From an uncultured cyanobacterium (GTDB lineage Bacteria; Cyanobacteriota; Cyanobacteriia; Cyanobacteriales; Nostocaceae): a stretch of 64,000 nt of DNA. The notes below the pieces were generated by a model. It had not been told where the DNA came from. It did no database searches and saw nothing but the letters and a program-made list of their open reading frames with translations. The stretch spans positions 1,280,001 through 1,344,000 of the forward strand of contig OY970166.1 in assembly GCA_963706595.1 (NCBI GenBank), in the 5' to 3' direction. Made by a program: the position numbers and the translations under genes. Below are positions 1 through 64,000 of the stretch, piece by piece; position 1 is the stretch's first letter; each line of letters begins with the position of its first letter.

Positions 1-256
1 ATCGCCCAACAAAAGTTTTAGCATGGCAGATTATGGAAATAAGTCAAGGGTTACGGTGAATAAAGTTTTTGTATTGATTATAAGAATTTAACCCAATCCA
101 GCCATTTAGGTTTTAGACGGGTAGAAAGTCAGAATTAACTCAAAAACAGCAAAAGGTAGATCCAATCATTTATGAAACCGATTGGTTTAATTTTTCAGTT
201 TAAATTTCAAACTAATCTAATAGTATCATTTTGCCCACAACTGAGTCAGGCAGTCT

Positions 257-386
257 GGTCATTGGTCATTGGTCATTGGTCATTGGGAAGTTACCGTCTT
301 CTCCCCCCTGCGCCCTGCGCCCTGCACCCCTGCCTCTTCCCCCCTGCTCCCTGCTCCCTGCGCCCCTGCCTCTTCCCACTCCCCAC
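257..386. repeat. Compound STRR cassette: (GTCATTG)n + GGAAGTTACCGTCTTCTCCCCC linker + (CCCTGCT/CCCTGCG)n + CCCCACT
   Basis: Heptamer tandem repeats are visible; the same linker and order recur at about 61784-61978. Confidence 0.8.
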
Positions 387-909
387 TCAATCGGCGAAAA
401 TTAAAATCCCTCGCGCCCGGATGACAACTCACACAACTGCTGAGTTCAACAGGACGGGGTAAATCAACTTGGGGATGCAAAGCCTTAAAATAACGTGAAG
501 AATTGACGCGATAGGGTGTAGCTTCGTCTTGTCGCTGTGTACGTGAAAAAGTAGAAAGATATTGCCAAACGAGGATACGGGGAGGATCGATTAAAGGTGT
601 AAGTTGTGCGCCGTAGTGCTGTGAGTCTTGTAAAAGATTTCTCCAGGTTTGGGAGGGTAAAACTTCTGGTGGGACAGCTATGTGACAAGTAGAGCAGTTA
701 TCTAGATATAGCTGTTTCCCTAATTGATACTGTGCGGGTATTACGTCAACTGTACCAATTTCTGATGTGGGAGTAGCACTGTGAGCGCTAGTGGCAAGGG
801 AAAGCAGCCAGCCCATAGCCAGACTCCAAGCTAAAATTACCACAATTAAGCCCAAGGGACGGCGTTTGAGTTGACGTTTTCGGAATTTACGTTTAACAAG
901 ATTTGACAT
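280..909 (-). CDS. Diheme cytochrome c (DHC-like) family protein
   Basis: Two CxxCH motifs (CSTCH, CVSCH) and an N-terminal signal/TM segment; the last ~30 aa are translated STRR sequence. Confidence 0.85.
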   Translation of the reverse strand: MSNLVKRKFRKRQLKRRPLGLIVVILAWSLAMGWLLSLATSAHSATPTSEIGTVDVIPAQYQLGKQLYLDNCSTCHIAVPPEVLPSQTWRNLLQDSQHYGAQLTPLIDPPRILVWQYLSTFSRTQRQDEATPYRVNSSRYFKALHPQVDLPRPVELSSCVSCHPGARDFNFRRLSGEWEEAGAQGAGSRGEEAGVQGAGRRGEKTVTSQ

Positions 910-1016
910 TCCTCACACTCCCCAATACTTAGATGTGGCACTTTTAACCAATCATAGAGCTTACACAGACCTAATATAGGAATCCGATTTGATTATTGAA
1001 AAAATCTCAGTATATG

Positions 1017-1151
1017 TAGTGGACTGACAAGCCTAAAATAGTGCAATAGACAAAACTATTGTGGGGTGGGCATCCTGCCCGCCCAGAACAGGCAAGATGC
1101 CTGTTCCACAAGAGAAATATAATGCAACATTTTAAGCTTGCCACGCCAGTA
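1017..1151. mobile_element. MITE with IS630-type TIRs carrying an inverted pair of REP-like hairpins
   Basis: Ends TAGTGGACTGACAAGCCTAAAAT and ATTTTAAGCTTGCCACGCCAGTA resemble the adjacent IS ends; internal GTGGGGTGGGCATCCTGCCCGCCC and AACAGGCAAGATGCCTGTTCCAC. Confidence 0.7.
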
Positions 1152-1165
1152 GTAGCGTGGCAAGC

Positions 1166-1831
1166 TTAAAATGTTGCATTAGAATCAACGATTTTGTGAG
1201 TTTCAAACACTGGGTAAAGATGTTTAAGTTTGATACGAGCATCATCAGTAGTAAAACGCCAAATAACTTTACCTGCGGTGCGGTTACGTTCGTTTTGCCA
1301 AGCGGTCAATTCTCTAGATAGTTGACAAATACTAGGAATTCGTCGGTCTAGGCACTGTTGGCTTAAAACGCTTAATTCAATCTCGGCAACATTGAGCCAG
1401 CTTCCATTGCGAGGAGTGTAATAAATCTCCAGTCTCCTAGCCAAGCGGTGAGCTTCTGGTGCGGGAAAAGCTTCGTAAAGTGATGTAATGCTATGAGTAT
1501 TCAGGTTGTCACATAGCAATTTGACCTTGGTGGCTTGGGGATAGTCTTCATCTAATAGTTGACGGACTTCTTCAGCCCAATCAACACGAGTCCGATGAGC
1601 GCGATTGCTGACACGTCGCCAACCTCTGATGGGGTCGAAAAACATGAACAAAGCTTGGACTCCTTCACGAGTATAGTGATAATCTTCTTTTGCATCTTTA
1701 CCAGGTTCCATTGGTTTTGGCTCATAAAGATGCCCGGTTAATTGTCTAGAAGCTTCATCCATACAGACTAAAGGTTCCAAATCACTATGTTCTTGGCTAT
1801 AAAGGTCTAAAACTACTTCCATTTGAGACAC
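1166..1831 (-). CDS. IS630 transposase, catalytic DDE part (orfB, fused to orfA by -1 frameshift)
   Basis: Motifs CMDE, CDNLNTH, YYTPRNGSWLNVAEIE; the frame continues upstream as KKNKLRPWKTERFCIP from the A8 run. Confidence 0.9.
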   Translation of the reverse strand: MSQMEVVLDLYSQEHSDLEPLVCMDEASRQLTGHLYEPKPMEPGKDAKEDYHYTREGVQALFMFFDPIRGWRRVSNRAHRTRVDWAEEVRQLLDEDYPQATKVKLLCDNLNTHSITSLYEAFPAPEAHRLARRLEIYYTPRNGSWLNVAEIELSVLSQQCLDRRIPSICQLSRELTAWQNERNRTAGKVIWRFTTDDARIKLKHLYPVFETHKIVDSNATF

Positions 1832-1839
1832 AAAACGTG

Positions 1840-2346
1840 CTAAATCCCGTTCGGGAATACAAAATCTTTCTGTTTTCCAGGGGCGTAATTTGTTTTTTTT
1901 AATGTCTTTCTAATCGTCTCCCTAGAAATTTCTATGACAATTTTTCGGTTTTGAATTTCTTGCGTCAGTAATCTTAGACTCCAGTGTGCTTGCCCCGTGG
2001 GAGGTTCAGAACAACATAATGCGATGATTTGGGCTTCAGTATAACCATCTATCTTGCTGGGATTTGGTGGTTTTAACCTCTGATAACGATTTAAGGCAGG
2101 TTCTTCTCCATTTTCAAGGAACCTCTTCCTAATTCTTGCCACCGTATTGCGATGAACCCTTAAGGCTATACTTATTTCTTCATCTGTCCATTTTTTCCTT
2201 GCACCCTCTCCCTCGTCGCACATTAACAACACCTGTGCGTGCAATATTTTTTTGGCTGGGGCCTGTCCGTTGCGAGCGATCGCTTCTAATCTTTGTCTTT
2301 TTTCTGTATATAATATTACTTTATCTCTCCGACCTCTCCCCATCAA
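1840..2346 (-). CDS. IS630 transposase, HTH part (orfA)
   Basis: HTH and WSLRLL...ISRETIRKTLKK motifs typical of IS630; ends shortly after an A8 slippery run at 1893-1900. Confidence 0.9.
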   Translation of the reverse strand: MMGRGRRDKVILYTEKRQRLEAIARNGQAPAKKILHAQVLLMCDEGEGARKKWTDEEISIALRVHRNTVARIRKRFLENGEEPALNRYQRLKPPNPSKIDGYTEAQIIALCCSEPPTGQAHWSLRLLTQEIQNRKIVIEISRETIRKTLKKTNYAPGKQKDFVFPNGI

Positions 2347-2400
2347 TTTCTCCTTTTTTTTCCTCCATTCTATTGCAACATTTTAAGCTTGTCACGCCAC

Positions 2401-2509
2401 TACTGGCGTGACAAGCTTAAAATAGTGCATTAGGAAAAATCAGAAAACATTGATTTATCTCAATTTTCTCAAAAATCTATTGCAACATTTTAGCCTTGTC
2501 AGTCCACTA
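2401..2509. mobile_element. ~109-bp MITE with IS630-type TIRs
   Basis: TIRs like the IS ends; a near-identical inverted copy lies at 14642-14750. Confidence 0.8.
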
Positions 2510-2630
2510 CGATACTTAATTTTTTCATAAATCAAACCGGATTCCTATATCTTATTATAATCAATACATAATTTACATTTTCGAGACGCGATAAATCGCC
2601 GTCTCTACAAGGTGCTGTCATGGGTGAAAA

Positions 2631-4430
2631 CTAATTACTATTTACCATTTTCACAGACTTGATTTGTTGAAACACATAGAGGGACTGAGCCACACATTCA
2701 TCCATATTGTAATATTTATAAGTCGCTAACCGTCCCACAAAATACACCCCTGACATCGAATCTGCCAACGCCTTGTATTTCTTGTAAATTTCATGATTCT
2801 CAGGACGGGGTATAGGATAATAGGGTTCACCTTCCGCCTGGGGAAACTCATAAACAATGCTAGTTTTATTGTGTTCCTGTCCAGTTAAATACTTAAACTC
2901 TGTCACACGAGTATACAAATGTTCATTGGGATAGTTAATTACTGGCGCTGGTTGAAACACAGGGGTATTATGTGTCTCGTGCTGGAAATGAATTGACCTA
3001 TAAGGTAATTTGCCATAGCGATAATCGAAAAATTTATCAATCGCCCCGGTATAAACCATCTCACGCCAAGGGATTACCTGCTCAATTTCCCGGTAATCGG
3101 TGTTCAGCATCACCTTAATATTGGGATGGTCTAACATCTTCTCGAACATCCGAGTATAGCCTTGCAGAGGCATTGCTTGATAGGTGTCAGTGAAATATCG
3201 GTTGTCGCGGTTGTTACGGGTGGGAATCTTAGGAATGACTGATTTATCTAACTCTGAAGGGTCGAGTCCCCATTGCTTGCGAATGTAGCCTTGGAAGAAT
3301 TTTTTATACAGTTCTTTACCAACTTTGCTGACTATGGCATCTTCTGATGTGCGGATGTATTCTTTTGGTTCCGCAATACATTTAAAGAACTCATCCACCT
3401 CAAATGAATTCAGGTTCATTCCATAAAGTTGGTTAATGCTGTCCAAATTGATGGGGAGAGGCAACATTTGCCCATCAACGCTACTCAAAACGCGATGTTG
3501 GTAAGGTCGCCACTGAGTAAACTGTGAAAGGTATTCAAAGACTTCTTGGGAGTTGGTGTGAAAGATGTGGGGACCGTATTTATGGATGAGAATGCCATAA
3601 TTATCATAATAATCGTAAGCATTACCACCAATGTGATTGCGCTTGTCCACAACTAGCACCTTTTTACCACACTGACGCGCCAAACGTTCGGCAATCACGC
3701 TTCCAGAAAATCCCGCGCCCACAATTAAGTAATCAAATTGCCAATCTGTTTTCAAGGTTTCTGGTGCTTTGTAACTCTGTATTGCCTTCTGGGTATGGCT
3801 TGTGTCTTGTTTCTGACGCGCTGCAATGGCAAAATCTATCAGCTTCATCATTGTATGCCAAGTGCGATCGCAATCACCGCTAATAGGAAACGCATAGATA
3901 TTCGGGTGTTGATGTACCTGAATGGCTTGGCTACTTTGTTCGCCGATAATAAACACCAAGTCTGCAATCAAGAACATTTCACTCTCGTATTCCTGGAGTG
4001 CCGGAGGTATGCTTTTAATTGTGGGTAACTCATCCATGCAATCGTATATCACTGCCTGGGGTTGTAGGTTCCGAGTAAAGGCGATCGCTTTGGATGTACA
4101 ATACCAGAAAATGTAATTGTCAAGATGATTCTCTGAAAAAAAAGCATTGAGCAATTTCTGTAACTCTGCGTTTATCTCCTCCTCACTCAGTCCTTTTGGC
4201 AGAGATGGAATCACCACCACTAAACCACTCTTGTCTTGTCTAACATCTAACCGCCCCAGCCGTTGGTCAGTAAAAATTACCTGCTCGATAAAAAATACTC
4301 GCCGTTGTGAAGTACAGCGACTTAAAATATGTTTTAATCTGGGGTGAACAGAATTCCAACGCCAATTAGACAAGCAAACTATCTCAGGTGTTTCTGAAGT
4401 AAAGGTCGTAAAACTACAATCAATTGCCAT
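2631..4430 (-). CDS. glf: UDP-galactopyranose mutase fused to an N-terminal partial glycosyltransferase domain
   Basis: FDYLIVGAGFSG, HKYGPHIFHTN, GRLATYKYYNMD motifs; the N-terminal ~200 aa are GT-like (IVCLSNWRW, YDCMDEL). Confidence 0.9.
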   Translation of the reverse strand: MAIDCSFTTFTSETPEIVCLSNWRWNSVHPRLKHILSRCTSQRRVFFIEQVIFTDQRLGRLDVRQDKSGLVVVIPSLPKGLSEEEINAELQKLLNAFFSENHLDNYIFWYCTSKAIAFTRNLQPQAVIYDCMDELPTIKSIPPALQEYESEMFLIADLVFIIGEQSSQAIQVHQHPNIYAFPISGDCDRTWHTMMKLIDFAIAARQKQDTSHTQKAIQSYKAPETLKTDWQFDYLIVGAGFSGSVIAERLARQCGKKVLVVDKRNHIGGNAYDYYDNYGILIHKYGPHIFHTNSQEVFEYLSQFTQWRPYQHRVLSSVDGQMLPLPINLDSINQLYGMNLNSFEVDEFFKCIAEPKEYIRTSEDAIVSKVGKELYKKFFQGYIRKQWGLDPSELDKSVIPKIPTRNNRDNRYFTDTYQAMPLQGYTRMFEKMLDHPNIKVMLNTDYREIEQVIPWREMVYTGAIDKFFDYRYGKLPYRSIHFQHETHNTPVFQPAPVINYPNEHLYTRVTEFKYLTGQEHNKTSIVYEFPQAEGEPYYPIPRPENHEIYKKYKALADSMSGVYFVGRLATYKYYNMDECVAQSLYVFQQIKSVKMVNSN

Positions 4431-4576
4431 ATTTTCCTGAAAATACTTGGTATGTTTTTAAATGCAGTAGTCACGCTGAAATTGGCTCAGTTATATCTGG
4501 GTGATGATTGACTGCAAAGCCTAATTGTGCAGTTATACCGAAAGCATTTGCCAGCATATCTACCACATCTGTTTGA

Positions 4577-4694
4577 TATAGCAACCGCCAAAGAGGTTAA
4601 GACATAAAGGGATACAGCAAAAGGGTTTTAACCCACTCCCTACTCCCTACTCCCTACTCCCCAGCCATACTTGATAAAACTGCCTATTGCTATA
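4577..4694. mobile_element. MITE (TIR TATAGCAA..TTGCTATA) containing an STRR tract
   Basis: Inverted termini; the left arm recurs reversed at about 7790-7861 and 44090-44162; it supplies the TAG stop of the GT2 gene. Confidence 0.6.
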
Positions 4695-5541
4695 AAATAT
4701 CTGGCCTGTACTTTTGCCAATAATAAAGATTACATTCATTGTAATAATCAATCCAGGGACAAAATTCCCAATCAGGTAAATTTTCCCAAATAATTGAACT
4801 AGGATTAACAGCAATAATCCAACCAGCTTTTTTAACTTGTAAAGACAAGTCTAGATCATCAAAGTAAATACAAGAATTTTTAAACACTCCAATATACTGC
4901 ACAACTTGATGGCGCAATAGCAGTGATTTAGCTGCACAAGCCTCTACCCTAATATAAGGTTGACTATATAGTAATTCCTCACTCAAAGTATGATTTTGCC
5001 TACCAAATTTTGTTTTTGATTGTGGATGTTCACCATTAATCAAGTTACCAAATTCTTGAATAGTTTGAGGTTCTTGTCGGCGATAAAATTGAGAACCCAC
5101 TAAGCCCACTTCATCATGATCTTGTAAGGTCGTAATCAATGCGTTGAGAGCTAAAGGGTCTAGACGCACATTATCGTCAAGCAGCCAGATGTAATCATAT
5201 TTAAGTTGACTCACAAATTGTAACCCATAATAAAAAGTGCCAGAATCTCCTAAGTTTTTACTGGGTTGGAGAACCTTAATGTCAGCAAAATTAAATTTTC
5301 CTAAATAAGCTTGAATTTTGTGATCTAAAGCATGATCTACAATATATATATCAATTTTAATCTGATATAATTTCAGCCTGCCAATATCTTCCAGCACTGA
5401 AAATAGAGAATTGAAATTATGATCAGTCTCAATAATAATTGCAACTTTCTTGATGTGCTTCCGAGAGATGTGGGTTTGTACCTCTGGTTGAGCTAAATAT
5501 CCTGAAAAGTAAGATTCCACTTTTGCAAATCTCCAAAACAC
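4690..5541 (-). CDS. Glycosyltransferase family 2 protein (possibly degenerate)
   Basis: YDYIWLLDDN, VGLVGS, FDDLDLSLQVKKAGW motifs; lies directly upstream of glf. Confidence 0.75.
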   Translation of the reverse strand: MFWRFAKVESYFSGYLAQPEVQTHISRKHIKKVAIIIETDHNFNSLFSVLEDIGRLKLYQIKIDIYIVDHALDHKIQAYLGKFNFADIKVLQPSKNLGDSGTFYYGLQFVSQLKYDYIWLLDDNVRLDPLALNALITTLQDHDEVGLVGSQFYRRQEPQTIQEFGNLINGEHPQSKTKFGRQNHTLSEELLYSQPYIRVEACAAKSLLLRHQVVQYIGVFKNSCIYFDDLDLSLQVKKAGWIIAVNPSSIIWENLPDWEFCPWIDYYNECNLYYWQKYRPDIL

Positions 5542-5699
5542 TTATTTTGATTTTCGATAATTTTCCCGCGAATAATGAACTTAAATAAGCATTTTTCCAA
5601 TGCATAATAAAAGCGCACATAGCTCAAAAATGTAACCTGTAGGTTTTTTTTACTCGTCTGTCTAAAGGGTGAACAGTTGGAACCCATTCAGGTGTAAAA

Positions 5700-5715
5700 T
5701 GTAAATTATGCTACA
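5700..5715. promoter_or_regulatory. Candidate NtcA site upstream of the GT2-glf genes
   Basis: TGTA-AATTATGC-TACA matches TGTA-N8-TACA; no well-spaced -10 box is evident. Confidence 0.3.
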
Positions 5716-5802
5716 AAAAATTAATTTCTGAAAATAGTTTGAATAGTAAATTTGCTGTCAAATTGCCTACAAGATAAGCATTACAGCCCTAATTCTGACT
5801 AA

Positions 5803-6013
5803 CTCACATCTTGCACCTAGCCCAGGCGATTGGAAATCGCGGCTATACAAACAAAGTCCGCCTACGCGGACTAACAGAAAATCAAGGTTTTTAACCCGCG
5901 TAGGCGGTGAAGGAGTCGCAGTCTTGGCGGTTCCCGTCGATTGCGAACTCCCGAACCCGAAGGGGTTTCGCCTGTGTAGCCGCGACTTCTAGTCGCTTGG
6001 TGCAAGATATCAG
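5803..6013. mobile_element. MITE (TIR CTCACATCTTGCACC / GGTGCAAGATATCAG) with internal REP-like hairpins and a nested small insertion
   Basis: Inverted termini; internal inverted GCGA..TCGCGGCTA / TAGCCGCGA..TCGC and CCGCCTACGCGG palindromes. Confidence 0.65.
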
Positions 6014-6169
6014 TGATAACTGTTCATTGATTCGATAACTCTGGAAATTTTGCAAATTAAAAATCGGCGCAATTCATAGTTTTTGGCAGAATTACCCCGA
6101 ATTTAGGATTTGAGAAAGCATAGACGCACTCTTCGGCGCACTCCCAATTTTAAATTACGTTTTAATTAC

Positions 6170-6430
6170 TTAAACCCTTGTGGGTTTCAAAAATAACCAT
6201 GCTGTAAAGAAGGTAGCAGCAGTAAATAGTTGCGTCAAATCCAAAGCAGATAGATAGCCATCCGCAAAGGAAGCGATACTACGGTCTGTGATTCCAAATA
6301 CCCAAGATGAAAGGCCAAATAGCCAAATTCCGTTTTTGAGATTACCTACAAATTGCTGCGAGTCTGATGGTTGCTTGTCTTTCATCATCTTTTGCTCCGT
6401 CGATGAAGAATCTGGTGCTTGATTAGTCAA
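6170..6430 (-). CDS. Small two-TM hypothetical membrane protein
   Basis: Clean ORF with two hydrophobic segments and AGGAG shortly upstream. Confidence 0.7.
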   Translation of the reverse strand: MTNQAPDSSSTEQKMMKDKQPSDSQQFVGNLKNGIWLFGLSSWVFGITDRSIASFADGYLSALDLTQLFTAATFFTAWLFLKPTRV

Positions 6431-6622
6431 AACTTATGGGGACTCCTAATTTTGAAGTTACACTTATATATATTAATAAATATTTCAGATACTTGACTTA
6501 ACCACCTAAAGGCACATCTGCTGATTTTGAAATTCCTTCTTTAGTTCTCTCGCTTCCGAAGGAGTGTAATCTTTGATAGAGTAGTTGTGAAAAAACTCAG
6601 TCAACGCATTGATACATTTATC

Positions 6623-6733
6623 GGCGTTGCTGATTTGAAGTATGAACACGATTTGTGATCATGTCAAAACCCCTGTAGAGACGTTCCATGGAACGTCTCT
6701 ACATTTAAATTCATACTTGGTTTGGGCAACGCC
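6623..6733. mobile_element. ~110-bp MITE with 8-bp target duplication (ISL3-like ends)
   Basis: TIR GGCGTTGC..GCAACGCC; TSD CATTTATC at 6615-6622 and 6734-6741; internal GTAGAGACGTTCCATGGAACGTCTCTAC palindrome; second copy at 56009-56116. Confidence 0.85.
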
Positions 6734-6844
6734 CATTTATCGATAAGTTTTTGGGCGATGCTGATTGATTGTCACTGTCTTACCGCTTTACCACCCTTTT
6801 CGGTAGAATGACTTGGAAACTCAGTCAAGAAGAACTTAAAGATC

Positions 6845-7717
6845 ATGGTACTAGCTCGTATTGGAATTATTGGTGGTAGTGGTCTATACAAAATGGCAGA
6901 CCTGAAGGATGTGGAAGAGGTACAAATTGCAACTCCTTTTGGTTCGCCTTCTGATGCTTTGATTTTGGGAACACTGTCAGGCACAAAAGTCGCTTTTTTA
7001 GCTCGTCATGGACGTAATCATACTCTATTGCCTTCTGAGTTGCCGTTTCGCGCCAATATTTATGCGATGAAGCAAGTGGGTGTGGAGTATTTAATTTCGG
7101 CTAGTGCGGTGGGTTCCTTAAAGGCTGAGGTTAAACCACTGGATATGGTGATTCCAAATCAGTTTATTGACAGAACCAAAAATCGGGCTTCGACGTTTTT
7201 CGGTGAGGGTATTGTGGCTCACATTGCTTTTGCTGACCCCATTTGTCAAAATTTAGCTGGGGTGTTGGCAGATGCGATCGCTTCTCTAAATTTACCAGAT
7301 GTGGGTCTACATCGTGGCGGCACTTATGTGTGCATGGAAGGTCCTGCATTTTCCACTCAGGCGGAATCCCATCTTTACCGCAGTTGGGATGCAACAGTGA
7401 TTGGAATGACGAACTTACCAGAAGCGAAGTTAGCCAGGGAAGCGGAAATTGCCTATGCAACTTTAGCGCTGGTAACAGATTATGATTGCTGGCATCCAGA
7501 TCATGATAGTGTGACGGTAGAAATGATCATTGGTAATTTACAGCGCAATGCAGTTAATGCTCAAAAGGTAATTCAAGAAACTGTGCGGCGCTTGAGTGAA
7601 AATCCCCCGGTTAGTGACGCTCATTCGGCGTTGAAGTATGCGATTTTAACTCAGTTGGATCAAGCCCCGGCGGCGACTAAAGAAAAATTGGAGTTATTGT
7701 TGCGGAAGTATTTGTAG
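6845..7717 (+). CDS. mtnP: S-methyl-5'-thioadenosine phosphorylase
   Basis: [34 protein letters not shown] motifs. Confidence 0.95.
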
Positions 7718-7884
7718 TAGACTTCACGGAATTATAGCTGGGGAGTAGGGAGTTACTTCGACTACGCTCAGTAACCGGGGGAGTAGGGAGTGGGTGAAAA
7801 ACCGAGTGGTGTCTAAGTTTGATTATCCGTTTATGTGTTAACCTCCTTGGCGGTTGCTATAAATATACTTTTTCCATAACTTTT

Positions 7885-8016
7885 GTAGAGACGTTGTATA
7901 GCGGTTCTTGGTTGAGTGAGATACAAGAACCCCACCCCCAACCCCCTCCCCGCAAGCGAGGAGGGGGCTATGATGTATTTCATTCAAGTGCATACCGCTA
8001 TATACAACGTCTCTAC
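7885..8016. mobile_element. REP-like palindrome (GTAGAGACGTTGTATA..TACAACGTCTCTAC) split by a TA-flanked MITE (7899-8000)
   Basis: Outer palindrome halves flank TAGCGGT..ACCGCTA TIRs; the cargo is the CCCCACCCCCAACCCCTCCCCGCAAGCGAGGAGGGG repeat. Confidence 0.7.
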
Positions 8017-8085
8017 ATTTTCTGTCCCCAAATGTCTGATTAACCCCACAGATGCGGAGTGTTTGAGGAGTCGGGGAGCGATAAT

Positions 8086-10227
8086 TTACGCTACTTGAAA
8101 ATCAAAGTTGAAACTAGCCCAATTTTTGACATCTAATACATAAGAGTCAGTGGATGTACTGCTGCTTTCCCATTTAACTGCACTCGTATTATGCAAATCT
8201 TGCAACAATGCTTGGGCAATTTCTAACGGTTTCAATAATGCCCCGAAGGGTCTTTGATCTGTGATCGGATACTTAGATTTTTCGAGATATCCTAGTGTTT
8301 CCCGAAAGGGGGCGGTACTCAGAACCATTTGATGTTCACATTCATCAGATGGGCCGGGGAACATCCATTCCGAAGCAGTCACATTTTTTGGTAATAAGAG
8401 GGTTTCACTTGGGGCAATAACTACTTGTTGAAACAGGGGTTTGGAGTTAATCAAGGTAGTTTCTTCAGGAGATTGCCAAGGATAAAAGGCGATCGCATTT
8501 CTATTGTTTGTTAACCCCAGCAGCATTAAATAAATCGGGCGATCGCTCTGATTCTGCAATCTATACTGCATTCGACTACCAATAGGCACAGTAGTATTAC
8601 TTAAACCAGTGAGCAGTGATTTGTTTTGCAGTTGTTCTCTGCTCAGGGTGCGTGTGGTTTCGCGTTGCATAACGACGCGAGGTGACAAGTTATTAATGAT
8701 CTCTAGGGTGGCTTTCACTGGTAGGCGGGAAGAACCTTCATTTTCTGTGAGTCGCCATAACTTTGCGGCTAACAAAGTTGGTAATATCGGCATTAACCTT
8801 TGCACTACCAATTTCACAGCTTCCCCAGGTTCCCCAGATGTGTTGGGAATGAGTTTGCCTCCCGGAGTAAATAAACCATAGCGGCTGGGAGATTCTGATA
8901 GTTTACCAAATACACAATCGGCTGGTTGTTCTCCGGCGATCACAGTAGAAATATGGTCAATGGCCGCAAAAGCACTTGTGGCATCTACGCGCTCAATTCG
9001 TTCTAATCCAGTATCTAAACCAACTATTAAATTCACACTCCGAGGTAATACCCGCACTGCTTCTTGGCATAGTTGCCCGACTTGTAGGGGGGTTTCTGGT
9101 TTAATTTTAGAGATTTGGGCTTTTGCTGTTAACCCAATGCGCGATCGCAATATTAACTGCTCTCCTGTTAATAGAGTAAATCGGGAATTAGCTCCATAGT
9201 TTTCTAATACTTGTGGAGGTAATCCGGCTAAAAATAGTTGGGCTGTTCTACCATCATCTTCAATAACTCTAATTACTCCTTCGGCCCCTACTGTGCGTTT
9301 TGGCAACAGTAAATTCTCAACAGTTAAGGCTTTGAGTTGATTTGTCTCGCCACTAAACAATCCTGGTTGCTGATTGCTCCCCAGTTTATGCATATAGCTG
9401 CCCAGATGGGAAAGACTGAACTGAATTGTTGTTGCTGGTGTAGTTTCCCACAAGTATTGTGTCAAAGCGTAGGTAAATAACCCCGCACTAAAACCAGAAA
9501 ATAGAATTTCCCTCGCCAACTGTTGGGTATCTGAGGTAGCAGACAACACAATTGCATTATTGGGGTTGGAGTTTTGAGTTCGGAGTTGTTGTAAAAACTC
9601 CAGTTCCTCGATTGCTAGTTGTGCCTGTGCTGATTCTGGGCGGACGCGAACACGCCAACCCGTGGGCTGGACTTTGCTCGGAGCATTATAGCTCGTATCC
9701 AATACAGCTGTTACCCGGTCTGTGGGGAGCGATCGCAACAATAGCCGTACTGTTTCTTCTAATATATAGTTGACTATTTCATCTTTTTGTGCATCTTGAG
9801 CATTAGCTGGAACTAAAGCATTCTGCACCGTATCGATAAATCTGCCCGATTTGATGCGCGTACCATAGCCACTAAAGTGGAATAATGCCACATCACCAGC
9901 TTTAACTTGCTGTCCCAGGTGTGCCAAAAAAGCCTCTTCAATAGATTTCCTGGTAGCTTTTTCTTCAGTTAAAGTCAAAATATCCGAGGACAAAAAGCCA
10001 AATCGATGAATTAACAGTTCTTTTTGCAGTTCTACATCAGTGAGACAACCACCCAATGCAGGACCTTTTTGATATTGATTAATGCCAATCAATAATGCTA
10101 ATTTACGTTGACTAGGCTGTGCCAAAGCTTGAGAGTAGCGATCGCTTAAAGTCAACCACTCAGCTTCAGTCACACCCAATACCGCGAGAATGGAACCAAT
10201 CCGTTGTAAAAAAGTCCGACGCTTCAT
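8086..10227 (-). CDS. Tat-exported caspase-like (peptidase C14) protein with a substituted catalytic dyad and a DUF4384-like C-terminus
   Basis: MKRRTFL Tat signal; KLALLIGINQY; FSGYG and LDTSY replace the His/Cys dyad. Confidence 0.88.
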   Translation of the reverse strand: MKRRTFLQRIGSILAVLGVTEAEWLTLSDRYSQALAQPSQRKLALLIGINQYQKGPALGGCLTDVELQKELLIHRFGFLSSDILTLTEEKATRKSIEEAFLAHLGQQVKAGDVALFHFSGYGTRIKSGRFIDTVQNALVPANAQDAQKDEIVNYILEETVRLLLRSLPTDRVTAVLDTSYNAPSKVQPTGWRVRVRPESAQAQLAIEELEFLQQLRTQNSNPNNAIVLSATSDTQQLAREILFSGFSAGLFTYALTQYLWETTPATTIQFSLSHLGSYMHKLGSNQQPGLFSGETNQLKALTVENLLLPKRTVGAEGVIRVIEDDGRTAQLFLAGLPPQVLENYGANSRFTLLTGEQLILRSRIGLTAKAQISKIKPETPLQVGQLCQEAVRVLPRSVNLIVGLDTGLERIERVDATSAFAAIDHISTVIAGEQPADCVFGKLSESPSRYGLFTPGGKLIPNTSGEPGEAVKLVVQRLMPILPTLLAAKLWRLTENEGSSRLPVKATLEIINNLSPRVVMQRETTRTLSREQLQNKSLLTGLSNTTVPIGSRMQYRLQNQSDRPIYLMLLGLTNNRNAIAFYPWQSPEETTLINSKPLFQQVVIAPSETLLLPKNVTASEWMFPGPSDECEHQMVLSTAPFRETLGYLEKSKYPITDQRPFGALLKPLEIAQALLQDLHNTSAVKWESSSTSTDSYVLDVKNWASFNFDFQVA

Positions 10228-10326
10228 AATTAGCCATCAGTCCTCAGCCCGTCAGCTAACAGCTTATAGGGCTGAAGTCTGTAGTGTAAAGTTAAAGTTT
10301 ATACGGTTCGTTGATTAACAAATGCC

Positions 10327-11505
10327 TTAAGCCGATGCTTGGGCTTGCATTGCCCGCGCCAACTCAGCCGCCACTTCCGGACGGGTAAATTCTGGTGGTG
10401 GCAATTCACCCCGACGCAGCATTTCTCTGACTTTGGTTCCTGAAAGGTGAACGCGTTCTTCTGGCTTGCTGGGGCTAGTTTTAGTTGTCGCCATTTGTTT
10501 GCTGCGTGTGCAGTAGAAAGCGTGTTCAAACTTCATTGGCACGATTCCCAATTCACCAGGCTCAAACTCGTCAAAGATGTATTGAGCATCATAAGTGCCG
10601 TAATAATCACCCACACCAGCATGATCCCGTCCCACAATAAAGTGAGTACAACCGTAGTTTTTCCGGACTAAAGCATGGAAAATCGCCTCTCTTGGACCAG
10701 CATAACGCATGGCGGCCGGATTAATTGCCAAAATCACTCGGTCTTCGGGATAGTGATGTTCTAGCAAAATTTCATAGCAGCGCATCCGCACATCGGCAGG
10801 AATATCATCTTCTTTTGTCGCTCCCACCAACGGGTGCAAGAATAAACCATCCACGGTTTCCATAGCACACTTTTGGATATATTCGTGGGCGCGATGGATG
10901 GGGTTACGAGTTTGGAAACCGACGATAGTTTTCCAACCCTTGTCCCTAAACATCTGTCGGGAAGCTGCGGGATCGATTTGGTAGGCGGGAAACTGGGAAT
11001 GGGGATCGCGTTGTAATAACCAAATGTCACCTGCAAGATTTACAGAACCCTGATTGTAGACTACTTGCACACCTGGATGTTTAGCGTCATCAGTACGGTA
11101 AACATTAATCGCCTCTTGGGTTTTATCGTAAACATACTTTTGCGTCAGTTGCAAAACTCCGATAAACTCACCATTGGCGTTATCCAAACGAATCAGGCCG
11201 CCTTCGGGGAGTCGAGAGGCTACTTCTTCTGTTACTGACAGTGTAATTGGTATTGACCATGCCAGTCCATTAGCAAGCCGCATTTCTGTGACGACGCGGG
11301 TGTAGTCTGACTGGTTCATAAAACCCGTGAGTGGACTAAAACCGCCGATAGCAATCATCTCTAAATCAGAAACCGCCCGCGCATCAAGTTGCACTCGTGG
11401 CAAAAAGTCGGCTTTTGAGAGAAATTCTGCCTTTTGTTCTGGTGTAGCGATACGGTTTACCAATTGTCCACCGTGAGGTGCAATGGCATCTGGATATTGA
11501 CTCAA
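10327..11505 (-). CDS. sat: Sulfate adenylyltransferase
   Basis: [31 protein letters not shown] motifs. Confidence 0.97.
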
Positions 11506-11919
11506 CGTAATCCCCTCTTTGACTTAACTGCAATTGTTTCAAACTATGTACTAACTTATCAAAATGCTGGTACGCAGTTGCAAAGAGTTTGAGAATGGGG
11601 AGATGAGGGGAGAGATGAGGAGAGACGCGATGAATCGCGTCTGTACAAGAGAGGGTCTTGGCAAGTGGGAACTGTGCAAGCATTAGAAGAGTTTGTGGAT
11701 CAAGTTAATAGTCTCTAGAGGTAGTGTGAATTACTGGATTGATTAAAATATAAGCTACCATAACTCTTATAAGTATGGAAACAAGCTAATTCTGTATATA
11801 TACTTAACTGTAATGCATTCAAAATATCATAAATTATCTAAAAATTCACAGTATCTTTTTACACTATTAATCACATAAATAGTATTTTGGTATTGTAGCT
11901 ATTTGATCATCTAAAATCT

Positions 11920-12942
11920 ATGTGGCAAAAACTCAAAAGTACATTGGCATTGATTCCTCTATCCTTGGGAACAATAGCCATAACCAGTTTTATTCAACCA
12001 GCGATTGCGGCTGATTTAGGAATCGCGCAAGACTATAATGTTTTTGTCTTTGGAGATATGAACCAAAGTTCAGATTCCGAAGGTCGTGTGGCTGTTGGTG
12101 GTAATGCCACATTCACTAATTTTGGTATTGCTGACCGTTTATCGAATTCTAATGGTACAGATACTCGACTTGTGGTGGGTGGTAATTTAAATTATAATGG
12201 CGGTCAGATTTTTGGTGGTAATGCTGTTGTTGGCGGTACAGTTAACACCCCTGTCTATTTCAATTGCTCTCCTAACTGTGGTGTCACATCAGGTAATCCC
12301 ATTGATTTTAATGCTGCACGCCAAGAGTTGAATAATCTCTCCAATCACTTAGGTGAATTAGCTGCTAAAGCTACTACAGAGTATAAATGGGGCGGGATTC
12401 ACCTCCAGGGAAACAATGATGCTTTAAATGTTTTTACAATTGATGGTTCCCAATTTTCCAATAGTAGTTACCTGGATTTAAGAGGAGTTGGGAGTGATTC
12501 TACTGTATTGCTGAACATTTTAGGTGATAGCGTCAATATCCAAAATTTTGGATTAAATTATTTTGATGGCGTTAAGAAAGAAAATGTGTTGTTTAACTTT
12601 GTGGATGCAACTGAATTAACAACTACTAGTTTTTCATTCAAGGGCAGTGTACTTGCAACCAAAGCTAATGTTAGTTTTTCTAATGGTAATGTAGAAGGGA
12701 CTATGGTTGCTTCTTCATTATCTGGTAGCGGCGAATTTCACAATATACAATTCACTGGTAATCTCCCACCTGTCAGCAATCAGTGGCTTCCTCCGGTTGA
12801 TGAACCTATTACTACACCACCAGCCAGTGTACCAGAACCAGGTACGATTTTAGGGATGTTTCTCGTAGGAACTTTAGTGGGATTTTCCCGCCGTTCTCAA
12901 ATGTTTTCCAAATCGGCAACTATGGCTAATATCATCCAATAA
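11920..12942 (+). CDS. Choice-of-anchor A domain protein with PEP-CTERM sorting signal
   Basis: Signal peptide, YNVFVFGD..EGRVAVGGN, GEFH, and VPEP-TM-RR C-terminus. Confidence 0.88.
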   Translation: MWQKLKSTLALIPLSLGTIAITSFIQPAIAADLGIAQDYNVFVFGDMNQSSDSEGRVAVGGNATFTNFGIADRLSNSNGTDTRLVVGGNLNYNGGQIFGGNAVVGGTVNTPVYFNCSPNCGVTSGNPIDFNAARQELNNLSNHLGELAAKATTEYKWGGIHLQGNNDALNVFTIDGSQFSNSSYLDLRGVGSDSTVLLNILGDSVNIQNFGLNYFDGVKKENVLFNFVDATELTTTSFSFKGSVLATKANVSFSNGNVEGTMVASSLSGSGEFHNIQFTGNLPPVSNQWLPPVDEPITTPPASVPEPGTILGMFLVGTLVGFSRRSQMFSKSATMANIIQ

Positions 12943-12945
12943 TAC

Positions 12946-12990
12946 AAAAAACCCCTCCTTTCTTGCTTGCAGGTAGGGGTAGATTTTTTT
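12946..12990. terminator. Bidirectional intrinsic terminator between convergent genes
   Basis: A-tract, ACCCCTCCT..AGGTAGGGGT stem, then T-tract. Confidence 0.55.
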
Positions 12991-14044
12991 AACTAAATTG
13001 TTCAATAACCCCGCCACCCAAAACTTTATCGCCGTCGTACCAGACAGCAGCTTGTCCGGGGGTGATGCTGACTTGGGGTTCATCAAACACCAAACGCACA
13101 CGGGAATTTTCCAGAGGAATCACTGTCACTGGTGTGGGGTGAGAACGATAACGAATTTGCACTTCAGCGCGAATGGGTGTGGATGGTTCAGCGATAGAAA
13201 CCCAATTTACCTGATTTACAGTGCATTCTGGTTGAGTTACCTTGGTGCGATCGCCTACTACCACTTTATTATTTTCTGCATCTAATTCAATTACATACAG
13301 AGGTTCAGCCGCCGCAATTCCCAAACCTTTACGCTGTCCAATGGTGTAATGATGGACACCATCATGTTGTCCCAAAATTTTCCCAGCGACATCCACAATA
13401 TCCCCTGGTTTGGGTGCAAGATATTTATCCAGAAATGCCCGCATGGAACCGTTGCTTTCCACTAAACACAAATCTTGACTTTCTGGCTTATTCGCAGTGG
13501 TTAACCCGTATTCTGCGGCAATGCGGCGGGTGTCGGCTTTCTCTAATTGTCCTAGAGGAAATACTGTAGCTCCTAGTAAATCTTGAGACAAATCATACAG
13601 AAAATAAGATTGGTCTTTGTTACGGTCAACAGCCCTTAATAACTGGTAGCGGCCAGTTGCTTCGTCATAGTTAATTTGAGCATAGTGACCAGTGGCAATG
13701 CGATCGCAGTCTAACTTTTCACGAGCATACTGCACCATTGGCCCAAACTTCACAGTTTTATTACACTGAGAACAAGGCAGAGGTGTGATTCCAGCGCTGT
13801 AACCAGTCACCAGGAAATCGACAATCTGAGTTTGAAACACCTCACGAATATCCACAACCTCATGGGGAACCCCCAACTGTTCACAGATATCAGCCGCGTC
13901 GATCATTCCTTCAGAGCAACATTGACCCTTACCTTTCATCAACCAAAGGGTCAAACCAACGACTTCATAGCCCTGATGATGCAGAATAGCTGCGGCGGTG
14001 GAACTGTCAACACCACCCGAAAGACCAACGACGACTTTTTTCAT
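12989..14044 (-). CDS. mnmA: tRNA 2-thiouridylase
   Basis: [39 protein letters not shown] motifs. Confidence 0.97.
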
Positions 14045-14362
14045 ATACTTAAATCTTCTTAAGCTGTTAGCTGTCAGTGAGAGAGATCAAAATCCATCCT
14101 CAACAGCTTGATGACAAAATATTAATTTTACTTTTTACCTAGAGTTTACTGCAATTCCAGCCACACTACACCTGCGGAACTGTCCAATTATAGCACATAC
14201 ATCTTCAAAGCCTTGCTAGTCAAGCCCTGGAGTTTCCTGATTAAGCAAAAGTAGATTTTATAATTTTTTTTACAGGTAAATTAGCTCTTAGTAAGGGCTT
14301 TAGCCCTTCATTCCGGACTAAAGTCCCGACTACAAACCTTGAATTATTAACGAATACTTAAC

Positions 14363-14502
14363 TTATTGCTGAAGTTTTCTTATTGTTTCCAGTGCCTTTT
14401 GAGACCATTCCTGATTTCCACCTTGTTGCTGATAGAGTTTGACAACTTGCTGTAAATCTGAATTGGAATTATTACAATCAAGTTCCTGTGAATATGCTAC
14501 CA
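14363..14502 (-). pseudogene. Probable C-terminal remnant of a TPR-type protein gene
   Basis: My translation ..SDLQQVVKLYQQQGGNQEWSQKALETIRKLQQ* resembles the C-terminal helix of cyanobacterial TPR proteins; it abuts a MITE missing one end. Confidence 0.4.
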
Positions 14503-14509
14503 AAACAAA

Positions 14510-14750
14510 TTGTGGTGGCTGACCCTATTCCCGCCTCAGAATGTTTCTCTTGTGGAACAGGCAAGATGCCTGTTGTGGGGGGACTAGAAGCCCACCCCAC
14601 AATATTTATGCTTATGCACTAATTTAGGCTGGCCACGCCACTACTAGCGTGGCAAGGCTAAAATGTTGCAATAGATTTTTGAGAAAATTCAGATAAATCA
14701 ATGTTTTCGGCTTTTTCCTAATGCACTATTTTAAGCTTGCCACGCTACTA
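14510..14750. mobile_element. Tandem pair of IS630-type MITEs: truncated REP-carrying element plus a full 109-bp element (14642-14750)
   Basis: 14642-14750 is an inverted homolog of 2401-2509, joined through a shared TA to the TIR of a 1017-1151-like element. Confidence 0.75.
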
Positions 14751-14791
14751 CAAAACTGAATTAAATCAGATGAAATCCCGTGATTTTGCGA

Positions 14792-15229
14792 TTAGACCTT
14801 AGTATATTTATCTACTATCTTGGCTAAGTCTGGTACGGCTTCTTCTACGTGTTTCTTGGCGGAACCACGGAATTTTTCATAGGTTCCTTTGATAATTTGA
14901 CGCGTTGTGTTCTTGATCCTCGCATCGGTAACGCCCAGCATGGCATCTGCTGTATCAGAACGACTGGCGACGAGGTGGGCGGCGGGATCACCTTTTTCTA
15001 AGCCTTCACTCCAGAGAGGATCAAGGGCTGTCAAGAACTGCGGTAGTAGCTGTTCGACAACGTAGGGGATGTATCCGGGTTTTACTCCTTTTAAGGCTGT
15101 GAAGGCGGTTTTGATGGCTATACCACTCATACCTGACTTGGAAGCCAGCTGCTGGTCGATCATGTTGCAGCAATCATCTACAACCATCGCCTTTTTGTTT
15201 GGACTTAATAGCTGATCACTCAATCCCAT
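14792..15229 (-). CDS. Conserved hypothetical protein (DUF6918-like)
   Basis: Clean ORF with strong GGAGG RBS; KSGMSGIAIK..VKPGYI..ADAMLGVTD pattern recalled for this family. Confidence 0.7.
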   Translation of the reverse strand: MGLSDQLLSPNKKAMVVDDCCNMIDQQLASKSGMSGIAIKTAFTALKGVKPGYIPYVVEQLLPQFLTALDPLWSEGLEKGDPAAHLVASRSDTADAMLGVTDARIKNTTRQIIKGTYEKFRGSAKKHVEEAVPDLAKIVDKYTKV

Positions 15230-15347
15230 TTTATTCCTCCTGAATATGAATGCAGTTAATTGTCCTAGCTAATCAAATTTTTAGCTAATTTTAGTAGCTT
15301 ATATCATGTCCGCATGATTGCTGATCAAACCCGGAATGCTATTCAAT

Positions 15348-17291
15348 TTAATTTTTCAGTAATCTCAGTCCACTGAGTGTAACTAATACGGTGGAACCTT
15401 CATGTCCAATTACGCCGATGGGGAGGTTAATGTTGCCTAAAAAGTTACCGATTAATAACAAGAGAATAAAGCCTAGTGCTACAACTATATTCTGTTTGAC
15501 CACAGAGTGCGATCGCCTGCCCAATTCTATGGCTGTGGCGAGTTTGTCTAACTTATCTGCCATTAAAACTATATCTGCTGTTTCCAAAGCCACATCACTG
15601 CCGGCGATGCCCATAGCAATGCCTACAGAAGCCTGTGCCAGGGCTGGAGCATCATTAATGCCATCCCCCACCATTGCCACGGTTTGATATTCTTCCTGGA
15701 GCTTACGGATAACATCCAGCTTATCTTCAGGGAGGAGTTCGGCATAAACTCGGTCAATGCCCACAGTTTGCGCTACACTGTCAGCCGTGCGTTGATTATC
15801 GCCGGTAATCATGACAATTTGCTCAACTCCCAATTTTCGCAACCGGCTAATCATGGCTGCTGCTTCTATTCTGAGCATATCGGAAATGGCGATCGCACCC
15901 ATAACAAATATTCCCCTCTCTGCTTGCGGGGAGGGGCTAGGGGTGGGGTTCTTCGCTACCCAAACCACCGTTTTACCTTGATTTTCCAGAGATTGCGCTG
16001 ATTTTTGTAATTCCTCTGGGAACTGGGTAACGTATTGCTTGATAAAAGCGGTATTCCCGACAAACACCTGTGCGTTATTCACAAAGCCGACAATTCCCTG
16101 TCCGGGTATAGCTTGGACATCAACCCCACGCACCCACTCTGTACCAGAGGCCTGGACAATAGCTTTAGCAATGGGATGTTCTGAGCAAGATTCCAAAGCG
16201 GCTGCGGCTTTTAATACCTCATCTTCCGAATATTCACTACTAGTAATTACTTGAGATACTTGGACATTGCCTGTAGTTAGAGTACCAGTTTTATCAAAGG
16301 CGATCGCGCGAACTTTACCAATCTTTTCCAACTGCACCCCATTCTTAAACAAAATCCCCTGTCGCGCCCCATTCGCAATTCCTGATAACAGTGTAGGCAT
16401 AATTGCCGCCATTAGCGCACAGGGAGAAGCCACCACCAAAAAAGTCAACGCGCGGTAAATCGTCACTTCCCAACTCCAACCCCAAATAAACGGTGGTAAA
16501 AATACTAACAATAAACCAGCCACGACAATTACCCGCGCATATATTCGTTCAAATCGTTCAATAAACTGTTGAGAAGGGGGTGCTTCCGTCTGTGCTTGTT
16601 CCACCAAGCGAATCACGCGCTGAATCAAACTACTAGAAGCTGGTTTGTGAACCTGAAGTTTTAAAGCCCCAAAACCGTTGAGAGTCCCTGCAAAAACTTC
16701 ATCTCCTACCGACTTTTCTATAGGTAGAGACTCCCCTGTAATTGCGGCTTGATTTAGAGTACTATAACCAGAAACAATCAACCCATCAGTAGGAATCAAC
16801 TCACCGGGTTTGACAATAATTTCATCACCCACCTTCAGCTGAGTAATGGGAAGCATTTCTTCCTCTCCCCCCAGTAAAACCCTAGCTGTATCTGGAGTCA
16901 GACTCATTAAACCCTTGATACTGCGTTCAGTACGGCGCATCGCGTAACCTTCCAAAGCGCCACTAATAGCAAAGATGAGAATCAAAATCGCCCCATCAAT
17001 AATCAGATAATATTCCTTACGCCATAAACCCAGACTAGCAGCACCAAGCGCCGCCACAATCATCAGCAAATCAACATCCAACTCCCTTTCCTTCACTAGA
17101 GTAGTCAAACCCTCACGGGCGCTGTCATAACCACCAATCACATAAGCAGCAGGTAACAACAACAAAGCCCATCCCAACCAACCAATATGTAAAGCCAACC
17201 AACCCAGAAACAACAGCATTCCACAAACCAAAGCTGCTAAAGTATCCGAATGTTCCTGAGTAAACCGCCTCAAACCCTGAGAATAAACCAT
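15348..17291 (-). CDS. coaT: P1B-4 heavy-metal (cobalt) exporting P-type ATPase, CoaT-like
   Basis: TGES, SPC, DKTGTLT, GDGIND, HEGST motifs; no N-terminal metal-binding domain; coaR nearby. Start placed at ATG 17291 rather than GTG 17309 because of the promoter position. Confidence 0.88.
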   Translation of the reverse strand: MVYSQGLRRFTQEHSDTLAALVCGMLLFLGWLALHIGWLGWALLLLPAAYVIGGYDSAREGLTTLVKERELDVDLLMIVAALGAASLGLWRKEYYLIIDGAILILIFAISGALEGYAMRRTERSIKGLMSLTPDTARVLLGGEEEMLPITQLKVGDEIIVKPGELIPTDGLIVSGYSTLNQAAITGESLPIEKSVGDEVFAGTLNGFGALKLQVHKPASSSLIQRVIRLVEQAQTEAPPSQQFIERFERIYARVIVVAGLLLVFLPPFIWGWSWEVTIYRALTFLVVASPCALMAAIMPTLLSGIANGARQGILFKNGVQLEKIGKVRAIAFDKTGTLTTGNVQVSQVITSSEYSEDEVLKAAAALESCSEHPIAKAIVQASGTEWVRGVDVQAIPGQGIVGFVNNAQVFVGNTAFIKQYVTQFPEELQKSAQSLENQGKTVVWVAKNPTPSPSPQAERGIFVMGAIAISDMLRIEAAAMISRLRKLGVEQIVMITGDNQRTADSVAQTVGIDRVYAELLPEDKLDVIRKLQEEYQTVAMVGDGINDAPALAQASVGIAMGIAGSDVALETADIVLMADKLDKLATAIELGRRSHSVVKQNIVVALGFILLLLIGNFLGNINLPIGVIGHEGSTVLVTLSGLRLLKN

Positions 17292-17318
17292 GAAAATTGC
17301 ATAAATCACAACCCCCTC

Positions 17319-17350
17319 ACCCTAAACCTTGACATTACTGTTAATGTCAA
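17319..17350 (-). promoter_or_regulatory. MerR-type (CoaR) operator-promoter of coaT
   Basis: Minus strand TTGACA, 20-bp spacer, TAGGGT; dyad TTGACATTA-N4-TAATGTCAA overlapping the -35 box and spacer. Confidence 0.8.
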
Positions 17351-17498
17351 CCCCACAAAAAACCTCTCCGCGTACCTCTGCGTTAACCTCAGCGTACCTA
17401 CCCTCCGGGAACGCCTAACGGCGAATGCGTTAAAAAATATTTCCCAAAAAAACTTTTTTCCCCGATAATTAACCTTAATCAAACACTTTGAAATAACA

Positions 17499-19043
17499 AT
17501 GCTAGTAAAAAAAGCAATCACTCGAATTTCGAGTTTGTCTTTGCAATCACCTTGGTTGATTATCATTATTTTTTCTAGTCTCGGTTTAATCGGTATTTTC
17601 AACCATTCAATGTGGAGAGATGAACTCAACCCCTGGCTAATTGTCAGAGATAGTGAATCTTTTGGAGATTTAATTGCCAATATTCATTACGAAGGACATC
17701 CAGTGCTGTGGTATTTTTGTCTAGCAGTTCTCAGAAGAATTGCGGAAAATCCCCTGATTATGCAACTTTTTCATTTAGCTATAGCAATTGGTTCAGTGAC
17801 TATTTTTTGTTTATATAGTCCCTTTAATTATCAACAAAAATTTCTATTCTCCTTTGGTTTCTTTCCTTTTTATGAATATCTGCTGATATCGCGAAATTAT
17901 GCGTTTAGTATGCTGTTCATTTTTGGATTTTGTCAAGTATTTTCATCCAGAAAAAAAACTTATATTTACTTGGCAATTTTATTAGCTTTGCTGGCAAATA
18001 GTAGTGCTTATGCCTTATTTGTCTCATTTTCTTTATTCTTAACTTTGCTAGTAGAATTTTGGTTTGATATTGAACATCGAAATCAGTATTTAAGTCAGAG
18101 CAAAAAATACGATTTATTTGTAAGTTTGGGAATTGTGATATTTTCTTTGATTTTATCGATTTATATTATTAGTCCTCCAGCAGATAGTTATCTTCATGGT
18201 GGGTTAGATAATGGATGGATGAATCAATTAGATTTGCGCCATTTCTTCAGAAGTCTAGGTAGATTATTTGGGAGTTATTTCTTGATAATTCCCACGCACA
18301 AAAGATGGCTGGATTTAATTGTCTGTGGTGGCATTATTTTATTTATCGTAGCATTATCGGTAATTAAGTTATCTAAAAAGCCCTTGGCGTTGTTTTTCTA
18401 CATCACAGGTAATTCTGTAATACTGACATTTACCTACTTGAGATTTTTAGGTGTGCCTCGACATTTTGGACATCTTTATTTAATTCTGATAGCCGGGTTA
18501 TGGCTAGGAAGTTACTACCAAGAATCTACATTGTTAATCAATAAATTTCCTTTGCCAGTAAAAACAATTAAATTGGCTGAAAAATGGCATCAAATAGTCT
18601 TTATGCTGATTCTCTATGTGCAGTTTATCGGCGGAATTGGCAGTTTTACCAAAAACTTAGTTGTCCCATATTCAGCCAGTCGTGAAACGGCTAATTATAT
18701 GCAAAAATCTCAGTTAAATAAGGAATTTATTGTTGCCAGTAGAGATGCTAATATGGCGGCATTATCGGGTTATCTAGACAGAAAATTTTACTATCCTGAA
18801 AGGCAAGAAATGGGAAGTTTTACCCTGTTTAAAGCAGGTCGTAAAGGTGTAGAACAACCTGAAATATTAGCACAAATTACTTCTCTGTTAACAAAGCAAC
18901 CAGATAACAGCAAAATTTTGCTAATTTTAACTAAAGAACTGAATGTAAATCGCGAGGATTTAAAGATTGTTTCTATCAAAAATTTCGAGAAGGCTTGGGT
19001 AGATGATGAACGATTTTACCTTTATTGGGTAAATAAACTATAA
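17499..19043 (+). CDS. Polytopic membrane protein, GT-C glycosyltransferase-like
   Basis: About 11 TM helices; WRDE after TM1 and YEGHP..WY, SRNY motifs typical of GT-C/PMT-like proteins. Confidence 0.7.
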   Translation: MLVKKAITRISSLSLQSPWLIIIIFSSLGLIGIFNHSMWRDELNPWLIVRDSESFGDLIANIHYEGHPVLWYFCLAVLRRIAENPLIMQLFHLAIAIGSVTIFCLYSPFNYQQKFLFSFGFFPFYEYLLISRNYAFSMLFIFGFCQVFSSRKKTYIYLAILLALLANSSAYALFVSFSLFLTLLVEFWFDIEHRNQYLSQSKKYDLFVSLGIVIFSLILSIYIISPPADSYLHGGLDNGWMNQLDLRHFFRSLGRLFGSYFLIIPTHKRWLDLIVCGGIILFIVALSVIKLSKKPLALFFYITGNSVILTFTYLRFLGVPRHFGHLYLILIAGLWLGSYYQESTLLINKFPLPVKTIKLAEKWHQIVFMLILYVQFIGGIGSFTKNLVVPYSASRETANYMQKSQLNKEFIVASRDANMAALSGYLDRKFYYPERQEMGSFTLFKAGRKGVEQPEILAQITSLLTKQPDNSKILLILTKELNVNREDLKIVSIKNFEKAWVDDERFYLYWVNKL

Positions 19044-19069
19044 AGTAGATAAACACTGATAAAGCGAAT

Positions 19070-20179
19070 ATGCTGCCGATGAATACTGGTTGCTTAACAA
19101 TCAAAGAACTGACTGATGCAGTCGGAGAAGGTATAACCCCCCGCATGGTCAGACATTACCATCAATTAGGACTACTACCACAACCAGAGCGATCGCCTAG
19201 TAACTACCGCCTTTACACAGATAGAGATATAATCAGATTGCAGCGCATCGTCGCCTTAAAAAATCAAGGTTTCCAACTCAACCATATTCGCCACATTTTA
19301 GAAACCGAACCACAGACAGACAACCTGATAGAACAACTCCAGCAGCAATATCGGGCTGTGATGCAGCAAATAACCCAACTGCGACAAACAGCCTCAGCAT
19401 TAGAGAATTTACTGGGACGCGATCGCCATTGTCAAATCATGCAAGCCGAAGTCCTATCCCAACTCAAACATTTAGAAGTAGAAACCCAAATTGGCATAGG
19501 AGAACTCAATCAATTGTGGAGTGGCTTAGATGCAGAAGTACATCATCATCCAGAAGCATTCACCGAATCATTGCAGAGAATTTTACCCGACTTATCCCAG
19601 CGTTCGGAAATCGAACAAGATTTAATTGCCCAATTAGTCATAGCCTGCGGTGATGTTAGTTTAGTATCTTTTGTGAAAATCAGTCAAGGTGCGATCGCTG
19701 CCAGTAGAGAAAGCCTCAAAACAGGGTGTAAAATCGTCGTAGATATCCCCACCGTCGCCGCAGCCTTAGATCAAACCAGACTCACCCATTTAGGTTGTGA
19801 AACCATCACCTTAATAGACAACCCCCATATTACCACCGCCCCAGAAGCCGAAACAGAATTTTGGCAACAGCAGAAATGGCGAAAAAAACTCACCCAAATC
19901 ACTAACAACAGTATATTAGTCATAGGATACGCCCCATCAGTCCTTTTAGAAATCTGCGAAGCCATAGACCAGAAAAAAATCCAACCCGCCCTCATCATCG
20001 GCTTACCCATAGGCTTCAGTCACGCCCCCGCAGCCAAACGCAGACTTATGCAACAACCAATACCATACATAACCATAGAAGGAACCCTTGGCGGAGGACT
20101 CCTAGCCGCCACAACCCTCAACTCCCTGCTAGAAACCCTAATAAACAAACCCCATTGCCACTGCCATCTTACCTCCTAA
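19070..20179 (+). CDS. coaR: MerR-family regulator fused to a precorrin-8X methylmutase (CbiC/CobH)-like domain, CoaR/CorR
   Basis: MerR HTH (RMVRHYHQLGLL..NYRLY), CobH-like C-domain (VIGYAPSVL, IIGLPIGF), C-terminal CHC. Confidence 0.88.
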   Translation: MLPMNTGCLTIKELTDAVGEGITPRMVRHYHQLGLLPQPERSPSNYRLYTDRDIIRLQRIVALKNQGFQLNHIRHILETEPQTDNLIEQLQQQYRAVMQQITQLRQTASALENLLGRDRHCQIMQAEVLSQLKHLEVETQIGIGELNQLWSGLDAEVHHHPEAFTESLQRILPDLSQRSEIEQDLIAQLVIACGDVSLVSFVKISQGAIAASRESLKTGCKIVVDIPTVAAALDQTRLTHLGCETITLIDNPHITTAPEAETEFWQQQKWRKKLTQITNNSILVIGYAPSVLLEICEAIDQKKIQPALIIGLPIGFSHAPAAKRRLMQQPIPYITIEGTLGGGLLAATTLNSLLETLINKPHCHCHLTS

Positions 20180-20233
20180 CCTCCGCGCCTCTGCTTACTG
20201 AGCGAAGTCGAAGTATGCGCCTGGTGCGTGACA

Positions 20234-21334
20234 CTACCCCCTCCGCCGCAAAACCAACCAAGTAACAACCGGAGTCCCAATTAAAGCCGTCACCGAATTC
20301 AGAGGTAAAACCAACTGATTTCCAGGTAACTGAGACACCAAATCTGCAACCAAAGCCAAAATACCCCCCATCATCGTCACCGCAGGAACCAAAACCCGAT
20401 GGTCAGAAGTATTAAACAAACTCCGACACAAATGAGGAACCGAAACCCCCAAAAAAGCGATCGGACCACAAAAAGCCGTAATTGCCCCTGCTAAAATAGA
20501 AGCACTCGTAATCAACCAAAACCGAGTCCGTTGCACAGCCAAACCCAGAGTACTAGCATAAGACTCACCCAGCAGCAGCGCATTTAAAGGTTTCGACAAC
20601 AGAATAGCCACAGCTAACCCCAAAACCACCACAGGCGCTAAAACTAAAATTTGCCTCCAAGTCACACCGCCAAAACTGCCAAAAGTCCATTGTAAATAAG
20701 TTTGAATATTATTAGTTTCGCTAAATTGCAGCAAAATACTCACTAAAGCACTGGTAGCATAGCCAAACAATAAACCTAAAATCAGCAGTTGCATTGTATC
20801 TTGAACCCGACGCGCCACTAGTAAAACTAAACCTAAAGCTAAACCTGCGCCTAAACTAGCTGCTATAACTAAACTTAAATCACCAATTATTCCTAAACCT
20901 TTAAACATAGCACCAGCACCAGTAGCACTTGTTGTGAGAACAACCAAAGCTACACCTAAACTTGCACCAGAACTAATTCCTAATACAAAAGGTCCCGCTA
21001 AAGCATTTCTAAATAAAGTTTGCATTTGTAAACCACTGACTCCCAAAGCTGCACCGGCTAGAGTGGCTGTTAAGGCTTTAGGTAAACGAAACTTGAGGAT
21101 AATATTAGTCCAAGTGGCTTTTTCTGGTTCTCCTCCTAGTAAGATGGTCAGGACTTCGTTGATGGGTATATTGACTGAACCGAAACCTAAATCTAGTAAA
21201 AAGGCGAAGATTAAGGCTGATAGTAAGGTGAGGAAAATTAGATGTTGACGGGTTGATTTTTTATGAGTTAGGAATTTAACGAACCGCCAAGTACGCCAAG
21301 TACGCCAAGAGAAGAGAGAGAGAATTTCACGCAT
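20234..21334 (-). CDS. btuC: Cobalamin/iron-chelate ABC transporter permease (BtuC/FecCD family)
   Basis: FRLPKA..GLQMQTLFRN..GPFVLGISSGA, GPIAFLG motifs; in a riboswitch-led operon; start uncertain because the N-terminus is repeat-derived. Confidence 0.85.
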   Translation of the reverse strand: MREILSLFSWRTWRTWRFVKFLTHKKSTRQHLIFLTLLSALIFAFLLDLGFGSVNIPINEVLTILLGGEPEKATWTNIILKFRLPKALTATLAGAALGVSGLQMQTLFRNALAGPFVLGISSGASLGVALVVLTTSATGAGAMFKGLGIIGDLSLVIAASLGAGLALGLVLLVARRVQDTMQLLILGLLFGYATSALVSILLQFSETNNIQTYLQWTFGSFGGVTWRQILVLAPVVVLGLAVAILLSKPLNALLLGESYASTLGLAVQRTRFWLITSASILAGAITAFCGPIAFLGVSVPHLCRSLFNTSDHRVLVPAVTMMGGILALVADLVSQLPGNQLVLPLNSVTALIGTPVVTWLVLRRRG

Positions 21335-21365
21335 TGTTTAAAATTCGTAGTAAGGACTTTAGTCC

Positions 21366-22574
21366 TTATATTAATTTGCGATAATAAACGAGTTGATGAT
21401 TGGGTAACAATTCAGGATGAAATATTTTAATTAAATCAGCCAATACTACATCGGGGTTACTAATACCACCTTCCCAATAATCGTTACCTTGATTTTCGTT
21501 TAATCTGGCATCATTATTATAAAGGTTGCCGATTTTTACAGCCTGAAAATCACCATAACGATTATCTGCGTTCAAAATATCTGGTACATTCCGCCAAGAT
21601 TGACTAAAATTCAGCCAGTAGTCAGCATTAGCAGCACGTTCTAAGATAACCTCAAAGGATAGGGGAAGACTTCCAGATGTGTTATCATCATTCCACAGAT
21701 AATTTGCGCCAGCGTCATTGAGATATTTAGCGACATAACTATTACCTCCTGGCATATACCAAGTCCCTTTAAAGTTAAATCCTACAAATACGCTAGGACG
21801 TTTATTTATAAACTGAGTTTTTTGGGAAATTTCTTCATATTTACGCGCAATTTCACTAAATACTTTTTCGGCTATTTCTTCTTGATTAAAAAACAAAGCG
21901 GTAAATTTCATCCACTCGGTTCTTCCCAGGGGGGAATTTTCCATATATTCTGCATTGATAGCGACTTTTAAGCCAGCATCTACTAATTGCGGATAACTAT
22001 CTGTTTGTGAATTACCCACAGCATAAGTTGTAATTAACTCTGGATTTAAATCTAATATCTGCTCAATATTAACATTATTATTTCTCCCGACCTCTGTGAT
22101 TCTTCCGGTTTTAATTCGGGAAATTACCTCAGCCGTATTGACTTGTTTAAAATCACTCACCCCGATAAGTTTATCCAATACCCCCAACTTCGCTAAATGG
22201 GGTAAATGAGTAGTCGAAAGAGTGACAACCGAATTTACAGGTACTGTGATTACTTGCGTTTCTAAAAAATCCGGCGGTACTGGTGCGCCACACTGCACTA
22301 AAACATATTTAAAACCCGTATTAGCATTACGCCAAGGATTTTTAACCGTGACAATTTTATAGTGTTTATGATATTCTACATTAAAACCTGTGGCATAATT
22401 AACGCTAACTTTTGCCGGAAAATAATCAATATTAGGATCATATTCTTGAGTACAGGTGCTGCTACCCTGGGGAATTGTATGATTACAAGAGATAATTAAA
22501 GTAGCAACTAAGAATATTAAACAGACAAAAAAGTTTATTTTCCATTGACGAGTTTTTATTAATATCATATTCAA
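21366..22574 (-). CDS. btuF: Cobalamin ABC transporter substrate-binding lipoprotein (BtuF-like)
   Basis: Lipobox IISC; EYMENSPLGRTEW, WYMPGG, NDYWEGG motifs. Confidence 0.85.
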   Translation of the reverse strand: MNMILIKTRQWKINFFVCLIFLVATLIISCNHTIPQGSSTCTQEYDPNIDYFPAKVSVNYATGFNVEYHKHYKIVTVKNPWRNANTGFKYVLVQCGAPVPPDFLETQVITVPVNSVVTLSTTHLPHLAKLGVLDKLIGVSDFKQVNTAEVISRIKTGRITEVGRNNNVNIEQILDLNPELITTYAVGNSQTDSYPQLVDAGLKVAINAEYMENSPLGRTEWMKFTALFFNQEEIAEKVFSEIARKYEEISQKTQFINKRPSVFVGFNFKGTWYMPGGNSYVAKYLNDAGANYLWNDDNTSGSLPLSFEVILERAANADYWLNFSQSWRNVPDILNADNRYGDFQAVKIGNLYNNDARLNENQGNDYWEGGISNPDVVLADLIKIFHPELLPNHQLVYYRKLI

Positions 22575-22607
22575 GTGCTGTTTTTATGGTTCGTAGTTAG
22601 GACTTTG

Positions 22608-22739
22608 GGGAACATCCCATTTAGTAAAAACATAGAAGACTGATGTAAAAACCCTATTAAACCCTCTTATCTTGGCGTTCTTTGCGTCTTGGCGGTTCGT
22701 TCTTCCATGCTTCCATAAGCCAAAATTTGGGATGCTCCC
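22608..22739. mobile_element. 132-bp MITE with 8-bp TSD, inserted in a REP-like hairpin
   Basis: TIR GGGAACATCCCA / TGGGATGCTCCC; TSD GGACTTTG at 22600-22607 and 22740-22747. Confidence 0.85.
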
Positions 22740-22789
22740 GGACTTTGGTGGTTTAAGGAAGGACTAAAGTCCTTACTACAAACAAATAT

Positions 22790-23668
22790 TTACTCTGGGG
22801 GATAGGAATATTCTTTGACTTTATTACCCTTTACCAAATGTTCCTCAACAATAATTTCCGCCACATCAGGAGTAATGCGAGTATACCAACTCCTATCCTC
22901 AGAATTAAATACCACAGGTCCTAATTTGCAAACCTCCAAACAGCCAGAAGTTCTCACTTCAATATCTAAACCAGCTTTTTCCACTGCTGATTTTAAAGCT
23001 GCAAAAGTAGGTTCCCACTTCCGAGAAGGAAGACAACGCCCAGAAGTACAAACCGATATATAAGAATTTTTTAAAGGATTTCGAGTAAATGGTATCGGCT
23101 GCTTTCCTAACACATATATTTCCCGCAATTGTTGATAAAGCACTAACTTAGATAAATTAGGTTTACCCTCTGGTAATAAATTCTCATCCTCCACAAAAGG
23201 ATTAGGTAAAAATATAGTCATCACCTCTACATTTGCACCATTCCAAAATTTAATCCCCCAACTTCTGGGATTTCCTTCTGCATTAAAGCGGCGATAAAAA
23301 GCAGCCCGACTAACTTGACGCTGTTTTCTTAATTCCAATGGAGTTTTACACTCTGGTCCCCCTAAACTAGCCTCAATACATAAGTGTAAATGCCAACCTT
23401 CAGCCGCTACTGTTAAATAACCATCATAAAGAATACACAATTTAGGTGCAGCAGTAAATTCTAATTCTAATACACCACCTTCGGCAACATGACCGACTCC
23501 GACTTGATGCCAATTTTCCTGAAATAAAGTGTACAGCAATGACGATAAAACATTGCTATCGGCTGAAAAATCTTCATACTCAACTCTACCTCCTGAAAGC
23601 AGAGGTTCCGTTGTCATCAGATTTAATGGGTTTACCCAAGAATTAAATTGAGTCATGGTATTTACCAA
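22790..23668 (-). CDS. Uncharacterised N-terminal domain fused to a thioredoxin-like [2Fe-2S] ferredoxin
   Basis: C-terminal VCTSGRC...SGCLEVCKLGP..WY..EHLVKG; lies between btuB and btuF. Confidence 0.8.
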   Translation of the reverse strand: MVNTMTQFNSWVNPLNLMTTEPLLSGGRVEYEDFSADSNVLSSLLYTLFQENWHQVGVGHVAEGGVLELEFTAAPKLCILYDGYLTVAAEGWHLHLCIEASLGGPECKTPLELRKQRQVSRAAFYRRFNAEGNPRSWGIKFWNGANVEVMTIFLPNPFVEDENLLPEGKPNLSKLVLYQQLREIYVLGKQPIPFTRNPLKNSYISVCTSGRCLPSRKWEPTFAALKSAVEKAGLDIEVRTSGCLEVCKLGPVVFNSEDRSWYTRITPDVAEIIVEEHLVKGNKVKEYSYPPE

Positions 23669-23682
23669 TTTTTACTAAATTT

Positions 23683-25710
23683 TTAGAATGTCGATTTCAA
23701 ACCAACTTGAAAAACTCTACCTGCGTCAGGGAAACCAGGAAATAGCTGATAGCGTTGGTTGAAAATATTATCTACACTACCACTAAGTACAAGGTTATCA
23801 CTCAAAGAAATTCGCAGTTTAGTATCAAAGGTAGTATAACCAGATAAAAATTCTGTGTTGATGTTATTCGTCGGATATCCACTCAGGGAATGCATGAGAA
23901 ATCCTAAATATACACCTTGAGCATTTTCATAAGAAATTCCCGCATTTAAACTATTTGCACCTGCAAAACGCAACTCTTTACCTATTTCTGCCGGATTACT
24001 ACTTTCTAAAATCTGCGGGTCATTCAGGGTATAATTAGCAAAGGCAAAAATATTCTTTCCTAGTTGCACATTCAAAGCTGCTTCAATTCCTCTAGTACGC
24101 ACTAAGCCGATATTTTCCCAAGTTCCTGTATTCCCATTTACCGGGGGTGTCAGTCGTTTGAAAGCGATGGTATCAGATACTCGATTCTGAAAAAATGTTA
24201 ATCTTAATAAACCAATATTACCTAATTTTTGGTCAATTCCAATATCATAACTATCGCCTTTTTCTGGTTCAAGTTCTGGATTACCAATATTACTAGGACT
24301 ATTGTTAAATAAGTTAACTATGGTTGGCGCTCGAAAGTTTCTGATATAGTTAGCCCGGAGTGTGGTAGAATCAGATAATGCTAGTTTTGTGCCTACAGAT
24401 GGTGATGTAAATGAACCATTTACTAAACTACTAAAATCTTGCCTGACTCCTAAATTGAGGCTGAGGCTAGGAGTTAAGTTAGTTTCGTATTTAGCAAAAA
24501 CTGCCCCTTGATTAATACCATCATTATAATTTTCGGTATTGACATTTGTGGCAAATTGCAAGCTGTTATTAACTACATTTACGGTGCGGTAATCAAAGCC
24601 ATAAACTAATATTTGATTTTCGGCTAATTGCCAACTGTGGGTGGCTTGAAAACCGTAAGACCTTTGATTTGTTTCAAATCTTCTATGAGATGTAATTGCG
24701 CCACTACGATTATCAAAGCGAGTGTTGAGAAAGTCTGTGTAAATCTTCGCTGTTAATAAAGAATCATTTCCTTGTCCTAGCTGAGAGTTCCAAGTTAAGT
24801 CAGCTAAAACCTGGTCTGTATATTTACGATTGTTATCAGTTAAAGAATTGAAAAACCCTTGACCAAATTCAGGTTCAGGAATGGGTACTCCTCCTGGTAC
24901 GCCTTGATTTTTAGCTAAGTATAAAGTTGAAAGAGTTAAGGTATTTCTCGTCCCTAAATCTGCTTCTAATTTGACGTTAAAATTATTGAACAGAACATCA
25001 TCGTTTTCTCTGTTTCCCTGAAAATTAGCTTCGGGAATGGAAAAAGGAAAATTATTTTGCGCCTGGGTACGGTTATAACCCACAACCCAAGATATATCTC
25101 CTTGTCTCCCGCTATTTTGAATGGTTTGCTGATTTAATCCATACGCGCCTAGAGTTACCCCGGTTTCGGTGGTGATTCTCTCTGTGGGACGACGAGTAAT
25201 AATGTTAATTACTCCCCCAATAGCATCGGAACCATACAAAGTAGAACCACCACCGGGTAAAACTTCTACTCTTTCTACATTATTGGTGGTAATTTCGGAA
25301 AGGTCAAAACCCCCAGAACCTAAGTTATTAATTGGTCTACCATCTAATAATATTAAAACTTGTCCAGAGTTAGAACCGCGAATAAATTGACCACTTAAAG
25401 CACCCACTCCTGTCCCCACAGTTCCATCACCTAAGACACCGGGGAGAAATCGTAGCGCTTCTTTAACTGTTCGCGCCCCTCTAGCTTCAATTTCTTCTTG
25501 GGTAATTACATACACAGGGCGTGTAGAATCTTCAACTGTGCCATCACGTCGCAATGGTGAAGAGACTCTTTGATTTAAGAGTTTCTCAATTACAGTCAGT
25601 TCAATATCGGGTTCTGATTCTGAAGCTATGACATATCCTGATGATAAACTACTATAAGTTGTGTGCAGAATCAGTAAATTGATCCAGCATTGCCAATGAA
25701 CTTTAGGCAT
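23683..25710 (-). CDS. btuB: TonB-dependent receptor, BtuB-like
   Basis: Plug motifs (IRGSNSGQVLILLDGRP, ERVEVLPGGGSTLYGSDAIGGVINIIT), C-terminal Phe, upstream cobalamin riboswitch. Confidence 0.9.
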   Translation of the reverse strand: MPKVHWQCWINLLILHTTYSSLSSGYVIASESEPDIELTVIEKLLNQRVSSPLRRDGTVEDSTRPVYVITQEEIEARGARTVKEALRFLPGVLGDGTVGTGVGALSGQFIRGSNSGQVLILLDGRPINNLGSGGFDLSEITTNNVERVEVLPGGGSTLYGSDAIGGVINIITRRPTERITTETGVTLGAYGLNQQTIQNSGRQGDISWVVGYNRTQAQNNFPFSIPEANFQGNRENDDVLFNNFNVKLEADLGTRNTLTLSTLYLAKNQGVPGGVPIPEPEFGQGFFNSLTDNNRKYTDQVLADLTWNSQLGQGNDSLLTAKIYTDFLNTRFDNRSGAITSHRRFETNQRSYGFQATHSWQLAENQILVYGFDYRTVNVVNNSLQFATNVNTENYNDGINQGAVFAKYETNLTPSLSLNLGVRQDFSSLVNGSFTSPSVGTKLALSDSTTLRANYIRNFRAPTIVNLFNNSPSNIGNPELEPEKGDSYDIGIDQKLGNIGLLRLTFFQNRVSDTIAFKRLTPPVNGNTGTWENIGLVRTRGIEAALNVQLGKNIFAFANYTLNDPQILESSNPAEIGKELRFAGANSLNAGISYENAQGVYLGFLMHSLSGYPTNNINTEFLSGYTTFDTKLRISLSDNLVLSGSVDNIFNQRYQLFPGFPDAGRVFQVGLKSTF

Positions 25711-26114
25711 CTAGTTTCTCTGTTTAAGTATGGGTGTGATTTAGACTGGTTGTAGAGTCTAGGACATGAGTTTTTAACCGCCGATAAACGCCGATAAACG
25801 CCGATAAATTTCAGGTTGATTAGTTAATTGTTGGCAAATATGCTGGCTGTATTGAGTTACACGAGGACAGGATACCTGCTTGGTTTACTTGCAAGGCGCT
25901 GTATATCCAAATTCAGTTACAGAAAATCTCCCGTTAAGGTAATACCTGAACGCAGCAAAAATTTATGTGCTGGTGCGTTGCTTTGCACGAAAACGCATCC
26001 TACAAAAATTGTGGGTTTAATTCAGTTTTAATAAATACCTGTGCTGACCAAATTTTTTCAATCTATGCATTATATGCATTATCTGTGCCTCGCAGATAGG
26101 TGTTTGCTTTGGAA

Positions 26115-26262
26115 TCTTGTCAGTGGGCATTCTGGCTGAGAGACAATAAGTTTTTATGTCTGATTACAGCTGCGGGACAGCGCCGGATTTACACCGAACT
26201 TTCCCCCGTGTGCAGGTTTTACCTGTTACGTCTAATGGATGTTTGCCATGAGAACTGACTTT
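26115..26262 (-). ncRNA. Cobalamin (AdoCbl) riboswitch
   Basis: Minus strand contains GGGAAAGTTCGGTGTAAATCCGGCGCTGTCCCGCAGCTGTAA and B12-box AGCCAGAATGCCC, with P1 GTCAGT/ACTGAC. Confidence 0.93.
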
Positions 26263-26361
26263 TTTTCACAAAATTATCATACTATAAAGGTGCGGATTTT
26301 TACAAAAAAAACATTGTTGTCGCCAAAATTAGCTGCAAGGCTTTGTTACCAATTAAGTGAA

Positions 26362-26398
26362 TGATAATGATTATTATTCTAATTCATTTTTTTGTCAA
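26362..26398 (-). promoter_or_regulatory. Zur (FurB)-like box overlapping a sigma70 promoter for the btu operon
   Basis: TGATAAT-G-ATTATTA (14/15 to TGATAATnATTATCA) at 26362-26376; minus-strand TTGACA-17-AATAAT overlaps it. Confidence 0.65.
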
Positions 26399-26612
26399 CT
26401 GCTCGTAGCGGGAATTTCGCCATAAATAATGAATTTTTATAACTTTTTCAGACTCAATAGGGTGTGTATATCCTGTTTTTGTTAATTTACAGTTTTTGGA
26501 AGCAGAAAATTAGAAGAAATGTAACACCAGATGTATAATTAGCGCGTCTCCTCTTTCATGAAAAGATAAAATTTAAGACTGTCCAGCTTTCTGTACCTAG
26601 ATAAAGAGCATT

Positions 26613-29600
26613 ATGTGGCAACAAGAAAAAAAAGATAGTGCAATAGTCAGTCTGGCATTATTACTGTCCTTAGCTACTACCCCTATGGCAGTACCTTTGT
26701 TCGTGCCGACATCAGTGCTGGCACAATCTGCCACTGATGCTGAATCTTTTCTGCTCCCGGAAACGGCGGCAGATGGGACTACGGTGCGGATTGATGGTTC
26801 TATGAGTTTGGCTGCAATCAACCAAAGTTTAAAACAACTTTTTGAGCAAGAGTTTTCTGGTAGGAATGTAGAGGTGGCGGCGAATGGTGCGGGTGTGGCA
26901 ATATCAGCTTTAATAGATGGTAAAATTGATCTAGTAGCGATCGCTCGTGGTTTGACTCCAGAAGAAAAAGCACAAGGTCTGGCACAAGTCCCGTTTTACC
27001 GAGAAAATATTGCCATCATAGTCAGTACAGATAATCCTTTTCAGGGTGGTTTGACTGATCAACAATTCGCCGATATCTTCCGGGGAAATATCACAAATTG
27101 GTCAGAACTGGGCGCACCGGCAGGTAATATTCGCTTCATTGATCGCCCTGATACCAGCGATACCCGCAATACCTTTCGCACCTATCCAGGTTTCAAAGGC
27201 GCTGAATTTGCCACAGGTTCTAATGCTACCCAAATCAATGAAGATAACACTGCCAAAATTGTCGAACAACTAGGTCGTGACGGTATTAGCTATGCAATGG
27301 CTCATCATGTGTCACAACTGCCAAATGTCCGCGTGATTCCGTTAAATGAAAGTTTGCCAGATAATCCTAACTATCTCTATTCCCAGCCTTTAGTTTATGT
27401 TTATCGGCCTAATCCCAACGCCAATGTCGCCAGTTTTCTCAGCTTTATCCTAGCATCACCAGAACAGCAAACGATAGCAGCGGCCAGAGCTACAGCAGCA
27501 GATGCGATCGCTCAAGGGCAAGCAAGTGTTAGCCTAAATGCTAGAAATGTATCAGATGAACAGCAATCTCCAGAAACTCGGTTTAGTCCCGATCAAGTAC
27601 AGCCGTGGTGGTTTTTGTTGCCTACTGCTGTTCTGGTTTGCTTGCTCATCTGGATTTTCCGGTCACGCCTGTGGGCAACTGATGCTAAAAATAATACCCA
27701 AGATCCTCACCCCAATGCTGCTGCGGAGAATAACATGGACACAAATAATACTGATGTTTCTTGGAGTGGGGATGAATTTCTAGCAGCAGCACCGGATAAC
27801 GATGCCGCTTTAGCAGAAGCCACAACTGCCATCGGGTCTGTTGTTTCCGGCGGAAAAGTCGATCATCCCGAATCTCTTGAAACTAATAATTCAAGTAATA
27901 ATCCGGAAGCAAGTTTTTTTGATGATCAAGAATCGCCCTGGGATATAGAAGCACCAGCCGCCGTGGTAAATACTCCATACCCGCAATTACCAGATGTACC
28001 TAAAGTTACCTCTGAAGAGTCGCAGGTGGGGGAAAATTGGGAAATCACGGACTCTTGTGCGGAAATATCAGCACAAACCCAGGTAAAACCGGATTTAATT
28101 GATGATGATATCATCTCAGATGAAATTACGGATTTAGCTGGCGATTTAGCGACGGAAGCCAATACCTGGGAGCAGGGATTAGATACATTTGATACAATAG
28201 ACTCTAGTGATTTTGACGAAACAATTTTATCTGCGTCAGATGAGAAAACCTCAGAACAGGTCACAAATTTACAACCCACACTCCCAAGTATTACTGAAGA
28301 AGACGATATATTTAATCTCGTGGCGGATGCAGCTGAACCAAGGGACTATGAGATAGACTCTAATCTGTCTGAGGAAATAGATATTTTTGCAGATAGTGCG
28401 ACTTTTGTCGGCACAGGTATGGGGGCATCGGTCGGCAGTGGGGGTAATTCCGAATCTGAAGGTCAAATGCCGAATAATAGCAGCATAAACCCTTGGCTTG
28501 ATTTAGATGGTGAACAAAGTATTGTCCTCAAGCCCCGAAATGCACAATGGGCTTATGCGACTTGGTACATTAGTGAAATTTGCCAGCAAGCATTAGCAAA
28601 TAATCACATCTCTCGATTATATCTGCGGCTTTACAATGTCACGGATTTAGACTTGAGTTATCAGACTCCAGAGTTGGTCCAGCAATATGAACTGGAGTCA
28701 GGGATGGAACTTTACATCGCCATTCCTCAAAGTAGTAACGATTATATTGCCGAAATTGGCTATGTGGCAGAAGGCGATCGCTGGGTAACAATTACCCGTT
28801 CCGAAAGGGTTCGCGTTTTTGATACCCCTGTGCAAGATCCTACAGACGATTCAGTGCTGAATTTAGATGGGGAGCAAAGTCTTGTTCTCAAGCCTCGGAA
28901 TTCGGAATGGGCTTATGCAACTTGGTACATTGGTGAAACTAACCAGCAAGCATTAGCAAATCATGGGATCTCGGAATTATTTCTGCGGCTGTATGATGTC
29001 ACAGGTTTAGACTTGAGTTATCAGACTCCAGAGTTTGTCAAGCAGTATGAACTAAAGTCAGGCATAGAACTTTACATCGCCATTCCTCAAAGTAGTAACG
29101 ATTATATTGCCGAAATTGGGTATGTCGCAGCAGGCGATCGCTGGGTAACAATTACCCGTTCTGAGAGGGTTCGCGTCTTTGATACACCTGTGCAAGATCC
29201 CACAGATGACTCAGTTCTCAATCTCGATGGGGAGCAAAGTCTTGTTCTCAAGCCCCGGAATCCTGAATGGGCTTATGCGAGTTGGTACATTGGTGAAACT
29301 AACCAGCAAGCATTAGAGAAAAACGGCATTTCCCAATTATATCTGCGGCTGTATGATGTCACAGGTTTAGACTTAAGTTATCAGACTCCAGAGTTTGTAG
29401 AGCAATATGAACTAACGTCAGGGATAGAACTTTATATCGCCATTCCTCAAAGCGATCGCGATTATATTGCCGAAATTGGGTATGTCACAGAAGGCGATCG
29501 CTGGGTGACAATTACCCGTTCTGCAAGGGTTCGCGTCTTTGATACACCCCTCCCAGAGACTACAGAAAACCCAGTGCTGAATTTAGATGGGGAACAACGT

Positions 29601-30542
29601 CTTGTCCTCGAACCCCGGAATTCGGAATGGGCTTGTGCGAGTTGGTATATTGGTGAAACTGGTCAGCAAACATTAGCAAATAATGGTATTTCTGAATTAG
29701 CACTGCGGCTGTATGATGCCACAGATTTAGACTTGAGTTATCAGACTCCAGAGTTTGTCCAGCAATATGAACTAGAGTCAGAAATAGCACAAAAATATAT
29801 CGCCATTCCCCGAAGCGATCGCGATTATATTACCGAAATTGGGTATGTTACAGAAGGCGATCGCTGGGTAACAATTGCTCGTTCTGCCAGAATTCGCGTC
29901 TTTGGTATCCCTTTGACAGATACCACAGAGGAACATTTACCAACAGCAGAGACCACATTAGTAGATTTACCCCAGACAAATAATCAGAGTAGTCTTCTCC
30001 TGAAGTCCCGGACTCCCAAGTGGGCTTATGCACGTTGGTATATTTCCCCAACTCATAAACAAACACTGCAAGACCACAACATCTCTAAATTATATTTGCG
30101 GCTGTATAATGTCACAGATTTGGATTTGAGTTATCAGACTCCCCAGCTTGTGCAGCAGTATGAATGCGACGATATCATTTGCGATCGCTATGTGGCAATT
30201 TCCGCAACAGACCAGGATTATATGACCGAAATAGGTTATTTTACTCAAGGCGATCGCTGGGAAATCATCGCCCGTTCCGAAAGGATTCGTGTCTTCAGTC
30301 GTCCTCAAGCAGATTTTTGGTTTGTCGCCGATGCCGAATTAATTATCCACGGATCAACAGAACCAGGTGCAACAGTAAATATTGCTGGTAAACCCATCAC
30401 ACTCAAATCAGATGGGACTTTCCACCTGCGGATTCCTTTCTCCGATAATTCAATTAACTATCTGATGACAGCAATTGCTGCTAATGGGGAACACAGTACA
30501 ACTATCCGTAAAAAGTTCTCTCAAGAAAATTCAGAAGGCTAG
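26613..30542 (+). CDS. PstS-like substrate-binding domain + TM + acidic linker + five DUF4912 domains
   Basis: Signal peptide, RIDGSMS..IFRGNITNWSELG..RFIDRPDTSDTR; TM at about aa 333-350; five LxPRxxxWAY..LRLYDVT repeats. Confidence 0.85.
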   Translation: MWQQEKKDSAIVSLALLLSLATTPMAVPLFVPTSVLAQSATDAESFLLPETAADGTTVRIDGSMSLAAINQSLKQLFEQEFSGRNVEVAANGAGVAISALIDGKIDLVAIARGLTPEEKAQGLAQVPFYRENIAIIVSTDNPFQGGLTDQQFADIFRGNITNWSELGAPAGNIRFIDRPDTSDTRNTFRTYPGFKGAEFATGSNATQINEDNTAKIVEQLGRDGISYAMAHHVSQLPNVRVIPLNESLPDNPNYLYSQPLVYVYRPNPNANVASFLSFILASPEQQTIAAARATAADAIAQGQASVSLNARNVSDEQQSPETRFSPDQVQPWWFLLPTAVLVCLLIWIFRSRLWATDAKNNTQDPHPNAAAENNMDTNNTDVSWSGDEFLAAAPDNDAALAEATTAIGSVVSGGKVDHPESLETNNSSNNPEASFFDDQESPWDIEAPAAVVNTPYPQLPDVPKVTSEESQVGENWEITDSCAEISAQTQVKPDLIDDDIISDEITDLAGDLATEANTWEQGLDTFDTIDSSDFDETILSASDEKTSEQVTNLQPTLPSITEEDDIFNLVADAAEPRDYEIDSNLSEEIDIFADSATFVGTGMGASVGSGGNSESEGQMPNNSSINPWLDLDGEQSIVLKPRNAQWAYATWYISEICQQALANNHISRLYLRLYNVTDLDLSYQTPELVQQYELESGMELYIAIPQSSNDYIAEIGYVAEGDRWVTITRSERVRVFDTPVQDPTDDSVLNLDGEQSLVLKPRNSEWAYATWYIGETNQQALANHGISELFLRLYDVTGLDLSYQTPEFVKQYELKSGIELYIAIPQSSNDYIAEIGYVAAGDRWVTITRSERVRVFDTPVQDPTDDSVLNLDGEQSLVLKPRNPEWAYASWYIGETNQQALEKNGISQLYLRLYDVTGLDLSYQTPEFVEQYELTSGIELYIAIPQSDRDYIAEIGYVTEGDRWVTITRSARVRVFDTPLPETTENPVLNLDGEQRLVLEPRNSEWACASWYIGETGQQTLANNGISELALRLYDATDLDLSYQTPEFVQQYELESEIAQKYIAIPRSDRDYITEIGYVTEGDRWVTIARSARIRVFGIPLTDTTEEHLPTAETTLVDLPQTNNQSSLLLKSRTPKWAYARWYISPTHKQTLQDHNISKLYLRLYNVTDLDLSYQTPQLVQQYECDDIICDRYVAISATDQDYMTEIGYFTQGDRWEIIARSERIRVFSRPQADFWFVADAELIIHGSTEPGATVNIAGKPITLKSDGTFHLRIPFSDNSINYLMTAIAANGEHSTTIRKKFSQENSEG
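28498..29910 (+). repeat. Four 360-bp intragenic tandem repeats (DUF4912 units)
   Basis: Unit starts recur at 28501, 28861, 29221 and 29581; a fifth divergent unit follows. Confidence 0.9.
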
Positions 30543-30544
30543 AG

Positions 30545-30735
30545 AAGAAGCAGGGGGGCAGAGTGCAGGGTGCAGGGGGGAGTTAAGAGGCAGGGGAGCA
30601 GGGAGCAAGGGGGAGTTAGAAATTATTTTAAACTTCCGGTTACTTAACAACCATTCTTCTTCTCCCCTGCCCCCTGCCCCCTGCACCCGTTCCTCTTCTC
30701 CCCACTCCCCACTCCCCACTCCCTACTCCCTACTA
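30545..30735. repeat. Dispersed STRR-armed element with core GAGTTAGAAATTATTTTAAACTTCCGGTTACTTAACAACCATTC
   Basis: Homologous copies at about 42716, 43931 (inverted) and 46085. Confidence 0.8.
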
Positions 30736-31230
30736 TTAAGCAGGTTCAAAATTCATCGACACACCGTTCATACAGTAGCGCTTACCAGTGGGCGCAGGTC
30801 CATCATTAAACACATGGCCTAGATGTCCACCACAGTTGCTACAATGCACTTCGGTTCTAGTCATGAAAAATGACCGATCTACAGTCACAGCGATCGCGCC
30901 TTCAATTGGTTGAAAAAAGCTCGGCCAGCCAGTACCACTGTTAAACTTAGTGTCAGATGTAAACAGTGGTTGTCCACAGCCAGCACAGACAAAAGTCCCC
31001 TGATCATATTCCTTATCCAGTGGACTGGTGAAGGCGGGTTCAGTACCATGTTTTCTTAAGACGCGAAACTGTTCCGGCGTTAAAATTGTCCGCCACTCTT
31101 CTTCAGGTTTAGTAATTGCAAATTGGCTTTTAGAAGTTGTCATGTTCTCCGAACCCCGGTTAATATTGCTTGCTAAGAATGTTGTGCCGATTACTGCACC
31201 CACATTTAAAAAATAGCGTCTGTTCATCAT
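30736..31230 (-). CDS. msrB: Peptide methionine sulfoxide reductase B with a Tat-like signal
   Basis: [35 protein letters not shown]-terminal NRRYFL. Confidence 0.95.
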
Positions 31231-31481
31231 CTATATTTTATCGCGTCGCGCTCAGGACACTCCTGTTATGAAGGTAACGGCAGCACCCCAAATGTGCAAC
31301 TTCAAAAAAAGTTTTTGGGTTTGGGTCAGTTCTTCAGGGCGTTATATCGTGTTCGGTGAAAGACTTATCATTAAGGCCGCAGGGGAGCAGGGAGCAGGGA
31401 GCAGGGGGAAAGAGGATTTTACGTTTTTTGCACAGAGGTGGGAATTAGAACTAATTAAGCGAACATGATGTTAATCATCCA

Positions 31482-34400
31482 TTAGCCACCAAAACACAGT
31501 TCATAGTCTTCTGTGGTAATATCAGGGCTGGTTTTGAGATAATCCCCCAGGCGATCGCAAGCATGGTTCAGCAGCTGATCCAAGTTTAATGTTTGCAGTT
31601 CGATCTCCTCTAGGTTCCACAGTTTAATAGTGGCATCGTGACCCCCAGAAACTAGCATTTTACCGTCAGGACTGAAACTAACGCTTTTGACACCGCCATT
31701 ATGCCCAGAAAAGGTTTTCAGCAAAATCCCACTGCTAATATTCCAGAGTTTAATGGTATCATCCTCACTAGCCGAAGCGATCATTTTACCGTCCGGCGAG
31801 AAGCTAAGATTAGTCACCAAATCACTATGTCCCTGGAAAGTATGCAGCAGTGAACCATCTAAACCCCAGAGTTTCACAGTTTTGTCCTGACTCGCCGAAG
31901 CAATAGTTTGACCATCGGGAGCAAAATTAATATTCCAGACACTAGCACTGTGTCCTGAGAAAGTTTTCAGCAGCCGACCATCTCGGTTCCAGAATTTGAT
32001 AGTTTTGTCCGCACTAGCCGAGGCGATAGTTTTACCATCCGGGCTAAACTTGATGTTAGTCACCCAACCGTTATGACCTGAAAGAGTTTTCAACAAACGC
32101 CCGTTTCGACTCCAGAGTTTGATAGTTTTGTCCGCACTAGCAGAAGCCAGAACTTGATCATCAGGGCTGAAACTCAGACTCGTAACCCAATCCTTGTGTC
32201 CTTTGAGAGTATGCAGCAAAGTCCCATCTCGTTGACGAATCTGAATACCCTCCTTTGCACTTGCCAAAGCAACTGTATTTCCATCATGGGTAAAACCAAT
32301 ACTGGTAACATCTTCCATGGGGGAAGGCAAAGTTTCGAGTAACTGACCATTCAAATTCCAGAGTTTCATGGTTTTGTCTGAACTCAAAGAGGCAATAGTA
32401 CCACCATCAGCCGTGAAGCTAACATCATTAACACTACCTTGATGTCCGTAAAAACTCTTGGGTAAATTTCTTTCTAGTTGCCATAATCGGATAGTATTGT
32501 CATCACTAGCCGAGGCGAGTCTATTGCTATCAGGGCTAAAACTCAGACTATTAACCTCATGGCTATGTCCTTGCAAAGTACCTAACAAATTACCTGCACG
32601 AGTCCAAAGTTTGATCGTTTTATCAGCACTGGCTGAAGCAATTATCTGACCATCTGGAGAAAACTTGACTTGCCAAACACCACCAATATGCCCTTCGATA
32701 GTTCTGAGCAAATTACCGTCACGACTCCAGAGTTTAATGCTATGGTCAGCACTAGCTGAAGCAATTGTCTGTCCATCAGGGCTAAAACTGACATCCAAAA
32801 TTTCTCTCGTACTGGCTGGCAAAGTGGATAACAAACGACCGTCCAAACTCCAAAGTTTCACTGTGCCATCATCACTAGCCGAGGCAATGGTATCACCTTC
32901 TGGTGAGAACTTGACACTATTTACACTGCGGCTATGCCCAATGAAATTTGCCAGTAACTGGCCATCCCGATTCCATAGTTTAACTGAATTGTCACTACTA
33001 GCAGAAGCCAATATTTGACCATTTGGCGAGAAACTGACGCTATTCACACCATGAAGATGTCCGGTGAAGGTTGTGAGTAACTTACCATCACGACTCCACA
33101 ATTTAATGGTATTGTCACTACTAGCAGAAGCCAATATTGAATCAGTTGGTGAGAAACTCACACTATTGACACTATCTTGATGATCTGTGAGACTTGCCAG
33201 TAAGCTACCATCACGATTCCAAAGTTGGATACTGTTATCCGCATAACCCGAAGCTAAAATTTGACCATCCGGTGAAAAACTGATGCTCGTTACCCAAGAA
33301 TTATGAGTTAAACGGTTACGTTCTTGAGTTCCATAAACTGCCTGTTGGAGGATAGTTGCAGTTTGAGATTGGATATTGCTAGGGAGTCCCGGAGTAATTT
33401 CTTGTACTTCCCTCCCGGCTTTGAGACTAGTTAATAATGCTTCTAACTGCTGATTGGAGAAGAGAAAGTTTTCTGATAAGGAATTTAAAGCTTGGATCTC
33501 TCGCAACTGGGCTTTTTGAGTTTGTTGATAAGCTAAAACAGCTAAACCAAAAGCAGTAAGTCCCAGAATACTCATAATTCCCACAGTTCTTTGCGCTTTT
33601 CTGAGTCTATTTTGTTCTGTTTGTTGTTGGCGTTGTCTTTGAATTAAACAAGCTTGAATAAAACGTTGGACATCAGAAGATACTTCGTCAGTGTAATTAA
33701 TATAAATTTCTTCAGCTTCTGCGAGGCGAACACCTTGCAAGAGAAAATCTGGTTGTTCATTGCTATGAATCCACAAAGCTGCTGATTGGGCAATTTGACG
33801 ATGCGATCGCAACCTCGCCCGATTTTCCTCCAACCACCAGCGCAAAGTAGACCAATAGCGAATCAGAACCTCGTGAGCTACTTCTATAGTTACAGGCGAA
33901 AATGAGACCGATGGGAAAGAAGATTGTGTTACCAGCCCAACATCTTCCCCTCTGCTCCCTGCTCCCTGCTCCCCTGCCTTTTTTCCCACATCTTCCCCTC
34001 TGCTCCCTGCTCCCTGCTCCCCTGCCTTTTTTCCCACATCTTCCCCTCTGCTCCCTGCTCCCTGCTCCCCTGCCTTTTTTCCCACCGCCTCCGCATCTTC
34101 TTCTAAATTCACCACCACCAACTTGGCAGCAATTAACACTTGTAATGTTCTTTCTACCAAAGCCACCGGATATTTTTTGACAATTAACTCCGATTTGAGT
34201 ACCCTTCGCCGAGTATCTTCTGTACCCTCACCCAACTGAGTCAGCGACAGAAAAATCCACCGGGCGCACTCTTGAGCTTCTGGATCTAAACCGTTGTAAA
34301 CTGTTTGGGCTTTACTTTCCAGCGCTCCTTTAATACCGCCCAAATGCTGTTGGTAGGCTTGTAAAGTAATTGCCCCATTTTCGCGATATTCCCACAACTG

Positions 34401-36755
34401 TTCCAGAACAAATTCTAATAGCGGTAACTCTCCAGGAGATTGGTGTAACTCTTGCAGCAGAACTTCTACCAATTCCGCCTCTACAGTTAAACCAACTTTT
34501 TCAGCCGGGTTAATAATCATCCGGCGATACTCTTCTTCAGTCAAGCAGGGAGGTAACAGCAGACTCGACTGCTGCAACAACTTCACCAATTTTGGTACTT
34601 CTAAACAAGGAGCGATAAAATCTGCCCGCAAAGTAATGATTAATTTAAACTTTTCTGGTATATATTCCAGCGCCCCTAAAACAACTTCTAAAAAACGCTG
34701 TCTATCCTCACTAGGTGCGATGGTAAATAATTCTTCAAACTGATCTACCACCAAAACTACCATTGCTTCTGGACGATTACGCACCCAATGAGCAAACCCT
34801 TCTACCCCCTGGTACAACATCCCTTCTAACTGCAATTGCTGGTAAGCTTTTTCTTTTTCAGTCCCGCTATCTACTAAGCGGCGTGATAAAGCTTGTAAAG
34901 GATTTACACCAGGGCGAAAACTTCTCATCCACCAGTCTTCGCTCCCTAGCAAGAGTTTTCCCCTTCGCAGTTGAGCAATTAATCCCGCCTGTACCACAGA
35001 AGACTTACCGCTACCAGAAGCCCCCACAACCGCAATAAATGACCTTTGTTCTAAGTCACTAATTAGTTGCTGAACAACAACTTCTCTGCCGTAAAAATAC
35101 TGAGCATCTTCTTCCCCAAAAGCCCGCAATCCCCGGTAAGGACAAAGCCCTAAATCAATAGCTGCTGTTGACTCAATGCCTCTATATCCAGAATTAGCGG
35201 GTATAACTTCAATTACGCCTTGTGTCCCAGATAGCCAGATATGCAGAGGCAATTCATGGTTACAGGATAATTGCAATTGGGTAATCCAAGCGGCTGCTGA
35301 TAGGCTACCTAGCGGCTGGGCTGCTTGTAAGGTAGAGTGTAACGCTTGAGCAAATTGTTCGGGATGACTTTTCGGTGCAGCCGCAGCAATTATACATTGC
35401 CCTTGCTCAAATCCTAGTTGCAAATCTTCTACCCAATCTTGTAGAACTGCATAGCCATTTGCCACCGGGCAGTCTAAAATAATGATTTGTTGGGCATAAG
35501 TTGAACGCCTGAGCTGTTGCCTTAACCAGGAACGACTGAGGCGAATATTTTCTGCTAAAACTAAAGCAGGTTCCCCAGATTCAGTTTCCTCAAGTCGTCC
35601 ACGTAAATATAACAGGACTGTGGCAAAAATTTTGGGATGGTTTGGCGGTGCTGATTCTGTAGTTTGTAAACAAGTTTGAATAGTCGAGTGTAAATCCTGA
35701 GTGGTAACTTCTAGCGATTGCGGCCAATACTCTAACTCAAAACCACCCACACCCCGCAATAATTTACTCACAGCCAAGGTAGTCTGATTAGTCGCCAGCC
35801 CCTCTAATATCAATGCTTGTCTGGAAGAAGACGATTCTACAAGGGCTGGTTTTAATCCCAGAATCACTTCCCCCACTCCTTCGACAATCCGCTTGGGTGT
35901 TTGCTGCGGATATTCTGAATAAAGATTGGTGTCGCCTCTACTTTTATTCTGCTGATTAATCAGTCGTAATTGCTGATTAGTTTGCTCAATGTATTGGCGC
36001 GTTTGATGATAAACATATCTGTAAAGTCCATCAGCATCAATCAAACCCTGGGAATCAGCCGCTTCACCACGCAAACCCCGCATTAAGTAATAAGTAAATA
36101 CGCCATGTCCCAATTCGGGGAATTCCCAAGATTGTTGATTAGTATCACAGGAAAGCAAAGCATAGAATCCTTTACTCTGTTTTGCCCGTTGGCGTAACAA
36201 TTCCACCATCTGAAATGTCGGGTTAGGCAAAGATGGTGTAGTGATCTCACTTCTAGCACCTCGGAATGTCAAGCTACCACTATGACAAGCATCCAGCCAC
36301 ACCAACTGAGTCTGCGCCTGACTATTTCCCAACACCTGCAACATTTCCTGTAAACCTAAACCAGTGTTGAGTAAGTCGTCTGTTTGAGTATCTGCTAGAC
36401 ACAAAAATGCTTGTTGAGAATTTGACTCTAGCATCCCATGTCCAGAGAAATAAAATAAAATCGTATCCTGTGGTTGAGCCGCCGCCGTAATTTCGTGTAA
36501 GCTGGCACGGACTGTGGAGAGAGTCGGTTGCCCAGAAGCTAAATCATGGTGAACTCTCTGTTTAGTTTGGGGAAATCCTTGAGTTGCGTCGGCTAAAGCT
36601 GCTGCCAAACCTTGACAATCCACAGCCGAGTAGCGTAGTGAGGGCAGTCTCTTGTCTTGGTATTGGTTAACACCCACCAACAACAGCCAAAATTGTGCCT
36701 CTCCTAGTTCTAGGACGTGGGTTAAATGACTGGTTGCTATACCGAGTGGAGACAT
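31482..36755 (-). CDS. Caspase (C14) - STAND NTPase (nSTAND1-like) - TM - WD40 repeat protein
   Basis: YFSGHG and LDACHSG dyad; CPYRGL, GASGSGKSS, DQFEELF, EVAHEVLI; about 14 WD40 repeats. Confidence 0.92.
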   Translation of the reverse strand: MSPLGIATSHLTHVLELGEAQFWLLLVGVNQYQDKRLPSLRYSAVDCQGLAAALADATQGFPQTKQRVHHDLASGQPTLSTVRASLHEITAAAQPQDTILFYFSGHGMLESNSQQAFLCLADTQTDDLLNTGLGLQEMLQVLGNSQAQTQLVWLDACHSGSLTFRGARSEITTPSLPNPTFQMVELLRQRAKQSKGFYALLSCDTNQQSWEFPELGHGVFTYYLMRGLRGEAADSQGLIDADGLYRYVYHQTRQYIEQTNQQLRLINQQNKSRGDTNLYSEYPQQTPKRIVEGVGEVILGLKPALVESSSSRQALILEGLATNQTTLAVSKLLRGVGGFELEYWPQSLEVTTQDLHSTIQTCLQTTESAPPNHPKIFATVLLYLRGRLEETESGEPALVLAENIRLSRSWLRQQLRRSTYAQQIIILDCPVANGYAVLQDWVEDLQLGFEQGQCIIAAAAPKSHPEQFAQALHSTLQAAQPLGSLSAAAWITQLQLSCNHELPLHIWLSGTQGVIEVIPANSGYRGIESTAAIDLGLCPYRGLRAFGEEDAQYFYGREVVVQQLISDLEQRSFIAVVGASGSGKSSVVQAGLIAQLRRGKLLLGSEDWWMRSFRPGVNPLQALSRRLVDSGTEKEKAYQQLQLEGMLYQGVEGFAHWVRNRPEAMVVLVVDQFEELFTIAPSEDRQRFLEVVLGALEYIPEKFKLIITLRADFIAPCLEVPKLVKLLQQSSLLLPPCLTEEEYRRMIINPAEKVGLTVEAELVEVLLQELHQSPGELPLLEFVLEQLWEYRENGAITLQAYQQHLGGIKGALESKAQTVYNGLDPEAQECARWIFLSLTQLGEGTEDTRRRVLKSELIVKKYPVALVERTLQVLIAAKLVVVNLEEDAEAVGKKAGEQGAGSRGEDVGKKAGEQGAGSRGEDVGKKAGEQGAGSRGEDVGLVTQSSFPSVSFSPVTIEVAHEVLIRYWSTLRWWLEENRARLRSHRQIAQSAALWIHSNEQPDFLLQGVRLAEAEEIYINYTDEVSSDVQRFIQACLIQRQRQQQTEQNRLRKAQRTVGIMSILGLTAFGLAVLAYQQTQKAQLREIQALNSLSENFLFSNQQLEALLTSLKAGREVQEITPGLPSNIQSQTATILQQAVYGTQERNRLTHNSWVTSISFSPDGQILASGYADNSIQLWNRDGSLLASLTDHQDSVNSVSFSPTDSILASASSDNTIKLWSRDGKLLTTFTGHLHGVNSVSFSPNGQILASASSDNSVKLWNRDGQLLANFIGHSRSVNSVKFSPEGDTIASASDDGTVKLWSLDGRLLSTLPASTREILDVSFSPDGQTIASASADHSIKLWSRDGNLLRTIEGHIGGVWQVKFSPDGQIIASASADKTIKLWTRAGNLLGTLQGHSHEVNSLSFSPDSNRLASASDDNTIRLWQLERNLPKSFYGHQGSVNDVSFTADGGTIASLSSDKTMKLWNLNGQLLETLPSPMEDVTSIGFTHDGNTVALASAKEGIQIRQRDGTLLHTLKGHKDWVTSLSFSPDDQVLASASADKTIKLWSRNGRLLKTLSGHNGWVTNIKFSPDGKTIASASADKTIKFWNRDGRLLKTFSGHSASVWNINFAPDGQTIASASQDKTVKLWGLDGSLLHTFQGHSDLVTNLSFSPDGKMIASASEDDTIKLWNISSGILLKTFSGHNGGVKSVSFSPDGKMLVSGGHDATIKLWNLEEIELQTLNLDQLLNHACDRLGDYLKTSPDITTEDYELCFGG

Positions 36756-36796
36756 TTTAAAGTTGATGGGTAATTAGTAAGTTAAATCTAGATAAA

Positions 36797-37297
36797 TTAA
36801 GATTTGCGGCACTGTAATCCAAAGGGGATGCCGTTCCAACTAGTATAACCACTAGCAATGTTACGATTCATGGTGTGCATGATTAGCAACCAGTTGTCTG
36901 TATTTTTATACCGCAAGGGCAATATATGGTCTCGCCGTGAAGACTGGGGATCGCCAGCAGCAAAGGCTCTCTGTTCAATCGATACCCACGCACCGCCATT
37001 ATCGCTGACACGTCCAGCAATTCTTGTGTCGGCAGTTGTCGTACATACACCATTTTTACATACTCTGGTATCTGCTAAATTAAGTTCTAACACAGCTTGA
37101 CGACCATCTAAATTGCAATTCCATTTTCCCGCCCAGTCAGGGAGAATTACATCCGTGGGGTTGCGCCGTCCGTAGGTGGTGGCGTTAACACCTTGCACTA
37201 AAATTACAGAACCAGCAGTTATTCCTAAAAGCACACTTGTCAGTATTTTATTTATTTTCATACTTATGGCGTAATCATGAAAGTTTTTTGGGATCAT
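36797..37297 (-). CDS. Small secreted Cys-containing protein (DUF6006-like)
   Basis: Signal peptide; WNCNLDGR, SDNGGAWV, GYTSWNG..LQC pattern recalled for DUF6006. Confidence 0.65.
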   Translation of the reverse strand: MIPKNFHDYAISMKINKILTSVLLGITAGSVILVQGVNATTYGRRNPTDVILPDWAGKWNCNLDGRQAVLELNLADTRVCKNGVCTTTADTRIAGRVSDNGGAWVSIEQRAFAAGDPQSSRRDHILPLRYKNTDNWLLIMHTMNRNIASGYTSWNGIPFGLQCRKS

Positions 37298-37911
37298 TTT
37301 CTGTATAGGTTTGTTGATATTAATTTATGCAGTTTTGTGCTTAGAAAAACTCGTAATATTTATATTTTTATACATTAATTGCGTAAAAATCACAAGATAA
37401 TATTACTTGTATAAACGAATCAATAAAAAAACACGCCAATTTGGCGAGATTTATCGAATTATCTTTGTTAAAGTATTGATTGTAAAAGACTTGTGGGCTT
37501 AGTAGTCCAAGGTTTACTACACTTCAAGAGCATCGACTGCGGTACTAATTCCAATAGTTCTGTTTTTTATGCTCTATGAATTGAAGATTGCTGCTAGATT
37601 TTCTGTAGTGATCTCAACCAATCCCTTCTTCTCGCAAAAGGGACAAGTAGAATCATAAGTCCTTGTTGATTTACTCCTATCCTTACCTCGTTCAACCATG
37701 ATATGAACGGGGTATTTTTCATGGTTTCTCTAACAACAATTTACGTCTAATCAACTCTAATCAACAGTTTGTAGTAGGGACTTCAGTCCCTCCAGCCATG
37801 ACTAAAATCCTGACGAAGAGCAACTATTTTTTACCCATATCGTTTGCTCTGTGTCTAGTAGGTTTGGGATTTCTATCTATTAGTGTAGGATAAAGTTGGA
37901 AAAGATAAATT

Positions 37912-38781
37912 TTAGTTTTTTGGCAAGTTTGAGTAACTTTCACACAGTGCGATCGCATGATGGCGAATATGGTCTTCAATAAAACTAGCGATAAAATAAT
38001 AACTGTGGTCGTAGCCTGATTGATAACGTAAATTAAGCGGCTGATTCACAGAATTACAAGCTTGTTCAAATACCTCTGGGAATAATTGTGCAGCTAAAAA
38101 TTTATCCGCAGTTCCTTGATCAATCAAAATGGAACTGTGATATCCTAGTTTCTGCACTAATTCACTAGCATCATAATTGCGCCACGCTTCTTGATTATCA
38201 CCTAGATAACCACTGAATGCCTTTTGACCCCAAGGACAACCCATTGGGGCAGCAATAGGTGCAAAAGCTGAGACTGATTTATATAGTTGCGGGTTTCGCA
38301 TGGCACATACTAGCGCCCCATGTCCGCCCATTGAATGACCAAAAATACCTTGTTTATCAGGTAGGATGGGGAAATTTGCGGCAATTATCCCAGGTAATTC
38401 TTGCACTATATAACTATACATTTGGTAATTTTGATGCCAAGGTTCCTCCGTAGCATCCACATAAAAGCCCGCACCTGTACCAAAATCCCATGCGTCATCT
38501 TCACCTGCAATACCAGTGTTGCGGGGGCTTGTATCTGGTGCGACTAATATCAAACCGGACTCAGATGCATAACGCTGCGCCCCAGCCTTAGCCATAAAAT
38601 TCTCTTCAGTACAAGTTAAGCCAGAAAGGAAATAGAGTCCGGGTACTGGCTGTTGAGTGGCTTGTGGTGGCTGATAGACGGCGAAGCGCATTTCACCGTA
38701 ACAGGTCGAGGAAACATGAGAATAAAAGCCAAGTTTGCCGCCAAAGCTTTGATATTCTGAGATCAAATTAAGATTGGTCAT
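37912..38781 (-). CDS. fghA: S-formylglutathione hydrolase
   Basis: LSGLTCTEENF, GHSMGGHGAL, GYDHSYYF motifs. Confidence 0.96.
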   Translation of the reverse strand: MTNLNLISEYQSFGGKLGFYSHVSSTCYGEMRFAVYQPPQATQQPVPGLYFLSGLTCTEENFMAKAGAQRYASESGLILVAPDTSPRNTGIAGEDDAWDFGTGAGFYVDATEEPWHQNYQMYSYIVQELPGIIAANFPILPDKQGIFGHSMGGHGALVCAMRNPQLYKSVSAFAPIAAPMGCPWGQKAFSGYLGDNQEAWRNYDASELVQKLGYHSSILIDQGTADKFLAAQLFPEVFEQACNSVNQPLNLRYQSGYDHSYYFIASFIEDHIRHHAIALCESYSNLPKN

Positions 38782-39274
38782 GAATTAAATCATCATTTGC
38801 AGCTTCAGACGGATAAAAGCGATCGCTCATAACTTCTGCCAAAGTATACAAACATTCCTGGGGAAAAGTCGAGAGTGGCAAGTTGGTTTCACCTGATGCT
38901 AAATCTTTAGCATTTTGATATGCTTCTGGGAGTGCTTCTTCGAGGTCAGCTTTCAAACGAGAATTTTCGCTGAGTAACTTCAGAATCTCCCGCCGTTGAA
39001 GTCGAATAGTTACCAACCAATTACGACTGCGTTTTGCTGACTCAAATTCCCACTTGAGTAAATGTCCAATTAATATGCTGAGGCGATTTCGTAATTCTCG
39101 GCGTTCTATTCTCCCCAAGGATTCAATTTCCTCGATTAAATTGGGTATATCAAGCTGGTTCCATTGCTGATGACGCAGTAACTGAGATTGTTGCTGTGTC
39201 CAAGCGTAAAAGTTTTTTTTATAGAGGTTGGCTTTCAGATTCAGTGCTGTTGCTTCTGTTTTTGGTGTCTGCAT
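38768..39274 (-). CDS. DUF29 family protein
   Basis: LY..FYAW..LDIPNLIEEIESLG..HLLKW..RSRNW..ETNL..FP pattern. Confidence 0.9.
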   Translation of the reverse strand: MQTPKTEATALNLKANLYKKNFYAWTQQQSQLLRHQQWNQLDIPNLIEEIESLGRIERRELRNRLSILIGHLLKWEFESAKRSRNWLVTIRLQRREILKLLSENSRLKADLEEALPEAYQNAKDLASGETNLPLSTFPQECLYTLAEVMSDRFYPSEAANDDLIHDQS

Positions 39275-39378
39275 TTTGTGAGTGCTGATTAATTTTTACC
39301 ATGCAGCAATTTTTTTGGTGAATATTCGCAATTTTAATCTGATTTGAGCAGCGATGTCTACGCCTAAACTATAGTATC

Positions 39379-40488
39379 TTAAAATGTTACCACGCTGCGA
39401 ATTGATTCACCTTTGTGCATTAAATCAAAAGCATCATTAATTTGCTCAATAGGCATCACATGAGTAATTAAATCATCAATATTTATTTTCCCATCCATAT
39501 ACCAATCAACAATTTTCGGCACATCGGTACGTCCCCTAGCGCCACCAAATGCCGAACCTTTCCAAACGCGTCCAGTTACTAATTGAAACGGACGAGTTCT
39601 AATTTCTTGTCCAGCACCAGCAACACCAATAACCACACTTACGCCCCAACCTTTATGACAGCATTCTAAGGCTTGACGCATCACATTCACATTGCCAATA
39701 CATTCAAAACTATAATCAGCACCACCTTTGGTTAAATCCACCAAATAAGGCACTAAATCACCCTCAACTTCTTGGGGGTTGACAAAATGCGTCATGCCAA
39801 ACTTTTCGGCTAAAGCGCGTTTACTGGGATTAATATCTACCCCGATAATCATATTCGCTCCTACCATCCGCGCCCCTTGGATGACATTTAAGCCAATACC
39901 GCCTAAGCCAAAAACTACGACATTTGCGCCTGGTTCTACTTTGGCTGTATGAATAACTGCACCCACACCAGTAGTTACACCGCAGCCAATATAACAAACT
40001 TTATCAAAGGGGGCATCTGGGCGAATTTTGGCGACGGCAATTTCAGGTAAAACTGTGTAATTAGCAAAGGTAGATGTCCCCATGTAGTGATGCAACATTT
40101 CTCCACCAATACTAAAGCGACTCGTACCATCAGGCATAACACCGCGCCCTTGAGTTACGCGAATTGCTTGACAAAGATTGGTTTTCATGCTTAGACAATA
40201 TTCACACTGTCGGCATTCGGGAGTATATAGAGGAATGACATGATCTCCTGGTTTAAGGCTAGTGACACCAGCACCAACTTCAATCACTACACCTGCGCCT
40301 TCATGTCCTAAAATTGCGGGAAATAAACCTTCGGGGTCATTACCGGAAAGGGTGTAAGCATCGGTATGGCAAACCCCAGAGGCTTTAATCTCAATTAAAA
40401 CTTCCCCGGCTCGTGGTGGGGATAATTCCACAGTTTCAATAGTTAACGGCTTACCCGCGCCGTAAGCGACTGCTGCTTTAACTTCCAA
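39379..40488 (-). CDS. frmA: S-(hydroxymethyl)glutathione dehydrogenase / class III alcohol dehydrogenase
   Basis: [25 protein letters not shown] motifs. Confidence 0.97.
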
Positions 40489-40725
40489 AATGAGCCTTCC
40501 TGATATAGCAGTTTGATGAATGGGCTGTTTCGAGTTTATACCGAGGAATGATGAGAGAAACTTTTTGTTACTTTTTTATAAATTAACTATAAAATTGCAC
40601 AATTGCTTTTTCCGATGATATTGGTACATTAGTTACAGGCGGCAAACCTGGACGATGATATCGATCCGCCATCATTGACTGATCATTTTGTTAACTTTGA
40701 CCTTATCTTTATTTTTACAACGCTT

Positions 40726-42012
40726 ATGAACCCTGCCCTAACGAAAATTGGCGCTCAAATGTCTAACTTGACTGGCGTAAGAGCGATTATGAAGGACATT
40801 ATCGAAACGTTAAAAGCTGGGGCGGGGCAAGAATTTATTAATTTAAGCGCTGGAAACCCGTTGATTTTGCCGGAGGTAGAACAGTTATGGCGCGACTGCA
40901 CGGCGGAATTACTGGCTAGTTCGGAATACGGCGAGGTGGTTTGTCGTTACGGTTCGAGTCAGGGTTATGGACCTTTAATTGAGGCGATCGCCAATGACTT
41001 CAACAAACGCTATGGTTTAAACTTAAGCGATCGCAATATCTTAATTACACCCGGTAGTCAAAGCCTCTACTTCTACGCTGCCAATGCTTTCGGTGGTTAC
41101 ACAAATAACGGTGAACTCAAACAAATCGTTTTACCTCTCAGTCCCGACTATACGGGTTATGGCGGTGTTTGTTTAGAGCAAGATGCCTTAATTGCATATA
41201 AACCCACTTTAGATATTGATGCTGCGGCTCACAGGTTTAAATATCGTCCAGACTTCAGCCAACTATCGATTACAGAAAGCACCGGTTGCGTCATCTTCTC
41301 TCGTCCCTGTAACCCCACTGGTAATGTTCTCAGCGACGATGAAGTGAAAAAAATTGCGGCTTTGGCTGCACCTCATGATGTACCTGTGTTGATTGACTCA
41401 GCTTATGCGCCGCCTTTCCCAGCTTTAAACTTCACTGAAATGACACCAGTGTTCGGTGACAATATCTTGCACTGTATGAGTTTATCGAAAGCGGGATTAC
41501 CCGGTGAACGTATCGGTGTGGCTATTGGTGATCAAGGTATCATCCAAGCATTGGAGTGCTTTCAGACAAATTTGTGTATTCATCCTTCACGCTATGGGCA
41601 AGCGATCGCCGCTAGTGCTATTAATTCTGGTGCTTTAGCTAAAATCGCTGAAGAGGTGATTCGTCCTTTCTACCAGAAAAAGTTCACTGTGCTAGAAGAT
41701 ACTTTGGATCAGGCATTGTCCAAGGATTTACCTTGGTTCCTCCATCGCGGTGAAGGAGCTATTTTTGCTTGGTTATGGCTACAGGATTTACCTATGACTG
41801 ATTGGGAATTCTACCAGGAATTAAAGCAGGTGGGTGTGATTGTTGTGCCTGGTAGTAGCTTTTTCCCTGGTTTGCGCGAAGAATGGCCGCATAAGCACCA
41901 ATGTTTACGCATTAGTCTGACTGGTAGTGATGAAGAAATTGTTACGGGTATGCAACGTTTGGCACAGGTGGCTGAACGAGTTTACCAGCGTGCTGTTGTG
42001 AGTGTAAAATAA
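40726..42012 (+). CDS. avtA: Valine--pyruvate aminotransferase
   Basis: [36 protein letters not shown]; start placed at ATG 40726 (MNPALT). Confidence 0.9.
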
Positions 42013-42683
42013 TGAAAACGAACCACGAAGGCGCAAAGAGCGCCAAGAAGAAGCAGGGGAGCAGGGAGCAGGGAGCAGGGGGGAAGTTTCTCAACCCACT
42101 CCCCAATCTTGATGAATGGTTGGAAATTGGGAAGATTGTCGCCCCTCAAGGTTTGGCTGGGGAGTTACGGGTTTATCCGGAGTCGGATTTTCCGGAGCGG
42201 TTTGAGGTTCCGGGGACTCGTTGGTTATGGCATCCTGGGGATAAGGAACCGCAACCTGTGGAGTTGTTGTCGGGACGTTATGTGGAAGGGAAAAATTTGT
42301 GTGTGATTTCTTTGGCTGGGGTGAAAAATCGCGATGATGCTGAGGCGTTGCGCGATTATAAGTTGATGGTTCCGGCAAGCGATCGCCCCCAATTAGGCGA
42401 AGATGAATATCATGTTACCGATTTGATCGGAATGTTGGTATTTATGCAAGAATCGGCGGAACTTGTGGGTGAGGTGGTAGATGTCATTCCGGCTGGTAAT
42501 TTTTTATTGGAAGTCAAACTGCATCAGCAAAATGAAGCTGTTGAACCAGAAAATTCACAGCCGCAATCACCGAAGAAACTTTTGATACCATTTGTTAAGG
42601 CGATCGCCCCCGTAGTAGATATCGAATCTCGTCGGATTGAAATTACTCCCCCCCCTGGGTTGCTAGAACTAGCCATTGGTTAA
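42012..42683 (+). CDS. rimM: Ribosome maturation factor RimM
   Basis: [36 protein letters not shown] motifs. Confidence 0.95.
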
Positions 42684-42715
42684 AAAATAGCAAGTCCGAT
42701 TCATTAGCTTCATCC

Positions 42716-42890
42716 CCCCACTCCCCAGAAGAGGCAAGGGAGCAGGGAGAAGGGAGCAAGGGGGAGTAAGAAATTATTTTAAACTTCTGGTTACTTAACA
42801 ACCATTCTTCTTCTCCCCTGCCCCCTGCCCCCTGCCCCCTGCACCTTTTCCTCTACTCCCTACTCCCCACTCCCCACTCCCTACTCCCCA
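42716..42890 (+). repeat. STRR-armed dispersed element, left inverted copy flanking the kinase
   Basis: Near-identical reverse complement of 43931-44096. Confidence 0.85.
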
Positions 42891-43897
42891 CTTTTAAGCA
42901 GGTGCTGTTTTACGTCACTTGGCTGAGAAAGTATCAAAGTTGTTGCTGCTACTGCCATCATGCCCATCATAGCTAGGCATAGCACAGCTGTTCTTTGTCT
43001 CAATTTTATGGACGCAACTAAAGTATCTATGGCATTATAAGTACCAGTAACTTGAATGGGAATCAGTGCTTTTAACGCCAAAAATGCATTAGCATAGCGA
43101 TGTTTACACTGACATTCGAGCAACTTCATCAACCATAATCTAAACCAGGGATTAAGTTGGGGAACTAATTTCTGGAAATTCAACCGATACTTATGATCTA
43201 TCAACTTACAAATATCAATAGAACGAGTATCAGTAAGTAAGCAAATCAGTGTCACTCCTAAACTATACAAGTCGGAAGCTAAGGTGAGGGGATGACCAAG
43301 GTGTTCCTCCGGAGGCATAAAACCTGGGGTTCCAGAAGCCAAACTGCTAATAGCCATTTTCACCCCCTCTAACCTAGCCAAGTCAAAATCGACTAAGTAA
43401 GCGTTTAGTTGCTCATCCACTAAAATGTTTTCTGGTTTAATATCCCGATGAATAATTGGCTCGGCTCGTTGTTGCAGATAAACTAAAATCTCTAAAATTG
43501 ATACCGCTATTTGTTTGATTTCTTCGGGGTTGAAATTGCGTCTTAACCCCAGGGATGGAGCGTTTTTATACTCCTGTACCAAATAAAAATTATTTGGCAT
43601 TTCAAAGGAGTCTATGTAGCGGGGGATACGAGGATGATGCAGTTGTCGTAAGATTTCAATTTCATGTTCATAAGTTTTCAAACCTGACCAGTCAGAACTT
43701 GTACTGGCACAATTGAACTCTTTAATCACTACCTGTTGATGAGATTTACAGACCTGAGCTAGGTAAGTAATGCGCCCCTCTACCTGATTCCGTCCTAATT
43801 CTCGAATAACTTCATAGCCTAGCTGAGAAAAATCAGGATAATGACTTAGGCAATTCGCCTCTCGATTATTTACATCAAGCTCCATCACACATACCAT
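42881..43897 (-). CDS. Hanks-type Ser/Thr protein kinase with a C-terminal TM segment
   Basis: VVIKE, HRDIKPEN, DFD (instead of DFG), GTPGFMPPE, SDLYSLG; the stop codon lies within the flanking repeat. Confidence 0.85.
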   Translation of the reverse strand: MVCVMELDVNNREANCLSHYPDFSQLGYEVIRELGRNQVEGRITYLAQVCKSHQQVVIKEFNCASTSSDWSGLKTYEHEIEILRQLHHPRIPRYIDSFEMPNNFYLVQEYKNAPSLGLRRNFNPEEIKQIAVSILEILVYLQQRAEPIIHRDIKPENILVDEQLNAYLVDFDLARLEGVKMAISSLASGTPGFMPPEEHLGHPLTLASDLYSLGVTLICLLTDTRSIDICKLIDHKYRLNFQKLVPQLNPWFRLWLMKLLECQCKHRYANAFLALKALIPIQVTGTYNAIDTLVASIKLRQRTAVLCLAMMGMMAVAATTLILSQPSDVKQHLLKSGE

Positions 43898-43930
43898 TTG
43901 AGGCTAATTTTGTCAAGAGGCAATTAAAAA

Positions 43931-44096
43931 TGGGGAGTAGGGAGTGGGGAGTGGGGAGTGGGGAGTAGAGGAAAAGGTGCAGGGGGAGGGGGCAGGGGAG
44001 AAGAAGAATGGTTGTTAAGTAACCAGAAGTTTAAAATAATTTCTTACTCCCCCTTGCTCCCTTCTCCCTGCTCCCTTGCCTCTTCTGGGGAGTGGG
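43931..44096 (-). repeat. STRR-armed dispersed element, right inverted copy flanking the kinase
   Basis: Reverse complement of 42716-42890. Confidence 0.85.
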
Positions 44097-44202
44097 TTAA
44101 AACCCTTTTGGTGTCTAAGTTTGATTATCCCTTTATGTCTTAACCTCGTTGGCGGTTGCTATATCTACACGATAGATGCCCAGAGGGCATCTGTATGCTC
44201 AA

Positions 44203-45096
44203 CTATGAATTTTGCGCCAACCAAGCGACAATCTGGGCGTTAACAACCTCTGGAACTTCATCGTGGGGACAATGACCAGCGTTAGGAATAGGAACAATTT
44301 TGATGTCTTTGCCATTCTCACAAGCCTGTTCATAAATCTTCGCCCCGGTAATTGGTGTCCAGGGATCATCAGCACCCCAAATTACTAATAAAGGACGTGT
44401 GATTTTGGGCAATAGTTCCTCTGGACTAGGGCCAGGAGGGGCTGTGAGAATGGAGGCGAAAACTTGCTGCGCTCCCGGATCACAAGATGGAGTATAAAGG
44501 ATATCGACTAATTCATCTGTGACGGCTTCACGGTTGTGGTAAACTTGGTATAGGGTGCGACGAATTTGGGATTTTTGACGAATGCGGTTGTAGACAAATG
44601 TACCTGTAATAGGCGATCGCACAAATCTGTTAAAAGCTCCCATCACCATCCGTAAAGGTGGATTTAACTCATGGGGACGATGGCTTAAACCACCAGCCGA
44701 GTTAATTAAAACACCACCAGCACTAATTTCTGGATATTCTGCCAACACCATCAAACTGATCAGTGCGCCAATAGAATTACCGATAAATACCGCAGGTTCT
44801 TGGATGTGTGCGTCCCAAAAATCTTTCAGCAGTTCTACCCACACGTCTACAGTGTAATTAATTGGGGCTTTATCAGAACCACCAAAACCCAAAAGATCCA
44901 CAGCAAAAACCCGGTAGCCTGCGTCGGCTAACACCGGGATATTTTTCCGCCAGTGTCCAATGGAAGCCCCAAAGCCGTGAACCAGCACCAAGGGGCGACC
45001 TGTACCCATGACGGTATATTGAATTTTGTGTCCTTGCCAAGTCCAAACAAATTTTTCTAATGTGACTGAAGGTAGCTGCTGTGTAGTTCCGGTCAT
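44203..45096 (-). CDS. Alpha/beta fold hydrolase
   Basis: HGFGAS, GNSIG nucleophile elbow, GHCPHDE. Confidence 0.92.
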   Translation of the reverse strand: MTGTTQQLPSVTLEKFVWTWQGHKIQYTVMGTGRPLVLVHGFGASIGHWRKNIPVLADAGYRVFAVDLLGFGGSDKAPINYTVDVWVELLKDFWDAHIQEPAVFIGNSIGALISLMVLAEYPEISAGGVLINSAGGLSHRPHELNPPLRMVMGAFNRFVRSPITGTFVYNRIRQKSQIRRTLYQVYHNREAVTDELVDILYTPSCDPGAQQVFASILTAPPGPSPEELLPKITRPLLVIWGADDPWTPITGAKIYEQACENGKDIKIVPIPNAGHCPHDEVPEVVNAQIVAWLAQNS

Positions 45097-45355
45097 TATT
45101 AAAATTCATAAAGTATTGTTCTATATCATATTGTCCCTGACTATGAAAAATTTGGGCAAAAATAGCATTTGCGCTTACTGAGGATTTAATTATTTGTTTT
45201 CCGAGTTCATCACTTGCTAGTTCGGTACTTTCAAAAGTTTGTGGTTGATTGACTTTTTTGGTTGATGACTTTGTTGTGGTGTCACACACTCGATTGCAAG
45301 ATTGATGATAGTTTATTTTTACACAAACTCCTTTATCCTAATCGCGATATAAGCT

Positions 45356-45994
45356 ATGACACTCAATTTATATTTACTGCGACATGGAGAAACTACTTTT
45401 AGTCAAAGTGGTAATTTCTGCGGTGGAACTGATGCGGAGTTGACTTCTGAAGGGATGCAGATGGCATCCAGTTTTGCCGATGTTTATCAAAAATTGAAGT
45501 GGGAGGCTGTTTATGCTAGCCCGATGAAGCGCACAATTGCAACTGCCAAGCCATTTTGTGATGCTATCGGTATGGATATGCAGTTGCGTGACGGACTCAG
45601 AGAAGGTAGTTACGGACAATGGGAAACTAAGAGTAAATCCTTTGCCCAAGAGAATTACGCAGAAAACTATCTAAAATGGGTGACAGAACCTGCTTGGAAT
45701 GCACCACTAGGTGGAGAAACTGCGGTAGATATTGCTAACCGTTCTATGCCTGTAATTGCGGAAATTCAAGAAAAGCATCCCGAAGGTAATGTTTTAGTGG
45801 TTTCCCATAAAGCTACGATTCGGATTATGCTTTGCAGTTTACTGGGAATTGATTTGGGACGCTATCGCTATCGGGTGAATATTTTGGTCGCCTCAGTAAG
45901 TATGGTTAAATTTGATGTGAATGGTCCTTTGTTAGAAATATTAGGCGATCGCCATCATATACCCGATCGTCTTCGCTTTCGTACAGGAACATAA
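45356..45994 (+). CDS. Histidine phosphatase (phosphoglycerate mutase family)
   Basis: LRHGET, SPMKR, VSH motifs. Confidence 0.92.
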   Translation: MTLNLYLLRHGETTFSQSGNFCGGTDAELTSEGMQMASSFADVYQKLKWEAVYASPMKRTIATAKPFCDAIGMDMQLRDGLREGSYGQWETKSKSFAQENYAENYLKWVTEPAWNAPLGGETAVDIANRSMPVIAEIQEKHPEGNVLVVSHKATIRIMLCSLLGIDLGRYRYRVNILVASVSMVKFDVNGPLLEILGDRHHIPDRLRFRTGT

Positions 45995-46084
45995 ATAGTC
46001 CCGACTAATTGCCCGACTGAAATATTCCCCTTCCCACCCTGGTAGTAGCTTAATCCTAGTTTGACCTCAGAAGTAGGCAGGGTC

Positions 46085-46232
46085 CAGGGGAGAAGAGGCA
46101 GGGGAGCAGGGCGCAGGGCGCAAGGGGGAGTTAGAAATAGAAATTAGTTTAAACTTCCTTACTTAACAACCTTTCCTATTCTCCTCTGCACCCTGCCCCC
46201 TGCCCCCGTTCCTCTTCTCCCCTGCCTCTTAA
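46085..46232 (+). repeat. Fourth, more diverged copy of the STRR-armed element
   Basis: GAGTTAGAAAT..TTTAAACTTCC..TTACTTAACAACC core with GGGAGCA/CCCCCTG arms. Confidence 0.7.
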
Positions 46233-46323
46233 CTCCTAAAGGGCTTAGGAACTATCAGACTCTTGACTATAGACTAATAATAAGTATTAAGCTATTAACA
46301 GTAAACCAGCGAGGGTAAACATC

Positions 46324-46518
46324 ATGATTCTACCTGGATCAACAGTTCGCGTCAAAAATCCCGCAGACACCTATTACCGCTACGAAGGACTTGTACAGCG
46401 TATTAGTGATGGCAAGGTAGCTGTACTCTTTGAAGGTGGCAACTGGGATAAATTAATTACCTTTCGCTTATCAGAATTAGAAGCCGTAGAACTGACAGCC
46501 GGACGAAAAGGGAAGTAG
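46324..46518 (+). CDS. ndhS: NAD(P)H dehydrogenase subunit S
   Basis: [34 protein letters not shown]. Confidence 0.95.
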
Positions 46519-46535
46519 ATTAATAGTCATTTAGT

Positions 46536-46664
46536 TAGGGACTTCCAAATAAAAAAACATGACAAATTTTATTGTGGGATGGGTGTCCCCACCCGTCCTT
46601 TAATCAGGGCGGGCATCTTTGCCCTCCCCACAATATGGATAATTTATTTCTTGGAAGCCCCTTA
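46536..46664. mobile_element. MITE (TIR AGGGACTTCCAA..TTGGAAGCCCCT) carrying an inverted REP pair
   Basis: Inverted termini; internal GTGGGATGGGTGTCCCCACCCGTCC and GGGCGGGCA..TGCCC..CCCCAC. Confidence 0.65.
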
Positions 46665-46736
46665 TCAGTCATCAGTCATTAGTAAAAGACTGGTGACTAA
46701 TTACTCAAGACTAATGACCAAGGACTAATAACTAAG

Positions 46737-47420
46737 ATGCGTCTACCTTTACCACAGTTTGCCACAGGCAATAACGAAGCGCTGCTGCAAGCAGTTCGCC
46801 ACCCCAACCACATTGCGGAGGTAATTGAAACTACTTCCACCGAATTTCTCTCACAGTGTTTGGAACCAGAAGACTTAAGTTTTCCCCCCATGCCTCCTTT
46901 CGGTAGTTGGGTTTGTGCGGCGGATGAAGAGTCAGGCAATCAAATTTATGGTGTGCTGTATCACGCTACGACCATGCCCATAGATTCGGTACATCGGGCG
47001 GTGGCGCTGGGGTTGTCATTGCAAGATTTACGCGAGGAACAACCCCAAATTTTTGCCATGCTTAAAACTGAATTTCGGGCAGCGATTGTAGGGTTTGAGC
47101 ATTCGTCCTCTCAGACTCTAGGGACAAACCCAGGGGTATATCAGTATTTACCACCACGTCCTCCGCAAATTCATCAAGCTGTTTATCGGTGTGAACCAGA
47201 AGCCATAATTAAATTCACTGAGTCAGTAGATTTTTTGCGGACATTGCTCTCTGTAAGTGGTGCGCCAGTAGAGGCATTAACGGCAGCCGCTATCCGCGAA
47301 GTCTACCAGTTACGCAAAGCTGACCGAGAATGGCTGATCAAAGCTGGACGTACTCTCAGCGTTTTATTAAAAGACGACTACGATCGCTTGCGGTTTATTT
47401 TAAGTCAAATCCATGCTTAG
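46737..47420 (+). CDS. Cyanobacterial HAS-barrel domain-like protein
   Basis: HIAEVIET..FLSQCLEP..PPFGSWV..QYLPPRPPQIHQAV pattern. Confidence 0.75.
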   Translation: MRLPLPQFATGNNEALLQAVRHPNHIAEVIETTSTEFLSQCLEPEDLSFPPMPPFGSWVCAADEESGNQIYGVLYHATTMPIDSVHRAVALGLSLQDLREEQPQIFAMLKTEFRAAIVGFEHSSSQTLGTNPGVYQYLPPRPPQIHQAVYRCEPEAIIKFTESVDFLRTLLSVSGAPVEALTAAAIREVYQLRKADREWLIKAGRTLSVLLKDDYDRLRFILSQIHA

Positions 47421-47565
47421 GTAATTAGTTCTGAGATAATTACTTAGGTAGTATGAAGATTTTTTAATTTTTTGTCAGGGTGGCTTTTACGTTGATTGAT
47501 CATTTTTTAATCGATTTCCTTCTAGGTCATCGCCACCTCACCGTCGCCCCTTAAAGTCCAACATA

Positions 47566-49704
47566 ATGGAACTAATATCACAAGTTCTGCTCACCGAACC
47601 AACTTCTCAAGTTCTCGGAGAGGAACCAATTGTGACCTTTGCTGTTTTGCTGGTGGTCATCTTAGTTGTACCTATCCTATTTGAGCGGCTGAGACTACCA
47701 GGATTAATAGGCTTAGTCTTCTCTGGGGTAGTAATGGGTCCATCAGGCTGGAATCTCTTCCGCACAGAATCATCGGTAATTAGCCTGCTATCAGATATGG
47801 GCTTATTTTATTTGATGTTTGTCGCAGGTTTAGAAGTGGAAATTCAGCATTTCCGCCGTTGCAAAAAACGCTCCTTGGGATTTGGCATCCTGACCTTTAG
47901 TTTCCCCCTGGTCATAGGAACCTTAATAGGACAGTTTTTTCATTGGGAATGGAACGCGGCGATTTTAACAGGCTCTTTGTTGGCTTCCTACAACCTTTTG
48001 GCATATCCCGTCATTAGTCGTCTGGGAGTGCTAAATAATGAAGCTGTGACTATCACAATGGGAGCCACCATTTTTACCAACCTTAGCGCTGTGCTGGTAT
48101 TAGCGGTTTGTTTAGCTACTACTAACACTGGACCATTCAACTTAACTCAACTACTTCCCCTCTTGATTTGGTTGGCTGTTTACACCCTGATCATTTTGCT
48201 GGGATTTAATTGGGCTGGCAAAGAATTTTTCCGGCGATGTGGAGACGATGAGGGCAATCAGATTTTATTTGTGTTACTCACCGTATTTCTGGCTGCGGTG
48301 GGCGCTCAATTCATTGGGCTAGAAACCATTGTCGGAGCCTTTTTAGCAGGTTTGGTAGTCAATGAAACTGTGGGTGAAGGGCCAGTCAAGGAAAAAGTGA
48401 TATTTATTGGCAGTGTCCTATTTATTCCCATTTTCTTAGTTAAATTTGGCTCAATGCTGAATCTGCCGACATTAATTACCAGCATTGACACCCTGCAATT
48501 AACGATTTTTATTGTAGTCGGTTTAATTACCAGCAAATTCATTGCCGCTTTCTTCACAAAACTGCTTTACCGCTACAATTGGCGGGAAATGCTGGCTATG
48601 TGGTCACTATCAATACCTCAAACGGGTATGACTTTAGCCGCAGCTTTAGTGGGATATCGGGCTGGATTGCTGCCAGAGACAGTATTAAACAGTGTCTTTG
48701 TTTTAATGTTCGTGACTTCACTCTTAAGTCTATGGCTCACTAGTCAGACAGCCGTGACTTTGGTTTCCACAGCAGTTCTAGAAGCACGTTCTCCTACTTT
48801 ATTTGAGCAGCAGACAGAAGCAAAACCCAGTCGGGTGACGATAGTTGTACCTGTGTATAATCCTCAGACTCAGCAGTATTTGATTGAAATGGCAGCCTTA
48901 TTAGCAACTCAAGCCAAGGGTAGAATTGTACCATTAGCGATCGCCACTGCTGCGGCTCAGATGGATGCACCACAGTTAGAAACTTCTCTGCGTCGAAGTG
49001 AGCGCTTACTAGCAAAAGCTGCCGCCCAAAGTCGATTATTGGGAGTAGAAGCAGAACCATTACTGCGAATTGATGATGCTTTTGCTCTAGGTATTAGTAG
49101 AGCAGCTCGTGAACAAAAGGCGAGTTTAACGATTATGGGTTGGGGTAAACGCACTGGGTTGAGAGCGCGTTTATTTGGGAATGTGATTGATGACGTACTT
49201 TGGGCATCTCATTGTCCAGTGGCGGTGACACGTCTGATGGACTCACCCAAAAAAATTCAACGCATCTTAGTACCCTTAGAAAATTTAACAGCATCATCAT
49301 TGCAACCTGTACAATTTGCCCAGATGTTGGCTGAGGCTAATCAAGCCCAAGTGACTGTACTCCATGTGTGCATGGGTGAAGCTCGTCATTCTCATAAAAT
49401 CGCCGCCAAGCGATCGCATCTGGCTGTGTTAATGTCTCAATTGGATGTGCCTCATCCTCCAGAAATTCAAATCATCGCTCATGAAAATGTTGCCCAAGCA
49501 ATTTTACAGGCAGCAAGATTATATGATTTAGTCGTCTTACCTTTTATCCGTAATCGTTCAAATTCTGGTGGTTTAGCTATTAGCGATGTCACAACCCAGT
49601 TAGCTGGTCAACTTACCTGCTCTATCGTCATGCTGGGAGAACAACAGCACACTGAAACAAAAATGTCAACACCAGAGATTTCCCATTCTAAATCTGCTGT
49701 TTAA
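47566..49704 (+). CDS. Cation:proton antiporter (CPA2) with C-terminal universal-stress-protein domains
   Basis: About 12 TM helices, GAFLAGL, FIPIF; two USP-like domains (IMGWG..LFGNVIDDV..SHCPV). Confidence 0.9.
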   Translation: MELISQVLLTEPTSQVLGEEPIVTFAVLLVVILVVPILFERLRLPGLIGLVFSGVVMGPSGWNLFRTESSVISLLSDMGLFYLMFVAGLEVEIQHFRRCKKRSLGFGILTFSFPLVIGTLIGQFFHWEWNAAILTGSLLASYNLLAYPVISRLGVLNNEAVTITMGATIFTNLSAVLVLAVCLATTNTGPFNLTQLLPLLIWLAVYTLIILLGFNWAGKEFFRRCGDDEGNQILFVLLTVFLAAVGAQFIGLETIVGAFLAGLVVNETVGEGPVKEKVIFIGSVLFIPIFLVKFGSMLNLPTLITSIDTLQLTIFIVVGLITSKFIAAFFTKLLYRYNWREMLAMWSLSIPQTGMTLAAALVGYRAGLLPETVLNSVFVLMFVTSLLSLWLTSQTAVTLVSTAVLEARSPTLFEQQTEAKPSRVTIVVPVYNPQTQQYLIEMAALLATQAKGRIVPLAIATAAAQMDAPQLETSLRRSERLLAKAAAQSRLLGVEAEPLLRIDDAFALGISRAAREQKASLTIMGWGKRTGLRARLFGNVIDDVLWASHCPVAVTRLMDSPKKIQRILVPLENLTASSLQPVQFAQMLAEANQAQVTVLHVCMGEARHSHKIAAKRSHLAVLMSQLDVPHPPEIQIIAHENVAQAILQAARLYDLVVLPFIRNRSNSGGLAISDVTTQLAGQLTCSIVMLGEQQHTETKMSTPEISHSKSAV

Positions 49705-50280
49705 GAACGAAAATATTGCCTTTTTCAGCCGCTCTCCAATGTGAAGAGAGGTGGAAGTGGACTCAAAAAATGCCCAATTGTCATTGCGATCGCCACATAG
49801 TTAAGGGCAGCAATCACAAAAACATGGGATCATTTAGGGATTTCCAGAAAATAAATTGCCCCATTTCATCAGACTATATTTGTTCTTTATCCCCCCTGCT
49901 CCCTGCTCCCTGCTCCCTGCTCCCTGCTCCCCTGCCTACCTCAGCGATGGAATGTTTTTTTAATTGTCAGTCCCTTATTTTGGGAAATAGTCATGCTAAG
50001 ATTCAGAACAAAATTATCACAGTATTGTGAACAAAACTTGATCTGGATAAAGATTTGATAAATTATTAGCCAAACCAGACAATTTTCCGAGGATGTTTGG
50101 TAACTTGCTATATAAATTGTCTAACTATTGAGTCTCAACTGGACAAAAATACGTATATACTGCATTAAAATGTTGCTTTCAAATTCACTCTGTTTGTTCT
50201 ATATTTTTGTATCCCAAGTGGGTACTCTAATCAATAGGCGAGAGAGCAACTAGAAGTACTTATAAAATAACTCGGAAACT

Positions 50281-51216
50281 ATGAGAATTTTAGTTACAGG
50301 CGGTGCTGGATTTATTGGTTCTCATCTCATTGACAGATTAATCCCCGCAGGACATGAGGTTATTTGCTTAGATAACTTTTACACAGGTGATAAACGCAAT
50401 ATCCTCAAATGGATGAATAATCCATATTTTGAACTCATCCGCCATGACATCACAGAACCGATTCGCTTAGAAGTGGATCAAATTTATCATCTAGCTTGTC
50501 CAGCTTCTCCTGTACATTACCAGTACAACCCCGTTAAAACCGTTAAAACTAACGTCATGGGGACAATGAATATGTTGGGGCTGGCTAAACGGGTTAAGGC
50601 TAGGTTCTTTTTAGCCTCAACCAGCGAAGTTTATGGTGATCCGGAAGTTCATCCCCAACCAGAAGAGTATCGGGGTAGCGTTAATCCTATCGGTATCCGT
50701 TCCTGTTACGACGAAGGCAAACGCATTGCAGAAACTTTGTCATTTGATTATTACAGACAAAATAAAGTCGAAATTCGGGTGGCGCGGATTTTCAATACCT
50801 ACGGACCGAGAATGTTAGAAAACGACGGTCGGGTGGTGAGTAACTTCATCGTTCAAGCTTTAAAGGGTAATCCTTTAACTGTGTACGGAGATGGTTCACA
50901 AACTCGCAGTTTTTGTTACGTTTCTGACTTAGTAGATGGGTTTATCCGCCTGATGAATGGCGACTATGTGGGACCTGTGAATTTGGGTAATCCTGGGGAA
51001 TACACAATTTTGGAATTGGCGCAAGCTGTGCAGAACATGGTCAACCCGGATGCAGAAATTAAGTTTGAGCCACTACCTTCTGATGATCCTCGTCGTCGCC
51101 AGCCTGATATTACCAAAGCTAAAACCTTGTTAAATTGGGAACCTACCATACCGCTACAAGAGGGGCTAAAGCTCACAGTGGATGATTTCCGCAATCGCAT
51201 CCAAAGCGATACCTAA
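50281..51216 (+). CDS. UDP-glucuronate decarboxylase (UDP-xylose synthase family)
   Basis: [33 protein letters not shown] motifs. Confidence 0.93.
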
Positions 51217-51380
51217 GTTTTAGGTTCGGTGACAGCACGAAATACTGTCATCGAACCTGCGTGCAGGCTCAACGTCTCAGTAGCCTGGACTTCAGTTACT
51301 GGTTTTACCAGTGGTATAAAAGTGTCATCTTTGACAATTTTTTTGAAGGTTAATCCCAAAAAAGCGAGGAGTTAAACTAA

Positions 51381-52772
51381 ATGCGTGTTTGCGTAATTGG
51401 TACGGGTTACGTTGGTTTGGTTACAGGTGCTTGTTTGGCTCATATCGGCCATGATGTCATTTGCGTAGATAATAATGAAGAAAAAGTTAAATTAATGAAG
51501 TCTGGGCAGTCCCCAATTTTTGAGCCGGGACTTTCAGACATTATGCAGTCTGCCATTAAAACAGAGAAAATCCACTTTACTACAGATATTGCCGCCGGAG
51601 TTGCCCACGGAGAAGTTTTATTTATTGCTGTGGGAACACCACCTTTACCTACTGGCGAAAGTGATACCCGCTACGTTGAAGCTGTAGCCCGTGGGATTGG
51701 TGAAAACCTCAACGGTGGTTATAAGGTAATTGTGAATAAATCTACAGTCCCCATTGGTTCTGGTGACTGGGTACGAATGATTGTTTTGGATGGGATTGCG
51801 GAACGTCAGAAAACACTTGTCCCCGCAGGTGGAGTAGCAAGTGATGAAAAATCACTTGAAGATTTAGCCCAATTTGATGTGGTCAGCAATCCAGAGTTTT
51901 TGCGTGAAGGTTCGGCGGTGTATGACACTTTTAACCCTGATCGAATCGTTTTAGGCGGGAATAGTCAAAGAGCGATCGCTTTGATGAAAGAACTGTATAC
52001 GCCCATTGTCGAACGCCAGTATGCTGCTGATAAATCTTTACCACAAGTGCCTGTACTAGCTACAGACCTCAGTTCCGCCGAAATGATCAAATACGCTGCT
52101 AATGCCTTTTTAGCCACCAAAATTAGCTTTATTAACGAAGTTGCGAATATTTGCGATCGCGTCGGTGCTGATGTTACCCAAGTAGCAAAAGGCATTGGTT
52201 TAGATTCCCGCATTGGTAACAAATTTTTAAACGCTGGGATTGGTTGGGGTGGTTCCTGCTTCCCGAAAGATGTCTCAGCACTGATTCACACGGCTGAAGA
52301 CTATGGTTATGAAGCCCAGATTATGAAAGCTGCTGTCAGTGTCAACGAGCGCCAGCGCTTGATTGCTTTAGAAAAACTCCAGCAAGTTCTCAAAATTCTC
52401 AAAGGTAAAACTGTCGGACTTCTAGGTTTAACCTTCAAGCCAGATACAGATGATATGCGAGATGCGCCAGCACTGAATTTGATTGAACAGCTTAACCGAC
52501 TAGGAGCGAAAGTCAAAGCCTACGACCCCATTGTTTCCCAAACAGGTTTACGTCATGGTCTAACTGGCGTGTTAGTGGAAACCGATGCGGAAAGGCTAGC
52601 CGATGGCTGCGACGCTTTGGTATTAGTCACCGAATGGCAGCAGTTCAGCAGTCTAGATTACGCTAAGATGGCAAAATTAATGATCCATCCTGTAATCATT
52701 GATGGTCGAAACTTCCTTGACCCTGAAACTATGGTTAGGGCTGGTTTCCAATATGTCGGTGTGGGAAGATAG
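51381..52772 (+). CDS. ugd: UDP-glucose 6-dehydrogenase
   Basis: GTGYVG, NKSTVP, SNPEFLREG, GGSCFPKD motifs. Confidence 0.95.
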   Translation: MRVCVIGTGYVGLVTGACLAHIGHDVICVDNNEEKVKLMKSGQSPIFEPGLSDIMQSAIKTEKIHFTTDIAAGVAHGEVLFIAVGTPPLPTGESDTRYVEAVARGIGENLNGGYKVIVNKSTVPIGSGDWVRMIVLDGIAERQKTLVPAGGVASDEKSLEDLAQFDVVSNPEFLREGSAVYDTFNPDRIVLGGNSQRAIALMKELYTPIVERQYAADKSLPQVPVLATDLSSAEMIKYAANAFLATKISFINEVANICDRVGADVTQVAKGIGLDSRIGNKFLNAGIGWGGSCFPKDVSALIHTAEDYGYEAQIMKAAVSVNERQRLIALEKLQQVLKILKGKTVGLLGLTFKPDTDDMRDAPALNLIEQLNRLGAKVKAYDPIVSQTGLRHGLTGVLVETDAERLADGCDALVLVTEWQQFSSLDYAKMAKLMIHPVIIDGRNFLDPETMVRAGFQYVGVGR

Positions 52773-52981
52773 AAAAACCTCACCCCCAACCCCTCTCCTT
52801 AGTAAGGAGAGGGGAGACTTTGACGCAAGTTAAAGGCGGGGTGAGGTTCTGTATTTTAAGGGTTACATAGAAGTTAAAAATAGAGAATAAAAAACCTCAC
52901 CCCCAACCCCTCTCCTTGGTAAGGAGAGGGGAGACTTTGACGCAAGTTAAAGGCGGGGTGAGGTTCTGTCTTTTAAGGGTT
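52773..52981. repeat. Two ~92-bp direct repeats (period 117) of an AACCTCACCCC..CCCTCTCCTTAGTAAGGAGAGGG..GGGGTGAGGTT hairpin element
   Basis: Units 52773-52864 and 52890-52981; a partial reverse copy lies at about 63125-63170. Confidence 0.85.
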
Positions 52982-53767
52982 GCTGGGAATACGTTCTATT
53001 TCCGCATAACCACTGAAAATTAAATTTTTACCTTCAGTTTCTAAACGATTCAGTCGCATTTTCACACCATCAAGGTCAAAGCGATCCAAATCAACCATAT
53101 TATCTAAAATTTCCGCCAGCGCCATACTCAATGTTTGGGAGATTTCCCGTTGGGCTTCTGGTATTGAGTCAAGCTCAATTTGGGGGTTTTTAAAGGAAAT
53201 CCGTCGCCGTCTTTCCACAGCTACACTCATTACCATGCTTAGTGGGATGATTTCGCCATTATTTAAATCTGCTTTAGCTAAAATCCGCAGATGATTTGCT
53301 GCTAAAAGTTCTACTTGAATATCGGTAAAGGAAACTGGTGTACCTCCAGAGATTTCTGTCAAGGAGGGTACTGTGAGGTTAACCAGGTGCTGTGTCACCA
53401 GTTTGGCGTTGAAGGCTTGGTTAATGCCCGCTTCTGATAGAATTACGTTAGCGATCGCCTGGGTGGGTTGCTTGAGGTTGAGCTTACCACTCAGAACCGC
53501 ACCGAAGTCAATGGCAACCGCATCGGTTTCAAAGGACATTTCCTCGACCAAAAAATCTTTACGAATCACCAAGCCAGTACCGCTCATTTTGAAGCTATCA
53601 ATGCTGCCTTGCAACAGTTTGCTGGAGGGATAGCAGCGCACAAAGACTTCTACTGACTTGCTTTGGGTAAACAAGTGGCGAATCGTTTGGCTGGCGACTG
53701 TGTTTAGCATTCGCTCTCCCCAATCTGTGCTTTGAGAATCTTTTAAACCAGTAAGTCCGCCGAACAT
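52973..53767 (-). CDS. DUF2993 (LmeA-like) protein
   Basis: DWGERMLN..SSKLLQGSIDSF..FETDAVAID; start placed at ATG 53767 (MFGGLTG). Confidence 0.8.
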   Translation of the reverse strand: MFGGLTGLKDSQSTDWGERMLNTVASQTIRHLFTQSKSVEVFVRCYPSSKLLQGSIDSFKMSGTGLVIRKDFLVEEMSFETDAVAIDFGAVLSGKLNLKQPTQAIANVILSEAGINQAFNAKLVTQHLVNLTVPSLTEISGGTPVSFTDIQVELLAANHLRILAKADLNNGEIIPLSMVMSVAVERRRRISFKNPQIELDSIPEAQREISQTLSMALAEILDNMVDLDRFDLDGVKMRLNRLETEGKNLIFSGYAEIERIPSNP

Positions 53768-53890
53768 GAAGTTTTGGATCTCTAGAAGTTCTTTATACTT
53801 TTGTAACAAATCGTGAAGAATAGAGCAAGCGATCCCCACATTCATTTTGCTGATGGTGGGGTGAGTGATCGCTGATGATTGCTAGTTCAA

Positions 53891-53906
53891 TGTATTATAT
53901 ATTACA
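53891..53906. promoter_or_regulatory. Candidate NtcA site
   Basis: TGTA-TTATATAT-TACA in the divergent intergenic region; the AT-rich context lowers significance. Confidence 0.3.
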
Positions 53907-53942
53907 TTTTCCGATATTATAAACCCAAATTACCCGAAACCA

Positions 53943-53976
53943 AAGATCCCCGACTTCTTGAAGAAGTCGGGGATCT
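53943..53976. repeat. Perfect palindrome AGATCCCCGACTTCTT-G-AAGAAGTCGGGGATCT
   Basis: Directly visible inverted repeat. Confidence 0.75.
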
Positions 53977-54088
53977 GAGCCTCTCGCTAGGGAGTAAATC
54001 CGATAGGATTGCTATATTCAAGTGCAGATTTCAGAATTGAAGAGAGTGAAACTCAACCCTAAACCGCAAACGGTACGGAGGAACAACG

Positions 54089-54736
54089 GTGGTTACACTA
54101 CAACTGCGCCAAATTGATGTTCAACCAGGACAATGTTTGATATTACGCGAGATTAATTGGGCAGAATTTGAAGCAATTTTAGAAGAATTAGGAGAACATC
54201 GCGGTGCGCGAGTTGCTTACTATCAGGGAGTGTTAGAAATTCGGATGCCGTTGCCAGAACATGAAAAAGCTAAGATCCTAATTGGCGAATTTGTGAAAAT
54301 TTTGCTTGATGAATTAGAAATAGACTGGGAACCTTATGGTTCGACCACATTTAAGCGTCAAGAAATGGCAGCAGGTTTAGAACCAGATGATTGTTTTTAT
54401 ATTCAAAATGCAGCCCGAATGATCGGTAAAAATCGACTGAATTTATCAGTTGATCCGCCTCCAGATTTAGCAATTGAAATAGACGTAACCTCAAAGACTC
54501 AACTTTCAGCTTATGTGGCGTTGGGTGTTCCTGAACTTTGGTGTTATGCGGATAGTCAATTGCAGACTTTTCTGTTACGTGAAGGTGAGTATGTGCAGGT
54601 AGAAAACAGCCCCACGTTTGGACATTTGCCTGTAGTTGAGGGTATTTTGCAATTTTTGAAGTTGAGCGAGATAGAGGGTGCTAGTGCAGCGCGGCGAGCT
54701 TTTCGGCAGTGGCTGCGTTCTCTTTTAGCGGGATGA
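54089..54736 (+). CDS. Uma2 (DUF820) family endonuclease-fold protein
   Basis: GLEPDDCFYIQN, PPPDLAIEID, LGVPELW motifs. Confidence 0.92.
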   Translation: MVTLQLRQIDVQPGQCLILREINWAEFEAILEELGEHRGARVAYYQGVLEIRMPLPEHEKAKILIGEFVKILLDELEIDWEPYGSTTFKRQEMAAGLEPDDCFYIQNAARMIGKNRLNLSVDPPPDLAIEIDVTSKTQLSAYVALGVPELWCYADSQLQTFLLREGEYVQVENSPTFGHLPVVEGILQFLKLSEIEGASAARRAFRQWLRSLLAG

Positions 54737-54752
54737 GAGGTAGGTTTACTCA

Positions 54753-54999
54753 CTATTTACCTGTTAAGCCATCTTGCAAAATTGACTTGTTGTTTAGGGA
54801 CAAATCCGTTTCTGCTTCACTACAGCCAATAAAACCATTTTGTGTGAGCGAATCTAGAGGTTTTTGCTACTGAAGTTGCTGGTATTGCAAATTAATAGTA
54901 ATCCTAATGGCATCGGTAAATGAATGTCTGATGAGTCTGCTGTTGAATGTAACTGAGTTTGTAACCATCTTCCTAATCTAATCATGCATTGATATGCAT
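54753..54999 (-). pseudogene. Degraded CopG/RHH-type antitoxin gene
   Basis: My translation MHINA*LD*EDGYKLSYIQQQTHQT / frameshift / TDAIRITINLQYQQLQ*QKPLDSLTQNGFIGCSEAETDLSLNNKSIL, with three internal stops. Confidence 0.6.
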
Positions 55000-55693
55000 A
55001 ATTTTAGAAATTTGTCATCAGCTTATATGAAGATTTTAACATTTGATGTCAGAGGAGCAAATCCTTGTTATTCACAAATATATAGTCGTTCTCGTCTAAG
55101 TAGTTACTATAAGTTACGCATTGACAATAAATACGAAATATGTATGGCGCTAAAAAGCACATATTTCGTAGGGGTTTAGCATTGCTAAACCCCTACCACA
55201 CGGGTATATTTACTATCAACATGATCATTGTTAAAAGCCGGAAATTGGCTATTTTCGGTGACAGCATACCATGATTAATTTGTACAGTGCGTAAGTCCTA
55301 GTTACGTGTTCCCTGTGAGAAGCTTCTCTGGGCTACCATTGACATACAATCGTCGTCTGTATCTGGGCTGTTGGCTCACTACGGGAAGCCCGTCATTGCG
55401 AGGAGGAACGACGCAGCAATCGCAAAAACCACGGAATTATGCGATTACTTCGTTCCGCTATGGCTGCACTCGTAATGACAATTTAAAGGGTTTAGAAAGC
55501 TTGAAATCCTTGCATATAGGACTTGTGTGTACACCGCATCTCCCTTTGGGAGAAGGTGAGAAGAGTTAATTAACCAGAAAATTCTAGTTTTAAAGAGTAA
55601 TTAAATTAAAGTGACTGTAATTTCAAACTAAAAAACAGTTTTAGTAAGCCAACGCCGTACTCTGGCAATTTTAATTGGGAAAATTCAATTATA

Positions 55694-55795
55694 TATAATG
55701 CAAGTATAGGAAAGGTGCATCAAATATAATGCAACCATAGTAAAGGTGCATCAAACATAATGCAAATATAGGAAATTGCATCAAATATAATACAA
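55694..55795. repeat. About 3.3 tandem copies of a 30-31-bp unit (TATAATGCAAnnATAGnAAAGGTGCATCAAA)
   Basis: Units start at 55694, 55725, 55756 and 55786 (partial). Confidence 0.85.
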
Positions 55796-55956
55796 TTCTC
55801 ATCAGCTTAAAAAAATATCACCTAACAATATACTTTGCATATAAATAGCCGAAACCTTTGTCTGACAAGCAATACAGGCTATAAATTTTTTGAGTATAGT
55901 CATTTTATAGAGTTTTTTGCAAAAATATTTATATGAAGGAAATCTTTTTTATTTTC

Positions 55957-55985
55957 CTGTCAAAAAGAAATTTCAGTGATACAAT
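55957..55985 (+). promoter_or_regulatory. Predicted sigma70 promoter for the small ORF 56288-56491
   Basis: CTGTCA-17 bp-TACAAT with an extended TG. Confidence 0.5.
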
Positions 55986-56008
55986 GGTCAATGATAGTAA
56001 GAATTAAC

Positions 56009-56116
56009 GGCGTGGCTGATTTGAAGTATGAACACAATTTTTGATGATGTCAAAACCACTGTAAAGAAGTTCCATTAAACGTCTCTACTAAATTCATGCT
56101 TGGTTTCAGCAATGCC
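56009..56116. mobile_element. Second copy of the ~110-bp MITE with 8-bp TSD
   Basis: Homologous to 6623-6733; TSD GAATTAAC at 56001-56008 and 56117-56124. Confidence 0.85.
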
Positions 56117-56125
56117 GAATTAACG

Positions 56126-56295
56126 AAAAAGGGGTATAGGTTATTTACAACCTACCCCCTGTTCCGTAGACAATCAGACTCTAACTGATACTACGTGTTT
56201 TTTAATTCTTAAGTCAAAACTTCTATTACGTAGACAATCAGCTCTAACTGATACTACGTGTTTTTTAATTCTTAAGGAAAAAAAGTAATGCTACA
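56126..56295 (-). ncRNA. Predicted ~170-nt cis-antisense RNA covering the 5' UTR and start of the small ORF
   Basis: Minus-strand CTGACT-17-TAGAAT (56329-56301) and a GC hairpin followed by U5 on the minus strand (56126-56159). Confidence 0.45.
56165..56276 (+). repeat. Two 48-49-bp direct repeats, each a hairpin followed by T6
   Basis: CGTAGACAATCAG(A)CTCTAACTGATACTACGTGTTTTTTAATTCTTAAG at 56165 and 56229, with a 15-bp spacer. Confidence 0.9.
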
Positions 56296-56491
56296 AACCC
56301 ATTCTAGCGCAACAACGCCTAAGAGTCAGTCTTTTAAGCAGAGTGTGAGAGGACATCTAATGCCAGTTTTTTTTATTTTGGCATTAACGACAGTTAAGCT
56401 TGAGGTCGATACCCCAAGTTTAAAAGTGCGACTAAATCTTGTCCCACCGGAAGTAACTAGAACGTTAATTCAATTGATACAAGGTCAATAA
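56288..56491 (+). CDS. Small hypothetical protein with a hydrophobic core (candidate type I toxin)
   Basis: AAGG RBS, 67 aa, LMPVFFILALTTV segment, downstream hairpin at 56511-56535. Confidence 0.55.
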   Translation: MLQTHSSATTPKSQSFKQSVRGHLMPVFFILALTTVKLEVDTPSLKVRLNLVPPEVTRTLIQLIQGQ

Positions 56492-56547
56492 TTGTAAGTT
56501 AAAAAATAATGGGGTGTGGGTTACGTCCACACCCCAGGTCACACCAA

Positions 56548-56769
56548 TCATGAGGCTTTATAATAAATTGCAGGGCGGTATCTCGGTTCTGGTATTGGTT
56601 TACCTTCGATTTTGGCAGCTTCTAACCATACTGCTTTTGCTTGTAATACTTCATTAAGTGCTTCTTCTTCAGTCGAACCAAATGCCGAACAATATTTTAG
56701 ATCAGGAATATCAGCTATATAGCCGTTATCTTCTTCACTGTAGAAAATATTAATGTGATAGTGTTTCAT
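56548..56769 (-). CDS. hicB: HicB family antitoxin (short, without DNA-binding domain)
   Basis: YSEEDNGYIADIPDLKYCSAFGST.EEAL..PIPEP. Confidence 0.9.
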   Translation of the reverse strand: MKHYHINIFYSEEDNGYIADIPDLKYCSAFGSTEEEALNEVLQAKAVWLEAAKIEGKPIPEPRYRPAIYYKAS

Positions 56770-57023
56770 TATTCATCCTCCAAGGTGAGTGCGTATTCTT
56801 CAACTAAAATCATCAATTGACGGACTTGATACGGAACAGATTTGCCGTTTCGATTTTGGAGATTAACAAGCTCAGGGATATCAGGATGAGTAAAAATGTG
56901 ATGACTCCCATTAACTCGTGATAGAGTAAATCCAAAAGCTTCAACCAAAGCAACTAATTCATTAAAATGAATATTTTTAGAACCAGAAAGAACTTTTTCT
57001 AGTAATTTACGCTTTTTCGACAT
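56769..57023 (-). CDS. hicA: HicA family toxin
   Basis: FGF..RVNGSHHIFTHP..NLQ..PYQVRQ; TAATG overlap with hicB. Confidence 0.9.
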   Translation of the reverse strand: MSKKRKLLEKVLSGSKNIHFNELVALVEAFGFTLSRVNGSHHIFTHPDIPELVNLQNRNGKSVPYQVRQLMILVEEYALTLEDE

Positions 57024-57026
57024 TGA

Positions 57027-57290
57027 TTAATCCTGTGTGTGGCGTTCCTGGATGAGTTCATCTACCAAGTTTCTCTCTGGGGATTTATCTTTTAATAAAC
57101 CTCTTAACTTTTTAACTTGTTGTTTAAGGCTGACTAATTGGATCTTGCCACTATCTTGAAGTGTTAAAATTAAGCGATCGCCTGATTCTAAATTTAGTTT
57201 TTCTTGTACTTATTTAGGTAAAGTTAAACGTCCTTCCGGTTCAATATCAAGTGTAAATTGTTGAGGAATTGATGAATTAGCAATTGTCAT
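57027..57290 (-). pseudogene. AbrB/MazE/SpoVT-family antitoxin with one premature stop
   Basis: MTIANSSIPQQFTLDIEPEGRLTLPK*VQEKLNLESGDRLIL..ERNLVDELIQER; TAA at 57210-57212. Confidence 0.8.
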
Positions 57291-57368
57291 AGCTGAATCT
57301 TCCCTTGTGTTACACGTATTTATATTTTAGCAAAACTCTCAAAAATTCTTTCTCTGTACTCTAGTCTG

Positions 57369-58976
57369 CTATATATTTGCTGTATGCTTCAGAGGAATCT
57401 CAATCAAAAATTCTGTTCCTTTTCCAGGTTCAGAAACACACTCGATTTTGCCCCTATGCTTCTCTACAATAATTTGGTAACTAATAGATAAACCTAAACC
57501 AGTACCTTTCCCTACAGGCTTAGTAGTAAAGAACGGTTCAAACAACTTATTTTTAAATTTTTCTCTTATTCCTGTGCCGTTATCTTTAATACTAATAATT
57601 ACGTTCTCTGCATTTTTTAGTTGAGTATGAATAATAATTGAACTGGAGTGTTGTTTCATATCTTTATAAGCATTAATTTCCTGTTGGCGTAAAGCATCAA
57701 TAGCATTAATAAAAATATTCATAAATACCTGATTTAATCCTCCTGCATAACATTCAACAAGAGGCAAATTTTCATAATTTTTAATAACTACAATTTCCTG
57801 CTGTTTGTTCTGACCTTTAAGATTATCTTGCAAAATTAACAGCGTACTATCAATCCCTTCGTGAATATTCACTGGTTTCATTTCTGCTTCATCAAGACGC
57901 GAAAAATTCCGTAAACTTAAAACAATCTCACGGATACGTTCAGCGCCAATGGTCATTGAATCTAATATTTTTGGCAAATCATCAATAATAAAATCTAAAT
58001 CCATCTCCTCAATTAAAATATTTATTTCGGGATTGTAATCAGAATATTCTTGTTGATATGCGTTAATCAAAATTAATAATCTTTGAGTGTATTCCCTAAC
58101 GTGTATCAAGTTCCCATAAATGAAATTAACAGGATTATTAATTTCATGAGCAACACCAGCGACTAACTGACCAAGTGAAGACATCTTTTCAGTTTGAATC
58201 AGTTGAACTTGAGCTTGCTGCAAAAATTCCAGTGTTTGTTGTAATTGAATATTTTTATGGTTTAATTTTTTTGTTCTGGCCGCAACTTGTATTTCTAATA
58301 TGGAATTAGTTTCTTCTAAGGCAACTTGAGCATTTTTTTTAGCTTTTAAGTATTCTTGCAATAAACGTAATACTAAAAGCCACGCTGGAATAAGTACCAT
58401 TAAACTGATAGTAGAGACTAAAATAGCCCAAATCATTCTTTGGCGATACGCAGCAACTTTTTCTTGCAAACCAAGTGAAATATTACTGTTCCTTTGAGCA
58501 ACACCATCGGCATAAATTTGTTTCTGAGTTTCGTATTTACGGCTGGATAATAGTAGCTGTGCAGCCTGTTTTTGATTGCTATTAACTAAATTAAAAGATT
58601 CATATTCCATTGCAACTAACTGCTGATTAGCCACATCAATCTTTTGGGAATTCTCATCTTCATATCTTTCAGGAGCCAGTTTAATAGCTTCTTGAATCGC
58701 CAGATCAAGTTTTGGTTCAAATTGGCGATATCGTTTTTCCCACATAACATTCCCTGTCGCTGCATTCATTTTGGCAGACATGGTTAATACTTCATCAAAA
58801 TAAGTAATTTGATCACTGAGTTTTTGTAGTTTGAATTCCTGTTTATTCATACTATTGAAGTTATAATATGCTTGCCAGTTGAGCCAAACTTGAGGGAGAA
58901 ACAATAGTAATGTCAGCAATACTGTCACACTTACTAGCTGAGAAGGAGTAAATTTCAGCTTATAAAATAAATGCAT
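57369..58976 (-). CDS. Membrane sensor histidine kinase
   Basis: Two TM helices; EKMSSLGQLVAGVAHEINNP, NQVFMN, DNGTG, GKGTGLGLSIS. Confidence 0.93.
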   Translation of the reverse strand: MHLFYKLKFTPSQLVSVTVLLTLLLFLPQVWLNWQAYYNFNSMNKQEFKLQKLSDQITYFDEVLTMSAKMNAATGNVMWEKRYRQFEPKLDLAIQEAIKLAPERYEDENSQKIDVANQQLVAMEYESFNLVNSNQKQAAQLLLSSRKYETQKQIYADGVAQRNSNISLGLQEKVAAYRQRMIWAILVSTISLMVLIPAWLLVLRLLQEYLKAKKNAQVALEETNSILEIQVAARTKKLNHKNIQLQQTLEFLQQAQVQLIQTEKMSSLGQLVAGVAHEINNPVNFIYGNLIHVREYTQRLLILINAYQQEYSDYNPEINILIEEMDLDFIIDDLPKILDSMTIGAERIREIVLSLRNFSRLDEAEMKPVNIHEGIDSTLLILQDNLKGQNKQQEIVVIKNYENLPLVECYAGGLNQVFMNIFINAIDALRQQEINAYKDMKQHSSSIIIHTQLKNAENVIISIKDNGTGIREKFKNKLFEPFFTTKPVGKGTGLGLSISYQIIVEKHRGKIECVSEPGKGTEFLIEIPLKHTANI

Positions 58977-59323
58977 TTTCCTACCTTGATATATCGTATA
59001 TTTGGAGATAAAGCAATTTTTAAGACGGTAATAAACTGTTGATTTGTCAAAGCTTGGAAGCGACTGGGTTTATACAAGCTAAATACCATGCTACTACTCT
59101 AAGCGCAGCCAACCAGCACGGCTTTACAGGACTTTGATTTCTGCAAGCCGCACACTGGCGTTAGCCATAGTGAAACGAAGCATCAGACCGAAGCAGTCAC
59201 CTTTGCTTTAGCGAAACGCAAGGGTCTGAGGAATTTAACACGTTGTTACATAGTTTAGATGTATTTGTGCAAACTTACTGACAAGCTCATGACAAGTGTA
59301 ACATTTTTGTTTCTGAGTATGAA

Positions 59324-61795
59324 TTAAGTCAAAATCGCCCCACCCATTAACCGTTCATAGCGGTATTTCAACTCAGCTTTCATCAAAGCCCAACGTTCCA
59401 AAGTTGCATCCATCTCGATTACCTTCTCCGCAACTTGTCTGGCTAACAGCAAAATTTCCTCATCTTCCACCAAACTGGCTAAAGTAAAATCGGCTACACC
59501 AGATTGACGAGTTCCCAGCACTTCCCCAGGACCACGAAACCGCATATCCATTTCCGAGATAAAAAAGCCATCCTGGGATTGTTCCAAAACCTTCAGCCGT
59601 TGTTGAGCATCAGCACTCTTAGAACTACTCATCAATAAACAGTAAGATTGAGCCGCACCACGACCAACACGCCCACGTAATTGATGTAGTTGTGATAAGC
59701 CAAATCTTTCAGCATTTTCAATCAGCATCACTGTTGCATTGGGTACATCTACACCGACTTCTACCACCGTAGTAGAAACCAATATTTGCGTTTGATTATC
59801 GCGGAATTTGGTAATCGCTTCGTCCTTATCTGCGGAACTCATCCGACCATGCAGCAACCCTACTTGAAAGTCAGGGAAAATACTTTCTTGTAACTTCTGA
59901 TGCTCTTCTACGGCTGACCGCAAGTCCAATTTTTCTGATTCTTCCACTAGAGGTAAAACTACATAAACTTGCCTTCCTTGGGCAATTTCTCGGCGGATTA
60001 AGTCGTAAGCTTCGGTGCGTTGTTTACCTGTTAATAAAGTTGTTTGAATTTTTTGCCGTCCTGGTGGTAACTCATCAATCTGGCTAACATTCATATCCCC
60101 ATGTATTGTTAATGCCAATGTCCGAGGAATAGGTGTGGCGGTCATAGTTAATACATGGGGTTGGTCGCCTTTTTGCTGTAACAACGCCCTTTGTTTCACG
60201 CCAAAACGATGTTGTTCATCAATCACCACTAAGCCCAATTGCTGAAAGTTTACAGAGTCTTGAATTAAGGCGTGAGTTCCCACTAATAGGGGTAATTCAC
60301 CGGTTCCTAACTGAGAGTGAATTTCTCGCCGCTTGGCAACTTTGGTAGAACCTGTCAGTAATTCCACGGGTAAATGCAACAGGTTAAACCAACTCACTAA
60401 CTTGCGGTAATGCTGTTCTGCTAAAACTTCCGTGGGAGCCATTAACGCTGCTTGATATCCCGATTGAATGGCGGCGAGGATCGCAATTACCGCCACTACT
60501 GTTTTACCCGAACCCACATCGCCTTGTATCAGCCGATTCATCGGGGTGGATTTTTCTAAGTCGTTGAGAATATCGTTGAGGACTCGTTGCTGTGCGCCGG
60601 TGAGTTGAAAAGGCAGAATTTCGGAGAATTTTTCGACTAGCTGACCTTTGGGGGCGAGAATAGCGCTGGTTTGGATTTGGCGGGCTTGGTGCTGACGTTG
60701 TAATAAGCCCAGTTGCAGGTAAAAGAATTCATCAAAGACGAGGCGACGACGAGCAGCTTGCAGAGTCATGCTGTCATCTGGAAAATGGATGTTCGCGATC
60801 GCATCCTTCAATTCCATCAAATTATACTTTGTCCTTAACCCTTTCGGCAAAGGATCTTTGAGGTGAACCGTAGCTGGTAAAGCCGCCGTTATCGCCTGTC
60901 TCACCATAGTTGCCATCACACCCTCAGTCAGAGCATAAATTGGCACTACCCGACCAATCGTCAACGAATCAATGGCATCTCCTGGATGTGCTAATACCTC
61001 AAGTTCCGGGTTATCCAGCGTCAAACCATATTTACTTTCCTTCACCAACCCACAAGCCGCCAAAATACTCCCCACTGGGTAACGGCGTTTTAAACCTTCT
61101 TGCCAACCGCGACTAGCAAAACGCGCCCCCGCAGAAAAGCGCGTAATTTTAATTTCACCAGTATTATCTTTGAGAACTAATTCTAAAATCGATAATTTCT
61201 TATTTCTAGGGCTAGTAAAACAGTTACAACGCTTGACATTAGCAATAATTGTCACCGTTTCACCCCCCTGCAATTCCCCGATATTCACCTGACGCGCATA
61301 GTCAATATGATCACGGGGATAGTAGTAAAGTAAATCACGCACAGTCAGCAAATTCAGCGCCGCTAATTTATCCGCCTGACGAGGCCCTATTTCTGGTAAA
61401 TCGCTGAGTTTTTGGTCAATGTTTGGCGCTAACCTCCGACTCACTTCTGCCACAATGGGCGATTTCGGTTGAGACTTCTGACGTTGGTATATCTGGTTTT
61501 TCTCTGTGCTACTTTCTTTTGGTTCTTGCTGTAGTTGGTAGAGATACCTCCGAGTTTCAGCTATTAAGTGTTGTCTTTCTGACTCTTCCAGATCGGGATA
61601 GTTAGCAAATTTCGCCGCTAGTTCTTGCCAACGGCCACGTTCTACAGAGGGCAAAGCTGTGGGGAATTTCCCAAAAGTCAAGCAGAGAAATTCACTGAAG
61701 CGGTATTGTTTGCCCATCAAGTCTGTAAAGCCTTTGTCAGCTTCTATTGCCAAGGCTTTCTGCAATCTTACCCAATCTGGTGTGTCATTAGTCAT
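59324..61795 (-). CDS. recG: ATP-dependent DNA helicase RecG
   Basis: QGDVGSGKT, DEQHRFG, MTATPIPRTL, QLRGRVGRG motifs. Confidence 0.97.
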   Translation of the reverse strand: MTNDTPDWVRLQKALAIEADKGFTDLMGKQYRFSEFLCLTFGKFPTALPSVERGRWQELAAKFANYPDLEESERQHLIAETRRYLYQLQQEPKESSTEKNQIYQRQKSQPKSPIVAEVSRRLAPNIDQKLSDLPEIGPRQADKLAALNLLTVRDLLYYYPRDHIDYARQVNIGELQGGETVTIIANVKRCNCFTSPRNKKLSILELVLKDNTGEIKITRFSAGARFASRGWQEGLKRRYPVGSILAACGLVKESKYGLTLDNPELEVLAHPGDAIDSLTIGRVVPIYALTEGVMATMVRQAITAALPATVHLKDPLPKGLRTKYNLMELKDAIANIHFPDDSMTLQAARRRLVFDEFFYLQLGLLQRQHQARQIQTSAILAPKGQLVEKFSEILPFQLTGAQQRVLNDILNDLEKSTPMNRLIQGDVGSGKTVVAVIAILAAIQSGYQAALMAPTEVLAEQHYRKLVSWFNLLHLPVELLTGSTKVAKRREIHSQLGTGELPLLVGTHALIQDSVNFQQLGLVVIDEQHRFGVKQRALLQQKGDQPHVLTMTATPIPRTLALTIHGDMNVSQIDELPPGRQKIQTTLLTGKQRTEAYDLIRREIAQGRQVYVVLPLVEESEKLDLRSAVEEHQKLQESIFPDFQVGLLHGRMSSADKDEAITKFRDNQTQILVSTTVVEVGVDVPNATVMLIENAERFGLSQLHQLRGRVGRGAAQSYCLLMSSSKSADAQQRLKVLEQSQDGFFISEMDMRFRGPGEVLGTRQSGVADFTLASLVEDEEILLLARQVAEKVIEMDATLERWALMKAELKYRYERLMGGAILT

Positions 61796-61978
61796 TGGTC
61801 ATTGGTCATTAGTCATTAGTCATTAGTCATTAGTCATTAGTCATTAGTCATTAGTCATTAGTCATTAGTCATTAGTCATTAGTCATTAGTCATTAGTCAT
61901 TGGTCATTGGGAAGTTACCGTCTTCTCCCCCCTGCTCCCTGCTCCCTGCTCCCCTGCTTCTTCCCCCACTCCCTACTC
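61784..61978. repeat. STRR tract of 18 x GTCATT(A/G) followed by the same linker/STRR cassette as at 257-386
   Basis: Heptamers at 61784-61909, then GGAAGTTACCGTCTTCTCCCCC and CCCTGCT repeats. Confidence 0.9.
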
Positions 61979-62887
61979 ATACCAACTCGCACGCCATGCA
62001 GATTCAGCTTCAGAAACTGAGCGTTCCCGTTGCTTTTTTTGATAATCTCGCCCTACCTTGTTTAGCTGAACTAATATCTGGCGAATTTGCCTGCGGTCAA
62101 ATGAGAGTTTGGTGTCGGCAAATTCAATTTCCCCCAATCTTAAATTAATCGCCATAATCTGTGTGAGTCTGGAGTCTTCTGGATCTTGCTCATTTTCAAT
62201 TTCCACTATCAAGTTTAAGAGGTTGGGTGGTCCTGGCATCACCTCGGCAGATGCTTCTGAAACAGCCGCAGCCGCTTCTAAAATTGGTTCTGGTAATTTC
62301 TTGGGTAAAATACTAGCTTTTTGTAATAAAAGATTTGCGTCGTGGGAAACCTTTTTTAGCACCTGTTGGATTAAATCTTCCAGCTTTTGTTGCCATTTTG
62401 CTAGTTCTATGGGATTGGTAGAATCAGGGTTGAAACTTTTCAGGGCTGAAGTTATCCGAGGCAAAGCAGATGATTCAGCTAACATATATGTTACTACCTC
62501 ATCTATGTCAAATCCCTTATCGCTCTCATCCTTCTCATTCTCCTCATTCTCCTCATTCTCCTCATTCTCCTCATTCTCCTCATCCGCCTCATCCGCCTCA
62601 TCTGCGTCACTCTGGAGATAAGAAAGTAATAACTCAGCCGCCTCTTGACCCAAATTGCGGATACCTTGCTGCAATTTTTGGCGCTGATTTAGAGATAACT
62701 TGAGAAAGTTTTCGGCATATCCTTGGGTGCATAGATGGTAACTTGCTAGAATCAACTGTTTCCGTACAGCTTGCCCCAAGGTAGTTAAATAACTGGCATA
62801 AGCATTGTGGAGTTCTGCCGCGATCGCGCGGATTGCTTCTTGCAAAGCTGCAATATCCCGTTCAATTAGCTCAATTGCTCTAGCCAT
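61973..62887 (-). CDS. Conserved cyanobacterial coiled-coil hypothetical protein
   Basis: Long clean ORF ([30 protein letters not shown]) with an acidic 9-bp repeat tract. Confidence 0.8.
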
Positions 62888-63267
62888 ATCTTCTCTAATT
62901 AATTACCCATACTTTATTATGGTACAAACGTACCTATTTTTATTTATCTGTGTTTATCTGAGTTGATCTGTGGTTCTTAACTCAATACCTTTCGGTTAAG
63001 GGATGTAGAGACGTTCCGTAGAAGTTCTCTACAAGGGTTTTCGGTTCACGAATTTGCTTAACCGAACAGTATTGGTTTTTAACTTCTTTGTACCCACTAC
63101 AAGACTCACTCACTTTGCTCAAAATCTCCCCTCTCCTTAGTAAGGAGAGGGGTTGGGGGTGAGGTTCTGCTCTCACTAACTAATAAAACACAGGCCAGTT
63201 AATTATGACTGACCTGTGATTATACAAGTGATGAGTTACAAAGGCAACTCCCAACTTCTAACTTAAG

Positions 63268-63999
63268 TTACTTGCTACCCATTTGTGCAGCCACTTCTTC
63301 AGCAAAACTCATTTCTTGCTTCTCAATGCCTTCACCCAGGATATAGCGCACAAAGCGATTAACTTTGATTTCTTCGCCGACTTTGGCTTTAACTTGTTTT
63401 ACCAAGTCTTCCACAGAAATGCTCTGATCACGAATGAAAGGCTGATCCAACAAAGTCAATTCTTTCAGGCGTTTTTCAATCCGTCCCTGAACAATTTTTT
63501 CTTTGATGTTTTGCGGTTTGTTACCTAAATCATCCCGCCCCATTTCAATTTCTGTTTCTTTTTGAGCAAATTCGGCGGGGATTTCGTCTACGCTGACATA
63601 CTCGACATTGGGACAAGCTGCAACTTGCATCGCCGCATTCTTAGCCAGAGTTTGAAACTCTTCATTCTGAGCTGCTGACTCAGTTTGGGCGTTCAGTTCC
63701 ACCAAAACACCAACTCGACCACCAGTGTGAATGTAGCTGTCTACAACACCTTGTTGGCTTTCTGGGAGGGCAAAATTGATAAAGCGACGTACCTGAATAT
63801 TTTCACCTAGCTGGGCAATGGTTTGCTTGATGAATTGGTCTACAGTTACGCTGGTTTCTTCAATATAGGGTTGAGCCAACAAAGACTCAACACTATCAGC
63901 AGTTGCTGCTTGCTGGGCTAAGTTCTTAACTAGAACTTTAAAAGCTTCGTTACGGGCAACAAAATCGGTTTGACAGTTAACTTCTATTAGCACACCCAC
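63268..63999 (-). CDS. tsf: Translation elongation factor Ts (5' part outside the window)
   Basis: [39 protein letters not shown]. Confidence 0.96.
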
Positions 64000-64000
64000 T

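Follow-up and report, generated by a model that had tools for sequence, protein, structure and literature searches.

A lineage-restricted cyanobacterial segment with a type I toxin-antitoxin-like layout, predicted overlapping short RNAs and a probably drifting small reading frame

Among described systems, the type I toxin-antitoxin pairs Hok/Sok, SymE/SymR and Ibs/Sib, as presented in the accessible text of PMC12390103 and PMC2887945, come closest in layout to the locus reported here. Like them, it has convergent promoter-like sites, a small open reading frame (ORF) with a hydrophobic run and, within a long and structured leader, an antisense RNA predicted to end at a terminator of its own. 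Unlike in these systems, as far as that text describes them, the ORF carries no sign of selection, encodes a borderline membrane segment, is present in a single copy and has no homologues; plus-strand terminator-like hairpins precede it, and its best ribosome site lies outside the predicted antisense RNA. In cyanobacteria, MsoT1/MsoA1 of Microcystis aeruginosa has been called the first type I candidate (accessible text of PMC12390103, 2025) and is, like our locus, a candidate by layout, with a small ORF and a predicted antisense promoter and terminator. In contrast to the ORF studied here, the same text describes MsoT1 as having two predicted membrane helices and as toxic in E. coli, an effect delayed by MsoA1 (PMC12390103). 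No named protein was among the matches of our homologue searches. Among the papers listed by the literature searches, no type I candidate appeared for heterocyst-forming cyanobacteria. Nor did these papers, for the most part openly accessible ones, include a description of the locus.

Another possible likeness is to plasmid control regions. The leaders of plasmids pT181 and pIP501 contain transcription attenuators controlled by antisense RNA, and repABC has ctRNAs. Our locus resembles them in a predicted short counter-transcript over terminator hairpins upstream of an ORF, and in direct repeats further upstream. It differs from them in that it has no Rep-like gene and no plasmid match, and in that an RNA bound to the 5' arm would open the terminator instead of forming it.

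In this work we analysed a window of 64,000 nucleotides from an uncultured filamentous cyanobacterium of the Nostocaceae (contig OY970166.1), to which all coordinates refer unless a locus is named. A preliminary description of positions 55957..56535 had proposed an undescribed type I toxin-antitoxin-like module, an interpretation that we find weakly supported. Motifs, a MITE, a 63-bp duplication, a restricted distribution and a pattern of substitutions were directly established (Table 1). Under the explanation that we tentatively prefer, at somewhat less than an even chance, the locus would be a cassette confined to one lineage and sited in a cargo hotspot; overlapping short RNAs are likely made from both strands, and the 67-codon ORF probably drifts instead of serving as a toxin.

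Table 1. Features of the locus and of its immediate neighbours
Feature	Position	Strand	Remarks
Broken ribbon-helix-helix antitoxin-like gene	54756-54999		Stops and frameshift
Four 31-bp direct repeats	55678..55800	.	Two with perfect TGCAT-N8-ATGCA palindrome; within lineage-restricted segment
Sense promoter-like site	55957..55985	+	CTGTCA-17-TACAAT with extended TG
MITE, 108 bp	56009..56116	.	Terminal inverted repeats; 8-bp target duplication; present in G001 too
H1, intrinsic-terminator-like hairpin	56126..56159	-	Called on minus strand only
Predicted 56-nt antisense RNA, P2 to H1	56126..56181	-	Putative
Predicted 170-nt antisense RNA, P1 to H1	56126..56295	-	Putative; would cover first ribosome site and 8 nt of ORF
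R1, first 63-bp unit copy: hairpin and T-run	56165..56203	+	Weak terminator-like
P2, second antisense promoter-like site	56188..56217	-	TTGACT-18-TAGTAT
R2, second 63-bp unit copy: hairpin and T-run	56229..56266	+	Terminator-like
Orphan ORF, 67 codons (43 from in-frame ATG 56360)	56288..56491	+	Intact frame in all alleles found
P1, antisense promoter-like site	56301..56329	-	CTGACT-17-TAGAAT
Second Shine-Dalgarno site and in-frame ATG (56360)	56347..56386	+	ATG within 9-bp stem
GC-rich hairpin with minus-strand T-run	56510..56536	-	Part of segment; faces hicB end
hicA-hicB, intact type II pair	56548..57023	-	Neighbour, not part of cassette
AbrB/MazE-like antitoxin pseudogene	57027..57290	-	Stop at codon 27; neighbour

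Distribution of the segment and inserted elements

The segment is about 1 kb long (55553-56545) and was found whole only in the genome of the window (G000) and in one relative (G001), i.e. in 2 of 11 genomes of the genus; both of its halves were found in 2 of the 389 genomes of the family. A DNA search of the family, scoring two candidates per genome, gave matches at E <=0.05 in 77 of 389 genomes, of which just 2 were full length, and none of the 28 weak loci inspected extends. Relatives with hicAB but without the segment align only from 56546. The allele of G001 diverges from that of G000 by about 12%. Since the segment was found in just one further genome, the check named in the preliminary description, co-conservation of the antisense -10 and -35 boxes and terminator across Nostocales, had only G001 to draw on.

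Two samples of the phylum gave 2 matches in 221 (the locus itself and a 32-nt match) and 1 in 221. A covariance model of the 63-bp unit matched in 2 of 121 genomes, with only a third match of 22.8 bits in the own genome. A gapped hairpin pattern, scanned in 185,579 genomes, hit three loci, among them a cyanobacterial record (L083) that contains both copies and was left out of the allele count; the two proteobacterial loci, one of which was viewed, were taken as chance matches. Pattern scans of metagenomes gave 0 and 0 matches of 113, and those of viruses 0 and 31, all 31 being generic ribosome-site-plus-start matches without extension. There was no meaningful match in 72,556 plasmids and 50,697 phages, each set giving one short weak match. 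Eight public DNA runs hold the segment in part, and none is recorded as RNA, which says nothing on expression. Four runs were compared, three of which cover the ORF (X1, X2 and X3); X1 may be the run from which the window itself derives. A transcriptome of Nodularia in the literature (PMC3610870) was set aside, its accessible text giving no link to a genome with the segment.

The preliminary description had assigned to the ORF a leader of about 300 bp. The span is correct, but part of the supposed 5' untranslated region is filled by an element that had been missed, namely a MITE, whose insertion accounts for 108 of the approximately 300 nt from the sense promoter to the ORF. The element is a MITE by its terminal inverted repeats, its target-site duplication (56001-56008 and 56117-56124), its many dispersed copies and its lack of a transposase. 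Copies occupy 30 loci of its own genome (29 matches, including itself, in the initial search), and matches were found in 10 of 10 genomes of the genus. It shares inverted repeats, target duplication and dispersed copies with the prokaryotic MITEs described in the accessible text of PMC11602168 and PMC3184786, and nothing about it is unusual. When the MITE is taken out, the sense start comes to lie directly before H1. TTGACA-17-CATACT (10/12; 56025-56053, minus strand) ranks first among the promoter-like matches in the region; it lies inside the MITE, points leftward out of the element and may recur in other copies. Two further insertions in this part of the window are missing from G001 (55105-55300 and 55350-55535), one with 45 matches in the genome, 23 of them near full length, and the other with 3.

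The left half of the segment has a GC content of 27% and contains the 31-bp direct repeats, which hold 2 of the 4 TGCAT-N8-ATGCA palindromes of the genome. The repeat periods of 31 and 63 bp amount to about 3 and 6 helical turns, and the 31-bp repeats possibly form a protein-binding array. A pattern search found no motif of the NtcA, LexA or DIF1 type within 55501-56600.

Promoter-like sites, hairpins and predicted RNAs

The sense promoter-like site and the convergent minus-strand one, P1, are both at the positions given in the preliminary description, and a second antisense site, P2, had been overlooked. In G001, the -35 box of P1 is unchanged and its -10 box reads TACAAT instead of TAGAAT, with the key bases kept; P2 is identical, divergence beginning just beyond its -35 box. 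The sense -35 box is lost in G001, and a TAnAAT box stays at about the same distance from the MITE (TACAAT at -29 in G000, TATAAT at -26 in G001; probability by chance about 0.07). The flank around it has changes at 79 of 208 positions between the two genomes.

Such sites are at chance rate in this region: between 55000 and 57500, 8 promoter-like sites were observed versus 8.7 +/- 3.4 in shuffled sequences, and 2 terminator-like sites versus 1.8 +/- 1.4. The complete layout was then counted in the genome, using thresholds taken from this locus, over 1246 small ATG ORFs in 527 intergenic blocks. As many as 129 of these ORFs were as hydrophobic, 7 also had sense and start-overlapping antisense promoter-like sites, and 2 had a terminator in addition; each of two shuffles gave 0. 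The second of the full matches is an alternative frame inside another, broken gene, which we take to be PIN-like. In real intergenic DNA a terminator-like site follows a promoter-like site at 50-250 nt in 70 of 1223 cases, and from this density about 0.4 full layouts (7 x 70/1223) are expected per genome. The layout is uncommon but not decisive.

The hairpin at 56131-56159 (H1) does carry its T-run on the minus strand only, as reported before, with a minus-strand terminator call at 56126. It differs at 0 of 43 positions in G001, and 49 of 540 background windows are equally unchanged. The tandem leader hairpins are also present; they are, however, the two copies of a 63-bp duplication with plus-strand T-runs and thus possible stops before the ORF. 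R2 is called as a terminator at 56265 under a -10 kcal/mol rule, and R1 at 56202 only under a -7 kcal/mol rule; these calls and that of H1 face each other. Across the four copies of the R hairpins in G000 and G001, pairing holds in 39 of 40 cells, and one pair (in R2 of G001) is altered on both sides. This covariation lacks significance, 108 of 500 shuffles reaching the same level. As for the hairpin 3' of the ORF, it exists at 56510-56536, but since its T-run is on the minus strand it does not resemble an intrinsic terminator of the ORF.

Within each genome, both 63-bp copies (56165-56282; L080:3116-3240) share a private base in their T-run, T in G000 and G in G001, which suggests gene conversion between the copies. 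A repeat element of another genus (L045, L050 and L058, in three genomes) has 20-27 nt in common with the 63-bp unit, in the unit's 3' arm and tail; this may or may not reflect kinship, as about 0.5 such matches would be expected by chance on a rough estimate. Interpretations of the repeats as CRISPR-like or as a type III antitoxin were rejected, as there are two copies only, a 15-nt linker and no Cas or ToxN-size ORF. Rfam gave no match near a gathering score at the locus.

The conservation of the core is unremarkable within its intergenic background. A near-invariant stretch of 87 nt has a P of 0.001 against a 10% binomial background, but 16 of 230 real intergenic 87-nt windows are equally conserved between G000 and G001; likewise 9 of 18 intergenic stretches of 400 nt are as conserved between these genomes.

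The antisense RNA of about 170 nt that had been thought to cover the ribosome site and start codon is plausible from its promoter-like and terminator-like ends. It would indeed cover the first site (ATG 56288), but not the stronger one of ATG 56360, which pairs with the 16S tail at -7.9 kcal/mol versus -5.1 kcal/mol for the former. Structure prediction leaves little of either ribosome site unpaired, with a pairing probability of 0.99-1.0 for ATG 56360, and the T-rich loop of the 9-bp stem around this ATG supplies the Val-Phe-Phe-Ile-Leu codons at the centre of the hydrophobic stretch. The 170-nt RNA has a folding z-score of -3.9, which was not counted in its favour, because in this fold the two repeat copies pair with one another. 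The 5' end of the shorter predicted RNA (56 nt) is the complement of the 5' arm in both R1 and R2, and its duplexes with them would have -35.8 and -26.1 kcal/mol versus -8.8 and -11.7 kcal/mol for the hairpin folds. Taken jointly, these RNA signals, each of them weak, suggest that transcription of short RNAs at the locus is somewhat more probable than its absence.

The 67-codon reading frame

The ORF itself stood as it had been described, and its hydrophobic stretch proved short, with a run of about 12 residues. The best 19-residue Kyte-Doolittle mean is 1.45 in G000 and 1.64 in G001, the usual membrane cut-off being about 1.6. The 10-of-15 hydrophobic rule is passed (11 and 10 of 15), a rule that the accessible text of PMC2887945 uses only below 50 aa; a size of 67 or 43 aa agrees with the <=70-aa rule of the same text.

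Between G000 and G001, 18 of the 67 codons differ, with 17.5 non-silent versus 2.5 silent changes. This corresponds to a dN/dS of 2.3 (1.6 for the 43-codon form), from one allele pair with 20 changes, and three neighbouring genes of the same genome pair have 0.22, 0.07 and 0.18. The split of changes has a probability of 3e-5 under a dN/dS of 0.2, of 0.006 under 0.4 and of 0.26 under 1, and the substitutions are not distinguishable from neutrality (Fisher p 0.17). The ORF is without sign of purifying selection. Its codon score falls at the 5th percentile of 600 pieces of real genes and is exceeded by 43% of 742 intergenic small ORFs; acquired genes can also give low codon scores. Start, stop and frame survive in G001 after 20 changes, an outcome with a random P of 0.03-0.19 according to the indel rate assumed. 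All 4 protein alleles keep the frame, and runs X1, X2 and X3 have no indel within the ORF among the differences listed (40 of 98). Codons 8-36 show a single conservative change between G000 and G001, and given this stretch part of the predicted protein may be under selection.

An AlphaFold model of low confidence (pLDDT 59, pTM 0.28) suggests a helix at residues 17-34, strands at 36-42 and 45-51 and a helix at 54-65. In agreement with the earlier remark that the protein belongs to no recognisable toxin family, it has no match in Pfam, PHROGs or NCBIfam. In a set of 5.8 billion proteins, both of two candidates matched and both were alleles of the ORF itself, and none of 218 candidates was a longer protein containing it. 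The best score in the ESM Atlas was 0.80, without a usable match, and fold searches with the low-confidence model gave nothing at E <=0.001 (best Z 3.8). A phmmer search of 1.84 billion representatives returned 4 matches, i.e. the ORF itself and three long proteins with 7-9 short matched stretches each; all three were rejected, and the one examined (P0003) is repetitive. Using tblastn in the family, 3 of 389 genomes matched, and the third match was rejected for its three stops and its E value of 0.0086.

Explanations of the locus and its setting in a cargo hotspot

According to the cassette reading that we prefer, a plus-strand RNA would start near 55992 and mostly stop at R1 or R2, with a length of about 96 nt before the arrival of the MITE and of 210-275 nt now. 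Minus-strand RNAs of 56 nt from P2 and of 170 nt from P1, both ending at H1, could pair with it, leading either to decay of the duplex or to opening of the R1 and R2 hairpins and altered read-through. The ORF would be reached only via read-through past R1 and R2, and may be the decaying remnant of a gene that the leader formerly controlled. On this reading the locus would be one more strain-level overlapping small-RNA pair, and would matter little. It may instead be an inert intergenic relic, a patchwork made by inserted repeats and a duplication within the locus, together with hairpins that act as insulators. The promoter-like sites and the ORF would then have arisen by chance in AT-rich DNA, and the two hairpins on the minus strand would do no more than halt read-through out of hicAB. 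We consider this somewhat unlikely. Promoter and terminator matches at chance rate, an expectation of about 0.4 layouts per genome together with one clear false positive, a level of conservation typical of intergenic DNA, the presence of three repeat insertions and of two pseudogenes inside 2.5 kb, and the failure to find the segment in 387 of 389 family genomes all fit a relic; AT-rich, repeat-laden cyanobacterial DNA easily gives a type I-like layout by chance. The three promoter-like boxes and four hairpins, however, all persist in an allele with about 12% divergence, and the segment outlasted the deletion of hicAB in G001, X2 and X3. A different origin, as the remnant of a plasmid or mobile-element control region with a 31-bp binding array, an AT-rich stretch and an antisense-controlled attenuator leader, whose main gene was lost, is suggested by the helical spacing of the repeats, the low GC content of the left half and the patchy occurrence at a cargo hotspot. 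It appears very improbable, there being no meaningful plasmid or phage match, no replication gene nearby and no longer protein that the ORF matches.

Two other explanations give the ORF a function. If it were a fast-evolving membrane toxin, the 170-nt RNA would block its first ribosome site in the manner of a type I module. This reading can point to the position of the sense start, which without the MITE immediately precedes the antisense terminator, to the keeping of P1 and H1 in G001, to the frame intact in four protein alleles, to the predicted pairing of both ribosome sites and to a hotspot that gathers toxin-antitoxin genes. In addition, with at most 70 aa and 11 of 15 hydrophobic residues the ORF passes the short-protein rule of Fozo et al. 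as given in the accessible text. The toxin half of the proposal nevertheless found no support. The ORF has a dN/dS of 2.3 or 1.6 according to the start, no sign of purifying selection, intergenic-like codons and a membrane segment that is borderline at best (about 12 residues; Kyte-Doolittle mean 1.45-1.64). It is a single copy without homologues, its stronger start lies outside the antisense RNA, and two plus-strand terminator-like hairpins precede it, with no hairpin with a plus-strand T-run after it. The next gene is 57 nt away versus >250 nt in Fozo et al., whose upstream distance of >400 nt is present; this gene-distance rule was dropped in PMC12390103 and carries little weight (accessible text of both). 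In the Microcystis precedent, all candidates put to the test had a predicted membrane helix, and only 2 of 6 slowed growth (PMC12390103, accessible text). In layout the locus looks like 5'-overlapping type I systems, but since its ORF does not pass as a conserved protein and has no match to any named family, we have not classed it with them. We judge the type I reading unlikely, and give as little credence to its fuller form, in which tandem attenuators before the toxin ORF would be opened by the 56-nt RNA while the 170-nt RNA blocks the ribosome site, an undescribed double control. If true, the toxin reading would give the locus more importance, and a homologue-less toxin under terminators and two antisense RNAs, here in a heterocyst-forming cyanobacterium, would constitute a new family. 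The ORF could also encode a young non-toxic small protein (helix, beta-hairpin, helix), its expression being set by antisense-controlled read-through at R1 and R2. Frame retention (P = 0.03-0.19), the modelled fold and the near-invariance of codons 8-36 speak for such a protein, and the low confidence of the model, the neutral-like substitutions and the codon use speak against it; we regard it as quite unlikely.

The neighbourhood had been described as hicAB and two antitoxin pseudogenes abutting the locus. The hicAB pair does abut, with hicB 57 nt from the ORF stop, and both relics exist; they do not abut, the left one ending about 950 nt away. In Pfam, hicAB matches PF07927 above the cut-off and PF15919 (E 4.7e-5) below it, and the dN/dS of hicA and hicB versus G008 is 0.10 and 0.09. 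The AbrB/MazE-like pseudogene has an intact orthologue in L071 that matches PF04014, and an intact version of the ribbon-helix-helix gene occurs beside a PIN-like gene at the same site in G002. The hotspot extends over 53845-59324, from an LmeA-like gene to the 3' end of what we take to be recG, and holds a different cargo in each relative examined (loci L071-L082), comprising hicAB, AbrB-like/PIN pairs, long unrelated genes and, presumably, a histidine kinase and transposases. Most of hicAB has been lost in G001, X2 and X3, and the segment was kept. An 11-bp direct repeat occurs in hicB (56605-56615) and hicA (56849-56859); G001 and G009 are without the intervening DNA, and X2 and X3 end there too. 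Diverged second copies of the last 60-76 bases of the presumed recG, 80-85% identical, lie within the cargo at L075:3974-4035 and L080:4061-4136, direct in G006 and inverted in G001, where the copy is beside a PIN gene facing its AbrB-like partner. These extra copies suggest integration or inversion at the recG end.
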